Positions 1 to 64,000 of a stretch of 64,000 bases of DNA are shown in pieces; the first letter of the stretch is position 1; every line of letters begins with the position of its first letter. The stretch spans positions 248,001 through 312,000 of the forward strand of contig OY253684.1 of the NCBI GenBank assembly GCA_958009085.1, given 5' to 3'. This DNA comes from Protoeuglena noctilucae. Lineage: Eukaryota. The notes below the pieces were generated by a model, which saw only the letters and a program-made list of their open reading frames with translations, searched no databases and was not told the origin of the DNA. The translations under genes were made by a program, and so were the position numbers.

Positions 1-347
1 CCACGCCACGCTCAGCGCGCCGGTGTTGCGGCTCTCATCCGGTCCGGCCCCCGTAGCAGTGAAAAACACAAAAAAGGGGCGAGAACCTTGTCAATCCAGC
101 CGCGTCGCTACTAAGGGGGTACAGATCGGAAGCATGCGATCAGTCGTGTGGAGGCGTTTCGGCGCACGGGTGACTCCCCAAGTGAAGCATGTTTCTGACT
201 GTCGGGGTTAAAAAGCGCTCGCCGGTCGCCGGGTCGGGGTCGTTGAGACCGCCGCCGATCCAGCAGAGCCGCCCCTTCACCCATCTTGCCCGCTAAACAG
301 GGCGTAGACCTTTCAAGAGTCGGCAGCACCCAGGAGACTGGGGCGGG

Positions 348-1645
348 ATGCCCAAAGCGAAAGCGGGCGCGCAGGGGGAGCACGAGGACGACTTTTACGC
401 CATCCTCCAGGTCGACCGGGACGCTGACCGGGTGCGTGTGGACAATCCTCGCTGAGAGAGAGAGAGCTCGCGCTGTGTGGCCGGCTGATGCCCGCACTCC
501 TTACCGCAGGACACGATTCGCAAAGCTTACCTGAGACTTGCGCTGGCGCTCCACCCCGACAAAAATTCCGGAGACGAACAGGCCAAGCAAAGGTTCCAGA
601 AACTCCAGGAGGTGTACCGTGTCCTGAGCAGTCCAGAATTGAGGAAGGCATACGATGACTTTGGCCCCAGCGCGGTCGACGCTTCAGGTGCAGCACCGTG
701 CGCAGTTGGCTTCATTGGCTCCAACTGCATCTCTGCATCCCACCCCTGTACGCGCTGGTGGCTCACCATGTGCCGTCGCACGTCTCCGCAGAGAGCGACT
801 TTGACGGCCTGGCCGCCTTCTTCAGGACTGCGTTCCGGCAGGTCAACGAGGCAGAGATCGAGTCCTTTGCCCAGGCGAGCGCTGAGACCTGGGAGCCGGC
901 GCCCGTAGAGGGGAAGGGACGCACGCAGCAGATCCGCGTCACATCATGCGTGTCCCGACGTCGCAGACGTACCGGGGCAGCGACGAGGAGCGCGGCGACC
1001 TGCTGCGCTTGTTTGAGGAGAAGGGCGGCGACATGGGCGAGGTGTTTGACTTCCTGATGCTCAGCAGGCCTGACGTGGACTCGCACCGGTTTGCCGATGC
1101 CATCGACGAGGCCATCGGCCAGGGCAAGGTCAAGTCTTATGCGCCATACAAGCGTTGGAGGCAGGTGGGCCGGCGCAACTTCGTTTGGCTGCCGTGCTTG
1201 CATAAGCCGAGCCAAGCCTGCCGAGCTTGGCCCGCTGTACGGCTCTGCAGAAGGTCGCCAAGACGCCGCGGCCAAAGAAGGACCCACTGGCGGCCCCCGA
1301 GTCGAGGGGAGAGGGGCCAAGCAAAGGGGGCGCGCTGGTCCACGCCATTCAACAGCGACGCGGAGAGCGGGAGCGGGCGTTCGACATGCTGCTTGCTAAG
1401 GTGACCACGCGAAGAAGCAGTCGGCTGATGCTCCACTGGCCCAGATGCAGAGCTACCAGTGGCGCGCCCCAAGCCCTCCGCAGTACGAGGGTGGGGGCCA
1501 ACCAAAGGGGGGCAAACGCAGTCGGAGGGAAAGGGAGCCGACGGAGGAGGAGTTCCAGGCGGCGCGGAGGGCGATGGAGGAGAGGGGCACGAACAGCAAG
1601 ATGGGGAAGGAGCAGAAGTCACGCGAGCCTAAGAGGAGGAAGTAA
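348..1645 (+). CDS. DnaJ (J-domain) protein, DNAJC9-like; multi-exon
   Basis: Spliced translation MPKAK...DDFYAILQVDRDADR|DTIRKAYLRLALALHPDKNSGDEQAKQRFQKLQEVYRVLS has the J-domain HPD motif. The downstream FAQ|TYRGSDEERGDLL...GDMGEVFDF and EPTEEEFQAA blocks are typical of DNAJC9/plant J6. Stop TAA at 1643-1645. Confidence 0.9.
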
Positions 1646-1671
1646 GTTAAACAGTGCTGCCCCCTTGCGCC

Positions 1672-3062
1672 TCAGTCCCGCTTGGCCACTGGCTCGAAAA
1701 AGTGCTTCCATGCCCCCCTGCGGGTAGAGGGATGCGGCTTGGCCGTGTTTGCCTGCCGGAGGGTTGGCCCAGGCCGACCCTGCCCGAGCCTGCCTGCACC
1801 TGAAGTAAATGGCGAAGGACCATGCGGAGAGCACCGCGGCCGCCCACAGCACGACGAAAGAGACCACGACGACCGCGTCCCTGCAAGGGGGCAGGGGCAT
1901 GGCAGTGGCGAATTCCGAGACCCCGACAAGGCGCAGCTTTCTGCACTCCTCTCCCTCACCTCCTGCCCGGGTCATGGAGCCCCAGCCGCCGGACAAACGC
2001 TTCGGCGGGGTCCCGCAGGTACAGGAGCGTCGTCATGGCCGTCATCTGCGCTTGCGGCAGCCAGCCCTCAGCGCCGCGGATTCAGCGCCGCTTGCCACCA
2101 CTCCCGCGGCTTCGTCACGCGCTCGCCTGGAAGGCCGTCTTCCACTTGCCGAAGGAGTTCACTTTCACGGCCTTGTGGGCCGCCTCCGAGGACGCTGCCG
2201 CCCACTCCCGCAGGGCCGACATGGTGATCTCGCGGCTGATCATGATGGCCACAGGGAGAGCCATGGCATGCACGGTGATCGGGCGCGGGGGGGATGTCGC
2301 CAGCAGGACGAGGGCCGTAGCCACCATCACCTTGTCCGCGACTGCAACGCAACGGCGGAGCGTGGGACATGCGACGTGTAAAGGACCGCGAACAGACATG
2401 CAAAGGACAAGGCACATCGATACCGACTTCGGGTGGGCCTCACCCGCGAGCGAGCACACCGCTCGCTCACCTGGGTCGAGGAAGGCGCCGAACTGGGAGA
2501 CGAGCCCCAGCATCCTGGCCAGCTGCCCGTCGGCCCAGTCGGTCAGGGACGCAAGCATGAAGGTCGTGGCGGCCAGGAACGAGTTCCACTCGCGGAGGCT
2601 GCGGGCGGGCGAAGGGCGGCGTCCTCACCGCATGCGACAGTTAGGTTGCACCCCCGGCTGAGGGAAAGCCTCGCCGCGGCCGCCGGCGCAACGTGCCGCG
2701 CGAGCAGGAGGCAGACATGCGCGCGTCTGACCTCGGCACGTCGTTCACGAAGAACCAGAAGAAAAAAGGCACCATCACTATGCGTGCGAACGTGAGGACG
2801 TTCGGGATGGTCCACACCGTCTGCGCAACCTCCTTCGGCCTCTGCGGCGCGACAGTTCGGATGTGTAGTGAGACTCGATGCTCAAAAAAGGCCTACGCGT
2901 CCTGTTGTCTGAGCACATGCGTGCGCAAGGGCCACGGACCTGTTCCTGCACGGACTTGGACCTCGCTGTCCTCCTGTAGTACTCGGATCGCCTATCTATC
3001 GTCGACGTCACATCCTCGTTCCCAAAGCCAACGAGAGGCACTCGCTCGGTTGCCGGCTGCAT
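1672..3062 (-). CDS. CDP-alcohol phosphatidyltransferase (phosphatidylglycerophosphate synthase-like); multi-exon
   Basis: Exons give WTIPNVLTFARIVMVPFF, ASLTDWADGQLARMLGLVSQFGAFLDP|VADKVMV (DG..AR...G...D...D motif), SREITMSALREWAA and VNSFGKWKTAFQ|M. 5' start is uncertain. Confidence 0.9.
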
Positions 3063-3457
3063 CCGTGCGCGGGGCACGACCGTCCTTGCCGGGGCGGTGC
3101 CCTAATTTGTGTTAAACGCGTCGTCCCAGGGTTTCAAGCTCCTCAGCGCATTGGCTTGATGAATACGAGTCTCCGTGGTCGCCCGATGCGCTGCTGAAGA
3201 GGGTGCGCGTCGAGCAGGGCACTGGCATCGCACGGAACTGGCGTCCGTTGTTAGCAGGCCCAGCCGCGCCCTTAATGGACACAGTGACTCCCGTGCGCCT
3301 CAATCAGCCACCTCGAATTCGCAGACGTCGCGAGAACCCGCAGCGCGGCCTGTGTGGTGCGGCCCAGCACAGTCTGAGCAGGGGCGGAACCACGCTGCGC
3401 GGCCCCGACACCGCCTTGATCAGCAGCAGAGCGCGTGCCCAAGCAGGAGGGATTAAC

Positions 3458-4985
3458 ATGGCTCCGGTATGCGGGGCGGGGCGCTGCAGGGATGACAGGG
3501 AGGAGGTGGCTCAGGAGGACGCGGACCTCGAGGTCGGGACCCGGACCCACGCGGCGCCGACAGCCGTCCCTGGCCCGTGCGCCTGTCACATTGCTCATTT
3601 CTCAAACGTCCTCCCCTCCGCAGAGTCCCGCCAAGCGGCTGAACATCAGGGGACTCGGGGGATTTGAATGCACGCCTGTGCGCACGCGCAACGGTGAGGC
3701 GGGGTTTGAGCCCTTCGACGGGAGCGAAAAATTCCTGCATCGGAGCGCCAGTGCACGATCTTTACCTCGCAGGGGCGGCCTACAAGCGCTACCAGACCAT
3801 CAAGCAGCAGCCCTTAACCGAGCGCAACGGCGATGCACACATGGAGGACGCGGTTCCCAGGCCTGTGGCCGAGCCGGCGGGGTGAGGTCGCCGGTCGCGC
3901 GTCGCCCCGGCATCCTCAACGTGCGCCTTGCCCGTGTTCATCGCCCATTCCGTCACCTGTCTTGCAGGGACCCTGCGGTCCCCATGCCTGCCCAAGAACC
4001 CGCATCCAAGCACGAGGACATCGCCCCCGTCGTGCTCCCGGACGGCCCAGAGCCGACCCAGGTCGAGATCCAGTACCTGGCGACCGAGGAGCTGACGCCC
4101 TTGGATGACCCGGCCTCTGCCGTCACGGCCCTCCCCGACCAGCTCGCTTCAGAGGACTGGGCACGAGCGTTCGACGCGCTGCTGACCCTGCGACGGCTCG
4201 CCGTCCACCACGCTGACGTGGCTGGGTGCGTGTCGACGACTGGGTGTTGTGACGGGGGCGCCGTCCCTGGGCAGGGCCGGTGTGATGACAACAGCCATCC
4301 CCATGCACGCAGGTCGTCCATGGAAAGCTGGTTGGCGCCTGTGATCCGGCTGGTCTGGTCCCCACGCTCCCAGCTGAGCAAGGCGGCGCTGCTGTGTGCC
4401 CGGGACCTGGCCGCAATCCTGGGAGCTGCCCCGTCGCACCTCGACGGAGGCGGGCTCGAGGACCCGTCCACCAGTCTGCTCCACCAGATCCTGCTCAAGG
4501 CCACGTCGACGGACAAGAAGTTTGTCGTGAAGGAGGCGGAGGCGACGCTGGGTGCCCTCGCGAGGGGACTGCCCCTGGAACAGGTGTGGACATGCACGCA
4601 GTGGGGTTGGGACGACTAACGCTTGCCGCCTCGTTCAAAGGTCCGAGAGTCGGCCACGGCTGGGGTTGGTTCTCGCAGACCGTCGAGCTGCTAGCGCCCT
4701 ACGCGGTGCGTCACAAGAACTTCAAGGTTCGCGGGAAGGCGGGCGCATGCATCGCTGCCGTGGTGGTGGAGGCAGCGGCCATCGACGACGGGTGCGTTGC
4801 GGCAGCGCCGCCCTCGTATCGCAGCCCCATGCAGCGCCATGCCGCATGACGCTGAGCCCCGTCTCGGGCGCGCTCGCAGACTCTTGGCCCGCTTGAGGGA
4901 GCTCGCGTCGTCCCTGATGAACGACAAGGTCCCCGAGGCAAGGGACGCCGCGCGGAAGATGGGCAGCAAGCTTGCCGGGCAATGA
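3458..4985 (+). CDS. ARM/HEAT-repeat protein with a TOG / CLASP N-terminal-like domain; multi-exon
   Basis: IQYLATEELTPLDDP...LASEDWARAFDALLTLRRLAVHH...SPRSQLSKAALLCARDL...LLHQILLKATSTDKKFVVKEAE...HKNFKVRGKA...LMNDKVPEARDAAR matches CLASP_N/TOG HEAT repeats. Confidence 0.8.
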
Positions 4986-5016
4986 GCTGCGCGAGGTTGG
5001 TGCATGGTTGGCCGCA

Positions 5017-8000
5017 TCACTGCCTCGGGTTGAACATGCGCTGGATGGCCTCGGGCTCGTAGTCCGTCTCAGCCAAGCTGGCGATGCGGGCGCTGGCCCG
5101 CACAGCTGCCCTACGTGAGGGCCGGAGGGCAGCCGGGCTGCGGGCAGAGGGTGGCGCCATCACAGCGGGCATTCGCCGGCAACGAGCAGAGGACGGGACA
5201 GCTCTGCAAGGGTAACTCGCCTGGCCTCCGGGGACGGCTGCGGGCCCCTCGTCAGGACCCTCTTGGCTCTCCGCCCCTGGGTCGCCACCGGTGCCGCGGT
5301 TCCCTGCGCATCCCCTCCTCCCTCATCGTTCTCTTGCACGGTCTCTGGAGCAGCGGACTTGCCACGACGCCCGCGCGCCCCCGCTGCGGCCGGCAGAGGC
5401 ATGGCCGCAGCCACGCTGACCTCCGCCTCCCGCCCCTGCACCTCCGCGGCCTGCGCCCGTGCCGTCCTCGTCCGTGTCCCAGCCGCCGCCTGCGCCTTCC
5501 GGTCCAGCGCGCTCAGAGCGCGGAGCTGGTTGCGCGCGTCGGAGCGCAGCGATCGGCGCGGGTTGGCCAGGAGAGCCTGCGACCCTCTCTCGTCCCCCGA
5601 CCCCGCCCGCTCCTCGTTGCCATCATCCCTTTCACTTGCGTCCTTCTCTTGATCAGCCCCAACCGACTCCTGCGGGCTGGCCTCCTCCGACTCGCTGGAT
5701 TTGGCAGCGGCAGCCCGCCCTCGCCCCCTGCCCCGCCCTTGCCCCCTCCCACGCCCTCGGCCCCTTCCCCGTCCCCTTCCCCGTCCCCGCCCCGCCGGCA
5801 CTCTGTCCGACATTTCCGCGTCCGTCTCGGAGTCCGAGTCGTCCGAATCAGACTCGGTCTTGTCGAGGGTGGTGTCAGAGGCGCCACGCCCTGACGTGGA
5901 CGGCACGCCCAAGCCGTCCGCCTCGCCTGCCTGCCTTCCATCGCCCGGGACCCCACATCCCGCCTCCATTTGCTGCGCCGGTGACGCCACTGTCCCCTGT
6001 CGGCCCCCCTTCGAGGCCAGGGCGCTACGGGCCACATCCAGCTCGGCGGCGATTGCGTCGCGTTGCGCGATCGCCTCCATCAAGGTCGCCTCCCGCGCCT
6101 GCAACATGACCCTCTGCAGCTCGTTCTGCTCCTTCAGCTCTTTCATCTGCTCCCTCAGCTTCTCCGACACCTTCCGCTCCTCCTCCACTTGCTCTTGCAG
6201 CCGCAACACCTGCCAGAGGGGTGCTGGGGCAGACGTCATAGTGCAGCCTCGCGCCCACGCTGGCCCCGCACCAAAGTGACCGCGACGTTAGCCCTCGACA
6301 AGCCAGATGGGCATGCCGGGGCGACTTGGCAGCTGTCCGCCCCCCCCTCACCGCAGGCAGCCCAGCTTCGTCCCGGCCCACAGACGCCCACATCTCGTCG
6401 GTCGCGTCGCAGGTGCGGGGGAGCTGCTCTGCAGTCGCGCCCACGGTAGGCGCGCGAGATCCGGAGCCCGGTCCGCAGGTCCCTGTGGCGCCTGGGCTCG
6501 CACGCGACCTGCAGTGGCAGCGAGCGGTGCAAGGATGCCCACCCGCACGTCGACGGGGGCAAGAAGGCCCCAGCGGGGCAGAGCCGAGAACCGCTTCACC
6601 TCAAGAACTGCAGCTCGTCCTGCAGATCCGCAATGAGCTCCCGTGCCTCCGCCAACTCCCTCTGAAGCGCCTGGACGGCGACAGGCGGGAGCCTGCAGGG
6701 CACGGGATTGCACGTGAATACGCCGCTGACAAGATGATGATTCCGAACACCCAGACAGTCCCCGTGACCCCGCCGCCCTCGCCTCTCCCCCTGCCGCGTG
6801 CGCCTCTGTCGCCCGCCGTTGGGCTTCTCGCTCGTGCCCTCCCCATCCCGCCCCACGCCCAAATCCACTCCCAGATCGTCCTCCAGCTCACGCAAGCGGC
6901 GCTCTGCGAGACGCAGAGGCGTTCAGTCTTCTCTACGCTCCCAGTTGTGCACTGCCACAGGCAGTCAGTTCCACCGATTTGTCCAGAGCCCTGGCTGCCT
7001 CACCCAGCCGCGCCTCGTACTCGTTTTCCATGTTCTCCAGCACCTCCCGCATCTCGTCCGCGACGCGACCCCGCACCTCAGCCTCGGCAGATGCCAGGTC
7101 GCGCTCCAGGGCCACCACCCGCTCCTGCAGCGGGCACGGGGCAAACTGTGACAGCCGCGGGCGGTGGCAAAAGCGCCAACGGCATGTTCTAGCACGCGCC
7201 GCCGCCCCTCGCCTGCAGGGCCCGGTTCTCCAAGTGCAGGTCCCCGCACTCCTCCTGCGCCGCCCGCAGCTGGTCACGCAGGTCGGCCTCGGCCACGCCT
7301 GCGTCCGCGTCCGTCGGAGCCGCGCGCTTCCGGCGCTCCCCCGCGCCTCGCCGGCTCGCCACCACCGCCTTGGCCACCGTGCAGCTCCCCTCCACTCTCC
7401 GTCGCTTGGTTGGCGGCTCCTCCTCTGGTGGCGGCTCCGGTGACCCCGCCTGTGGCACGGCAGGAGGCGACTCGTTGCAGCGACGACACGGCGCACGCGT
7501 CGCGCAGCTTTTCACCTCTCGCATCGGCCCTCACCAGCGTGGCTGCCATGTTGATCTTGCTGGCCAGCGCCGCGTACTTGAGCACGTGGGACGTCTCGTC
7601 GTACTCGGCGGGATGCGGGGACACACACGTGACAAGGGTGACGCGCCCCCACCCGTGGAGTACGTCTCGAAACAGGCGCGTGATCTTGGACTCCCTGCGG
7701 ACGGAGAGCGGCGGGCCTGGAGCTGCTCACAAGTTGGATGCCGCAGCGACTGCGCCACTGGGAAGCACGAGCGCCTGGAGACACGGACAGGCCGCGTGAG
7801 CTCACCGGTAGGGTATCATCACGGCTTGGCGGCGGTCTTTGTCCTTGCCAGCGTTCTGGCTCGCCCGCAGCGCCTGGAGGCAGCGCCCCAGCGTCATGAG
7901 CGACGAGTTGATGCTGATGGCCTCCTGCAGCCGCGTTCCCCTCGTCTGCGCCCTGCAGTCCACCCCAGGGAACAAAGCACGATCGCTGCGCACGCCTAGC

Positions 8001-9313
8001 GGCCGTGACGCTTCTCCAGCCCAGGCATGCACCCGTCCCAGCCCCGCGCACCGCGCGACACGCTCTGATCCCGCCAGGTCCACGAAGCTGAGCTTGCTGA
8101 GGCGCGCGCCGCCCGCGTCCACGAGCGTCACGGTGAAGACCGAGTGCGAGCGCGACGACTGGTAATTGAGCGCCGTCTCTGCCTTCCGTCGGCTGGCGCC
8201 CCCCTGCTGCACCACCCTCCGCGCCTGCTGCGGTGTGGTCACGTCGACCTCCGTCAGCCCCTGCACGTACACCCGGCCCTCCTTGTCCTCCTTCAACCTG
8301 CAAAGGCAACGAGCGTCTTGGCAGTGCCTCGGTTGGCGGCCAAATGACGCTGTGATGCCCCGGACCTATGAGCAACCCACGCACTTGAGCCTGGAAGGGA
8401 GGCCGTCTGCGTCCCGGCCCTTGGACAACAAGTCATACAGCTGGTCGTTGTACACCTCGTAGTTGGACACCACCACGCGCAGTCCCTGCTTGCTCTTCTC
8501 CATGGCCACCTGTGGGGGCAGGGGCCGGGGCGTCGGGGCAACCTGCGGCAGACGCAGAGGGTGCAGCGGGGTCAGACTCGGCGCGACGGCACTCACAGCG
8601 ATGAGGTCGAAGATGCGCTGCAGGGCGCGGGGCAGGATCCCCGGGGCTGCGTCGGTGCCCTCCACGGTGAAGGTCTTGCCGCTGGCCGTGACGCCGTACG
8701 CGAAGAGGACGAAGTGCCGGCCGCTGTGGGAGACGAAGTCGTCTATCAAGGGCCGGGCCGTCAAGTCAAAGAAGTCACCCTGCCCCACCTGCAGCGAGCG
8801 AGTGCGGCACAGCGTCGCAGCCGGGTTCATACGCCCGGCCCCGCAGTCGTTGGGCCACACAGGGCAGCGATCGTCACCTCTGACCCGCAGACGCAGGAGA
8901 AGTTGTGCTGGCTGCTGCGCTCGCCAGCCCTGTACCCGAGGGACGTCTCGGGGGCACGCATGGAGACTGGGGGACGGCGCAGGGGCAATGTATTGCTTGT
9001 CGGCATCCGAGGTCCAGAACATTCGTACATCACCCTGACCATGGCGCTGCTCACCGGTCTTGCTGTCCAGCGCCTCGATGCACGATGATGACGCCGTGTC
9101 GGGGAGGGGCCGGATGCGAAGCACCACCTGCCAGACCACGCGAAACAGTGGTTCGCGCGATGCATGCTCGACGACGCCCAGTGCACTGCGCGGGCCACGA
9201 CTCGCCTGCATCCTCTGAAGCTCAACCTCGCTCGATTCCCGCGCTCCCGCGACGGCCCGCGCCTGGCTCTGAGGGGCTCCACGCCGGCCCTGCCGACTCT
9301 TCGCATTCGACAT
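5017..9313 (-). CDS. Kinesin-6 family (MKLP/KIF20-KIF23-like) motor with coiled coil and low-complexity tail; multi-exon
   Basis: VVLRIRP, P-loop [70 protein letters not shown] and YDETSHVLKYAALASKI. The last exon (...AIQRMFNPRQ*) is reached via a GC-AG intron at 5111-5220. Confidence 0.88.
5712..5795 (-). repeat. Coding (GR)n dipeptide repeat in the kinesin-6 tail
   Basis: Translation [26 protein letters not shown] in ORF 5160..6239. Confidence 0.8.
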
Positions 9314-10362
9314 CGCTTCCCTTTTGGCTTTCCGAGGAGGCCCAGTGCGCCCCGGGGAGCGGAGGACATGGCCTGCAGGCGGGCAGAAGGCACGATTTGA
9401 GGACCCCTGGCGCTGGGACCAGAGGCGCTGAATTCGCGCTTGACACGGCAACATTGGTTTCCAGCGCAGATCGTACCATCGGCTGCATCCTCGAGCGGGC
9501 CCAGCTCTGATTCCGCGCTGTCCTTGCGAACGGCCCGCTTCGCCTCTGGGGTGAACTCCAAGATCCTGGGGCAGCAGAAGGGCGGTCGCTTGCAGCCACG
9601 CTGACAAACACACGCGATCTCGAGCGGATGCAAGGCCCGCTGGTCGACATCTCACCGCGGCCTCAGCTCGGATAGACGGCCCATTGGGCTAACACCGTCG
9701 ACGGGCACGTCCATGGCGACCCAACCAGGCCGCGGACCGCGCACGCGACGATGCCCCTCGTGATTGGGACGATCGGATGTCCTCGGAGATCAATGCGTCG
9801 CCCTCTCTCGGCGCACCGGGGGCCCCGTGCGTTCAAACCTGTGCGCATGCAACAACCTCGCCGTCCGGCCCCCATACGCCTGTTATTGTCGACCAAAAGG
9901 GCACATCGGCATTTCCAAAACGAAGTGGATGAGTGGGGGGGGGGTGCCGCCTGCTGGGACGCGCGGGATAGCCGGCATTTGCACTGGCTCACCTGAGAGG
10001 ATGACAGCGACGAGCGCCGAGGTGCCGGAAGCTAGCCGCAGCCCTCCCTTCGCAGGCATGATTGCGAGCAGAGTCCGTGGAGGATGGTTTCGGCAGCGGT
10101 CGCCGGGTCGGCGCCAGGCAGCTGGCGTGTCAGGAACACCTGCCCCAAAACGCGCGATGGCTGATGGCTGGCGCTATCCTGGGGCTAGCAACAGAAACAG
10201 GAAAGGAACAGCTCTCGTAAACACGCAATTGCAGCCGCAAGCGTCGAGAGGAAGGGAGCGTGCGACTTTGGCAGCCTTGCCGGCCGGCAGAAGCTGCACA
10301 ACAGGACTCTCAACACAGCGCGCGGGGAGGCGTGGTGACGAAAGCCATCTTACTTAGGAGGG

Positions 10363-11700
10363 ATGCTCAAACGAAGGTAGCTTGCCGCGGCTCGTCGTGC
10401 CCGCTTGCAGCCGCCTTCCCTGGCCGCGCTGACTGCAGCCCCCGCGCCTATTTTGGCAGGAACTGGCTGCTGGACCGGGGTGCGGACGCGGGCACCTCAT
10501 CAGACTCGGACTCGGACGCGGACGAGTCCTCGGGTGGCTCTGAGCCGAGGTGTGCCCTGGTCGTCATGCGAGCACGGTCCGGGGTGCGATGCCCATGATT
10601 CCTTACGTTCGCACCGCGTGCGCACCGGCAGGGTCTCGACGAGTGGGGACGGGAGCGACGCAGGGACCCCGGATGAGGACGCTGGGAGGGACGCTGAGAG
10701 CTCTGAAGACGAGGGGCGTCGTGAAGGCTCGTCTTCGGAGCAGGATGAGCTAGGGTCTGGTGATGACGTCGATTCCGAGGAGGATGATGACAGTGACGCA
10801 GCGGCCATGGAAGAGGTGTGTGATTGCGGGGACATGCCTGGCAGGCCTGATGGACTGTGGCGGCTGCGGCTGCGAGCTGCACAGACTGGTGTGCCGACGC
10901 AGGGCTTGTACGGGAAGCTCAAGGCGTGCGAGATGGTGCGCAACGCATGGTTGAACGACCAGGTGTGTCAGGGCGACGAGCACTGCGGTGGGGGAGGGGC
11001 ATGCGAAGGGCTGCTGTGGGACACGCTTTCCCCACTGTGGCGCGTAACATAACACCCGCAGGCAAGTGACCTTCCTGCCAAGTTCAAGAACAAGATCTTC
11101 AAGTGTCGGGTCTGCATGGGGGCCGTGGTGCTCAACCCCAAGTCCATGCGTGACCACGTGGCCAGCAAGCGACACAGGTGCCGCCCCTCACGGCTCCCAC
11201 GCCTCGCGGCTCGCTGCGTGGCGTGCCGATGACGCCCGCTCACCGACTCCCACCCCAGGAAAAACGTGAAGCGGTTCCCCTACTACCGGGACCCGGGCGA
11301 GCCACTGTTGTTTGCGGAGATGGTCACCGAGGACACCCTGGACCGATTCAAGGTGCGGCGTGGGACGTTGCGTGCGAGTGCTGTCAGGTGGGGGCTAGTG
11401 GCTGCTCTCAAACTGCCCGGCTGCCCCTTGCAGGCGGACAAGGAGCCCGTGGCTGGGAAGCGCCCAGCACACGGGTCCGACTCCGACGGTGAGGACGCGG
11501 CTGCCGGGGGGGATGGGCAGGAGAAGCCACGGAAGAAGGCCAAGCGCGCGAGGAAGGGGAAGCGGTGCGTGACGGCGTACCCCGCTCGCGCGGCCGGATC
11601 AGACGCCGCCGTTCAAGCAACGCCGCCCCGCACAACTCTGCTTCGCAGGCAGCGTATGGAGATGAAAGCCAAGCGAGAGGCGGCCAAAAAGGGGTCGTGA
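10363..11700 (+). CDS. Hypothetical protein: acidic D/E/S-rich N-terminus, C2H2-like zinc finger, basic C-terminus; multi-exon
   Basis: Exons encode SSDSDSDADESS, DDVDSEEDDDSD, FKCRVCMGAVVLNPKSMRDHVASKRH and KPRKKAKRARKGKR...KAKREAAKKGS*, joined by GT-AG introns. Confidence 0.65.
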
Positions 11701-11736
11701 CTCAACTACCAAGGTTGCACCTCGTGAGCCAGCCCG

Positions 11737-13297
11737 TCACATCTTGAGCGACGAGTCCAGCGCGCCCATCGTGCGCGGCGCAAAGGTCAGCCCGTGCACG
11801 AACCTCTGCGTATACACGAGCCAGGTGGAGCGTTGGGAGTAGCTTCATATGGCACCCGTAGGCTGGCATGCCCTCGCCTGCCGCACGCCTGCGCTCGCCT
11901 GGTCCTTGGGAGGCACGACCCACTCGTCTGTGAGTGGATTGAAGACTCCCACGCTCGGGGGCGCGGGTGGGATCTTGCGGCCCCTGGTCGTCTCCTCGAA
12001 CATCTTGGAACGAGTGTTGCCCTGCCGCGGGCAAAGAACCCATCATCTTGCACCCGCGTTGCTCCAGCCTCGTCCGCGCCGCGCACACCTCGCTCCTCAC
12101 CTGGGGCTGCACCATCCACTCTCCCATAATGGGGTTGAGCACGCCGTCCGGGCTGAGGTCCTTCCGGCCCCCGTCCGTCTGGAGGGAGTTGCCGTGCAGG
12201 CGGTATGCGGCCCTCGCCTCGGCCTCAACCCTGCAAGGCACATCGGTTGCTGGCCTCAGTCACCGCCGAACAGACTCGCACCAAACCAAACCATGTGCCC
12301 AGGCCTCGCTCGCCTGGCGGGGTACTGCCCGATGGGATCCGTCCGGGTCCCTGGATGCTGGGCGTCCTGGAACATCTTCTTCCCCGTGGACTTGGGGGCA
12401 CTCATCTGCGCCTGCACCGGCGTGATGGGCCGGTCCTGGTTCGTGATGGGGTTCCACCGCGTCACGTGCAGGGGCTCCGCCTTCTTCTTCCCCGCCGTCG
12501 CGCCCTCTAGGAGGATGACCTGGCCGTCGTGCGTCCGACCTGCACGGATGGAAGCGGAATGGACCATGACGTTATGGGAAAAATCTTGGCCATATGGCAG
12601 AGGGCGTCGCCACTCACCGTATCGAGGAGTCTGCGGCCTGCCCGGCGAGGGCCTCGGCGATGGGGACGCCGGCGCGGCCGCGGGCGGAGAGACGGGCATG
12701 GCTGAAGCACTGCCCGAGGGAGAGGGCGCAAAGTGCGGCACAGCGCCTGCGAGGCTCTGGTAGTCACGCACCGCGTACTTGCGTCCCACCCTCTGCGCGT
12801 CCGCAGAATCCCTGCCTCGGCCTCAGGACCTTTCCATGTCATGCTCCATCTCATGCGTCCTCGGGACGTAGCTGCGAGCCATCCCTTACCTCGCAGCCTG
12901 GTCGTCTACAGAAGTCAGATTCTTGACTCCGCTCCAAGCCCGGGGCGTGCTGTGGTGCACGCGCACGCGGTGGTCGAAGAACGGACTGTCGCGAGCTCTG
13001 GGGGGGGTGGAGACGAGCAGCGTCACAGCCACGTCTGCGACGGGGCCGACACGGAAACAGTCTAACATGTGCTCTTACGTGGTGGGCCCGGTCCGCGGCT
13101 CGAAGTTCCCGCTGAAAGGCGCCATCATGAGCCGTCCCTGCAAGCAGCGCACCGTGTGTTTCCCAGCCCCTCCGAGCGCACGCGAGGCGGCAAGAGCCGC
13201 GGCCAGAGGGACGAATCGCGCCTACCTGCGAGTCGCGCATCACTCCTCTGCCCAGCACCTCCGGTCCCCCTGCGAAGTCTTGCATGCTGGGGGACAT
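11737..13297 (-). CDS. Hypothetical protein with repeated G[RK]K...NP[IL]xxEW motifs (candidate flagellar/microtubule-associated protein); multi-exon
   Basis: Spliced C-terminal half: GKKKAEPLHVTRWNPITNQ, GKKMFQDAQHPGTRTDPIGQY, GGRKDLSPDGVLNPIMGEWMVQPQ|GNTRSKMFEETTRGRKIPPAPPSVGVFNPLTDEWVVPPKDQ|RFVHGLTFAP...LKM*. 5' exons are less certain. Confidence 0.6.
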
Positions 13298-14310
13298 AGC
13301 TTATCACGCCGGAGCGCCCCAACCGGCTCCTCGCCTCCGGATTGCGATCTTGCAATAAGATCGCCTAAGGTCACAGCCGTTCCGGGTGCTTCTTTCCTGT
13401 GAGAAGCGGGAAATCGCTCGCTACACGTGGCATGCGGGGTCAACGATGAGCTCGCCTCCTCCTCGGCGGGGCCAAGAATACCGGCGCCCGCACCTTTGCA
13501 GTGCACACGATTGCTGCTGGTAATGCGGGCGGGCGTATCGAGTCCGCTTGACGACACTACGTGTGCTTGTCTTGGGCGCTCTCTCCACGCCGCGTTCCGT
13601 GAACCAAAGGGCGCGTTTTACGCACGTCGGAGTGTGTACGGGCAGAGAGTCGCGGGATGTATCATTTTCCTCGTCATCCTCGTCATGTGCGGGGGGGTTG
13701 CCCTGGCGCCGGCAAACACAAAACGGGCACAGCCGCAAGTACAGCAGGTCTTGGTTCCCCATACATGACGGAGAGTTTCGCGGCCACATTGACCTTTCAC
13801 CCTCAGAAAAGAAAGAACCCAGCGACTTTGCACCATTGCGTGCACGGCAACGCGCTCCCTTCATCACCGGGCGTTCCGAAGGACAATAGTGCACAACGTT
13901 ATACTTGGCCTCGTTGTTGGTGGGCTGCACGACGAGCTGCGCCCGGGGCTCTCATGGCTACCCTGAACGTGTGAACGGGCGCGTGCAAGCTGCGCCAGGT
14001 CCGTCGCGATGGCAATCGCGCCCTGACTATCAAGGGCTCCTCAAGGGCGCTGTGCTTGTCGTCGAGGGCACCTGTAACGGGTTTAGTCCTGGGTGCTTGG
14101 CGCTTCTCCATGTCCTGTGCGCTCCGGTTCAAAGAAAGCACGCGATGCGGCCATCGATCTTCGCAGGCGACAATGACAGCGGTCGCCTCCGGTGTCACAG
14201 ATGGCCGGCCGGCCGCTCGGCGGGACAGGTCCCTGCGGTCGATGCCGGTTGCCCCCTCTGCGAGCACCTCCGAGGCTGGCGACAGCCGGGGATCCCGGTG
14301 AGAATGGCGA

Positions 14311-17300
14311 ATGGACGTCCAGGACTCGATCGTAGTCGGCGGGCTGCGAGAATGTCATCGGGGAGTGCGGGGGGCGACATTCGCGCTGTTTTCGACTCCT
14401 GCGTGGTTCTGTGCGCGTCGCCGCAGGGCTGCTTCGTCGGCTGCCGAAACGGACGACAGCTTCAAGTCTATGGGGGGTCTTTTTCACCCCGCCCTCTCGC
14501 CTCGCCCGGTCTGGGGCGCTCGGCAGGTCCCGCCGGGGCTGCCCCGGCTCGACTTGGCGACCGTGATGCGGAAGAACGCCAAGGAGCCAGAGACGAGCGA
14601 CGACAAGAGGGGTGAGGCTGGCAGAAAGAAAGCCTGTGCAGCATCGCTGGCAGCGGTCTCGAAGATGGACGCGCGCAAGCGAGCGCTTCCCCGTGCTCCC
14701 ACCGCAGCTCCGGCGCCCAGGATCGAGGCACAGCACGCGAGCGCAGAGGCGCGCGCGTTGTCGCGTGTCTTGCAGGAGGCCCGGTCGCGCCCTCGGGGGG
14801 GGGCGGATGTGCCCACGCGGCAGCAGCGCGGCCGGAGCGTCGAGGGCGCGCCACGGTCACGGCCAGGCGCACTGCCGCAGGGGCAGACGTGGAAGGTCCT
14901 GGACCCCGTGGTGGCGGGCACACGCTCCGTGTCGCAGCAGCCCTCAGGGGGCAGCATGGGGCGTTTTGCCCCACCGCCGGCCACGAGTGGGGACACGGGC
15001 GTGGCGATTGCGGGTAGCAACGCAGCCAGGAGTGTCGGCCACGGCCACAACCGGGTGCGTGGCCTTCTGGAAACCATCGCTTTTTGGATATTTCGCGAGC
15101 AGTGCACAAAGCCCCCGCGCTTGTGTGGCGCACAATGCCATCCCTCAACGGCTGGTCTCGCAGGACTCGTCTTCCCCTGGCGCTCCGGCCAGCAATCACG
15201 CAGCAAATCGGTCCCCATTCGCTCATCGAGTGTCAAGCACGCACGGCAAGCCCAGCCCTGGCACCCTCAAGTCTGGAGGAGGCTACGCCAGGTGGGGTGG
15301 TGGCAACAGATGCTGTCCTGTCGATGCCCCCCTAGCCTGCACCATGAGACTAGTGTTTACCGGGCGTTAGTGTAGTACGACTAGCGCCCCTGCCTCTTCA
15401 CTCGGTCCAGCCCCTGCTCGCAGTCGACGGTCGAGCGCTTCGCTGGCCATGGCTGATCGGGACCAGCATGCGACGATCGTGCATCAGCAGGCAGGGACCC
15501 GCTGGCATTCGTCATCCGGTGAGGAAGGGGGCCACGTGTGACGACTGCTGCTCCGGGATCCATCCTCGCGCTCAACACTCGCTGTTGCCGTCCCGTGCAG
15601 TTGCTGATGAGAGGAGCCCCGCCCGGAGGATTGGCGGTTCGTACGCGGCGAAGATGGCGTCGGCGTCCCAGAGTCCCGAGCCGGCGGCCCCACGGAGCCC
15701 TGCAAGCGTGGACGATGGCGGCCGAGGGGAGGGGCAGGTGCTAGGGATGGTGGGAGGGGAGAAGTCCACGGAAGGGACGCAAGGAGGCAGTGGAGGGGGG
15801 TGGTCCTTCACGGTGGCCGAGGCGCCCGTGACCCCGACGCTCGGTCCGCGCAGCGACGACGGTGCCGCACCCACGGTGGGCGCCGTGGCAAGAGCCGACG
15901 GGGGGTGGCACACCGAGCCCAGCGAAGCGGACGCTGCAGCTGAAGCAGCGGACGGCAAGGAGGCCGAGGCGCGTGGCAGCATTCAGGAAGCAAGCCGAGA
16001 AGGAGGGGCTGACGGTGTCACGGAGGGCGAGGGGCGCGGGGCCGTGGGAGAGGGTTCTTTGGGGACAGGGGCCTCCGTGCCAGAGGGCGTTGTTGGCGTT
16101 CCCATCGAAAGCCAGCGCTCGGAGGGTCAAGGCGCGATGGGGGAGGGGGAGGGGCAGGGGTCGGGCCACGCTCCTGGGTGGGACAGTACGCCAGGCACGC
16201 CGAGGGACATGCACCGGTCGATGCAAGAGATGCCCGACGCTGGCGTTGCGTCTGCGGCGCAAATGAGAGACGCCATCGCAGAGGGCCGGGAGTCCGCCAC
16301 GTCGAGCGTGGAGGCGCGGAAGACAGCGGTTGCGGACCCCGGTTCTGCAGCCAGTGTGCTTCCGTTGCCCGACGCTCACATCAGCGGTCATGTAGCGGGT
16401 CCTGTGTTTGGGGAGCCCACGCGCGTGCCCGTTAACGGCGGCGTCGGGCAGATGGGGGCGGGGGCTGCTTCTACGACAGAGTTTGCGACGGGGCAAGTGG
16501 GCGAGGTGGAGGGGAGTGGTCAGCCCGGGCGAGTACAGAGCTCATCTGTGGCAGAGCAGGCCAAGGTTGCAGGGCCCTCTGTGGCCTCGTGGTTCGGCTC
16601 TCTCTTAGGGAGACAGGGCTGGGGTCCGTACATGAGGGGGGTGTCTGACAATGGGCAGCCTGCTCTCGCAGCCAGCCCGGAGGGAGGGACTGCAAGCCCG
16701 AGCACCCCACCTCTGCCGTCGGCTGCGTCGCCTGTGCCCTCGCAAGAGCGGTCTCCGTTCTTGGAAGTCCCAGAGGAGCAGAGCACCATGAGTGCTCTTG
16801 TGGCGCAGCAGGACCATCCCCGGCGTCCGTCCGTGAATCGCTGGCACGTCGGCAGCGCAAGCTCGTCATCGAGCAGCGCGTCCCTCGTCTCGGCAGTCTC
16901 TGGTGGGCGGGCGGGATCAGCCGCCCGTCCTCGCCGGTCCTCTCGCATTCCAAGCCCAGGCCCAGCACCCCGCGGGGGGGAGTCGCCTGAGCGCTGGGCG
17001 GCCGGCCGGGAGTCTCGCTTGCGTCACCCTGGAGTCATCACTCCTCTCCGGTTTCGCGCGCTGCGTGACGCTGACCGCGCCCGGGACCCTAGGGGCAACC
17101 AGGGGCGCAATTCGCCGATGCGCAGGGCAGCACTCCAGCTAGACTCCGAGCTGCAGGCTCTCTTGGGTCCCGGGACGGTTTTGCAGGAGGCGCCGCGGGC
17201 TCGCAGCGCCTCTCAGGGGCGCCGTCGCTCGCGTCGGAGATTGCATGGCGAGGGTGAGGAAGACCTCCCAGCGGCATCGCCGCAAGCTTTGCCTACCGTC

Positions 17301-20300
17301 AAGGATTCGCCTGTACAAGCGCCTCCGCCCCCAATGCTGGACGCGGGGGAGCCGGGGCTCGTAGCTGTTGCAGCTCGCGTGCGGCCCCTTTTGCCCGTGG
17401 AGCGGGGTAGAGGGGCCCTGGAGGTCGTATCGACCGGCACGACCCCCGGCGACGCCTTTGTGCTTTGCGGGGAGGGCCACGGGCGGATGTACCGTTTTCC
17501 AGCCGTATTTGGCCCTCGCTCGACCCAGCGAGAAGTCTACGACCGTGCAGTGGCGGGCGCCGTGGCCAAGTGTGCCGAGGGTTTCACCTGCACCGTGGTG
17601 GCATACGGTCAGACGGGATCGGGTAAGACGTTTACGATGGGGACAGGGCCCGAGCTCTTTGACGGGTGGAGAGACGCAGCGGAGACGGGGCTGCGACCCG
17701 AGACGGTGCCCGAGTCTTGCGGGGTGCTTCCACGTGCGCTGGCGCAGCTGTTTGCACACATAAGGGCCAACCGCGCGCGGGGGGTGGCGACGCGAGCACA
17801 GTGCCGCTTTGTCGAGATTTACAACGAGGAGATTCGGGACTTGCTGGACCCACGCTCTCTAGAACAGCAGGCGAGGTGGGGTGCTCGAGGGCACGCAGCG
17901 GGCCTGTCGCTCAAGGATCAGCCGGACGGGTCGGTGGCCGTCGTGGGCTGCTCCACGATCGAGGTCCACACGGCTGAGGAGGCGCTGCGGGTATTTGCAG
18001 CGGGCATCCGGCACCGCACCACGGGCCAGACGGCAGTCAACGACCGTTCCTCGCGCTCCCACGCGCTCCTCTCCATCCTTCTCGAGAGTCTCGACGCTTC
18101 GGGCGCCACGATTCTTTCTGCTCTCCACTTGGTCGACCTTGCGGGAAGCGAGCGGAACAAGGCAACAGACATCACCGACATCCGGCTCAAGGAGGCTGTG
18201 TCGATCAACCAAGGGCTGCTAGCTCTGGGCAACGTCATCTCTGCGCTCTCTGACCAGGGACAAGGCGACCGCGGTACGCGCCAACGCCACATTCCCTACC
18301 GGTGAGCATAGGCTGCAAACTGCTCTCTCAAGAGCATGCGCGCAAGTCTTGTCAATCAGTTGCAAAGTGAGTACTCTTCGCCCTCTGTGTGCAGTGACAG
18401 CAAGCTGACTCGCCTCCTGCGCGAGGCGCTGGGGGGCAACTCCTACACGGTGATGCTCTGCTGCGTGTCGTCAGCGGACGTGGCGTTACACGAGACGCAG
18501 AACACGCTGAAGTACGCGACGCGGGCCAGCACCGTCCAGAACCACGTTTCGCGCGTAATCCTTCGGCCAGGGGCCGTGGCCCCTGAGCGCGCTGCCCAGA
18601 TGCGCTCACTGCAGCAGTTCCTCGACAACGCCGATGATCTGGGGGCGTCTGTGCCGGACCTCACTGGCTTCGGCAACGACGTGCTCTGGTCGATGCTTCG
18701 CAAACTCCGGCTTGTCGCGCACCGTCATCGGGAGCGGGCAGACGCCGAGGGTCGTCGTGCGGCGGTGGTCGAGGAAGAGCGACGAGAGCTCGAGGCACAG
18801 ATTGAGCGCGAGCGCACGCGGGTTGCCCGCCTTGCGCGGGCAATGTCCGTCCGAAGGGCATCTACAGGTGTCAAGGTAACACGGCCCAACTGAGCGCATG
18901 GGTTTGGCGTCGCTGGCTTCTCTGGGCTTGCAGGGAGTGCTTTTACTCTACGTTCCCTTACCCTTGCAGGACACGTCCTCCTCTCCTGAACATGCGGTGC
19001 GTCTTGGCGCCCTGAAGCAACGCCGGCTGGAGCAGCAGCAGGCCAGGGCGAGGGAACGACAGGGTGACGAGGATTCCTCCGCATCTCCGGACCAAGCTGC
19101 CCAGAGTCGATCGGTGGCGGGCTTCCCGCCACCCTCGCTTTCGGCAGCCTCGCCTCTTGAGGAGGCAGAAGCACTGGTGGAGAGGCTCGAGGTGGCCGTG
19201 ACAAATGGCAGTCTCCCTGAGGAAGCCCGTGCCTCTCTTGGACAGCGCCTCCTCCACGTGATGATGTCGGGGCTCTCCCCTGACTTGAAGTCCGTTCCCG
19301 ACGCGCGTTTCGAGTCCGCAGCGTTGGGCCACCCGGCACCTGGGCGAAGCTCGGCTGTCGTGCCCACGGGGATCTTTGGCCGTGTGTCGAGTGTGCTTGG
19401 CGTGGGTGCCTGGCAGGTTCCTATGCCATCAGACCAGGAGTTGGCAAGCGTCACTGCCCGTAGCACTCACGCCAGCTCGCAAGAGACTCCGTGGCACACA
19501 GGAGCGAACGCCTCCCCTGTGACGCCTGCGGCCCTTGACGCCTTTCGGACACCGCTCTTCGGACACCGCTCGGACACCGCTTCGGGAGCTGAGCTGCCGA
19601 CTGTCTTCGGGGGACGTGAGACTGGTGCCGTGGCGGAGCGGAGCAGCGCAGATGAGCAGGCAGATCACATGACATCCGCAAGGGCGCGCCGTGAGCGACA
19701 GGAGCTAATGGATCTCGACCGGCAGATCGCGGAGGCCGAGGCGGAGCTGGATGCGGCGATGCAGCAGGGGGAACACGATTTGGCTGCGCTGGATGCTGGG
19801 CAAGTGAGTCTCACCGTTGGCAAATGCTCCCGCTTCTAGGTGCTTCCTCGTGAACTGACCTTGACGTCTTCGTCATCTTCCCCTTGCCTGCAGCTACTGC
19901 CGCTCGCAGCTCGTCTTCAGGAGACCCTGGAGGCACGCAACTTGCACCGGGCCCTGTCCAAGCACGGTGGAGCATCGCTGTCAGCGCATCCGCTCCATTG
20001 GGGGGCGGAAAAGTCTCCGCCTCAGACCTCAATGCCGGATCCCCGAGGTTCATCACCGGCCGGCGACGCGGAAGGCCACGAGGAGGGCCACGAGGAGGCG
20101 TCAATGATGGGCCAAGAGGGCGCGTCCCGTCCAGCCTCGGCGCTGAGACGCCGAGAAGCCCTCTCCCTGCTTCGAGCGACTTCTTTGCGGCGCTCGGTGC
20201 AAAGCCGTCAGCAGCGAGGGTACGCCTCTGCCTCTGCCCCGTCGGATGGCGCCAAGAACTCCAGCGAGAAACGGGAGATGGGACTGGGCAACCGGAGTTT

Positions 20301-22850
20301 GCCGGTGGCAGAGGAAACGGGAGTGGATCTGGACCGTCTGCGCAGCGGGCACACACTGGCATCTCCTCGTGAAAGCCCGCGCAAGATGGCGGACAGGGCT
20401 CGGGAGCCTGCTTGCGATGGGAAAAATAATTCTTCACTGCGTGGCTCGGCCGAGGCATTGCTAATGGACGCGCCCGTCCGGGAGCAGAGGTGAGAGACCG
20501 TGCTTCAGACCAGTCTGTGCTCATTCGTGCCGTAGCTTCCAGATCAGCATGTCAGCTAAGAGCGGTGGCACCGTCCGTGGTTGCAGTGTCGAGAGCGGCG
20601 CCCCAGCAAAGAGCACCTCGGGAAGCCCTCTCCACGAGCGCCCTGCAGCCCTTACGTCGGAGCCGCCTCGATCCCAGGTCGCAACGCACCCGGAGTTTCC
20701 CAAGTCAGCCATGCCGCGCCTCGAGCCTCTCCGAAGCACGTGCGTTGCTACCCTGCGTGCCTTTGGCGCGAGGCATGAGGCTGGCCCAATGCATGCTGAC
20801 TTAGACAAAGTGTGCCATTCGCAGGTCTAACCCTCGCCGGGTTCAGGAGATGCAGAGTGCACGCAACCGCGGGCGAATGGCGCTAGAAGAGCGCTTTTTG
20901 TCGACAGAAATGCGCCTGCAGCTGCTGGATGACCGCATGACTCGCACCAAGCGCCCCTCTGCACCGGCCACGCCCGAGCGCCAACGGGCTGCTTCTCGAG
21001 GTGCTCGAGGCACTGACAGGGCAGCCGGCCACAGCCGCCCAGTCGCAAAGAGCCCGCTGGTGGCCTTCGGTGCTGAGACCGTGGACCAGCCAGCTCCTGC
21101 TGGAAGGCGGGACGAGCCCGCAGAGGAGAAGATCCAGACGCCCGGACGCCCAGGCATCGACAGCTTCGCAGTCAACAGCGACAGCAAGGGAACGCCCACA
21201 CGTGAGACTGCTGCCGCGCGCATTCGAGGCGGGGTGGTCCTCGGCATGTGGGCAGCTGACCATTGGCGCGTTTGTTTTTTGTTCAGGTTCGCCTTTATCC
21301 GCGAGCAAAGGGTCGCCCAGTCACCACGATGGCGCGTCGAACCGGATGCGTGCATCGCTGCCACAGAGGCTGGGGAGCCCCTTTGCACGCGAGGGCGGCG
21401 GGGGATCCAACAGTGGGTCGAAAAGTGGGTACGCAGCGATCGCGCAAGCCCGCACTGCTGCTGCCGCAGATGCACGTGGTTTGTCGCCGCGTCGCGTGCA
21501 TGTGTGGTCAACACCGTCCTGCGGGCGTTGGGTGCGCGGCTCACAACAGCCGCAGCAGACTCTGTCCCACCGACACGGGCTCACGGAGGGTCCATAGGGA
21601 AGAAAACCTCGCGGAGCAAGGAGCCGCGACCAGAGGTAAGCCGACATTCACGTGTGCGCGTCTCGCAGATTCCACAAACCGTCTGCGTCAGCGAGGCGCA
21701 GTTGCTCATCGACTCGCACGCAGTGGACAGGCGTCGCGGCAACCAAGCCTCGGAAAAACGACGTGCCTGGTGTGGCAATGTCCAAGGACACCGTTTCGTC
21801 ACCCCCGCCTTCCCAGGCGACGACGGAGGCAGCAGCGGCCCTGCCACAGACCGCCACGGGGAGGAGCCAGGGTGATGCGCCTGCCAAGCGCCATGCACGG
21901 GACCACCAGGGCCCCCGAAACGATGTGCGCCGCTCTAGCGCGGCACGAGGGGACCGGGGGAAGAGGTCACCCGCGTCGCGCAACACGTCCCCGGGCTACG
22001 CCCTGCCGAGAGGTGCATCGGGAGCAACCCCGCCTCTTGCGTCGCACAAGATTGAAGCTCTCACGGACTCTGACGTGAGTAAAAGCTCGCGACTGAATGT
22101 TTTATCCTCTCACTTGTGACGGGGAGTGGAAGAGCAGAGCCACGCTGTGGAGCTCGTCGTTGCAGGGCGCGGCCAGTCCGGAGACTTGGTGGCAACGGCC
22201 CGGCAGCGTCAGCCCCGAGAGCTTCACTGGCCCTCTCTTTACGGACGCTCTCCGGCCGCCTGTCGTCTCCCACGCTTTGAGCACGGTCCCCGAGCCCACC
22301 GAGGCGTTCCTCAGGTGAACCAGGCGCTCCTGCCACAACCACACACCAGAGGCGCGCCTCCCACGCGTGGGCCAAACCCCTTCGGCGCTGTCCTGTCCGC
22401 AGCATGGACGACGCATCATCGCCATCGCAGACTTCCCGCCCCGCAACGCCACTGGCTCCTGGCGTGCACCCCCCGAGTGCCCCCTTCGGTGTCGCCCAGT
22501 CCCCGGCATTCGTGAGGCCGCAGACGTGGGTGTTCGAGACGCCCGCTCGTGCCCAGCCTGTGCCGGACCTCCAAACTTCTTCCCCAGGGCCAGCCGATTC
22601 TGGCCTCTCCGCCGATCCCAGTCGCCCGCGGTCGCGGAGGCGTGCAGGGGACACATCGCGTCGCTCCTCGCGCTCGCGCCAGCGTGAGCGGGTCGCTCGG
22701 GCGGCGGGCACGGAGGGCGCGAAAACCTCCCGCGCAGGCACTCCGGCCGGCAGGGCAGGGGAGCGAGATGCACTCCACAAGGGCGGTCTGCTAGTGGCAG
22801 CCGGTCACGTCGCCGATGTCTCGCTGGCGGCGCTGCCCGACACGTTTTGA
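14311..22850 (+). CDS. Kinesin-4-like motor protein with very long low-complexity N- and C-terminal extensions; gene boundaries uncertain (motor ~17350-18600)
   Basis: [79 protein letters not shown] and [33 protein letters not shown]...[12 protein letters not shown]. An in-frame acceptor at 15600 suggests upstream exons (an alternative start is the ATG at 15654). Downstream exons are coiled-coil and S/P/R-rich. Confidence 0.75.
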
Positions 22851-22984
22851 TGCATTGGCTCCTATCCAAGAAAGATTCGTCTAGCATGTCTGACAGCATG
22901 CATGTCATCCCACGCAGCGTGTCAACTAGCACATTAGAAGTGGTTTAGGGTCCCCTCTCGGCGTGTGAAGGCGCCTCATACATC

Positions 22985-23407
22985 TCAGTCCTCCTCCTCC
23001 TCCTCGACTTCGTTCCCCTGCGCGATGTAGGCGTCAGCAAGCTTTCGAATGCACGTACATTCGGAATTGACGTGCCCAGCACCGCCGACAGCCTGCACTC
23101 GCGCCTGCACTCGGGCCCGGCGAATGAGCCATGAAATTGACGAGTCGACCGTCCGATTCCACATGTTGCTGATGCTGAAGTGCTCAGCGTAGCGTCCCGT
23201 ACCTCGAGGTGCGCTGTCACCCGCGGACCCGGGCGCCTGCGACGCATGAGGGGCGGACGGGGCTGGATGCTGGCGTATCGACCTCGGACGGGCTCCCCGT
23301 CGTCTCCGCTGGCGGCCCCAATTCGAACTCACGTACAGGAGCGCGTAAGCGCCCACTGGCGCCGCCACCGCCGCGACAGTAACTGCTGTTCGCGGCCGAT
23401 GCAGCAT
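22985..23407 (-). CDS. Small hypothetical protein, possibly membrane-anchored; multi-exon
   Basis: MLHRPRTAVTVAAVAAPVGAYALLY followed by a gtgagt donor; later EHFSISNMWNRTVDSSISWLIRR and RKLADAYIAQGNEVEEEED*. No family recognised. Confidence 0.4.
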   Translation of the reverse strand: MLHRPRTAVTVAAVAAPVGAYALLYVSSNWGRQRRRRGARPRSIRQHPAPSAPHASQAPGSAGDSAPRGTGRYAEHFSISNMWNRTVDSSISWLIRRARVQARVQAVGGAGHVNSECTCIRKLADAYIAQGNEVEEEEED

Positions 23408-23735
23408 CCGGTCCTCCCTTGCAGCGCTAAGGTCGCACGCTTGCCACCATTTGCACATGGACCTGCAATTCTCGCTGTGCGTGGATTAAGTCACTTGATT
23501 CAATCTTGAAGCCGAAGCAGCCACTGACGTCCGCACGCCAGAGCGTCGCATCCTTTTTGGCGCAGTCCCATGGCTTGCGCTGGAGATTTTGGCGCGGGTG
23601 TCTTTTTCTCGATGCATGTCGTGCTCGTAGGAACCTGGTTGCCGAATCGCGATCCCAGGACGAGAAGTTGATTGGTTGAATTTTGGCTTCTGCCTGCGCC
23701 CCACGCCGTCGTCGTGACGCGCGCTCGTGACGTCC

Positions 23736-24994
23736 ATGAAGCGAGACGATGCCGCACCGTCGACTTCGATCGCCATCGTGCCTCAAGGCCACGGTACGTG
23801 TGCGGCGAGGAGGGTGTGCGCCCTCTGCCCGGGAAGGGGCCCCGCTCCGTCGAGGGACCGCGCTGCTCTCCGCAGGCGCTTTCGGTGTGATGGACCTGCC
23901 CCAACCTGGCCTTCCGTCCGAGCGCTGCCTCTTTCTCGTCGCAAAGGCGCCGGCGGGCGTGCGGCCGGTGCTGTGCGAGCTCAACCGTCACAGCCCCAAG
24001 TACGGCAGCTGGTTCGTCGGTGACGCGGTCGTCTCGGACGGCTCCCTGCTTCTGGCCACGCCGATAGACCCGCTGTTCTGCCTCCTGCCAGGACTGGAGC
24101 GGAACGCAGCACGCAACCCCTCCTTCATGCCTTTGGTGAGGCGTGTGGGGGGGTGCAGGGATGCACCAAGCTATCGGGGCAGCTCCGAGCTGTCGTTGGT
24201 CCACCCGATCGCAGGACTCGCTTCTCGACGAGGCCGGAGAGGTCAGGGAGGCATTGGGCCCCCTGCTGCTAGCGCTGGAAGAGCAGGCCCTGTGCCTGTG
24301 CGCGACCAAGAAGGCCGGAGGGGAAACATACTACAGGTTGGTCTTCCTGCGTGGGCACGCCAAAGCGGCGCAGTGCGTCGCCTGCGACACCACTCGCGCT
24401 CCGCCGCGCAGGTTTGACGAAAGCCGCGCGCTGGCGTGGCTGGGCTGCAAGGTGCGGGCGCTGGCGAGCTCCCTGGGCGGGCTGGAGCTGTATGCGGGCT
24501 TTGCCGAGCAGCAGTTGACGGCGCTGTGCATCAACCTGCTTGAGGAGTACGTGGAGGGGCACTGGACGCGTCGCCTGAGAGCGCAGGTGGGGTTGGTCAT
24601 AACCGCTCATCTGCCCAGCGTAGCGCGACCCTGGAATGCGTGCCGATGCCTAGGTACCCTATCATCTGCTGCAGTTTGGCATGGAGGAGGTGGAAGCGCC
24701 ATCACCCATGCCAGCGATTGTGAGCCCGGGATCAGATGGGGCAGAGAGGCCGGAGAAGAGACCGCGCATCGACCCCAAAGAACTTGCCCGGTTAGTTGGT
24801 CTGGGGATCACTGCCGACGCACACCGTCACGAGTGGTGGCACTGGCATCCACTGGCAACCCTCCTTGACGGTCCGCTCGCAGTGCCAAGGCCAAGGTGGC
24901 GCGAGAGGAGAAGAAGGCCGAGGAGGCGAAGAAGGCGTCCAAGGGCACCAAGTCGCTCCTCTCCTTCTTCGGCCAGCCGAAGGCAAAGGGCTGA
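23736..24994 (+). CDS. RNASEH2B: Ribonuclease H2 subunit B; multi-exon
   Basis: YGSWFVGDAVVSDGSLLLATPIDPLFCLLPGL, YYR|FDESRALAWLGCKV, LLEEYVEGHW and a C-terminal PIP-box-like KGTKSLLSFF. Confidence 0.9.
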
Positions 24995-25085
24995 GGCATC
25001 CCATCCTAGTCTTTGCGCAAAGCATCACGACAGCACCCCAAAGCGCGCCCTGTAGACCACAGGCTACGGCGTTAGTTAGTTACCA

Positions 25086-26283
25086 CTAATTGAACCCCCT
25101 TGACTTGGGCCCCTTCACGCCCTTCCCGCTCGCCCGCACTTGGCTCTCCACCGACGCCTCGCGCCCTTCCCCGTCCGGCCCCACCTCCCCTCGCATGATC
25201 ACGCCCACCGCGTGCGGGTCGAGCGACTTGGCCGCCACTTCCCATGTCACCCCCGCAATCCCCGGCAAGTCGCTCACGGCGTCCAGTTGCGATGCTGTGG
25301 CCCCATCTAATCCCCCCAGCAGGCCCTGGGGAGGACGGTGTTGCGGACGCTGAGGCAGCGCAGAGCGCCCCGTCATATCATCGCCGGGCGGCGTCGGGCG
25401 CGCACCCACCTGCAGCGACGCCCCTCCGCACTGCCGCTGGATGATGACGAGCGGGGCATTGGGGCGCAGGGCCCGCAGGGCCTCGCGGCAACACTGGAGC
25501 GGATCCCTCATCGAGCTGAATGGCGCCAGAATTACGGCTCCATCTGCATAGCGAACGGGTACCTTTGCTAGGGGGGGGGGAGCTGGTGGGCACGAGGCTT
25601 AGCACCACACGCCGGCCACGTCGACGCCATGGCAGTCACACCTATGGACGCGTCAGGCGCGAATCGCAGGTCCTCGTAAGGTCGCTTGCGGACGGCCACG
25701 GGTGTCCGCGCTTGGAGGGCCGCTTGCTGCCAGAAGCTTTCGTCGGCCTTCGGGTCCACCAGCGTCGCCTGCAGGACGTCGCGCGGCAGATAGTAGAGGT
25801 CCTTGGTGCCACCGCCGATCATAAGGATCGTCTTGTTTCCCTTGGGAAGACAGTTGGCCAGCATCCTGCGCAGATGCAAGAGATTGGGGCTGCTCCAGCG
25901 ACCCTGTCCATCAGATAGATCAGATAGGGGCGATAGACGCGGATACCGCTCGCTCACCCTGCCCTCGCGAACTGAACTTGAGAGTAGGCCGCAAAGCGCC
26001 CCCCGGCGACCGCTCCCACCGCAACGAGCGCCGCTCCCAGGGCGATGAGGCTCGACGGGGCCTCTGCCAAGCCCGCGCCGGGCACCGCGGGGAAGCTGGT
26101 GTCCATCAGCGCGGCCCTAGTGCCGCATCCTCGACGCGTGTCACAGCAGGGGGAAGCCGCAGCGGAGCGACGGCGCAGCAGACGCGCGGCATGGGCGGGA
26201 GGTGACAGGCTCATCGAGCTGCGCGCCGCGGCGGGCGCATCATGACGCCCGCATGCGAGTGCTCTTGGCGACGCGCTGCTCAT
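25086..26283 (-). CDS. SAM-dependent methyltransferase-like protein, probably plastid-targeted, with one TM segment; multi-exon
   Basis: A/S/R-rich presequence, TM segment SLIALGAALVAVGAVAGG, then TILMIGGGTKDLYYLP (degenerate motif I), LRFAPDASID and EALRALRPNAPLVII. Confidence 0.65.
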
Positions 26284-26810
26284 GAACCCCATCAATGTGT
26301 GTCCCCTCCCAATCAAGAATCCGTTCTGAGTGACTCACAGAAGGCGCCCTCCGGCAGTCGACGGCTCGCACATGACACTCATCGTCTATTGAGCGCAACT
26401 CGTGGCCGCTGGCCGTCCTTCTCGCCTGGTCAGCCTGCACCAGCACCCGTGTCCGACGGGCCCCGTTCCCCGAGGCAAGCGCGGCTGCGGAGCTTCCGCG
26501 TGGCTCTGGGTATTGAGCCCATCTATCTGCAAATAGGAACTTCCCGGGTTGCAGCAAGGAGGGTTGTGCGCTTCCAAAAACGCCGGTCGCATGCCCCCAG
26601 GTTCCGACGGTCGGTGGAGGCCGCTCGCGTGGTAGCGCCGCTCATTTCAGCCTTCCTGCGCACGAGGTCTTACTACTCGCCTTCCTTCTCGCTTCTCAGG
26701 CTTTCACACGCACTGCCGCAGCCAGGCGAGGGCCCTAGGGTTCTGAGACTCCTGGCGGCCGGGCGTGCGCGGGCAAGGTCCCTCTCCGGCTGCAGTTCAG
26801 GCACGGTAAA

Positions 26811-29800
26811 ATGTGCAAGCTCAGCATCCTCTTTGCCTCGGCCCTCGCCGCGGGGACGTGCCTGGGGGGGGCATGCGGGTCTCTGGGTGAGCTCCGCGCC
26901 TGTGCATAAGCTCCCCCGGCGGCTAGAAACTCTTCCGCGGGCGTCTCTGTCGTAATACCCTGCTCCCTTGATCCCGCAGCGGCAGTGATCGGCATAGATG
27001 GGCTTCTGCCTGGCCATGGCGGGTCCCGGCACGTTCTGCAGCAGCTGCCCACGTTCGACGTCAAGGTGGCCGTCGCAGGCGATGCCGGGTCATCGGCGCG
27101 CAGCGGTTGAGAACGCGCAACGTTGCACGCATGGCCTCCGTCGCAGGGGAACGACGGCGACGTCCGCATCACGGAGTTCATGGCTGAGAACGACACGGCC
27201 CTGCAGGACGCAGAGAAGAAGAGTCCCGACTGGATCGAGCTGTTCAACGCCAGTGACACCGCAATCGTGAGGCTGGTTGCGCGCCCGCTGTTCTACAAGC
27301 AAGGCTGGCGCATGCCTGCCAAGCGCTGCACCGCTCGCTCCCGCAGGACATGTCGTCCTACACGCTGAGCAATGACGCGTCCAAGCCGGACCGATGGGCC
27401 TTCCCCGGGGGCACCCTCAAGCCCAAGAGCTACGCAGTCGTGTTTGGTGCGTGCTCTCACAGCACTTTCTGTGCTTCTTTCCCCCCTCCCGACTTTTTTT
27501 CTCATGAAGCAGCGGCGCCTCCCTTGCAGCGTCTGGGGAGAACAAGATTGGCCTGGGTGGCGAGCTCCACACCAGCTTCAAGCTCGACAAGGACGGGGGG
27601 GCGCTGATCCTGGCAAAGGTGGGCTCGGATTGTGCATGCACGCACTTAACTGGCGCGTTCCAGCTGCGCATGCCGGCCCCTGTCCATGGACCCCCGCACG
27701 CGCGCATCCCCAGGACAAGTCCGTGGTCGTCAGCATCGAGTACCCGCTGCAGGCCCCCGACGTGTCCGCGGGAGTGGCCGGTGATCAGTTCACGTACCTC
27801 GCCAAGCCCACCCCTGGGTCTGCGAACGCACCCGCGTCCCCGCCGCCGCCCATCTTCCACAAGGTCACCAAGACGACCAAGGATCCCGTCCCGGTGGGCC
27901 AGGACATTCCCGTGGAGGCGAGCCTGCAGCTGGTGACGAGCCCACTGAAGGTGGTGGCCGTCACGTACCGCTTTGACTACGGCCCCGAGACGGACCTCGC
28001 CATGAAGCGGAGCGTGAACGGCACGTACGTGGCCACCATCCCCACCGCGGGTGGCAAGGCCGGGGGCATGGTGCGGTGGTATTTCCGAGCGCTGGACGAC
28101 AGCAAAGAGGTGACCAGGGAACCATGTGCTTTTCTCTGCTCTGCATAGATAGGGAAGGGGTCTCTAGCACCACCGCAACACCCAGGCAGCTCTACACGCG
28201 CAGGTCGGCCGGTCCCCCCAGTTCCACAACCCTAACGGGCCGCAATACCACGGCACGGTCTTACAGGACCCCAGCGTCGACACCCAGCTGCCGGTGCTCC
28301 ACATGTTCACGGCACAGGCGAGTGTGCTGGATGTCCTGTGCGTGCTACGGAGGGTGCCCCTGTTCCTTACCCTTCTGACTGCGACGCCACCGCAGCCGGC
28401 CCAAGCCATCACCCGCGTCCCGGGCGCCCGGTGCTCCCTGTGGTTCAAGGGGGAGTTCTACGACAACGTCTACACGCGGAGGCGCGGCATCACGGCTGGT
28501 ACGTGGCCCAAGCACAAGATCAAGTTCGACTTCGACGGGGCTGTGTTCAAGTTCAAGGATCACGACCCCAGGCGAGGCGCGCGCGGCAGCCGGCCGGCAC
28601 GCAGGGCCAGTCCATGCCTTGGCCGACTGACCGCAGCGCTGCTTTCCTGCGCAGGGTGGAGGAGATCAACATGCAGTCCTTCTACCACGAGCCGGGCCAG
28701 AACTCGTACATGCGCGAGGTCATTGGTGCGACTGTCATGCGGGACAGCGGCGTGCCGACCTTTGACACCGAGTACATCCACGTGATGCGCAACGCCCAAT
28801 TCTACGGACTTTTCGCCTTCGACGAGGAGGTGACTGCGGGGTGCTGTGCCTGGCGCCATGTGCACCCCGAGGCCCCTCTGTCGTGACCTCCCCGTCTAGG
28901 GTTGGACCCGCTGCATGATGCCCAACGGCGTGTGCGCCTGCAGGTGGACGACCATTTCCTGGCCCAGTGGCATCTCCCCACGGGCAGCCAGGGCGGCATC
29001 CTGTTCAAGTCCTCCTTCGGGGACCTGGCGAACCTTCGTTGGGACATCGCCACCGACAACCTGGCCTACGTGTACAAGTGAGCCCGGGATCCGCTCCATG
29101 ACTGCCGTGAAGAACACATGCCAGCCACTTGATACCCTGTCCGGATCCCGCCCCAGGAAGTCCAACCGGAAGTGGTACAACGACTGGTCGGCTCTCAAGG
29201 CGTTCACGACCGGCATCAACGGGGGCGGACCAGGCACCCGCACCCACTACGTCCTCGACAACGTCGACTTGCCCGAGGTCATGAACATGGTGAGGAGCCT
29301 CGCCCTGGGGCAGGAGGGGACATCGCCAGGAACCCCGACGGCCCGGCCGCGATCGGTGCTGCGTGCGTGCAGATGGCGACCGAGACGCTCCTTCTAAACC
29401 AAGACCGCTGCGCCAAGAACTTCTACACCTACTACCATCCCCTCAAGGACCAGTGGCTCGTCCTGCCGTGGGACCTCGAGTCGAGCCTGGGCATGTCGGC
29501 AGGCGAGCCCTCACGAGCAAGTGCTGGGGGCGCTCACGACCTGCGCACCCTCTCTGTACAGTGAACAACCCGCCGACGCTCCGCTCACGCAGGCCTGGGA
29601 GGGGTGCCAGCCCCTGACTACTGCATTGAGGGTGAGTGCTGGCCGCAGCGGGTTCGTTGGATTGCGGTTTCGTGTGTGTGAAATGGATGGCCTAGGCGTT
29701 TGTTGTGCCGCGTGCGGCGTAGCCCCACCCCCCTCTAAACCCCCCCCGTGTGCGTGGATAACCACCACACCACACCGCCCATCTCTGCTTCCCCCCCAGT

Positions 29801-31222
29801 ATGCGAGCAGTGGACCAGTCCCCTCTACTGTGACTCGGACCACCCCCAAGACATCCCCCTCAACGGCGCCAACAGCGTCACCGTCAACGCCGTGGTCAAT
29901 GCGTCGATGAACCCAGGTCAGCCGGGGAGTTGCCTCGGCTCTGGTTGCAGCGCAAGAGACAGGCGGGGAGCGTACCGGTGCCCCTGTTTCCTCCCCCTGC
30001 AGGTTATGATGGCGTCACCACGCCGGACGTCAAGGGCTTCTCGAGCAACCGTAGGAGCCTGGCTGCGGTGGAGTCGAGCGCGACCAGCACCAACCGCCAC
30101 AGCGCCGAGCGGTCGGCGATCCTGAGGCAGCACGGCTACATGACGGCCAACGGGGTCGACCTGGGCAGCATCGAGGACCCCGACGTGAACCTCACGAAGC
30201 ACGCGAGCGTGGTGGGCCCGGACGGGTCGTACAACTGCCTCTACGACGCCATCCTCGACATCCCAGAGACGCGAGAGATGTACTTGCGGCGGCTGCGGAC
30301 GCTGGTGGACGAGTGGCTCGACGGCAAGCTGGCCCAGCTCATCAAGTACTACTATAACAAGATACGCGCGGACGCCATGCAGGACAACGCAGTGTGGGGC
30401 ATCGGCAACATCGACAGCGGGTACCAGCAGCTGGTCGACACGTGGATCCCCCTCAGGCGAGGCCCCAGCGCCGCGCGGCGTGCAGTGTGTTGGGCTGAGA
30501 GCCATGGGTCATGATCAGCCTGGGAACTCTGCGTCCTGCGCGCTTGGGCCAGCGTCACAAGGCACAGTGCCTGCTTGCAGGAAACAGCAGCTGACGGTCC
30601 AGTACGCCGTGGGCGGGCCCTACAACCTTGTCCCCAACTCCCAGCCGCCCTCCAACACCCTCAACATCACAATCGGCGTTGTCGGCGATGCGCCCGGCAT
30701 GGAGCAGGTGCCTCGTGATCAGCACGCGCCCCAGCCGTCAGCTGAGGCATGTCTATCGCCGTAGTGTCGTGCAGCAAAGAGCTGCCAGGCGTGGTAACTG
30801 CGGCCCGCACCTCCCACCCCGATGCAGTACTTTGAGCTCTGCAACCCCAACAGCTTCGCGGTCGACGTCACCGGGTGGTCGGTCCAGGGATCCGTGACCT
30901 GGCCCGCCAACCCAGGCGCCGTCATCCCGTCTTCCCGATGCGTCTACGTCGCCCGCCATATCCCCGCCTTTAAGGCCCGGCAGAGCAGCCCCAAGGTGCG
31001 TGCCACGGCAAGGGACGGGTCAGGGCCGCCCGCCTCCCCTTGGCCGACTCAGGCCTCTCTGCCTGCTCGCAGGGAGGAGAGGGCCTGGTGATCATTGGCC
31101 CTTTCAATGGGGAGCTCGACCAAGGCAACTGGACGCTCGTGCTGAGGGACGAGCACCAGCGCACGGTGCACCAGAAGTCTGTGGGCGACAGTGCTACTCC
31201 TGGTGTGTCGCGGACGGGATGA
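26811..31222 (+). CDS. Secreted CotH-family atypical protein kinase with N- and C-terminal lamin-tail domains; many exons
   Basis: Signal peptide MCKLSILFASALAAGTCLG. LTD: VRITEFMAENDTALQD...PDWIELFN...YTLSND...WAFP...LHTSFKLDKDGG...PTPGSAN. CotH motifs: RRRG...WPKHKIKFDF, SYMRE, NAQFYGLFAFDEEVD, NQDRCAKNFY, PWDLE. C-terminal LTD: YFELCNPNSFAVDVTGWSVQG. Confidence 0.88.
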
Positions 31223-31464
31223 GATGGAAATGGCGGCGTTTGGATGCGGCGGCTCTGAAACGGATGTTGCCAGAATAGGGCAACGAGAGTTGAACGGTCA
31301 CCTGTCAGGCATTCAAAGAAATTCAGCGCGGATTCGAAGCACTGTGCGTAACTGCACGCGTGAACGGTCGGACAATAGTCAATCCATTTGGCATCGGGAC
31401 CACTGGTTGAGCTCACGATCCTCGTTGCGACACGTGCGTGCACCTGGGCTCACCGACGCTACCG

Positions 31465-33125
31465 ATGCCCGCCCGTGTCACCCGGTTCGGCATCGCGATC
31501 CCCGGCCCGGGTGCCGCGGCCGCTCTGTGCTTGGAATACGTTGAGAATGGGAAAGAACGCGTTCGTGTGGTGAGCTCACTCACCACGGGGCGCTGCAAGA
31601 CCTCCTCCGGCTGCGGTTTGCAAGTGAAAGGGACCAACGGACGCGCAATCCTCCCTTTTCAGGTCAAACTATCCGTAAAGGACATCGGGCTGGAGACGGG
31701 CGCACTCGTGGAGCCTGTGAGCAACCGCGCCCGTGGAGCCGCTTGCAGATTTCAATGTCGTGCGCTTTCATGGCTGTTTTATGTGTGATTGTCGATGGCG
31801 GGCCCTGCGGCCCCTTCCGCGCCTCGCGGCGGGCGACTGTGAGCGCAGCGTGCATTTAAAGTTTGCGCTGCGCTGATGCGCCCGCGCTCCTCCGCCGCAG
31901 ACCCTCCGAGCGCTTCCTTCGTCCGTCGACCTGAGCAGCATCAGCCAATCCCAGGTATCCGCCCTCCTCGCCCGTCTGGCTGCCCTCCACGAGGATGGGA
32001 CTGCCGTGCCGGAGGCCAGCGCGCCTCCGCCGGTGGACGACGAGGTCCTCAGCCTATCTGGAGACCGGCTGGGAGAAGTGGATGACGCGGAGGTCGACGC
32101 CTACGTCATCCAGGCGAGCAGGGGACCTTGTCGTGCGTGGTGACGACCATGCCCAACCTGCCCTGTCTTGAGACGCTCGAGCCTGCATGTTCAGGGAGAC
32201 CGCGACCTGAACAAGGTGACGGACCATGAGCTCGCCGTGGCCAAGGCCAAGATGGACGCCGAGTTCCTCCGGAAGCGCGTCACGCCGGGGGACACGGGCT
32301 TCGTGTACGACAGGCGTGTGGACTTCGAGCCCGTCGCATCCGATGCGGGGTCCTGGGAGTCCTCATTCGATGGCGAGCCGCGGGGACGGGGGACGGCAAC
32401 GGCACCAAGGGAGGGTGGCAAGGCAGAGGGCGTGGCTGCAGCGGGGGGTGTCGGCAGCCAGTCGGGGGGAGCGAGATCGCCGGCCGGCGCTGTCGGAGTG
32501 GTGCCGGAGAGCAGGGGTGGCCCTGAGCGCGAGGGCCCCGCGTCTGTCCCAGTGCCGCGCCCCCTGCCCGCGGTCCCTGCGACTGCGAGCGCCGCGGGGG
32601 CGGTGGGGGACGAGAGCTTTGAGCTGGACGAGTCCGTGGAGGAGGCGAGCATGTCAGCCGAGAGCACGGGACGAAGGGCAGCCGCTGCGCCGGGTGCGGG
32701 GGCCCCGGGGGTGCCCGCCGGGGGCGCCAGGGAGGCGGGCATGACGGCCGCGGACTTTGGGATCGAGGATGACATGGCAATCCGCGGGGGCGACAGCCTG
32801 GACGACCTGGACGACTACGACGAGGACTTTGACGGGGGCGAGGGCGACCGGATCGGGGTGGAGATGCTGCCTGGGAACGACTTCGGGGTGGACGAGCTGG
32901 ACGAGCTGCCGGATCTGCCAGGCACGTGGAGCAAGCTGCGAGTCCCGCATGCTGCCCTCGATGCATCCACGGGCGCTGCGCCCGCCCTCCCTCCGCATCA
33001 GCCGCCGCAAGGCTGTCTCACGAGCGACCTCTCCGCCTCCCCGTCCTGCTGCAGATGAGTACGAGGAGCGCTTGGACAGCGACATCGGCATGTCGTCGCT
33101 GGAGAGGTGGGAGCGAAACATCTGA
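31465..33125 (+). CDS. CEP19: Centrosomal/basal-body protein CEP19 homologue with acidic tail; multi-exon
   Basis: N-terminus RFGIAIPG...ALCLEYVENGKERVR; the C-terminal block DLNKVTDHELAVAKAKMDAEFLRKRVTPGDTGFVYDRRVDF matches the CEP19 signature (DLNKL...MD..F......D..FVYD). Confidence 0.75.
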
Positions 33126-33294
33126 CGAGCACTTGCCCAACAGTTTTCTGATGTCATGCAATGATCATGGCGCGTGTCGACATTGCCAGCTGCACACCCC
33201 GCACTGTGGGGCAGAGAGGGGGCGGCTTTCGGCCTTGTCATCGCATCCCAGCTCGCGCTTGCGCGCTGGGCCCTGCTGCGCCTGCCTCTAGCGC

Positions 33295-33349
33295 GTCGTG
33301 GAATAGGATACGGCTCCCAGTGTCGTGGAATAGGATACGGCTCCCAGTG
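33295..33349. repeat. Perfect 27-bp tandem duplication upstream of RAD16
   Basis: gtcgtggaataggatacggctcccagt occurs at 33295-33321 and again at 33322-33348. Confidence 0.95.
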
Positions 33350-33428
33350 GACGGCGTTCTCTTCAAGTAACCCTGATGCCCGTCTTGGGGCCCGTCGCGG
33401 GTCTGTGAGCGCGTAATTGGGAGCCAAG

Positions 33429-36400
33429 ATGCCCCCGCGGCGGAGCAAGGCCGCCAAGCCTGCAAGTCAGGATCGGCCCGCGGATTCCGATTCCGATGAT
33501 ATCGTTATCGTCGCCGGGCATGAGGGTGTGCCGTCGCCACTCGCCGGCACGCCATCCCCGACGCGGGTGCGAGGGGCGGGCGTGTCGCGCGCCGCGCACC
33601 GCGTAGCATCCGCCAATTTGCGTGCCAAGGAGATACTGGCGAAACGACAAAGACTTGGCGAATACACACCCGGTGCAGCGACGACCGACGGCGACGCGGC
33701 AGGGGGTGAGGCTGCGGGTGGCAGGCAGAAAAACCTGTCGGGTTGCCCCGCGCGTCGTTCGATTGAGTCTATTGACTCGCCGTTTCCTTCTCTTCATCTC
33801 AGCCACCTCTGGGCGCAAGCGGTCGAGGAAGTCGACGACCACGGGCGAAGGGACGGCCAAGAAGCCGAAGCGCGAGTCGAGGGCCCCTGATGACGACCCA
33901 TACGACCTGCCCAGGCGAGCAAGGCGCTGGAGCGTAGGCGCCTAGAGTCTCGAGCGTCTCAGTCGTTTCACTCCCTCGGTGCTTCCCCTGTGCTGCAGCG
34001 ACGAGGAGGCGATTGACCAGGAGATGCTGGTGCGGAGGGAGGTGCGTCACTGCCTGGACCCAAGCAGCGACATCCTCATGCCGCTCCTGGACTACCAGCG
34101 TCAGTTCCTGTGGTGGGCGGTGACACAGGAGAAGGGGGACATGCGGGGCGGCATCCTTGCAGACGAGGTGAGTGCTTTTGGTGTTGGGGAAGGGGGGCTG
34201 CCGAGCAGCTGCGAGTGGTGCATACCCATGTACACTTGCCTCGCTCGCAGATGGGCATGGGCAAGACCATCCAAGCCCTCTCCGTCATCTGCACGCACAG
34301 GTGACGTCCTGGCGCCACCGTCCGCGTCTCACATGGGCCATGCCTGTCGTCAAGTGACTGATGGCCGCATTGGTTTGCACCGGTGCCGCAGGTTTGATGA
34401 CCAGTTCCAGGAGCTGACGCCCGAGGGTCTGCGCGAGAGTGGCGTGGATTGGGACCCCGCGCCTTTCTCGCTCCTCAAGCGCGGGGGCAAGGCCGAGGGC
34501 GGGGAGGGGACGGAGGCAGGGGCGTCCGGGGTGGGCTCGCAGCCAGCCACGACATCCGCGGGTGATGGTGCGGTGAAGGAGGAGGGCGAGGAGAAGGCGG
34601 CGGGCAAGGCAAGGAGGGGTGGGAAGAAGAAGCCAGTCAAGGAGCCCCCGGTGACGACGTGGGAGGTGGAGCGCCCGCGGGTGGAGGACGACGGGTGCAA
34701 CGGGGAGCCATGCTGCAAGGCGACGCTCGGTGAGGGGCGGGACGGGGCGGGGGTCCCAGTTGGCGGTGGTTGAAGCCGGCACTTGCTTTTTCCTTAGCTG
34801 GCTGGTCAACAGCATAGAACGAGGCGGTTTCTGCCGTGTGACCCATCGCCCGTCCCCGCCCTCAGTGGTGTGCCCCGTGGTGGCAGTGGTGCAGTGGCGT
34901 CAGGAGATCTCCCGCTTCGTGCGGCCCGGGGCGCTGCGGGTGGTGGTCTACCACGGCCCCAAGCGCGGGGGCACGCAGCAGGAGGAGCTCGAGGCGGCGG
35001 ACGTGGTCATCACAACGTACAGGTGGGCCATGGCATGCGCACGGGGGAGCTGCCGTCATGCCTCCCCCTCAGGCCCGCCATGGTCACTTGGACGGGACTC
35101 GTTAGTAGCCCCGCTGCCTCCCTCGTGCCCGCAGCGTGCTGGAGCAGGACTACCGCCGCTTCTGCATGCCCAGTAAGGTCGTGTGCCCCTACTGCAGCCG
35201 CAAGTACTACCCCGACCGCATCAAGGTGCACCTGCAGTTCTTCTGCGGGCCCAACGCCCACAAGACGGGTGAGGGCCTGTTTGCTTGAGTCGGTGATGTG
35301 TGGTGTCGTGTCACCATCATGTGCACCGTCTTGCTGGTGGGGTTTGGGATGGGCAGCCTCCCCTTGTCACCCCTGCTGCAGAGGCCCAGGCTAAGGCGAA
35401 GAAGAAGGGCGGGCTGATAGCGATGAAGGCGCGGGCCATGAAGCAGAGGGCGGCTGCGGAGGAGAAGGATAAGGGGGAGGGTGGGTGCGACAAGGGAGAG
35501 GAGAAGAAGGCGGGCAAGACGGGGAAGGGGGCGAAGAAGGCCAAGGGTGAGGAGAGTGGGGGCAGGGGCGCAGTGAAGGACGAGGCGGAGGTGGGGACCA
35601 GCAAGGGGGGCGGGAGGGGCAAGGGGGGGCGCAAGGGCTCAAGCGCCGTGAACAGCGACGGGGAGGACGAAGCGAAGGGCCCGTCTCGCCGATCGTCTAC
35701 AAGCAAGCCGCGCGCCAAGGCGGGGCGCGGTGGGCGCGGGGGCGGCCGTGGGCGTGGGCGCGGGCGCAGGGCTGCGTCGGGAAGCGATGACAGCGACGAG
35801 GACTTCGAGGGTGGCAGCGACAGCGGGGACAGTGAGTCGGACTGGGGCAGCGTGGAGGAGGAGGAGGGCGTCGGGCGGGGTGGCGCAAAGCGGGCGGGGA
35901 GGGTTGACGAGGGGAGCGATGTGGAGGTGGTGGGAGGTGAGGGACACGCACGGCTGTCTGCGTGCGCGTGCGCCATGGTTGGTGTCACCAGGCATGCGAC
36001 AGCGTTCTGGACATGCTGCGTCGTCCTGTGACGTGCGCAGGGTCAGGTGGAGGGGCCGAGGGTGAGGACTACGACCCATCGAAGGACCCGGTGGTGCAGT
36101 CGCTGATCCAAAAGGCAGAGAGCGCGTCGACGGGGGAGGGCAGCGTGCTGCACTCGATCCGCTGGCGCAGGTGCGGCGCGTGACGCAGCCTGCACGCAGC
36201 TGCCCTGGCCTCGCTCTTTGTGTCGCGTCAATAAACCTGATAGTGCCTGTCCCTCGCAGGGTGGTGCTGGACGAGGCGCACTGCATCAAGGACCGCAAGA
36301 CCAACACGGCGCAGGCGGTGTTCCTGCTGCACTGCCAGTACCGGTGGGCTCTGTCGGGCACCCCCCTGCAGAACCGCGTCAACGAGCTCTTCTCCCAGGT

Positions 36401-38358
36401 CCGCTTCATGCGCATCAACCCCTTCAGTTACTTCTTTTGCAAGAAGTGCCCCTGCAAGTGCCTCGACTACCCCTTTCGCGCCGACTGGGCCAAGTGCGAG
36501 CACTGCGGCCACGGGCCCATGCAGCACTTCTGCTGGTGGAACCGCATGGTGGCCAACCCCATCATCTACCAGGGGTACCAGGGGCGGGGGCGCCTGGCGC
36601 TGCTGCGGCTGCGAAGGGAGGTCCTCGACCGAACCCTGCTCAGGTGACGAACCCGGTTGGCTGCCCGGCCTGTGACCATGCCGGTCGCGCGTTTGGTGGT
36701 TGAATGGCGGACCCCTTGCAGTGTCGGGGGCGTCGCTTGATAGTAGCCGACGGTGGGGGTTGACTGTTCACACGTGCCATGGTCCTGCTCCCCGCCCTCG
36801 CAGGCGCACCAAGGTACAGTGCGCGGACGAGCTGTCTCTCCCGCCCCGCACCGTGACCCTCCGCCGCGAGCGCCTGGACGAGACGGAGCAGGACTTCTAC
36901 GAGGCGCTGTACACGCAGTCCAAGGCCCAGTTCAGCGCCTTTGTCGGCGAGGGCACGCTGCTCAACAACTACGCCCACATCTTCGACCTGCTCATCCGCC
37001 TCCGCCAGGCCGTCTGCCACCCGTACCTGGTCATCCACTCCAACACCCAGGTGGGGGGGCATGGCACTGGTGGGGCCATTATGAGATGCGATGCATGCTT
37101 GATGCGACGGCTCACCATGGCTGTGCTATCGCAGGCCCCCGTGGATGTGAGCATGGACGACACGGCGCCCTCTACGCCCTCCACGGTGCCCGCCAATGGG
37201 CTCTCCGAGGACCTGTGCGCCATTTGCCACGAGGCCCTCGAGGACCCCGTGCCTGCCGAGGTGAGCGTCAGATGGGGAGATTTGAACATCAGGAGTGAGA
37301 GGAGAGACGCGGGCCTTGATGCGTAATTTGTGATGTGCCGAAGGACATCGCTTCCACTACGCATCTTCCGCAGTGCGGCCATGCCTTCTGCCGTCTGTGT
37401 GTCATCGAGTACATCGAGTCCATCGACCAGAGGGCCACGTGCCCCAAGCTCGGGTGCGGGCGGCCCCTCACGGTGGACCTGCAGGACGCCGGCGAAGGGA
37501 CCCCGCAGACGCCGGCAGCCACGCCCGCCACCCCCAAGTCCCTGCCCCGCAGGGCGCGCGCGGGCATCATGGCGCGCGTCGACAAGTCCGCCTTCCGCAC
37601 CAGCACCAAGATCGAGGTGAGCATGCCAGATCGCGGCGCCTGCTATCTGATTACCCGGCGATCCCTGGTCGCCGGCCATATCGCATGGCACGTTTCCACT
37701 CGTATTTGCAATTTCGGCCCTCGCAGGCCCTTCGGGAGGAGATCGACGCCATGGTATCTGCGGACCCCACGGCCAAGTGCCTGGTGTTCAGCCAGTTCAC
37801 CAGCTTTCTCGACATCATCGAGCACCGTCTCGTGTCGACGGGCATCCGCGTGGTGCGCCTCACGGGCAGCATGACCTTGCCGCAGAGGGACCAGGTCATC
37901 AGCGCCTTTACCTCGGACCCCTCCGTCACCTGCTTCCTTATGTCCCTCAAGGCGGGCGGCGTGGCGCTGAACCTCACGGCCGCGTCCCACGTCTTCCTCA
38001 TGGACCCCTGGTGGAACCCGGCCGTGGAGCAGCAGGCGCAGGTGAGCTGGGAAGATTGCTATTGGTACGGGCGATTGCAGTGACAGGCCCGGCAGCACTG
38101 TCACACGGTCGTCGCCAGCCCACGCCGGTCGTTGACGGCACGTGCCAATGCCATGTGTCCCCTGCGCAGGACCGCATCCACCGCCTGGGCCAGTACAAGC
38201 CCATCTCGGTCACGCGCATTGTCATCGCCGGCACGATTGAGGAGCGCATCCTAAAGCTGCAGGAGAAGAAGCAGCTGGTGTTCGAGGGCACCATCGGCCA
38301 GGACCATGCGGCCCTGGGGAAGCTCACGCCCGAAGACCTCGCATTCCTGTTCCACTGA
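33429..38358 (+). CDS. RAD16: RAD16-like SNF2-family ATPase with RING finger (nucleotide excision repair); multi-exon
   Basis: LLDYQRQFLWW, GGILADE|MGMGKTIQ, VVCPVVAVVQW, VVLDEAHCIKDR, WALSGTPLQNRV, LLNNYAHIFDLLIRLRQAVCHP, RING CAICH...CGHAFCRLC...CPKLGC, STKIE, VFSQFTSFLD, LMSLKAGGVALNLTAAS and QAQ|DRIHRLGQ. Confidence 0.95.
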
Positions 38359-38655
38359 CAGCGCCGCTGTGTTGCATGTCGCCTCCACTTGCGCGCTCTC
38401 GCATCTACTCCCGGCAGCACCGGGTGGTGCTGTACCTCTTTCACACGCTTACGCCGCTGCTGTACTTGACACAAACTGCAGTGCCTGGTTCAAGTCTAAC
38501 GGCGGGCGAAAACGTTGGCGGCCTCGCAAAACATGACGGCGGCCGTATCTCTTATCCGATAGCCCAATGCGAGGGTTCTCTAGCGTGCGACATGGTTGGG
38601 GCCCTAGGTATGGCAGGGCTGGCTTGGTGCGAGTGCACAGCAGCCCGCATGCCCC

Positions 38656-40577
38656 TCAGAAGTAGATCTGCTGCTTGGGGCGGCGCAGCGCCTGCTTGTC
38701 CATTTCCTGGTCGCGCATCATGATGAGGAACTCCTCGTAGTCGATCTCCCCGTTCCCGTCCTTGTCCACCTCCTGCGAAGCGGCGGGTGGGTGAGAAAAC
38801 GCTCGCCCACGTGACGGAGCCAGGCGGCGCTCCCGGCGGCAGCGCACGAGCCCCCCCTCGCCCCCCCTCGGCGCCCCTCGCCTTAATGATGCTCTTGACC
38901 TCGTCGGCCGAGATGTTGAAGTTGCGGAGGGCCTCGGTGACCTCGTCCACGGACAGCACCCCGTTGCCGTCCTTGTCGAACTTCTTAAAGGCGTGGTAGA
39001 TGTGCTCCTCGTGCTCGAGCTTGCTCTGGTGGATGGTGGCGGCCAGGAACTCTTCGTAGTCGATCTCGCCGTTGCCGTCCACGTCAGCCGCCTGCATCAG
39101 GTTGGTGATGTCCGTCTCGGTCAGCTTGTACCGCCCCTTGCCGATGGCCTGCCGGAGCTCGTCCATCGTGATGGCGCCCGACTTGTCCGTGTCGATCGCC
39201 TCGAACATGTTGCGCAGGCCCTCGATCTCGGCGGGGTCCAGCGACGCCGCGATGACCTGGAGGGCCCGGCGCTTGAGCTTGTTCATCTGCGCGAACTGCT
39301 TGAGGCGCTGCGCCACCACGTTGTCGATGACGCGGTCGGACGCGTTCCCGCCCTTGCGCAGCCAGGGGTCCGACAGCATCTCCTCCCCCGACGGCCGCGC
39401 CGCGGGGTCGCGCGTCAGCAGGCGCCGGATGCAGTTCTTGGCGTCCTCGCTGATCTCGGGCCACGGGTGGCTCGACAGGTCCAGCTCCCCCCGCAGCACC
39501 TCCTTGAAGATGGCCTCCTGCGTGTCGCCCCAGAAGGGGGGCACGCCGCTCAGCAGGATGTACAGGATGACGCCGCACGACCACACGTCCGCCTTCTCGT
39601 TGTAGTTGGGGTCCTGCTTGACCTTGCGGCCCGTCTTGGGGTCGAACACCTTCTGCCCCAGCACCTCGGGGGCAATGTAGTAGGCCGAGCCCACTGCGGG
39701 GGAAGGGGCCAGCGGGGCTCACACCGGGGCTCCCTCGATGCGTCACGGACGGAGCCCCTAGGCACGAGCGAGCCCGCCACCTGGGGAGCCCATCGCCACG
39801 GCGCAGACAGCCGCCCCGGCAGGCACCCCCGCCCGCCCCTCCGCCCTCACCCGTGTCGTGGAAGAAGTCCCCCGGCTTGAAGAAGACGGAGAGGCCGAAG
39901 TCGGTGAATTTCAGGTTGGCGTCCTTGGCCTCCGAGTCGAGGAGGAAGTTCTCCGGCTTCAGGTCGCGGTGCATGACGCCCATCTGGTGCATGTGCGACA
40001 CGGCCTCCACGATCGTGCGGCACATGTCGGCGGCCTTCTTCTCCGAGTACTTCTTCTCCTGGATGATGCGCTCGAACAGCTCGCCCCCCGTGCACAGTTC
40101 CATCACGATGTGCACCTCCTTCGAGTCCTCGAACGTGTCGTAGATCTTGACGATGTTGGGGTGGCCCGCCAGGTGGTTCATGATCTGCACCTCGCGCCGG
40201 AGGTCCTCCACGTCCTCGGGGTGGTGCAGCTTGCGCTTCGGGATGGTCTTGCACGCGAACACCTGCCCCGTCGCCTTGCTGGTGCACTTGCGCGCCTTGC
40301 CGAACTGGCCCTCCCCAAGCACGTCCCCCAGGACATACTTGTCCTTAATGTCCCCCGACTTCTTCCCTGCGGCGCGGTCAGGGGCGGGGACTCTGCCGCG
40401 GCGCTGCGGGCGTGGCACGCGCCCCCAAGGGCCTTGGGGGCCTCCACTGTCACCCACACGGCCGCTCCACTCACCCAGCACGAAGGTGGGGTTCTTGAGA
40501 TCCATGGTGTCCGGCTTCCCGGTCGCTACGATGATCGGTCCAGTTGCCACGTCTTTCCGTCTGATGCAATTGCCCAT
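38656..40577 (-). CDS. Calcium-dependent protein kinase (CDPK/CPK) with four EF-hands; multi-exon
   Basis: N-terminal MGNC acylation motif; GEGQFG, HRDLKPENFLL, DFG, GSAYYIAPEVL; junction LKQFAQMNKLKRRAL; EF-hands DTDKSG, DVDGNG, DKDGNG, DKDGNG. Confidence 0.96.
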
Positions 40578-41919
40578 CTCCTCGAGGTCACACTGCGGGG
40601 GCCCGGGCATGTGGGTTGTCCGTGGCTGTGCACGAGCAGGCGTCGAGGCCCGGCAGCAACAGCGGGGCCGTGGGAGGCAGCGCGCCGCAAACGACGGGTG
40701 TCGTGACGACCGACGCGGCGCCAAAAGCCCCGCCATCGTGGGACGGGCGCGCTGTGGTCCAACCACCAGGGTGAGGTGGCAAGGCAGAACGACCCCCGAG
40801 GCAACGGAGCCGCTGAGGCCGAGACCACAGCAAGACATCGATCATACGCAGCCTGGCGTGGCATTCCAAACGAACGCCACGGGACAGGGGCCCGTGACCC
40901 GTCAGGACGGGGCGAACGCATCTGCAAGCCCAGCACGACCCCTTGCGCGCGGCATCCGCGTCGCGCGGCTGCCCCCAGCTGAAATCCATCTCAGATAGCA
41001 ACGCAGCGACAAGCGGGACACGAGTCGGGCGAGCGGGGAACCCGCAACCGTCGAGAGACATGTGCCCTGCTCCGCACCGCAAGACGCTCCTCCACGGCGC
41101 ATCCGGCCGCAAAACATATGCTACTGAAAGGTGATGCCCACGGCGATCGAGCAACGGCGTCGCCGGGCCGCGTCGGGGCCGCTGTCGACAAGAAAGCCGC
41201 TGCAGGGCCCGGGAGGGGGGGTTGCAGCTCCGCCCGTCAGGAAAGGTGCGTAACGATGCACGAGCTCCCTCCTCGCCGCCAGCAACGGCGCGATCGGGAG
41301 CGGCGGGCACCTCCAGCAGCCGAGCTCGTGCCGCGGCCCCGAGCGCGCGGGGAAGCGGCCATCACAGAGAAAGACGGGCGGAAAGTAAACAAGGCACTCT
41401 GGTCCGGCCCCCTGTGACCACCGTTACTGCTCAAAAAGCGCGCGTGAAGCAAGTTTGCCGAAAAGACGCACCTGCGGGTCGATGGCTGGACGGACGCTTA
41501 CGCCGATGTCATCGCTGAGTCGCAAGCGTCGTGTCGCGGGCGTCAGCTGTCGGGGAGGAGGCGATCCTGCTGTGTCTGGAAAACGCGGTCAGAGCACGGG
41601 GTGCTCCTCGCCGCTGGAGGTAGGGATAAGGCGAAGCGATAGAATAGGGCAGCGTCGCGCGCCCATGAGCCTGGTCACGCCGTGGGGGAGACCCTAGGGA
41701 ACGCCAGAAACGTGAGCAGGGAGGGGGCGGCAAATCAGGGCATTCGGTTGTCAACACGCGCAGGAGACGGCTCAATCAGCAGGCTTTCCGCTTCCTCCAA
41801 CCGCGGCTGCCAGGCGTGCATCGTGGGCGAGGGTCCTAAGCGACCAAAGCATCATCCCGCTTGAGCCGCTTCGTCCGCATCCGCTCGCCCTTCTGGGGAA
41901 GCCGCCGAGAGTCTGAAGG

Positions 41920-42924
41920 ATGACGGCTGTCGGGGCGCTCGTGTCGGGCCACGCTCTGCGCCTGTCGCGCACGGCAGGTGCGAGTTGCGACGCGGTGCGC
42001 CGGCCCAGACCGTCGTACTGCGCTCGACGTCCCCAGGGCCTGGGACGTGTGCCCACTGCAATGTTAGATTCAACTTCATTCTTGGAGATCTTTGTGGTGC
42101 CCGCACGGGCCCGGGGCGAGTGGGTGTGGCCAGTGGCCAACCCTTGGTGGGGAGTGGAGTGGTCCAAACAGCGTCCCGGGCGAGCGCCACCGTTAGGCGA
42201 TCACCCCCCACACTTTCTTTGCAGGTCGTGCCATCCGCACGGCGTCGCGGGCCCCTGCCTTTGCACCTGCGCGTCGGGCCGTGCCACATGGCCTTGGCCG
42301 GCACATCTGCGCGGCAGCCGCGGCGCCTCCCGCGACCCTTGCCCGCGAGGAGGTCCTCAAGGTGATGACCATAGTCGCTGCGTCCTGCACCTCCTCCCCT
42401 GAGGACTTCCTTTGCAACGCAATGCCCCTTGTCCCCCACCGTGCAGAGCCACCCCAAGAACAACGTCCCTGAGAACATTTACGAGAAGATCGGTCGGAAC
42501 CTGCATTTGAAGCCGAACCACCCCCTCAACATCCTCCGCACGGCCATCTACCAGTACTTCGACACGCTGGCCCCCGGGCGCTTCAACAAGTTCGACACCC
42601 TGGCACCCGTTGTGTCGATCGTGGCGAACTTCGACGAGGTGCTCGTGCCCGCCGACCACGTCTCCCGCTCCCCCAACGACACGTACTACGTCGACGACCA
42701 GAGCGTCCTGCGCTGCCACACCTCGGCCCACCAGGCTGAGATGCTGCGGAAGGGCGAGACAGGCGAGGCGCAGGCATCCCATCACGAGCACAAAGTCCAG
42801 TCCATCTGCACGCCCGGCACCCGCGTAACTCACTGCGCATGTCGGGGACCCGTGTCTGGCACCTCCACCTCCGCAGCGTTCCTGGTGACGGGGGACGTCT
42901 ACCGCCGTGACGCCATCGACGCCA

Positions 42925-42955
<31 letters not shown>

Positions 42956-43911
42956 GGTGCGGGTGTTCACCCGGGAGGAGTGGGAGGCGGCGGGGCACGA
43001 GGACGGCACCAAGATGGCGGAGGTGGAGCTGAAGAAGGCACTGGAGGGGCTGGCGAGGCACCTGTTCGGGTGAGGAGGCACGCAGGGGGCAGGGCGAGCA
43101 GCGGCACACGCGTGACGAGCGGCGCTGTGTTCGTTTGTATTCGTTCGAACGCCGGGCTCCGTGGGGCAGGGGCACAAGGCGGGTGTGGCTACAGGGTGGC
43201 TGGGCCAAGGCAGCTGGTGCTGTGCCTCGTGCAGGGACGTCGAGATGCGGTGGGTGGACACATACTTCCCCTTCACGGAGCCGTCCTTTGAGCTGGAGAT
43301 CTTCTTCGGGGGCGCGTGGCTGGAGGTCCTGGGGTGCGGGGTCATGCAACGCCAAATCCTGGACGCCAACGGTCGGGACAGGTGACACACACGCGTGAAT
43401 GAGACTTGTGCTTCGAACGAAATGCATGCTACTGGCAATGCTTGGCCGACACCCGCCCCGTGCGCCCCCGTGCCGCAGCAACGGGTGCCGGGCGTGGGCC
43501 TTCGGCCTGGGCCTGGAGCGCCTGGCCATGGTCCTCTTCGACATCCCCGACATCCGCCTCTTCTGGTCCGAGGACCGCCGCTTCACGGAGCAGTTCCGGG
43601 AGGGCGACCTTGGCACCAAGTTCAAGCCCTTCTCCAAGTTCCCCCCGTGCTACAAGGACGTGGCCTTCTGGATCAGCGACCGCTTCACGGAGAACAACCT
43701 GTGCGAGGTGGTGCGCGCCCAGGGGGGCGACCTCGTGGAGGAGGTGAAGCTCATCGACGCCTTCACGCACCCCAAGACGGGGCGCACCTCCAACTGCTTC
43801 CGCATCACCTACCGGTCCATGGAGCGCTCCCTCACCGACGAGGAGATCAACACGATCCAGGAGCAAGTGCGCACGCGCATCCGCGACGAGCTGGGGGTCG
43901 AACTTCGCTGA
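41920..43911 (+). CDS. Phenylalanine--tRNA ligase, organellar (monomeric chloroplast/mitochondrial type); multi-exon
   Basis: Transit-like [28 protein letters not shown]...; HPKNNVP...[81 protein letters not shown] and a C-terminal FDX-ACB domain. Confidence 0.96.
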
Positions 43912-44073
43912 GCAGGCAGTCGAGCTCTGCTGACGGAGCTCTCTTCCCACGTAGCACCGGTGGCAGCGCGTGCGGTTCCGGGTGACACTTGAACATTCGG
44001 CAGGTCTCTGCACTGCTCGCTAGCTCTTCTCTCGCAACAGCTCTGAGTCGAACAAACCCAGCCAGGCCTCTGG

Positions 44074-46850
44074 TCACAACAGCCCCTGCTGAGATCCCCC
44101 GGGGCTCGGGAGCGTGTAGCTTGGCCTGAGGAAGCCGTCGACCTGGACAAACTCCACGTCCCTCCGCCTCCCGAACACGAGGGAGACCAGGGGGTCTGCC
44201 AGGGCCTGGGACCCACTGGCCCACTCCCCATCGCCCCCGCCCCCGTCCCTCTCCCCTTCCGCCGTGCTGCTGCCGATGGGCATGCCGCCCGGGTGCTGGT
44301 CCGATGCGCCCTCTTCCTCCATGACCTGCCCGCCCACGTTGCGCACGAGCTCCTCCAGCAGCAGCATCTGAGGGAGCGATAGTCGTTTCATCCGTTGGTC
44401 ATCCGTGCCCCCCAATGCCGCTGCAGGGTGTTGCACTGCCACTGTTCATCTCCCCCACCTGCACGCGCTTCCGGTGGCTGTCGGACCTCAAGTGTTCAGC
44501 CGTGTCGCTCGCCCTGCTGAAGATGATCCCGCAGACATCGCATGTGTACTTGGGGTGGCTACGAAGGCGGCCCGTGAAGGGGTTGACGAACGGGGAGCGC
44601 AGCTGACTCAGGGAAGGACTGCAAAGGGAGGTGAGAGAGCGAGTGCGAATGTCAGCAGTCCCTTCAGTTGCTCAGCCAGCAGCAGCTCGGCAGGTCAGGC
44701 TGCATCCCGTCCTCACCTGCATTGGCTCCAGGCATTCCGGAAGTGCAGCTGGGCCTTGTCCTCCAGCGCCAGCTCCAAGTTTTTAACCGGAAAGAGGTCC
44801 CTGGGGCTCTGCAGCGCCCCTTGCCACTCGTCGCCCTCCACACCGCCGCCAACGCCCGGACACTCGCCCCAAGGCAGCTCGTCCGCTGGCCCCGCGCCGG
44901 CACCTGTGCCTTCCTCCGCTCTCCGCCTGACGCTGTCCCCGCTCCCATCGCGCTCGGTCCCCAGCCGCCCTTCTACGGCAGACTTTGCCCGCTTGATCCG
45001 CAGCCCATCGGGGGTCACAAAGTCCCCGCCATCCACCTGGCCCGCCACGCCCAGGTCCCCCACGGCACTTTCCGCAGACTCGTCGGCGCCCGCGTTCTCC
45101 TCGTCCAAAGCCAGGCGATTCAGCAGCTCCTGTGGGAATGCAACGGGGTCGCACACTGGCCCAACAGACCAGCATAATGCAGGAGTCGGCGGAGCACTTT
45201 GCACGACATGACAGCGAGAGGCGGTGGCAGGCACTGTTCGCAGAAGGCCACTGCGGCGCAGCCCTGCCCCCCAGCAGACACCTCACCTGCATCAGCAGCC
45301 CCTGCACCATGCGCCGGTGGGCGCGGCTGCCGAGGTGCCTCGCCGTGTCCTCCGCCCTCGAGAAGCGTATCCGACAGACCTCGCAAGAGTACTTGCTGTG
45401 CGTGGACACCGAGTAGGCCGCCATCCCCGTGCGCCGTAGCGCCTTGCTGCGCAGCCGCGCCACCAGGTGCTCCAGGGGCGGCGGCGAAGGCGTGCCCCCG
45501 GGGATGGGTGCACGCTCGACCGCCTCCGCTCGCCCCTGCTGCGGCGGAGCACCCCTAAGCATCACGGACAGGACGTCGGATGGGAGGCGCTCCCCGCCCA
45601 CGTCTGCCGTGAGCACGGGGTCCCAACCGGACCGGCCCCTCGCGCGCAGCTTGCGGACGAGCGACTTGCGGAAGATCTGGGTAAGAAAAGGGTGCGGCTT
45701 CCACGGTCCCGCCTCCTGGCCATCGACACCCGCCCGCGCCCACGGCCCCGCTGCGCGCACGCACGCCTCCACCTCCCGCACCGGCACCCACATCAGGTCG
45801 CGCGTGGGCTTGCCCGAAGCGCTGGTCGCGGGAAGCCCCATTTGGGCGTACCGCAGAGGGAGCTCCTGCCACCCCCGCAGGCGCAGGAAGAAGAGGGCGT
45901 AACGCCCCGACTTCTGCCAGCACATGTACCGCAGCAGAGGCTGCACGCGCCGCGCCGGAAGAAGCCCCCCCGTCTCCTCCTCCAGCTCCCTCGCCGCCGT
46001 GCTCTCGATGCCCTCGTCCGACTCACGGCGCTTGCCGCCCGGCACGGTCCACGCCGAGTGCACCAGCGCCTGCTTCTTCGAGGGGTGGCTCGGCAGGCCT
46101 CCATACATCTGACACAAGAGCACCACCAGCTCGCCGGACTCCGTAAAGTCGTAGCAAAGCACTCCGGCAGCTGCGGAGGGGGCACGCGGGATGGGTCCGC
46201 CAGGCCGCGCTGCCAGCTCGGCAGGACGGGACGACGCCGTCGGCGGCCACCTGGTCACAGGACCGCAACGTCGCGTCCACAACGCGCGCGCAGTCTCACC
46301 CTTGTAATTGGCGATGGACCTATGCTGCGCCCCAGCCACCGCCCCCGGCTCGGCTTTCACTGCAGCAGCCCGGCGCTTGAGAGGCGCGCTCCCGGTGGCA
46401 CAGCGAGTGTGCGGCAGGCTTCGAGGTAGACCCGGACAGCTGAGAGCCTGCGGGAAATGGCCGACACACGGGGCCCTGCCTCAGGAGCCCGGCCCGCGCC
46501 TCTGAGCGCAGCAAGACCAGCTACGGGGCATGTACGGCATGCAACGCAGCTAAGTCTGCGCCAGGTGGCAATTCACCGCGCGAGGAGCGCCGAATGAGGG
46601 CTGGAGGATGTGGGCTGCTCGGCCCACAGCCGTCCCCGGCGAGCCCTCCCGCCGCATGGACGCCCGGGTTCTGCGGCGGAAACAGAGGCATCAAGTGTGC
46701 ATTCTCGACTGGGATGAGGGCGCAGGCAGTCCGACATGGCCTCGCAGGGCCAGCGGAAGTGCTCACCCCGTGCGTGCAAAGCGCCCTGCAAGTCCTCGGG
46801 GTGCGATGCGGAAGCAAGGCCGATAACAACATATCAGCGGCGATCAAGCA
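44074..46850 (-). CDS. Nudix hydrolase fused to two C2H2 (matrin/dsRNA-binding-type) zinc fingers; 5' end uncertain; multi-exon
   Basis: AAGVLCY...PGGKRRESDEGIESTAARELEEETGGLL (Nudix box); ZnF1 KYSCEVCRIRFSRAEDTARHLGSRAHRRMVQ; ZnF2 (exon ~44459-44602) KYTCDVCGIIFSRASDTAEHLRSDSHRKRVQ. Confidence 0.78.
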
Positions 46851-47246
46851 CGCATCGCAGTCACATTTAAGAGGGAAAAGTGGAAAAGTGGCGAAGGGGT
46901 GCCCAAATCCGGCTCAGCTGCGCAGTGGTGGAAAAGAGAGGACAGCCTGACGCAGCTGCCGTTGTGGAGGAGGCAGTTGCCACGTCTGGCTGATCAAAGC
47001 CCCTCAAGACCGTGCCTGACGCCGGACGCCAGACTGTGCGACTTCGTGAGGCACCAAACTGGACACCACGCGCCTTCCACGGCAAGTTCTGTACCCTCCG
47101 CACAGCACCACGGGTCCTGCCCCGCGAGAAGTACGCTTTGCGGTCGTGTTCTGCTGCCTCCGCTCTGCTCATCTCCCCTGAGACAGCGGGAGCCCCAATT
47201 GGCTTGACTTGGCCGCGTGCTCTTTAGGTTTGGCAGGGTAGAGCAG

Positions 47247-48624
47247 ATGCGGACGTGCCACATCTGCGGGGAGCGGGATCACCAGGTGATCCACGCTGTG
47301 GGCGCGCCGCGCCTCCTCGTTGCGTTCTGCGTCGGCTTCTCGCGGTGGAGGGGCGTGCCCAGCGCAGATGACAGCCTTCGTCATTGCATCTGGGCACCCT
47401 GACGACGCGGAATGGCCGGCGGGGGCCTGTGCAGCGTTGCCGGCTTGGGCGCAAGCGTGCCCCGATTCGGCCGCGAGCTAGCGTCCCCTGTTCCTGGCGC
47501 GAGTAAGACAAGATCCTCTTGATGTCGTGGCACTCTCAGGCGGTCCTGTGCTTCAACGGGAACGTTGGATGGAAGGAGAAGTGGTCCAAGACCCCGGGAC
47601 TCGCGGAGAAGATTTTCAACCCCCGCCCCAACATCTGGCTCTCTGAGGCGAGTTGTTGTCTGCTTGATGCGCGGCAGAGAATGGCGCGGGGGTCAGGGCT
47701 GGCCTTGGACGTGGCAGAGCACACAAGTGTGCTGCTCTGCGCTTGCAGGAGCGCGCCAAGAAGCATGTTGACGTGGATGCGTTGGCGTCAGCTGCGAGGC
47801 GTCACGCAGGGCAGCAAAGCAAGAAGCTTGCCGAGCTCCCGGACTGGTCCAAGATTACTGAGGTTGCGGATGCCTCCAAGGCCTTGACGGAGGAGCAGAT
47901 CGTGCAGCAGGCCCGGGTGAGATCAGCTTTGTCGGCCGTCGACTGCACGCGCTAGCCTCCGTCTTGCTTTGGAACGTCCTTGGACCTCCGCACCGGACGG
48001 GGCGCCTTCCAGCACGCCTTCCAGCACGTCAGCTTCTGCCTGGAGGGCTGTCAGGCGTTAAATCGTGCCCTGAAGAACCTGTGTGCTCGTCGTGCGTGCA
48101 GGTGTGTGAGGAGAGCGAGGCGGATCGCCGGGCGAGGATTGCGGAGGAGAAGGCGCGGGACATGGAGGAGGTGACAGTTGTGCATGGCCCAGCAGGCTCA
48201 TGCTGTGGCGCATCGCTTGAGCTTCGTATGTCCACCAGGTAGCTGTGGGAGTATGCGCTCGCGTGACTGACACCCTCCCGAGTGACACCCCACGCAGAGG
48301 AAGAAGAAGTGGCTGGAGGAGGCGGGGCTGCCGGAGAAGATCCCGGAGTTTGTCCCGGGGATGACGGCGCCGCAGGCCTTCCCCATGGTGGCGTCCGTGC
48401 CCGCCCAGAGCATGGCGGCCCCCGCCGCATCCATGGCCCCTGCCGGCATGCCGGCAGCGTCTGCGGCACCCCCGCAGCCTCCCAAGCCGCAGCCGGCCGC
48501 CGAGCCGCCGCTGCCAGAGGGGTGGGCCTCGGCGAAGGCGCCGGACGGGCGGACCTACTTCTACCACAAGGTCACGAAGAAGACGCAGTGGTCGCGGCCC
48601 GACGCCAGCACGCCCATCCAGTAG
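47247..48624 (+). CDS. Zinc-knuckle (CCHC) and WW-domain protein; multi-exon
   Basis: MRTCHICGERDHQ|AVLC (CX2CX4HX4C completed across intron 47286-47539); C-terminal WW domain PLPEGWASAKAPDGRTYFYHKVTKKTQWSRP. Confidence 0.8.
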
Positions 48625-49059
48625 CCGCCTGCGCCGTTCGCTTGGACACATGGGCGCGGGTCGATCCATATTCCCTTGAAGGACGTGTCTCGGCTCCTCC
48701 TCAACGCTTGTGTCCAATGTCGGTGGAAACCTGCTGGCACGCGTCGACGATGGTCTCTTCCAGCCCGTGCGCCTTCCATCATGCACACGTTCACGAACTG
48801 GTTACAGAGGCAGCCCTTGCGTGTCGAAGACCGAGGGCACGGCGGAGAACAGGCTCTCCCCGCGCCGGTAGCTCGCCGCTGGGCGTCGCTGGGCTGCGCT
48901 GCTGGGCTCTGTTGCCGTATCGAGTCGCGTGGAGGAAAGAGAGATGAATAATGTCGACGGTGCGGCGCAGGCAGCCAGCGCCATGAGTTTTGGGGCTGCT
49001 CTTGCACAGGCGTGCGCCTAGGGCAGCCAAGTCGTCGTTCTCGGATAGATGGCGTCTGT

Positions 49060-49745
49060 ATGACCCTGCGCAAAGTGCTTGCTGGGTCTGGTTGCCGCTC
49101 CAAACGACGCTCGCTTGCTCCGCCCCAGAGCGCCCCCCTGCGCCGGCACGGCTGCGGGCACGGCCTTTTGCTACGCGAGGCAGATACATTTCCATACTCG
49201 CCTCAATGCCGCTGTGTCTGCGCGTCTTGCGACGCCCTGGTGTGTCGTGGCTTGCAGAGGCCAGCACTCTCCCCACCACGGGGCTGAAAGTCAAGGCGAC
49301 CTCCAAGCCTGCCATCTACATTCCCAAGGACGTCCAGCAGGCGATGCAGAACCCGAAGCACAGGTGACTTGTCGGGCTGTGGTGGTGCTCGCGGCGGCCG
49401 CCGGCTCGGGCGCGAAACTTCTCCCAATCCGCCATCGTCGCAGCGGGTCTCTGTCGGATGTGGTGGGGAACGCCGTGAAACGGTGGTACTACGAGGCGGC
49501 CGAGGAGGCGTACAAAGGGGACGTCAAGATGCAGGCTCTGTTGGGGAACATGCTCGTGGAGGGGTGAGAGCTGGGCTCTGGGCGAACATGCCGCGCGGGC
49601 TCATTGTCAGCGCTTCATATGCAATGCTGCCATGTCGCCCATGTGCAGGTACGGCGGCCCCAAGGACCCCGAACTGGGGAAGGAGTGGGTGGACCGGGCT
49701 CGCAAGAGGGGCTACAAGATGGCGGGGGTCTATTGCACCATTTGA
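49060..49745 (+). CDS. Small Sel1-like repeat protein (conserved green-lineage type); 5' end uncertain; multi-exon
   Basis: SLSDVVGNAVKRWYYEAAEEAYKGDVKMQALLGNMLVEG|YGGPKDPELGKEWVDRARKRGY is a single Sel1-like repeat. Confidence 0.7.
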
Positions 49746-49942
49746 CCGCGGTTTCTCACGCACGGGACCTTAGGGTGGCTATGCAGGGTTGGCCCGTCCA
49801 AGCCCCCCCCCCGTCACTCCCTGTTGGTCAGTCTGCTACCTGCTCTGCAAGCACCTTTGCCCAACAAAGCCACGATTTTCCCGTTTTCCTAGGACAGAAG
49901 CCGCCAATCCGACAGCCCGCGCGTTCGCTTCAACATTGCCGC

Positions 49943-52000
49943 TCACGCCTGTGCGGCACGCGCCAGGGAGGCCCGCGTGGCCGCCTCGAGCCGCTTGCGG
50001 AGGTCCTCCTGTTGAATGCGCCCGACGACCTCCATGCCGAAGGAGTAGACGAGCGCCGCCCGGGCGGTCTCCTTGTCAATGCCCCTCGACAGGAAGTAGA
50101 AGACCTGGTCGTCCTCCAGGTCCGACACGGTGCACCCGTGGGAGCACTTGACATCATCCGCCACGATCTGCGGGAGAGGCGGCCGGGTCAAGGTAGGCCT
50201 TTACCCGTGGGGCGAAGTCCCGAGCGACCCCATGCACAGGGCGGCCGCGCACCTGGAGGTTGGGCTTGACGTTCACGGTGGCGCGGGGGGTGAGGAGGAG
50301 GTTGCGCGAGAGCTGGCTGGCGTCCGTCTTCTGCGCGAGCTTGTCCACGCGGACGTTGCCGTCGAACACCCCGCGCCCGTCCGCGTGCGCCACGATGCAC
50401 TTGTGGAGACACTCGGACTTGCCCCGGGGGTGGGCTAAGCGGAGCTTGGAGTGCAGGTCGTGCAGCTGGCCCTTGCCGCACAGCACGAAGTGCCGCGTGT
50501 CTGTCTCCGTGTCGGGACCGCCCTGCTGGACGTGCAGGTCGTGCCGCGACAGGCAGCCCCCCAGCGTGACCTCAGTCAGCGAGTAGTGACTCCGCTCGGC
50601 CTGCATGACCACCGTCGTGCGCATGTGCGACGCGTCCTCCCCATCGAGCCCCACGTACTGCAAGTGCGGGGATGCAACAGCGCTGTCCATCGAGGGCCTG
50701 GGCATGACGGTGCGCCACGGTCTCGAGACAATACCACCTTCAAAGGCACCGGCCGCATATGCACGGCCCGGCCGGGAGTCACCTTGTGATCGACGCTCGC
50801 CCCCGTCTGCACGTGGACCTCAGCGACGGCGTTGACGACGTAGGCCCCGCCCGCGTCGTGGGCCGGGACGAACTCCTCGATCAGCTGCAGCGCCGAATCC
50901 TTTTCCGCGGACACGAGAAGCCGCGGCGCCGAGTAGCACGCCTCGTCCTTGGCGCCCCCCAGGGAGAGGTAGAGCACGTGGACGGGCTGGGCCACGTAGC
51001 ACCCCGCGGGCACGTGGATCACTGAGCAGTCCTCGGCCGTGGCCAGGTTCATCTTCGCGAACGTCCCCCCGTATTCCCTCGTCAGAGCGCCCGCGGCCTC
51101 TTGCAACTGGCTCGGAGCCCCCGACAAGGGCCCCACATACACACCCTGCAGGCACCGCAGCGGCAAGGTGTTATGGCACAGCTCCGAGGCGCGCAGGCAC
51201 CGCTTTTTGAGCGCTCGTAGCGACTCGCACCTCGGGCAGCGACGATAAGTCGCTCATATCCGCGTCAATCTGCCCGTCAATGACCACCACCATGGACCCC
51301 TTCGCGTCGCTCAGCGTGTTGCGCTCCACTTGGTTCACGAGGGACAGGGGTTTGGCCATCGAGGTCGAGGACACGGACGCCGTCACGTTGCTGCGGCCGA
51401 GCGACACGATTCGCGGGGTCTGCGCTGGCGGCCGTGCTCGCATCTTAGGTTGCCCCTTCGCTCGCAATGTCCAAGGGCCGCACCTGTTCACGAGAGAGCT
51501 GAGGTCGGTGAACCTGTACTCCTCCATGCGCGTTGTGGGCACCCGGGCGTTCTGGAGCTCGACCTTCGCGGCCTTGGCCGCCTCCCCCAGGGCGGGGGTG
51601 TGCGGCAAGCTGAGCACTTTCCTGCGGTCCGTGGCCTCGGACTCGGCGTCATTCCATGACGGTGTCCCTTGCCTTGCCTACAAAATCGCACAGCAGCCTC
51701 CGCGCGGCGAGAAGGCGCCGCCCGCACCTTATCCATGTGTCCTGGTAATCCAACACGGCCGCTCCGTCCCCCCCCGCGCGCGCCAGCGCCGCCATCTTTC
51801 GCCGATGCCTGTGCAGCCCCCAGACCGTCTTCCAGGACGACGCTGCGAGCAACGGGCACGCGCATCGCCGCCGCATCAGTGGATGTGAGCCCAAGCCAGT
51901 GGTGGCACCACGGTGGGGCCAAGGCCCGCCATCCGCCATCGTGCTCGCTCGCATTCGGAAGCACTCCATGCATTGACTCACCCACGGCGGCGTGCGCCAT
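49943..52000 (-). CDS. sufD: Plastid Fe-S cluster assembly protein SufD (ABCI7/NAP6-like); multi-exon
   Basis: PTTRMEEYRFTDLS, QLHDLHSKLRLAHPRG, LHKCIVAHADGRGVFDGNVRV, AQKTDASQLSRNLLL and KPNLQ|IVADDVKCSHGCTVSDLEDDQVFYFLSRGID. Confidence 0.93.
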
Positions 52001-52964
52001 CGCGGTCACGTCCTGCCTGCTGGACGCGATGCCGCACCGACGACAAGGGCCCCCCGCTCCAAGCCGCAGGCCGTAATCGGAAGCTGGGGACACGCGGCCG
52101 CGAGGGAATGCTGAGGGAACCCTTCGCGCCCCCCTTCCTTGAGGCTGGAGCCCCGTGCCACTGGCACAGCTGGCACGGTTTTGTCGGGCCGACCGCGCTC
52201 GAGCAGCGCTGATTCCACGTCGCGACGCCCGATGCCCCTCATTCGTGCGAGACGGAGAGCGAGGGCGGTTAGCACGTCTTGGCGCGTAGAATGTCCGCAG
52301 TTCGGTGAGAAATCGCGTCCCGCTGCCGTTGGGGGAGGAATCGGCCTCCTCGAGTCGGCTCTCTCCCGCGTGTCGACGCGAGTCGTCGGATGGGACACCT
52401 GGCGCGCCCTCCCGTGTCCCGCAGGGCGGGGTACTCGCCTGGGAGGGTCGTGCTTGGGGAGCGAAGCCAGCAAAGGAAGGCCGCCGGTCAGCCGAGGGCC
52501 CTTGTGAACGCCGAGGATCATCGAGTACCGATCCGCAGGTGCGGCACCCGCATCGCCTTCGCGGTCGCGCGGGGACCCGGACGTCCCGTACTCGTTGCGC
52601 CTGCGCCAGCGCGATGCCCTGCCCAGCGCCCGTGGGCCGCGATCCCCGCGCTCCTTTTCGTCGCTTCGGTCGCTCGCGACGGGCCCGGCGCCCCGCGACG
52701 CGAGGGGGGGCGCGGCAGGTTGCTGACCGCTGGCGGGGTAGTGTGAGTCCGGCGTTGGCGTCACCGCCCCCTTGCACCCCCGCCCCGCGTGCCTTGGCTC
52801 CGATGCATCGCATTCGCACACTGTCTTTCCCGCGCGGTCGCACCGGACGCCGTTCCCGTTGGACGAAAGGTGCAGCCCCTGCTCAATCCCGGTCGCGCGC
52901 GGGGTTCCGCGTGCGGCACGATCTCCCTTAACGCTGTTCATTTGCCGGCCGCTCCTGCATTGGC

Positions 52965-55222
52965 ATGCTTCCCACGAGGCGTGCCCACCACACTCGAGGC
53001 CTTTGCGCACTTATCGACCTCAATAGGCCCATTTTGGCATCCGCGGCAGCCTTTCGCGTGGGACAGTGTACGCTGGATGGGAGGAGCGGCGCGGCAACGT
53101 CCTTCCTGCTCCCTCCCGCAGGCCCTCGGGGATCGCTCCTCGCCACGGCGTGGTCGTCTCGGCAGCGTCCAACCTGATGGTGGGTGCCCCGCGTTACCCG
53201 TTCGAAGCACGCATCATCGCGCGATGGATCGCGGCGACCCACCGACGCCCCGGGCTCGCCCGTTGCCGCAGAAGCAGGCTGCAGGGCGCCTTGACATCTC
53301 CCAGACGCCTGAGTGGGAGGCGCTGCAGGAGCACGTCAAGGAGATCGAGAAGACGCATCTTCGGGACCTGATGCAGGAGCACGACCGCGTGGAGTCGCTC
53401 ATCGTGGAGCACAACGGCCTCTACTGCGACTTCTCCCGCCAGAGGCGAGGGCCCTGCGCTCGCCGCGACCTCCGGACGCCCGCCGCGCGCTGGGTCGATG
53501 CCAGGTCGCCTAACGTCGACCGTTCGGCCCCGTCTCTCCGCGCAGGGTGACCCAGGAGACGGTGTCGAAGCTGATCGACCTGGCGGACGCGGCGCAGCTG
53601 CGGGAGAAGATCGACGCCATGTTTGACGGGGAGCACATCAACGCCACGGAGGACCGCGCGGTGCTGCACGTGGCGACGCGGGCGATGCGGGACGAGGTGA
53701 TCAAGGTGGAGGGCGAGAACGTGGTGCCCCAGGTGTGGGAGGTGCTCGACAAGATCAAGGTCTTCACGGAGAAGGTCCGCGGCGGCGAGTGGCGGGGCGT
53801 GACGGGCAAGCCCCTCAAGAACGTGGTGGCGATCGGCATCGGCGGCTCCTTCCTCGGGCCCCTGTTCGTGCACACGGCCCTGCGGACGGACCAGAAGGCG
53901 GCCATCAACGCGCACGGCCGGAGCCTGCGCTTCCTGGCCAACGTGGACCCCATCGACGTGGCCCGGGCCCTCAACGGGTTAGACGCGGAGGAGACGCTCT
54001 TCGTGGTCATCTCCAAGACCTTCACGACGGCCGAGACGATGCTCAACGCGCGCACGGCGCGCGCTTGGCTCGTGAGCGAGCTGGGCACCGAGCAGGCGGT
54101 GGCCAAGCACATGGTGGCCGTGTCCACCAACCTCAAGCTGGTCAAGGAGTTCGGCATCAACCCCGAGAACGCGTTTGGGTTCTGGGACTGGGTGGGCGGC
54201 CGGTACTCGGTGTGCTCGGCCGTGGGCATGCTGCCCCTGTCGCTCCAGTACGGCTTCGACACCATGCTGGAGTTCCTCCGGGGCGCCAACGACATCGACC
54301 GCCACTTCCGCACCGCGCCCTTCGAGTCCAACCTCCCCGTCATGATGGGCCTCCTCTCCGTCTGGAACGTCTCCTTCCTTGGCCACCCCGCCCGCGCCAT
54401 CCTCCCCTACTGCCAGGCGCTGGCCAAGCTCCCCGCGCACATCCAGCAGGTCTCAATGGAGTCCAACGGCAAGGGCGTCGACATCCACGGACGCCGGCTG
54501 CCCTTCGAGGCCGGCGAGATCGACTTCGGCGAGCCCGGCACCAACGGCCAGCACTCGTTCTACCAGCTCATCCACCAGGGCCGCGTCATCCCCTGCGACT
54601 TCATCGGGGTCGTCAAGTCCCAGCAGAGCGTCTACCTCAAGAACGAGGTCGTCTCCAACCACGACGAGCTCATGTGCAACTTCTTCGCCCAGGCCGACGC
54701 CCTCGCCTTCGGCAAGACGGCCATCGAGCTCCGGGCCGAGAACGTCCCCGAGTCCCTCGTACCCCACAAGACCTTCACGGGCAACCGCCCCAGCCTCTCC
54801 CTGGTGAGCCGCGTCCCTGCCGCACCGCCCCTGCTAGGCGCACTTCCTTCCTGTCACGCAATCTCTGCTTGCCCCGTCCTCGCCCGCAGCTCCTTCCCGA
54901 GCTCAACGCCTTCACGACGGGTCAGCTGCTGGCGCTGTACGAGCACCGCGTGGCCACGCAGGGCTTCATCTGGGGCCTCAACTCCTTCGATCAGTGGGGC
55001 GTGGAGCTGGGCAAGGTGCTGGCGTCGTCCGTCCGCTCGACCATCAACCGCTGCCGCACGATGAACAAGCGCGTGGCGCCCTCGGACGGCTTCAACTACT
55101 CCACGGCCAAGATGATCAACCGGTACCTCGAGGGCAAGACGCAGATCCTCTACCCGGAGGGCCACGACGTCTTCCCCAAGGAGCTCATTCGGGGGACCCA
55201 GCGGCCGACCTCGTACCCCTGA
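52965..55222 (+). CDS. PGI: Glucose-6-phosphate isomerase (cytosolic-type sequence with N-terminal extension); 5' end uncertain; multi-exon
   Basis: [78 protein letters not shown] and [12 protein letters not shown]. Confidence 0.96.
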
Positions 55223-55666
55223 GCGCAGTGGGCGCGACCGGGCTGGGACCTATCAATCGCCGCGGCTTCCGATGGAGGCCTCCCTTTTGTTTCTCCTACC
55301 CTACAGCCCCGGCAGCAGCGCCCGCGTGTGCGGCCGGCCTTCCGGGGCGCTCCATGCGGGGTTGCCACGCACGCCAGCACTGCCCCTCGGTGCTGCCCTG
55401 CTGTCTGCGCCTTTCGGACTCGTGGGCCTCGCCAGCACGTCTTTCGCCGCGGAGTTTCTAGCGTCTGGCGCCATCGGGGCCTCTAGGCTCGAGGTAGCAA
55501 CCCTCTGTGCTTCGCCCCGCTGTCGTCGTCGCAGCTTAGCTTCAGAGTTTCACCTCCCCCCTCCTGCCACTGCGCCACTCACGCCCGCGCGGCACGTGTC
55601 CAACGCCGCGCAGCCTGGTCACTAGGCAGCCCTCTGGCTCGTGTGACGACCATCGTTGAAGCGGCA

Positions 55667-56588
55667 TCATGCCTTGGCCCTCCGCTGCTCCACGTCCCAG
55701 TTAAAGATGCGCGCGAGGGTCACCTCGGTGGTCGTGATCTGGTCCTTGATCCACTGCGTCTGCAATCACAACCAGGGCACGGCTTCAAAGATCGGTGCTG
55801 CCCCGCAGCGTCCTTGTGGTTTCCGATGAAGACGAGCACACCCCGCACGATGGTTGCACGTGCCTTGGTCCTGGCGTCCTCGATTAAAGCCGCACACTTG
55901 TCCTTCTGCTCCGCCAGCAGAGCTCTGGCCTCCTCCAGCGGGTACTCGAGCATCACATTCGCCCCCAGCCTGCGCGGGCGCGGCGACGCGACCGTCCGAC
56001 AGCTTGCGCCAATACATGTGATTGCATGGAGCCCAGGAGCGGGGCTAGCAGCTGTCGAGCGGCCCTCACCACAGCATGACGCTCTCGGCACCCTCGACGC
56101 TGGCCTTGGCGTACACGTGGTCGGTGATCTCGAAGTCGACCTTGAGACCGTCGCTTTTGTTGATCAAAAGCTCGATCATGTCCAGCGAGCGCGCCAGGTC
56201 GGGCATCTTGGCGCTCAGCCTGCATCCAAAGGACGGCGCAGCTCGCGCGCCTCGCCTGCGCCCGGACGCCGCCTATTGGGCACGCGCGTGTGCTGGGGAT
56301 CTCACTAGCGTGAGCAAATGGCCGCCCACCTGAGGCGCTCCTGCTGGAGCCTGCTCTCGATCATCTTGTACCCCTGCAACCTGTTTTGTAACTTCGCCAG
56401 CTCATCGTCAACCACCTTCCCTGCGATGGCCAGGCGTAGCTGATACATTCCCACAGTTACCAGGGGCCCCGTCGCATCGTCGGGCGCACCACCGCGGACC
56501 GCTGGGACGCACCCGTCATGTGCGCCCCAATGTCATCGATGAAGGGCGCGGGCGGCGCGTCCTGCACCAGCTTCTCTATGCTCGTCAT
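55667..56588 (-). CDS. PFD3: Prefoldin subunit 3 (VBP1); multi-exon
   Basis: [53 protein letters not shown] and [21 protein letters not shown]. Confidence 0.92.
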
Positions 56589-57216
56589 CCCCGCGCCACC
56601 GACCCAAAGCAGGAGGTCCCGAGAGTGACCCGACGGGGCAGAGGACAAACAGGCTCTTAAGGCAAGGAGAGGTGACCGATTCGGGGGAGATGGAAAGCAG
56701 GTCTGGCTTCTGAAACTTTCATGAAGACTGCGCGCGTTGCCAAGCGGAGCATCAGCGGTGACACAAAGCACGCAGACTGGCGAGTCGCAAGCGATCGTAG
56801 GCGGGCCTGAGGAAAGCCTCTCAGCTCTGCATCGATTGGCTGATCCCTCCACACGTTCCTTGTGTCCCCTGCCGTGAACCCAGGCGGTGGTAAGTCGCCC
56901 TCGGCGCGTTGTGCCGCTGGCCCGCGAGGAGCGACGGCCAAAGTAGCTCCTGAACTCCCATCCGTGCGAGAATCAGGATCTTGATTTTTACCGCTTGCGT
57001 CCAGCGTAGACGGGGGGGCCGCTCGGCTGCTGCGCGGGGACAGGGGGGCTTGATTTTGTCTGCACAAGGCATCCCCGCGAGCGGGGATCGCGGGGCGGGA
57101 CGCTGCCAAGCGCCATGTTTTCTTCACTATCAGTAGGTGCTCCTGAAATCCTGGGGCCGGCCCCAGCGAGGAGGAGGTGAGAGAGCGGGCCGACCTCGTG
57201 GGCCGTTGATCGGCCA

Positions 57217-58362
57217 ATGCTGTCCAGTGCGACGCATTTGCATTCCCCGACGCCCTCCGCGCAGATGGCCTCCCCGGCACGCCACTGGGGACGTGCAGCA
57301 TGGGTCGCGGTGCAGGCTTGGGGCTGGGAGGGCACGAACGGTGGCGCTGGCGACTCACACCGCGCAGCAGCCCGTGGTGCCTTCTGCGGGCTCTCGCGGA
57401 ACCGGCTCCGGCAGGGAGATCAAGCTGGGGGGTCAGCGCTTCCAGCTACGACGTGTGGGCGATGACGACCTCTGGGCTGTGGCAGACATGCACCGGCGCG
57501 TGTTCTACCCCACGGCCCCGGCCTTCACCGCCCCGCTGATGAGGTGCGCCTGTCCTTCCCGCTGCCTGCACCGTCAGTGCTCACGTCGTGCGACCGCTCA
57601 CGGCCGCCCGCTCACCGCCTCGCCCTCGCTGTGCGCCCCAGGCTGGACCGCATCGCAGCGTTGGTCCTGGGAAAGGACCTGGAGAGGGGCGGGCTGGGGC
57701 GTTTCCAGTGCATCATCGCGGCCGCTTTCCCCGGGGCGCCGCGGGCGGACCGCGGCTCTCCGGGGGTCGGCGAGCGCGGACGGGACCGCCTCCCCTCGCT
57801 GTCGTTACAGGCGTTCCTCCTCAACCTCGCCAACAACGTTGCCCCGATGTGCAGCGCGGGCCACCCCGTCGTGGGAGCGGTCGTGCTTGACTCGCTGGCG
57901 GCGCACGTGCCCCCCCAGCGGGTGTTTGGCTCCAAGTCCCTCCGGCCGCGAAGGGAGGTGGCATATCTGTCCAATCTGGCCGTCGACCCCGCCTACCGCG
58001 GGCTGGGCCTGGCCAAGCGACTAGTGGAGGAGGCGGAGCGTATGGCTGCCAAGGTGAGGGGCACTGAGGGCCACCCGTGGGACATGTGTGTTGCACGCTG
58101 GATGCGCGTCGCGTTCTCTGACCCAGCGCGACACGCCTGCTCACAGTGGGGCTGTCGGAGCGTGGCGCTCCACTGCGACCCCACGAATAAGCCTGCCATG
58201 AGGCTTTACCAGGCCCTCGGGTACCGCAAGGGTGCGGCCCAGCCCGAGTGGGACACGTACATGCTGGAGCGGAGGCAGCTGCAGCTCATGATCAAGCGCG
58301 TGCCGCCCCGCATCCGCGACCCGGCCGAGCTCTCGCGCCCCGAGCACCAGTGGCTGGCGTGA
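57217..58362 (+). CDS. GNAT-family acetyltransferase, probably plastid-targeted; multi-exon
   Basis: AYLSNLAVDPAYRGLGLAKRLVEEAE (acetyl-CoA-binding motif A) and WGCRSVALHCDPTNKPAMRLYQALGY; S/A/R-rich presequence. Confidence 0.88.
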
Positions 58363-58661
58363 CTGCCTGTGCCACAGCGCTAGCTGAATGTCACTCTCCG
58401 GTCCACTTGAATGGCAGACAGGTACGGCACTGCCGTTCAACACCGAACGCAGACCTCGGGCGCATGCCAGCCCCGGAATCTATAGCGCTGGAAACGCCCA
58501 GCAGCTCGTCTAGCATAATATGCCGGGGCACGCGTGCGGCGACGGGGCCCGGAAGGTGCGAGGTGTGGTGAGGGTTGGTAGGGAAAAGATCACGGCAGCA
58601 CACGTGCCGAGGGTGGAGAGATGGCGCATCTCACCCCTGCGCCTTCCTTCATCAGCGGGGC

Positions 58662-60731
58662 TCACTTGTCACCTGGCACCCACGTGTCCTCCGAGCCCAC
58701 GAGGGCGCACGCGGCGGCGTCCTGGTTGGGGATGAGGTGCCCCACGCAGTCGCGCTCCTTGGCGAGCTCATCCTCGGAGGCCTTGATCTGCAAAGAGGGT
58801 CGCGCGAGGGCGAGGCAGGTCACGTCACGCGGCGTCGAAGCACAGGCCAACCATGCGTCCTGTATCTCAAACACCAGCAACGGCTCCCTCGCCGCCGGTC
58901 GGCTTCGTCGCTGGGCCTGCCGCTCGCCTTGGCACGGAGGTAGTCGTCGATGACGATGTCCTTGACGAACTCCCACTGGCCGTTCTCGCCCATGCGCAGG
59001 GGGAAGGAGAAGATGAGGCCGTTGGCGACGCCGTAGGGGTTGCCGTCCGAGATGACGGCCGAGGAGAAGACGTCCCCGGGGGCCGTGGGGCGGATGAGGG
59101 CGCGGATGGCGTCGCAGATGGACACGGCCGTGGAGGCGGCGGACGAGCGGCCCCACTTCTTGATGAGGGCGCCGCCGCGCGTGGCGACCTTGGGCACGAA
59201 CTCGCTCTCGAGCCACTGGCGGTCAGAGATGACCTCGAGGGCCGGGCGCCCGCCGATCTTGGCGTTGACGAAGTCGGGCACCTGGGTCGTCGAGTGGTTG
59301 CCCCAGATGGCCGTGTTGGTGACTGCGAGGGGAGGCACGCGATGCGTCAGCGACCTCCCGCGCCCCACGACGGCGGCAGCCGGGCCTGGCTCGCGCGGCC
59401 GCCCCAGCCAGCGGCCGCGCCGCGCCACTCACCCGAGTTGTAGTGGCGCTGGGCCCTCATGGCCAGCTGGGCCTTGGCGCGGTTCTCGTCCAGGCGCGTG
59501 AGGGCGTGGAAGTTTTTGCGCGGGATGGACGGGGCGTTCTCCATGCAGATGAGCGCGTTGGTGTTGCACGGGTTGCCGACCACCAGCACCTGCACCGTCT
59601 TCTTCGCTACCTGCAGGGGTCTCGGACGCACCGCGGTCACTCTCTTGCGCCGCACGCAGGCGGCCTGGCAAGGGCACCCCACGGCGCTCACGCAAGCCGT
59701 TGACCCCATGTTGTGCCGGCCCCACCTGGTCCAGCGCCTTGCCCTGCTCGACGAAGATCTTGCCATTAATGTCGAGGAGGTCGGCGCGCTCCATGCCGGG
59801 GCCGCGGGGCTTAGCGCCGATCAGCAGCGCCCAGTCGGCGTCCTTGAAGATGATGAAGGGGTCGATGCCAATCTGCGGGGGTCGAAGCAGCGGTCGCAAC
59901 AGGTTAGACCAGGGCGCAGGGAAACGCTCGTGAAGCTGGGCTACGAGAGGGGGACGACTGGGCGGCGTCAGTGTACGAATACAACTTCTCATGAGCAGCG
60001 CCTGGGGCGCGCTTCTGAAGGTGTCCTAAGATTTCTTGTCTTCCCCCGCCGCCCAATGCGTCCCCCGCACCGCCACTGCCATCGCCGCAGCGCCGGTAGG
60101 GTCGGGCACGGCCAGTCCCGCAACAACCATCAAGCTCGGCCACTGCCATGCCCTTGTCGCCACGGCCCTCACCTGCACCTCCCGAAGCAGGGGGTACATG
60201 GAGTCCTCCAGCTCCATGCACACGCCCTCGAGGGCCTCCCGGGACCGCTCGGAACCGAGGAGCTGGAGGATGATGGGCTGGTCGTTCCCAAACACCTCCC
60301 CCGAGCAGAGCTGGAAGAGCAAGTGGTTGGCGATCTGCCCCGCCGCGCCCGACACGGCCACGCGGATGGGCTTCTTCCAGCCCTTCATCTTCTCCGCGTC
60401 CACGTCCGAGATGCTGTACTTGACGTCCCACAGGCCCTCGCGGGACTCGACCGCCACGGCCACCGTCACGTCCCGGGCGCGCCGCGCCAGCCTGAGCGGG
60501 ACGGCGCGGGCCACGGGAGCGGCGGGAACCACACGCGAGGACGGGCACGTCCCCGCCCCTGCAACGGCGGAGAGGAGGGGGCACTTGCTTCCGCAGAGCG
60601 AGGAGGGCAACGGGGCTGGCCCGCGCTACGCTCGCCCTCCCTCCACCCACGCGGCTGCCGAAAGACGCATGGGAAACGAACGTAAGTGTCGAAGCTGTGC
60701 GCGCGACAGATGGCACAACCGAGGCGCGCAT
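58662..60731 (-). CDS. Chloroplast NADP-dependent malate dehydrogenase; multi-exon
   Basis: Transit peptide; [88 protein letters not shown] and a C-terminal extension ERDCVGHL...AAACALV. Confidence 0.95.
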
Positions 60732-61336
60732 CGGCCAGCTAGAACTGGCCAACCTCCTCCCGCCCCGATGGTGGCGGGACAGGGCCGCGAGGACGCCCCG
60801 GGGTGGACCACCGAACGCATGACGCAGGCACTGCGCGGGGGAGCGGCGGGCAGGGCAAAGGAGCGCCTTTTCGGCCAGTCATGACAAATGGCGCTCTCGG
60901 GGGGGAAAGCGGGCACGCTGCACGGTCTCTGGGCCGTCCAGCGACGTTTTCGCGATAAAGAGAGATCGGCTGGCACCGCTGGCTGCCCCGGAAGCCTCGA
61001 GGGCGGCGGGGGCAGCGTGCGCGACGCGCTGATTCGACATCCGGGATACGCCCACGGAATTCGCGCGGTATCGAGCGGAAACGGTAAGCCCGACGCGGGC
61101 GACTCACTCAGCGCGCTGTGCACGCGGGCCACGGTCGCCATGGGCCTCCGAGCTTGATCCAGAGCCGAGGGACGGCAAGAGCGGCTGTCGACACGCGCCA
61201 AGCTCAGGGGAGACCGGGAACACTTCGTAGCAGTTCTGGAGCGCGTGCAAGCGGCGTGGGCGAGCATCAGCGAGTCGTCAGAGGGACGTCAGAACCTAGC
61301 ATCGCACACCCCCGGCAACCGGCCCAGCGGGGCGGT

Positions 61337-64000
61337 CTAGAACAACACCAAGGTAGTGGAGTCATGCTTCCTCTTGCTGGACCGATCCCTCCATGCGGCA
61401 ATCCACGCCTTCGCCTCCTCGCGGTTCTGCTCGGGCGTCGTCGTGCAGATGATGGGCTCGACGCGGTTGACGGGCATAAGCAGCCCGTACTCCGACAACG
61501 ACCCGCCCTTGGGGGAGCTCGCGGAGGGTGCCTTGCCGCTCCTGGACCGCCACGCCTGGATCCAGGCCTTAGCCTCGGCGCGGTTCTGGGCAGGGGGCTT
61601 GGTGCTGCGAGCAGCGCGTGACTCTCAGCCTCAGCGAAGACGAGGGTCCATCCAAGCGCTTCACGCTGCCCGCACAAAGCAAGGCGGCCCTCACTTGACG
61701 ATGGGCTCGATACGGTTCTTGGGCATGGGCACACCGTACTCGGACCGCTGCTCGCCGCCCCCAAACAGCGACGAGAAGGGGTTGTTGTAAGCCGGTGCCT
61801 TCGGCGCCTCCTTGGGAGGGGCCGCAGGGGCCGCAGGGGCCGCGGGCGCGGCCTTGGCGGCAGGGGTCACAACAGGTGCAGCCTCAGCAGGCTTGGCAGC
61901 CGCCTTGGCCGGGGACCTTGCCCGCCATGCCTTGATCCACGCCTTGGCCTCCTCGCGGTTTTCTGCCGGGCTCTTGGTGCTGCAGGTGAAGAGAGCACAG
62001 GGGACCATTTCGTTGCCGCTGCGGGTGTTGCCCTGCTGACAAGCAACATTTGCATGAGCACTGGACATGTCGGCATCAGACAGCGGAAGGCAGCTGTGAA
62101 CCAAAACAGATCCCCCCGGCCCGCCTCCTCACTTGACGATGGGCTCCACGCGGTTCTTGGGCATCGGCACGCCGTACTCGGACCGCTGCTCGCCACCTCC
62201 AAAGAGCGACGAGAAGGGGTTGCTGTTGGCCTGCGCCTTGGGCTCCTCCTTAGGCTTGGCCGCGACAGAGGCCGCGGCGGGCTTGGCAGCGGGAGTCGTG
62301 GCGGGTGCGGCCGCGGCAGGCTTGGCGGCAGGTGCCGCAGCAGGGGCAGCCGCCGCGGCAGGCTTGGCGGCGGCCTCGGCCGGCGACCTTGCCCTCCATG
62401 CCTTGATCCATGCCTTAGCCTCCTCGCGGTTCTCCGCCGGGCTCTTGGTGCTGCGGGCACAACACGCGACGTCCCATGCGACCACCGCCCCGCGGCAGCT
62501 AGCGCACCGCACAACACCCGCCATGGGAGGCTCACTTGACGATGGGCTCCACGCGGTTCTTGGGCATCGGCACGCCGTACTCGGACAGGTCCTGGCTGCT
62601 GGTGGCCCCGCCCACCATGCCCCCGAAGAGCGCCGCGAAGGGGTTGGACGGCTTGGCCGACGCCGAAGCCGCCGCCTTGGCCTTCCGGGCCTCCTCCTCG
62701 GCCGCGGCTTTCGCCGCCGCCACTTTCGCCGCCACCTCCGCCTTGGCCTGCTCCTCCGCCTTGGCCGCCGCCTCCCGCTTCGCCAGGTCCTCCGCCGCCG
62801 CCTTGGCAACGGCCGCGCGGGCCTCCGCCTCCTTCTTCGCCTGAGCATCCGCCGCCGCGCGAGCCTCGGCCTCCCGCTTGGCCTGGGCCTCAGCAGCTGC
62901 CTTAGCCTTGGCCTCGGCCTCCTTCTTCGCCTGAGCCTCTGCAGCCGCCTTGGCCTCAGCCTCTTTCTTGGCAGCCGCCTCCGCAGCAGCCTTGGCCTCG
63001 GCTTCCTTCTTGGCCTGGGCCTCAGCCTGCCTCTTGGCCTCCGCTGCCGCCTTCGCCTCAGCCTCCTTGGCCCTAGCCTCCGCAGCCGCCTTGGCCTCGG
63101 CAGCAGCCTTGGCCTCAGCCTGCTTCTTGGCCTCCGCCGCAGCCTTGACTTCCGCCTCCCTCTTCGCCTTCGCCTCCGCAGCTGCCTTGGCCTCGGCTTC
63201 CTTCTTGGCCCTCGCCTCCGCTTCCCGCCTCTGCCGCTCCTCCGCCGCCTTGGCCCGCGCCGCCGCCTTGGGGTCCACCGGGACCTCAGCAGCCTCCTCC
63301 ACCTCCTCAGGCTGCTTGGCCTTGGACCCCAGCAGCCCAGCGAAGATCCCCGGCACAGCCGGCGCCTTGGCCGCAGCCACCGGCACCTCCACCTCCTCCT
63401 CCTCCTCCTCCTCCTCCTCCACCGCGGCCTGCTTGGCCTTGGGGACCAGGCCGGCGAACAGACCCGGGAGCGCGGGCCCCTTCGCCTCCTTGGTCTCCTT
63501 GGCCGGCGCCTCGGACGCCGCCGTCGACGCCCGCACCGACCCCTTGGCCCTCGCCGCCTGCTTCCGGGCCTCCTCCGCGGCGCGCTGGGCCTCGGCCGCC
63601 TTCTGTGCCGCAATCTCCTCCTTGGTCGGGGCGTTGATCACCTCGTCCACCACCCTGCGCTTCTCGCTGTCGGAGAGGATGCGCCCCTCGCGCGCCGCCC
63701 TCTGCACCTCCTGCAGCAGCACGCGCGCCGCCTGCTCCCGACGCTCCAGCTTGGCCACCGCCGCCTCCAGCTGCTGCACCTTGGACTGCACGTGACCAGG
63801 CAGGGAAGGGCTTTACCGCCCCGTCGCACGCCAGCCTATGGGAGTTCCCCGCTGCTCCTCCCAATGCATGACAGCAGGTTCGCCGAATGCCCAGAGCAAG
63901 AGAGGCAGGCTCATTGAACCGGCCCAGTCCCCTGGCTCACCTCAGCCTGCTGCACAGCGGCAAACTGCGGGGCTGCCTCCTTCCGCAGAGCCGTCTCCTC
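61337..64000 (-). CDS. Uncharacterised Ala/Glu/Lys-rich protein with four C-terminal SEYG.MP.NR.EPI...N..EAKAWI.AWR repeats (5'-partial; continues beyond the window)
   Basis: Exons 64000-63941, 63785-62536, 62450-62133, 61979-61695 and 61604-61337 join in frame through GT-AG introns; stop TAG at 61339-61337. Confidence 0.85.
62690..63280 (-). repeat. Coding low-complexity (EAEAKAAAEAxAKK)n helical repeat
   Basis: Translation EAEARAKKEAEAKAAAEAKAKREAEVKAAAEAKKQAEAKAAAE... continues for about 200 residues. Confidence 0.85.

Follow-up and report, generated by a model that had tools for sequence, protein, structure and literature searches.

The window analysed here is a stretch of 64,000 nucleotides from Protoeuglena noctilucae (contig OY253684.1), and its last part holds 726 codons of an expressed, spliced gene of this marine green alga, on the minus strand, with a frame that stays open down to a TAG at 61337-61339. 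The gene extends past base 64000, because RNA contigs run on for ~1.2 kb further upstream, which corrects the extent given in the initial annotation. All four of its introns are of the GT..AG type. The joints 61604->61695 and 63785->63941 were found in Logan contigs of the RNA-labelled runs X1, X3, and X4, all from one study, and contig loose ends at 61979, 62133, 62450, and 62536 agree with the other two introns, with the assignment of these ends to particular copies left ambiguous by the repeats. None of the splice joints of the gene was seen in the DNA-type run X8. The features, in the order of transcription, are:

63941-64000, minus strand: end of the upstream coding exon, 60 bases (RNA joint 63941->63785 in three runs, open frame)
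63786-63940, minus strand: intron, 155 nt, GT..AG (joint in X1, X3, and X4; absent from DNA-type X8)
62536-63785, minus strand: large exon, ending with the N-half of module 1 (open frame, motif scan)
63666-63782, minus strand: conserved helical stretch in the large exon, inside the 51-aa match to the metagenome protein P0005
62661-63278, minus strand: A/E/K-rich helical spacer of ~205 aa in the large exon
62451-62535, minus strand: intron inside module 1, 85 nt, GT..AG, phase 2 (RNA loose ends 62450 and 62536)
62133-62450, minus strand: exon; helix half of module 1, then 70 aa of A/P/K spacer that includes NPFSSLFGG, then N-half of module 2
61980-62132, minus strand: intron inside module 2, 153 nt, GT..AG (RNA loose ends 61979 and 62133)
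61695-61979, minus strand: exon; helix half of module 2, then 59 aa of spacer that includes NPFSSLFGG, then N-half of module 3
61605-61694, minus strand: intron inside module 3, 90 nt, GT..AG (joint 61604->61695 in X1, X3, and X4)
61337-61604, minus strand: last coding exon, from the helix half of module 3 to the TAG (61337-61339)
61107-61336, minus strand: 3' untranslated region (RNA contigs unbroken over 61107-61604)

The large exon also holds an acidic run, two PG[LI]FAGL motifs, and the first NPFxxLFGG motif, while in the last coding exon the helix half of module 3 is followed by 17 aa of spacer, by module 4, which has no intron, and by a short basic tail up to the TAG. Modules 1-3 are each interrupted by an intron at the identical codon position, and similarity beyond the splice sites was not clear when these three introns were aligned. 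The 3' untranslated region enters the first exon of the adjoining malate dehydrogenase (MDH) gene, and the RNA contigs continue into the MDH transcript.

The four modules that end the protein are located as follows, with residue numbers referring to the in-window 726-codon frame:

Module 1, residues 421-456: 62536-62585 and 62393-62450, minus strand
Module 2, residues 527-562: 62133-62182 and 61922-61979, minus strand
Module 3, residues 622-657: 61695-61744 and 61547-61604, minus strand
Module 4, residues 675-710: 61388-61495, minus strand

Each module has 36 aa. The initial annotation had described four C-terminal modules of about this length after splicing, helix-containing, separated by A/P/K-rich spacers, and with NPF[AS][AS]LFGG before the first three; the RNA-supported spliced frame bears out this description, with the same module sequences, spacers of 70, 59, and 17 aa, and the motif ahead of modules 1-3. 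At the DNA level the two module halves correspond to two repeat families of four copies each, D7, whose copies are 67-94% identical to the reference copy, and D8 (66-76%), which together cover both halves. When the window's 1381 six-frame ORFs were searched with an HMM built from 20 modules, module 4 of the window among them, exactly four N-halves and four C-halves were recovered, and every one lay in this gene (next best ORF, E = 0.24).

In each module a helix of ~20 residues comes after an extended segment that is conserved, SEYGxPMPxNRVEPIV. AlphaFold2, run on the 20-module alignment (44-aa module), placed the helix at residues 23-42, with a mean pLDDT of 89.2 for the module and a block pLDDT of 96 over the helix. 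A Foldseek search of this 44-aa model against the PDB found nothing at E <= 0.001 (best E = 6.3), a word-index search with a 95-aa ORF among longer proteins gave no match, and the ESM Atlas gave no usable match. The four exon ORFs had sub-threshold Pfam matches only, e.g., RMF, which scored 16.8 bits where the cut-off is 27.9; these were taken as chance.

The window gene is no orphan. In metagenome proteins searched with HMMER, the module was found in 27 representative proteins, i.e., 22 (including the window's own 53-aa fragment) plus five from a further search. Pfam has no model covering it, in agreement with the earlier statement that it belongs to no recognised family. Among the 23 carriers with Pfam information five bear a Pfam domain, namely four NAD(P)-binding Rossmann proteins (P0003, P0005, P0019, and P0047) and one MraY (P0018), and the chlorophyll a/b-binding domain is present in none of the 23. 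NCBIfam held no specific family for P0005, P0003, P0019, P0047, P0020, P0006, or P0045, with weak generic SDR matches for P0047 and P0003 only. A hydrophobic 19-mer resembling a membrane anchor occurs in 11 of the 27 carriers, and in P0009, P0010, P0012, and P0045 an acid-free N-terminal presequence is followed by the module and then by a C-terminal hydrophobic segment. The module is portable, occurring singly on NAD(P)-binding enzymes, on MraY, and on small membrane anchors. P0049 has three helix-only copies, so that the helix seems able to act alone as a unit, as in the antenna protein Lhca4 of Chlamydomonas (see below). Across the family A30 and W33 of the helix are invariant and N26 is conserved in at least 90%, and in the extended half S3, Y5, G6, R13, and P16 are invariant.

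Searched as a single sequence against 177,635 distinct PDB sequences, the 88-aa C-terminal piece gave E < 0.5 only for Chlamydomonas Lhca4, three forms of which matched at E = 0.14 to 0.41; with the 20-module profile the Lhca4 chains reached E = 0.002-0.009 and all others had E >= 3. The matched stretch is the mature N-terminus of Lhca4, the 23-aa peptide SAVPENVKEAREWIDAWKSKSGG. According to a 2026 preprint, which is not peer reviewed and takes its binding pose from AlphaFold, this peptide is soluble and binds ferredoxin-NADP+ reductase (FNR) 1:1 (N = 1.07, KD ~126 nM; 10.64898/2026.04.07.716946). The counterparts of A30, W33, and N26 are found in the peptide at equal spacing, together with the following I/V-x-x-W/Y-R/K, giving a shared core E/Q-N-x-x-E-A-x-x-W-I-x-A-W-K/R-x-K/R-S. 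Both motifs are predicted to be alpha-helical, and in several carriers the module comes directly after the presequence, a further likeness to Lhca4. The match is short, about 9-10 identities over 19-20 positions, with a modest E-value. There are also clear differences, since Lhca4 is an antenna protein with a single copy of the helix, at its mature N-terminus, whereas the window protein is non-LHC and has four internal or C-terminal copies, each with a conserved extended segment of 16-17 aa before the helix that Lhca4 does not have. Compared with the peptide of Lhca4, the modules have fewer acidic residues and a more basic character. In the non-binding control peptide of the preprint four acidic positions were charge-swapped (10.64898/2026.04.07.716946); these positions are acidic at two of four in modules 1, 2, and 4 and at one of four in module 3, and the remaining control positions also vary among family members.

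The module may instead be a real docking unit whose partner is a different protein that is abundant in the stroma or at the membrane surface (e.g., a photosystem I stromal subunit, ferredoxin, or the ribosome), with the likeness to Lhca4 convergent or partial. The best-conserved half of the module, SEYG..PIV with its five invariant residues, has no counterpart in Lhca4 and may therefore serve another partner, of the four acidic positions that the preprint links to FNR binding two are not retained, and MraY and the many carriers without a Pfam domain do not suggest NADPH; for MraY and several of the domain-less carriers no link to NADPH is obvious, which counts against FNR. However, the sole match among solved structures is an FNR-binding peptide, family-wide conservation in the helix falls on the positions shared with that peptide, and four of the five domain-bearing carriers are NAD(P) binders, so we consider another partner rather unlikely.

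The helices might also bind membranes and not protein, in which case the window protein would be a structural scaffold on the surface of the thylakoid or the envelope. Each helix contains Trp and basic residues, the protein includes a long helical spacer, and thylakoid tethering had been suggested in the initial annotation. We judge this improbable on several grounds: the description of the helices as amphipathic is modestly true only, with Eisenberg hydrophobic moments of 0.18-0.27 and a negative mean hydrophobicity, and a membrane-binding helix would be redundant in the 11 of 27 carriers that already have a hydrophobic anchor segment. The Lhca4 peptide, moreover, is a soluble FNR binder according to the preprint (10.64898/2026.04.07.716946).

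In vascular plants Tic62 and TROL are the proteins that recruit FNR to membranes, and Tic62 combines an N-terminal dehydrogenase with C-terminal FNR-binding repeats. Among the carriers, the Tic62-like P0005 (1143 aa, with a Pfam NAD_binding_10 domain) looks, by sequence comparison, like the full-length counterpart of the window gene. Its residues 428-478 are 41% identical to the window protein over a 51-aa stretch, and both have [LI]FxGL motifs and a charged helical region; P0005 has two C-terminal modules. Against PDB sequences it had no match at E <= 0.001. It also contains the string ERPTDDHGSTH, which, counting H as aromatic, fits the Tic62 group I motif E-R-P/A-T-D-X-Ar-K/G-E-T-H, as given in PMC1847441, except at one position. 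By comparison with P0005 we infer that the missing N-terminus of the window protein would be a Tic62-type NAD(P)-binding domain, and the ~1.2 kb of transcript upstream of the window could encode some 400 residues, which agrees with P0005. The layout would then be like that of Tic62 and TROL, in which a short docking motif is repeated several times at the C-terminus, behind a domain that binds pyridine nucleotides. The small membrane-anchored carriers P0009, P0010, P0012, and P0045 would resemble TROL as anchors. The motif itself is different. The FNR-binding motif of plant Tic62, S-P-Y-x2-Y-x-D/E-L-K-P2, is Ser/Pro-rich (PMC1847441), whereas the window module is helical and unrelated, and a regular-expression search for S-P-Y-x2-Y-x-D/E-L-K-P-P found no match in the 726 aa. 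The same paper reports the FNR-binding module in vascular plants only, and group I Tic62 was found there in neither Ostreococcus nor Chlamydomonas (PMC1847441); according to PMC5683061, orthologues of the plant tethers had not been identified in Chlamydomonas.

A partner put forward in the initial annotation was Rubisco, with the four helices as stickers that cross-link the enzyme into a pyrenoid condensate or tether it. Multivalent tether remains the best general description of the protein; a Rubisco or pyrenoid linker is, however, highly improbable in our assessment, and an FNR tether is more likely. The sticker-and-spacer layout is present, the C-terminal part of the window protein is basic (pI 10.05), and short helices repeated on flexible spacers are also found in EPYC1, CsLinker, PMTT, RHOP, and PMST. 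The reuse of one motif on membrane and enzyme-domain proteins is another likeness, and in Chlamydomonas and Chlorella Rubisco-binding motifs likewise occur on a multicopy linker and on proteins of these kinds (PMC7673724; bioRxiv 10.64898/2026.07.17.739135), so that distribution alone does not decide against Rubisco. The NAD(P)-binding enzymes and MraY among the carriers speak against it. The Chlamydomonas Rubisco-binding motif, [D/N]W[R/K]XX[L/I/V/A] (PMC7673724), was not found in the 726 aa (each of the four WR dipeptides is preceded by A at -1, with S at +4), and the helix matches instead the FNR-binding peptide of Lhca4. In the CsLinker helix Phe and Leu are the key hydrophobic contacts (PMC11570498), and in a by-eye comparison these positions are E/A in the module; also by eye, the CsLinker motif of bioRxiv 10.64898/2026.07.17.739135 is like the module at its edges only and differs in helix length. 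The window protein differs from EPYC1/CsLinker-type systems in its motif sequence (for CsLinker, by eye), in the charged helical rod that makes up over half of the in-window protein where a disordered linker would be expected, and in its putative enzyme-like N-terminal domain and putative FNR partner.

Sequences of FNR itself were also sought. A family search for algal FNR returned an actinobacterial genome only, genome contigs scanned with the window's PGI yielded matches from Planctomycetota and Actinomycetota and none from cyanobacteria, and the ESM Atlas gave bacterial clusters only for FNR. Scanning metagenomes with a degenerate FNR motif gave 10 loci, four with cyanobacterial FNR and six with longer flavoproteins which, by eye, we take to be sulfite-reductase-like. 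With a cyanobacterial FNR fragment as protein query, none of the best 120 of 1695 matches (E <= 1e-20) was algal-looking, as judged by the C-terminus and the motif.

Our preferred reading, held with moderate confidence and built on sequence comparison, is that the window gene may encode a Tic62-like scaffold on which as many as four FNR molecules could dock by means of an algal-type motif. The gene is nuclear, and its protein is probably located in the chloroplast. Its N-terminal domain would be followed by the long A/E/K-rich helical spacer and then by the four docking modules on flexible A/P/K-rich linkers. One FNR per module is proposed because the modules share with the N-terminal helix of Lhca4 a conserved helix face (N, A, W, I/V, W/Y, then R/K), and we infer that FNR binding with this stoichiometry, inside the plastid, would keep up to four FNR molecules close to the pyridine-nucleotide-binding domain. 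More tentatively, and somewhat short of an even balance, the module (SEYG segment plus helix) could be a portable tag by which prasinophyte-type green algae dock FNR, the enzyme that produces NADPH, to several chloroplast proteins. The tagged set might then comprise the Tic62-like protein, in which two to four copies occur, as well as NAD(P)-binding enzymes that carry a CIA30 insert, a further reductase of the NmrA type, MraY, and minimal membrane anchors.

How FNR is attached to membranes in green algae is a long-standing question, and the only published answer that we found, the 2026 Lhca4 preprint, concerns antenna proteins only (10.64898/2026.04.07.716946). If FNR does bind to the modules, a multivalent, Tic62-like scaffold for it would exist in marine picoalgae, together with a family of tagged enzymes and anchors; FNR partitioning, the localisation of NADPH supply, and the evolution of the Tic62-FNR pair would become testable, and the module would offer a compact tag of ~40 aa for placing FNR in engineered chloroplasts. 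If the module is indeed a portable tag, the Tic62-FNR partnership would either predate land plants or have arisen twice with unrelated motifs, and the Chlamydomonas Lhca4 helix would be a trimmed-down instance of a much wider system.

The repeat gene lies on the minus strand of the window, which is eukaryotic and has a G+C content of 66.5%. In the Logan contigs of three RNA-labelled runs (X1, X3, and X4, labelled marine metatranscriptomes and all from one study) about 0.72 of the sampled words were present. These contigs omit 61605-61694 and 63786-63940, both bounded by GT..AG when read on the minus strand, and neither skip was found in the contigs of the DNA-type run X8. Two more introns fit contig loose ends at 61979/62133 and 62450/62536, which are ambiguous between copies because of the repeats. 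Once spliced, the gene reads without a stop for 726 codons between the window edge and the TAG at 61337-61339; about 1.2 kb of RNA contig extends past base 64000, so the window lacks the gene's 5' end.

Features of the repeat gene and of other genes in the window (modules from the spliced translation; introns from an RNA contig joint or loose ends)
Residues 421-456, minus-strand gene: module 1
Residues 527-562, minus-strand gene: module 2
Residues 622-657, minus-strand gene: module 3
Residues 675-710, minus-strand gene: module 4
62451-62535, minus: intron within module 1
61980-62132, minus: intron within module 2
61605-61694, minus: intron within module 3
63438-63467, 63324-63353, 62619-62648, 62195-62224, 61757-61786, minus: PG[LI]FAGL / NPF[AS][AS]LFGG motifs, five copies
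58823-61142, minus: malate dehydrogenase, next gene downstream (Pfam Ldh_1_N and Ldh_1_C)
53514-55061, plus: phosphoglucose isomerase exon
32144-33055 (plus), 7277-9688 (minus), 15354-18890 (plus): CEP19-like domain and several kinesin motor exons

The four modules reported in the initial annotation are borne out by the spliced frame, by the DNA repeat families covering the two halves of the module (D7 and D8, four copies apiece), and by a module HMM, which among 1381 six-frame window ORFs matched four N-halves and four C-halves, all within the repeat gene. The multivalent sticker-and-spacer layout was also correctly described, with A, P, and K-rich spacers of 70, 59, and 17 aa, and the spliced frame places NPF[AS][AS]LFGG ahead of the first three modules, as had been claimed. 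Two related PG[LI]FAGL motifs lie further upstream, so that three of the five copies immediately precede a module. Upstream of the modules, residues 190-395 (about 205 aa) are rich in A, E, and K, the composition expected of a long helical rod. Modules 1-3 are each interrupted by a phase-2 intron in the identical Asn codon, right after ..EPIV, and module 4 has none. These introns barely align with one another although the adjoining exon sequences share 86-94% DNA identity, which suggests selection or gene conversion limited to exons.

The malate dehydrogenase, presumably of the NADP-dependent chloroplast type, has its likely start codon about 195 nt past the repeat-gene stop, and RNA contigs span both genes, omitting about 548 nt (roughly 60559-61106) as its first intron. 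The phosphoglucose isomerase exon showed 62-67% identity to genes on Planctomycetota MAG contigs and on one contig labelled as a Klebsiella MAG, and about 50% to Actinomycetota genes, with no cyanobacterium among the best 80 loci. The CEP19-like domain and kinesin motor exons fit a flagellated alga.

Pfam holds no model for the module. When the last 88 residues were searched with HMMER in a set of 1.84 billion representative proteins, 22 matched at E<=0.001, the window's own 53-aa fragment included, and a 20-module profile added five further carriers. All 27 share the consensus SEYG[LVI]xMPxxRVEPIVS..T..EN[RK]x[ES]AxxW[IV]xx[WY][RK] or one half of it, the invariant alignment positions being S3, Y5, G6, R13, P16, A30, and W33. 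AlphaFold2 run on the module alignment predicted that the N-half is extended and that residues 23-42 form a helix (mean pLDDT 89.2), and Foldseek found no similar solved fold for this model.

Against PDB sequences, the 88-aa piece had the Chlamydomonas antenna protein Lhca4 as its sole match below E=0.5 (E=0.14 to 0.41), and the 20-module profile retrieved three Lhca4 entries at E=0.002-0.009, all others having E>=3. The aligned part is the mature N-terminus of Lhca4, a stretch which, according to the available text of an unreviewed preprint of April 2026 (10.64898/2026.04.07.716946), is absent from every PSI-LHCI map. The same text describes an FNR (ferredoxin-NADP+ reductase)-dependent diffuse density above Lhca4, an AlphaFold placement of the Lhca4 helix in a cleft of FNR, and binding of FNR by the synthetic peptide SAVPENVKEAREWIDAWKSKSGG (N=1.07, KD ~126 nM), a charge-swapped control peptide binding weakly. 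The Lhca4 peptide keeps the family-conserved N26, A30, and W33, followed by I/V, W/Y, and R/K, all at the same spacing, and its differences from the module fall at positions also variable within the module family. The match is short, nothing in Lhca4 corresponds to the half of the module that is conserved best, and of the four acidic sites altered in the control peptide only one or two are acidic in the window modules.

The initial annotation had suggested Rubisco or thylakoid membranes as a possible target of the modules, and both now seem unlikely. The 726 aa of the window protein hold no match to the Rubisco-binding motif of Chlamydomonas, [D/N]W[R/K]XX[L/I/V/A], as given in the part of PMC7673724 available, and the likeness to the CsLinker Rubisco-binding region (bioRxiv 10.64898/2026.07.17.739135; PMC11570498, both in part) is, by eye, confined to the edges of the module. 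The module helices have a low hydrophobic moment (0.18-0.27), which counts against membrane-seeking amphipathic helices. The partner of the multivalent layout is likely FNR rather than Rubisco.

Pfam information was available for 23 of the 27 carriers, five of them with a domain. P0003 and P0019 combine NmrA/NAD_binding_10 and CIA30 domains with one or two C-terminal modules, a layout that we take to be that of plant HCF173. In P0047 the N-terminus carries the helix half of a module, followed by an NmrA/NAD_binding_10/Epimerase domain, and P0005 (1143 aa) runs from NAD_binding_10 through a charged helical region to two C-terminal modules; NAD(P)-binding proteins thus account for four of the five carriers with a domain. 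The fifth, P0018, is MraY with an N-terminal module (193.6 bits, just above the NCBIfam equivalog cut-off of 192.05). A hydrophobic 19-mer occurs in 11/27 carriers. Four of the carriers (P0009, P0010, P0012, and P0045) form one family of 124-174 aa with a conserved tail ..LPPPPEA[FY].P, without a model in Pfam or NCBIfam, in which an acid-free Ala/Arg/Ser/Thr-rich presequence leads directly into the module and then a C-terminal hydrophobic segment. Such an arrangement would suit a minimal membrane anchor that holds a partner in the stroma. P0049 carries the helix alone, in three copies.

P0005 serves as a guide to the missing N-terminus: right after its NAD(P)-binding domain, 51 aa align to the window protein at 41% identity, and both have similar [LI]FxGL motifs, a charged helical region, and C-terminal modules. 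Its string ERPTDDHGSTH has one mismatch to the Tic62 group I motif of Balsera et al. (PMC1847441), taking H as aromatic. In the available part of that study, group I had no member in Ostreococcus or Chlamydomonas, and the C-terminal FNR-binding module of Tic62 was restricted to vascular plants. The window protein would have an NAD(P)-binding domain of the P0005 kind at its N-terminus and a plastid location.

The FNR-binding helix itself is already known from the accessible text of preprint 10.64898/2026.04.07.716946, which sets the Lhca4 motif apart from the one in Tic62 and TROL and reports conserved Lhca helices from some Chlorophyceae only; its orthologs were sought starting from Lhca4 alignments, so non-LHC carriers could not surface there. 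In the literature on Tic62 and Micromonas, in the parts available (PMC5683061 included), we found no such protein described, nor any algal FNR tether of this kind. The novelty lies in the module being longer than that helix, in its presence in several copies on a Tic62-like protein, and in its occurrence across enzymes and anchors. Judging from sequence, we give about an even chance that the repeat gene encodes a Tic62-like scaffold whose four modules would each dock one FNR.
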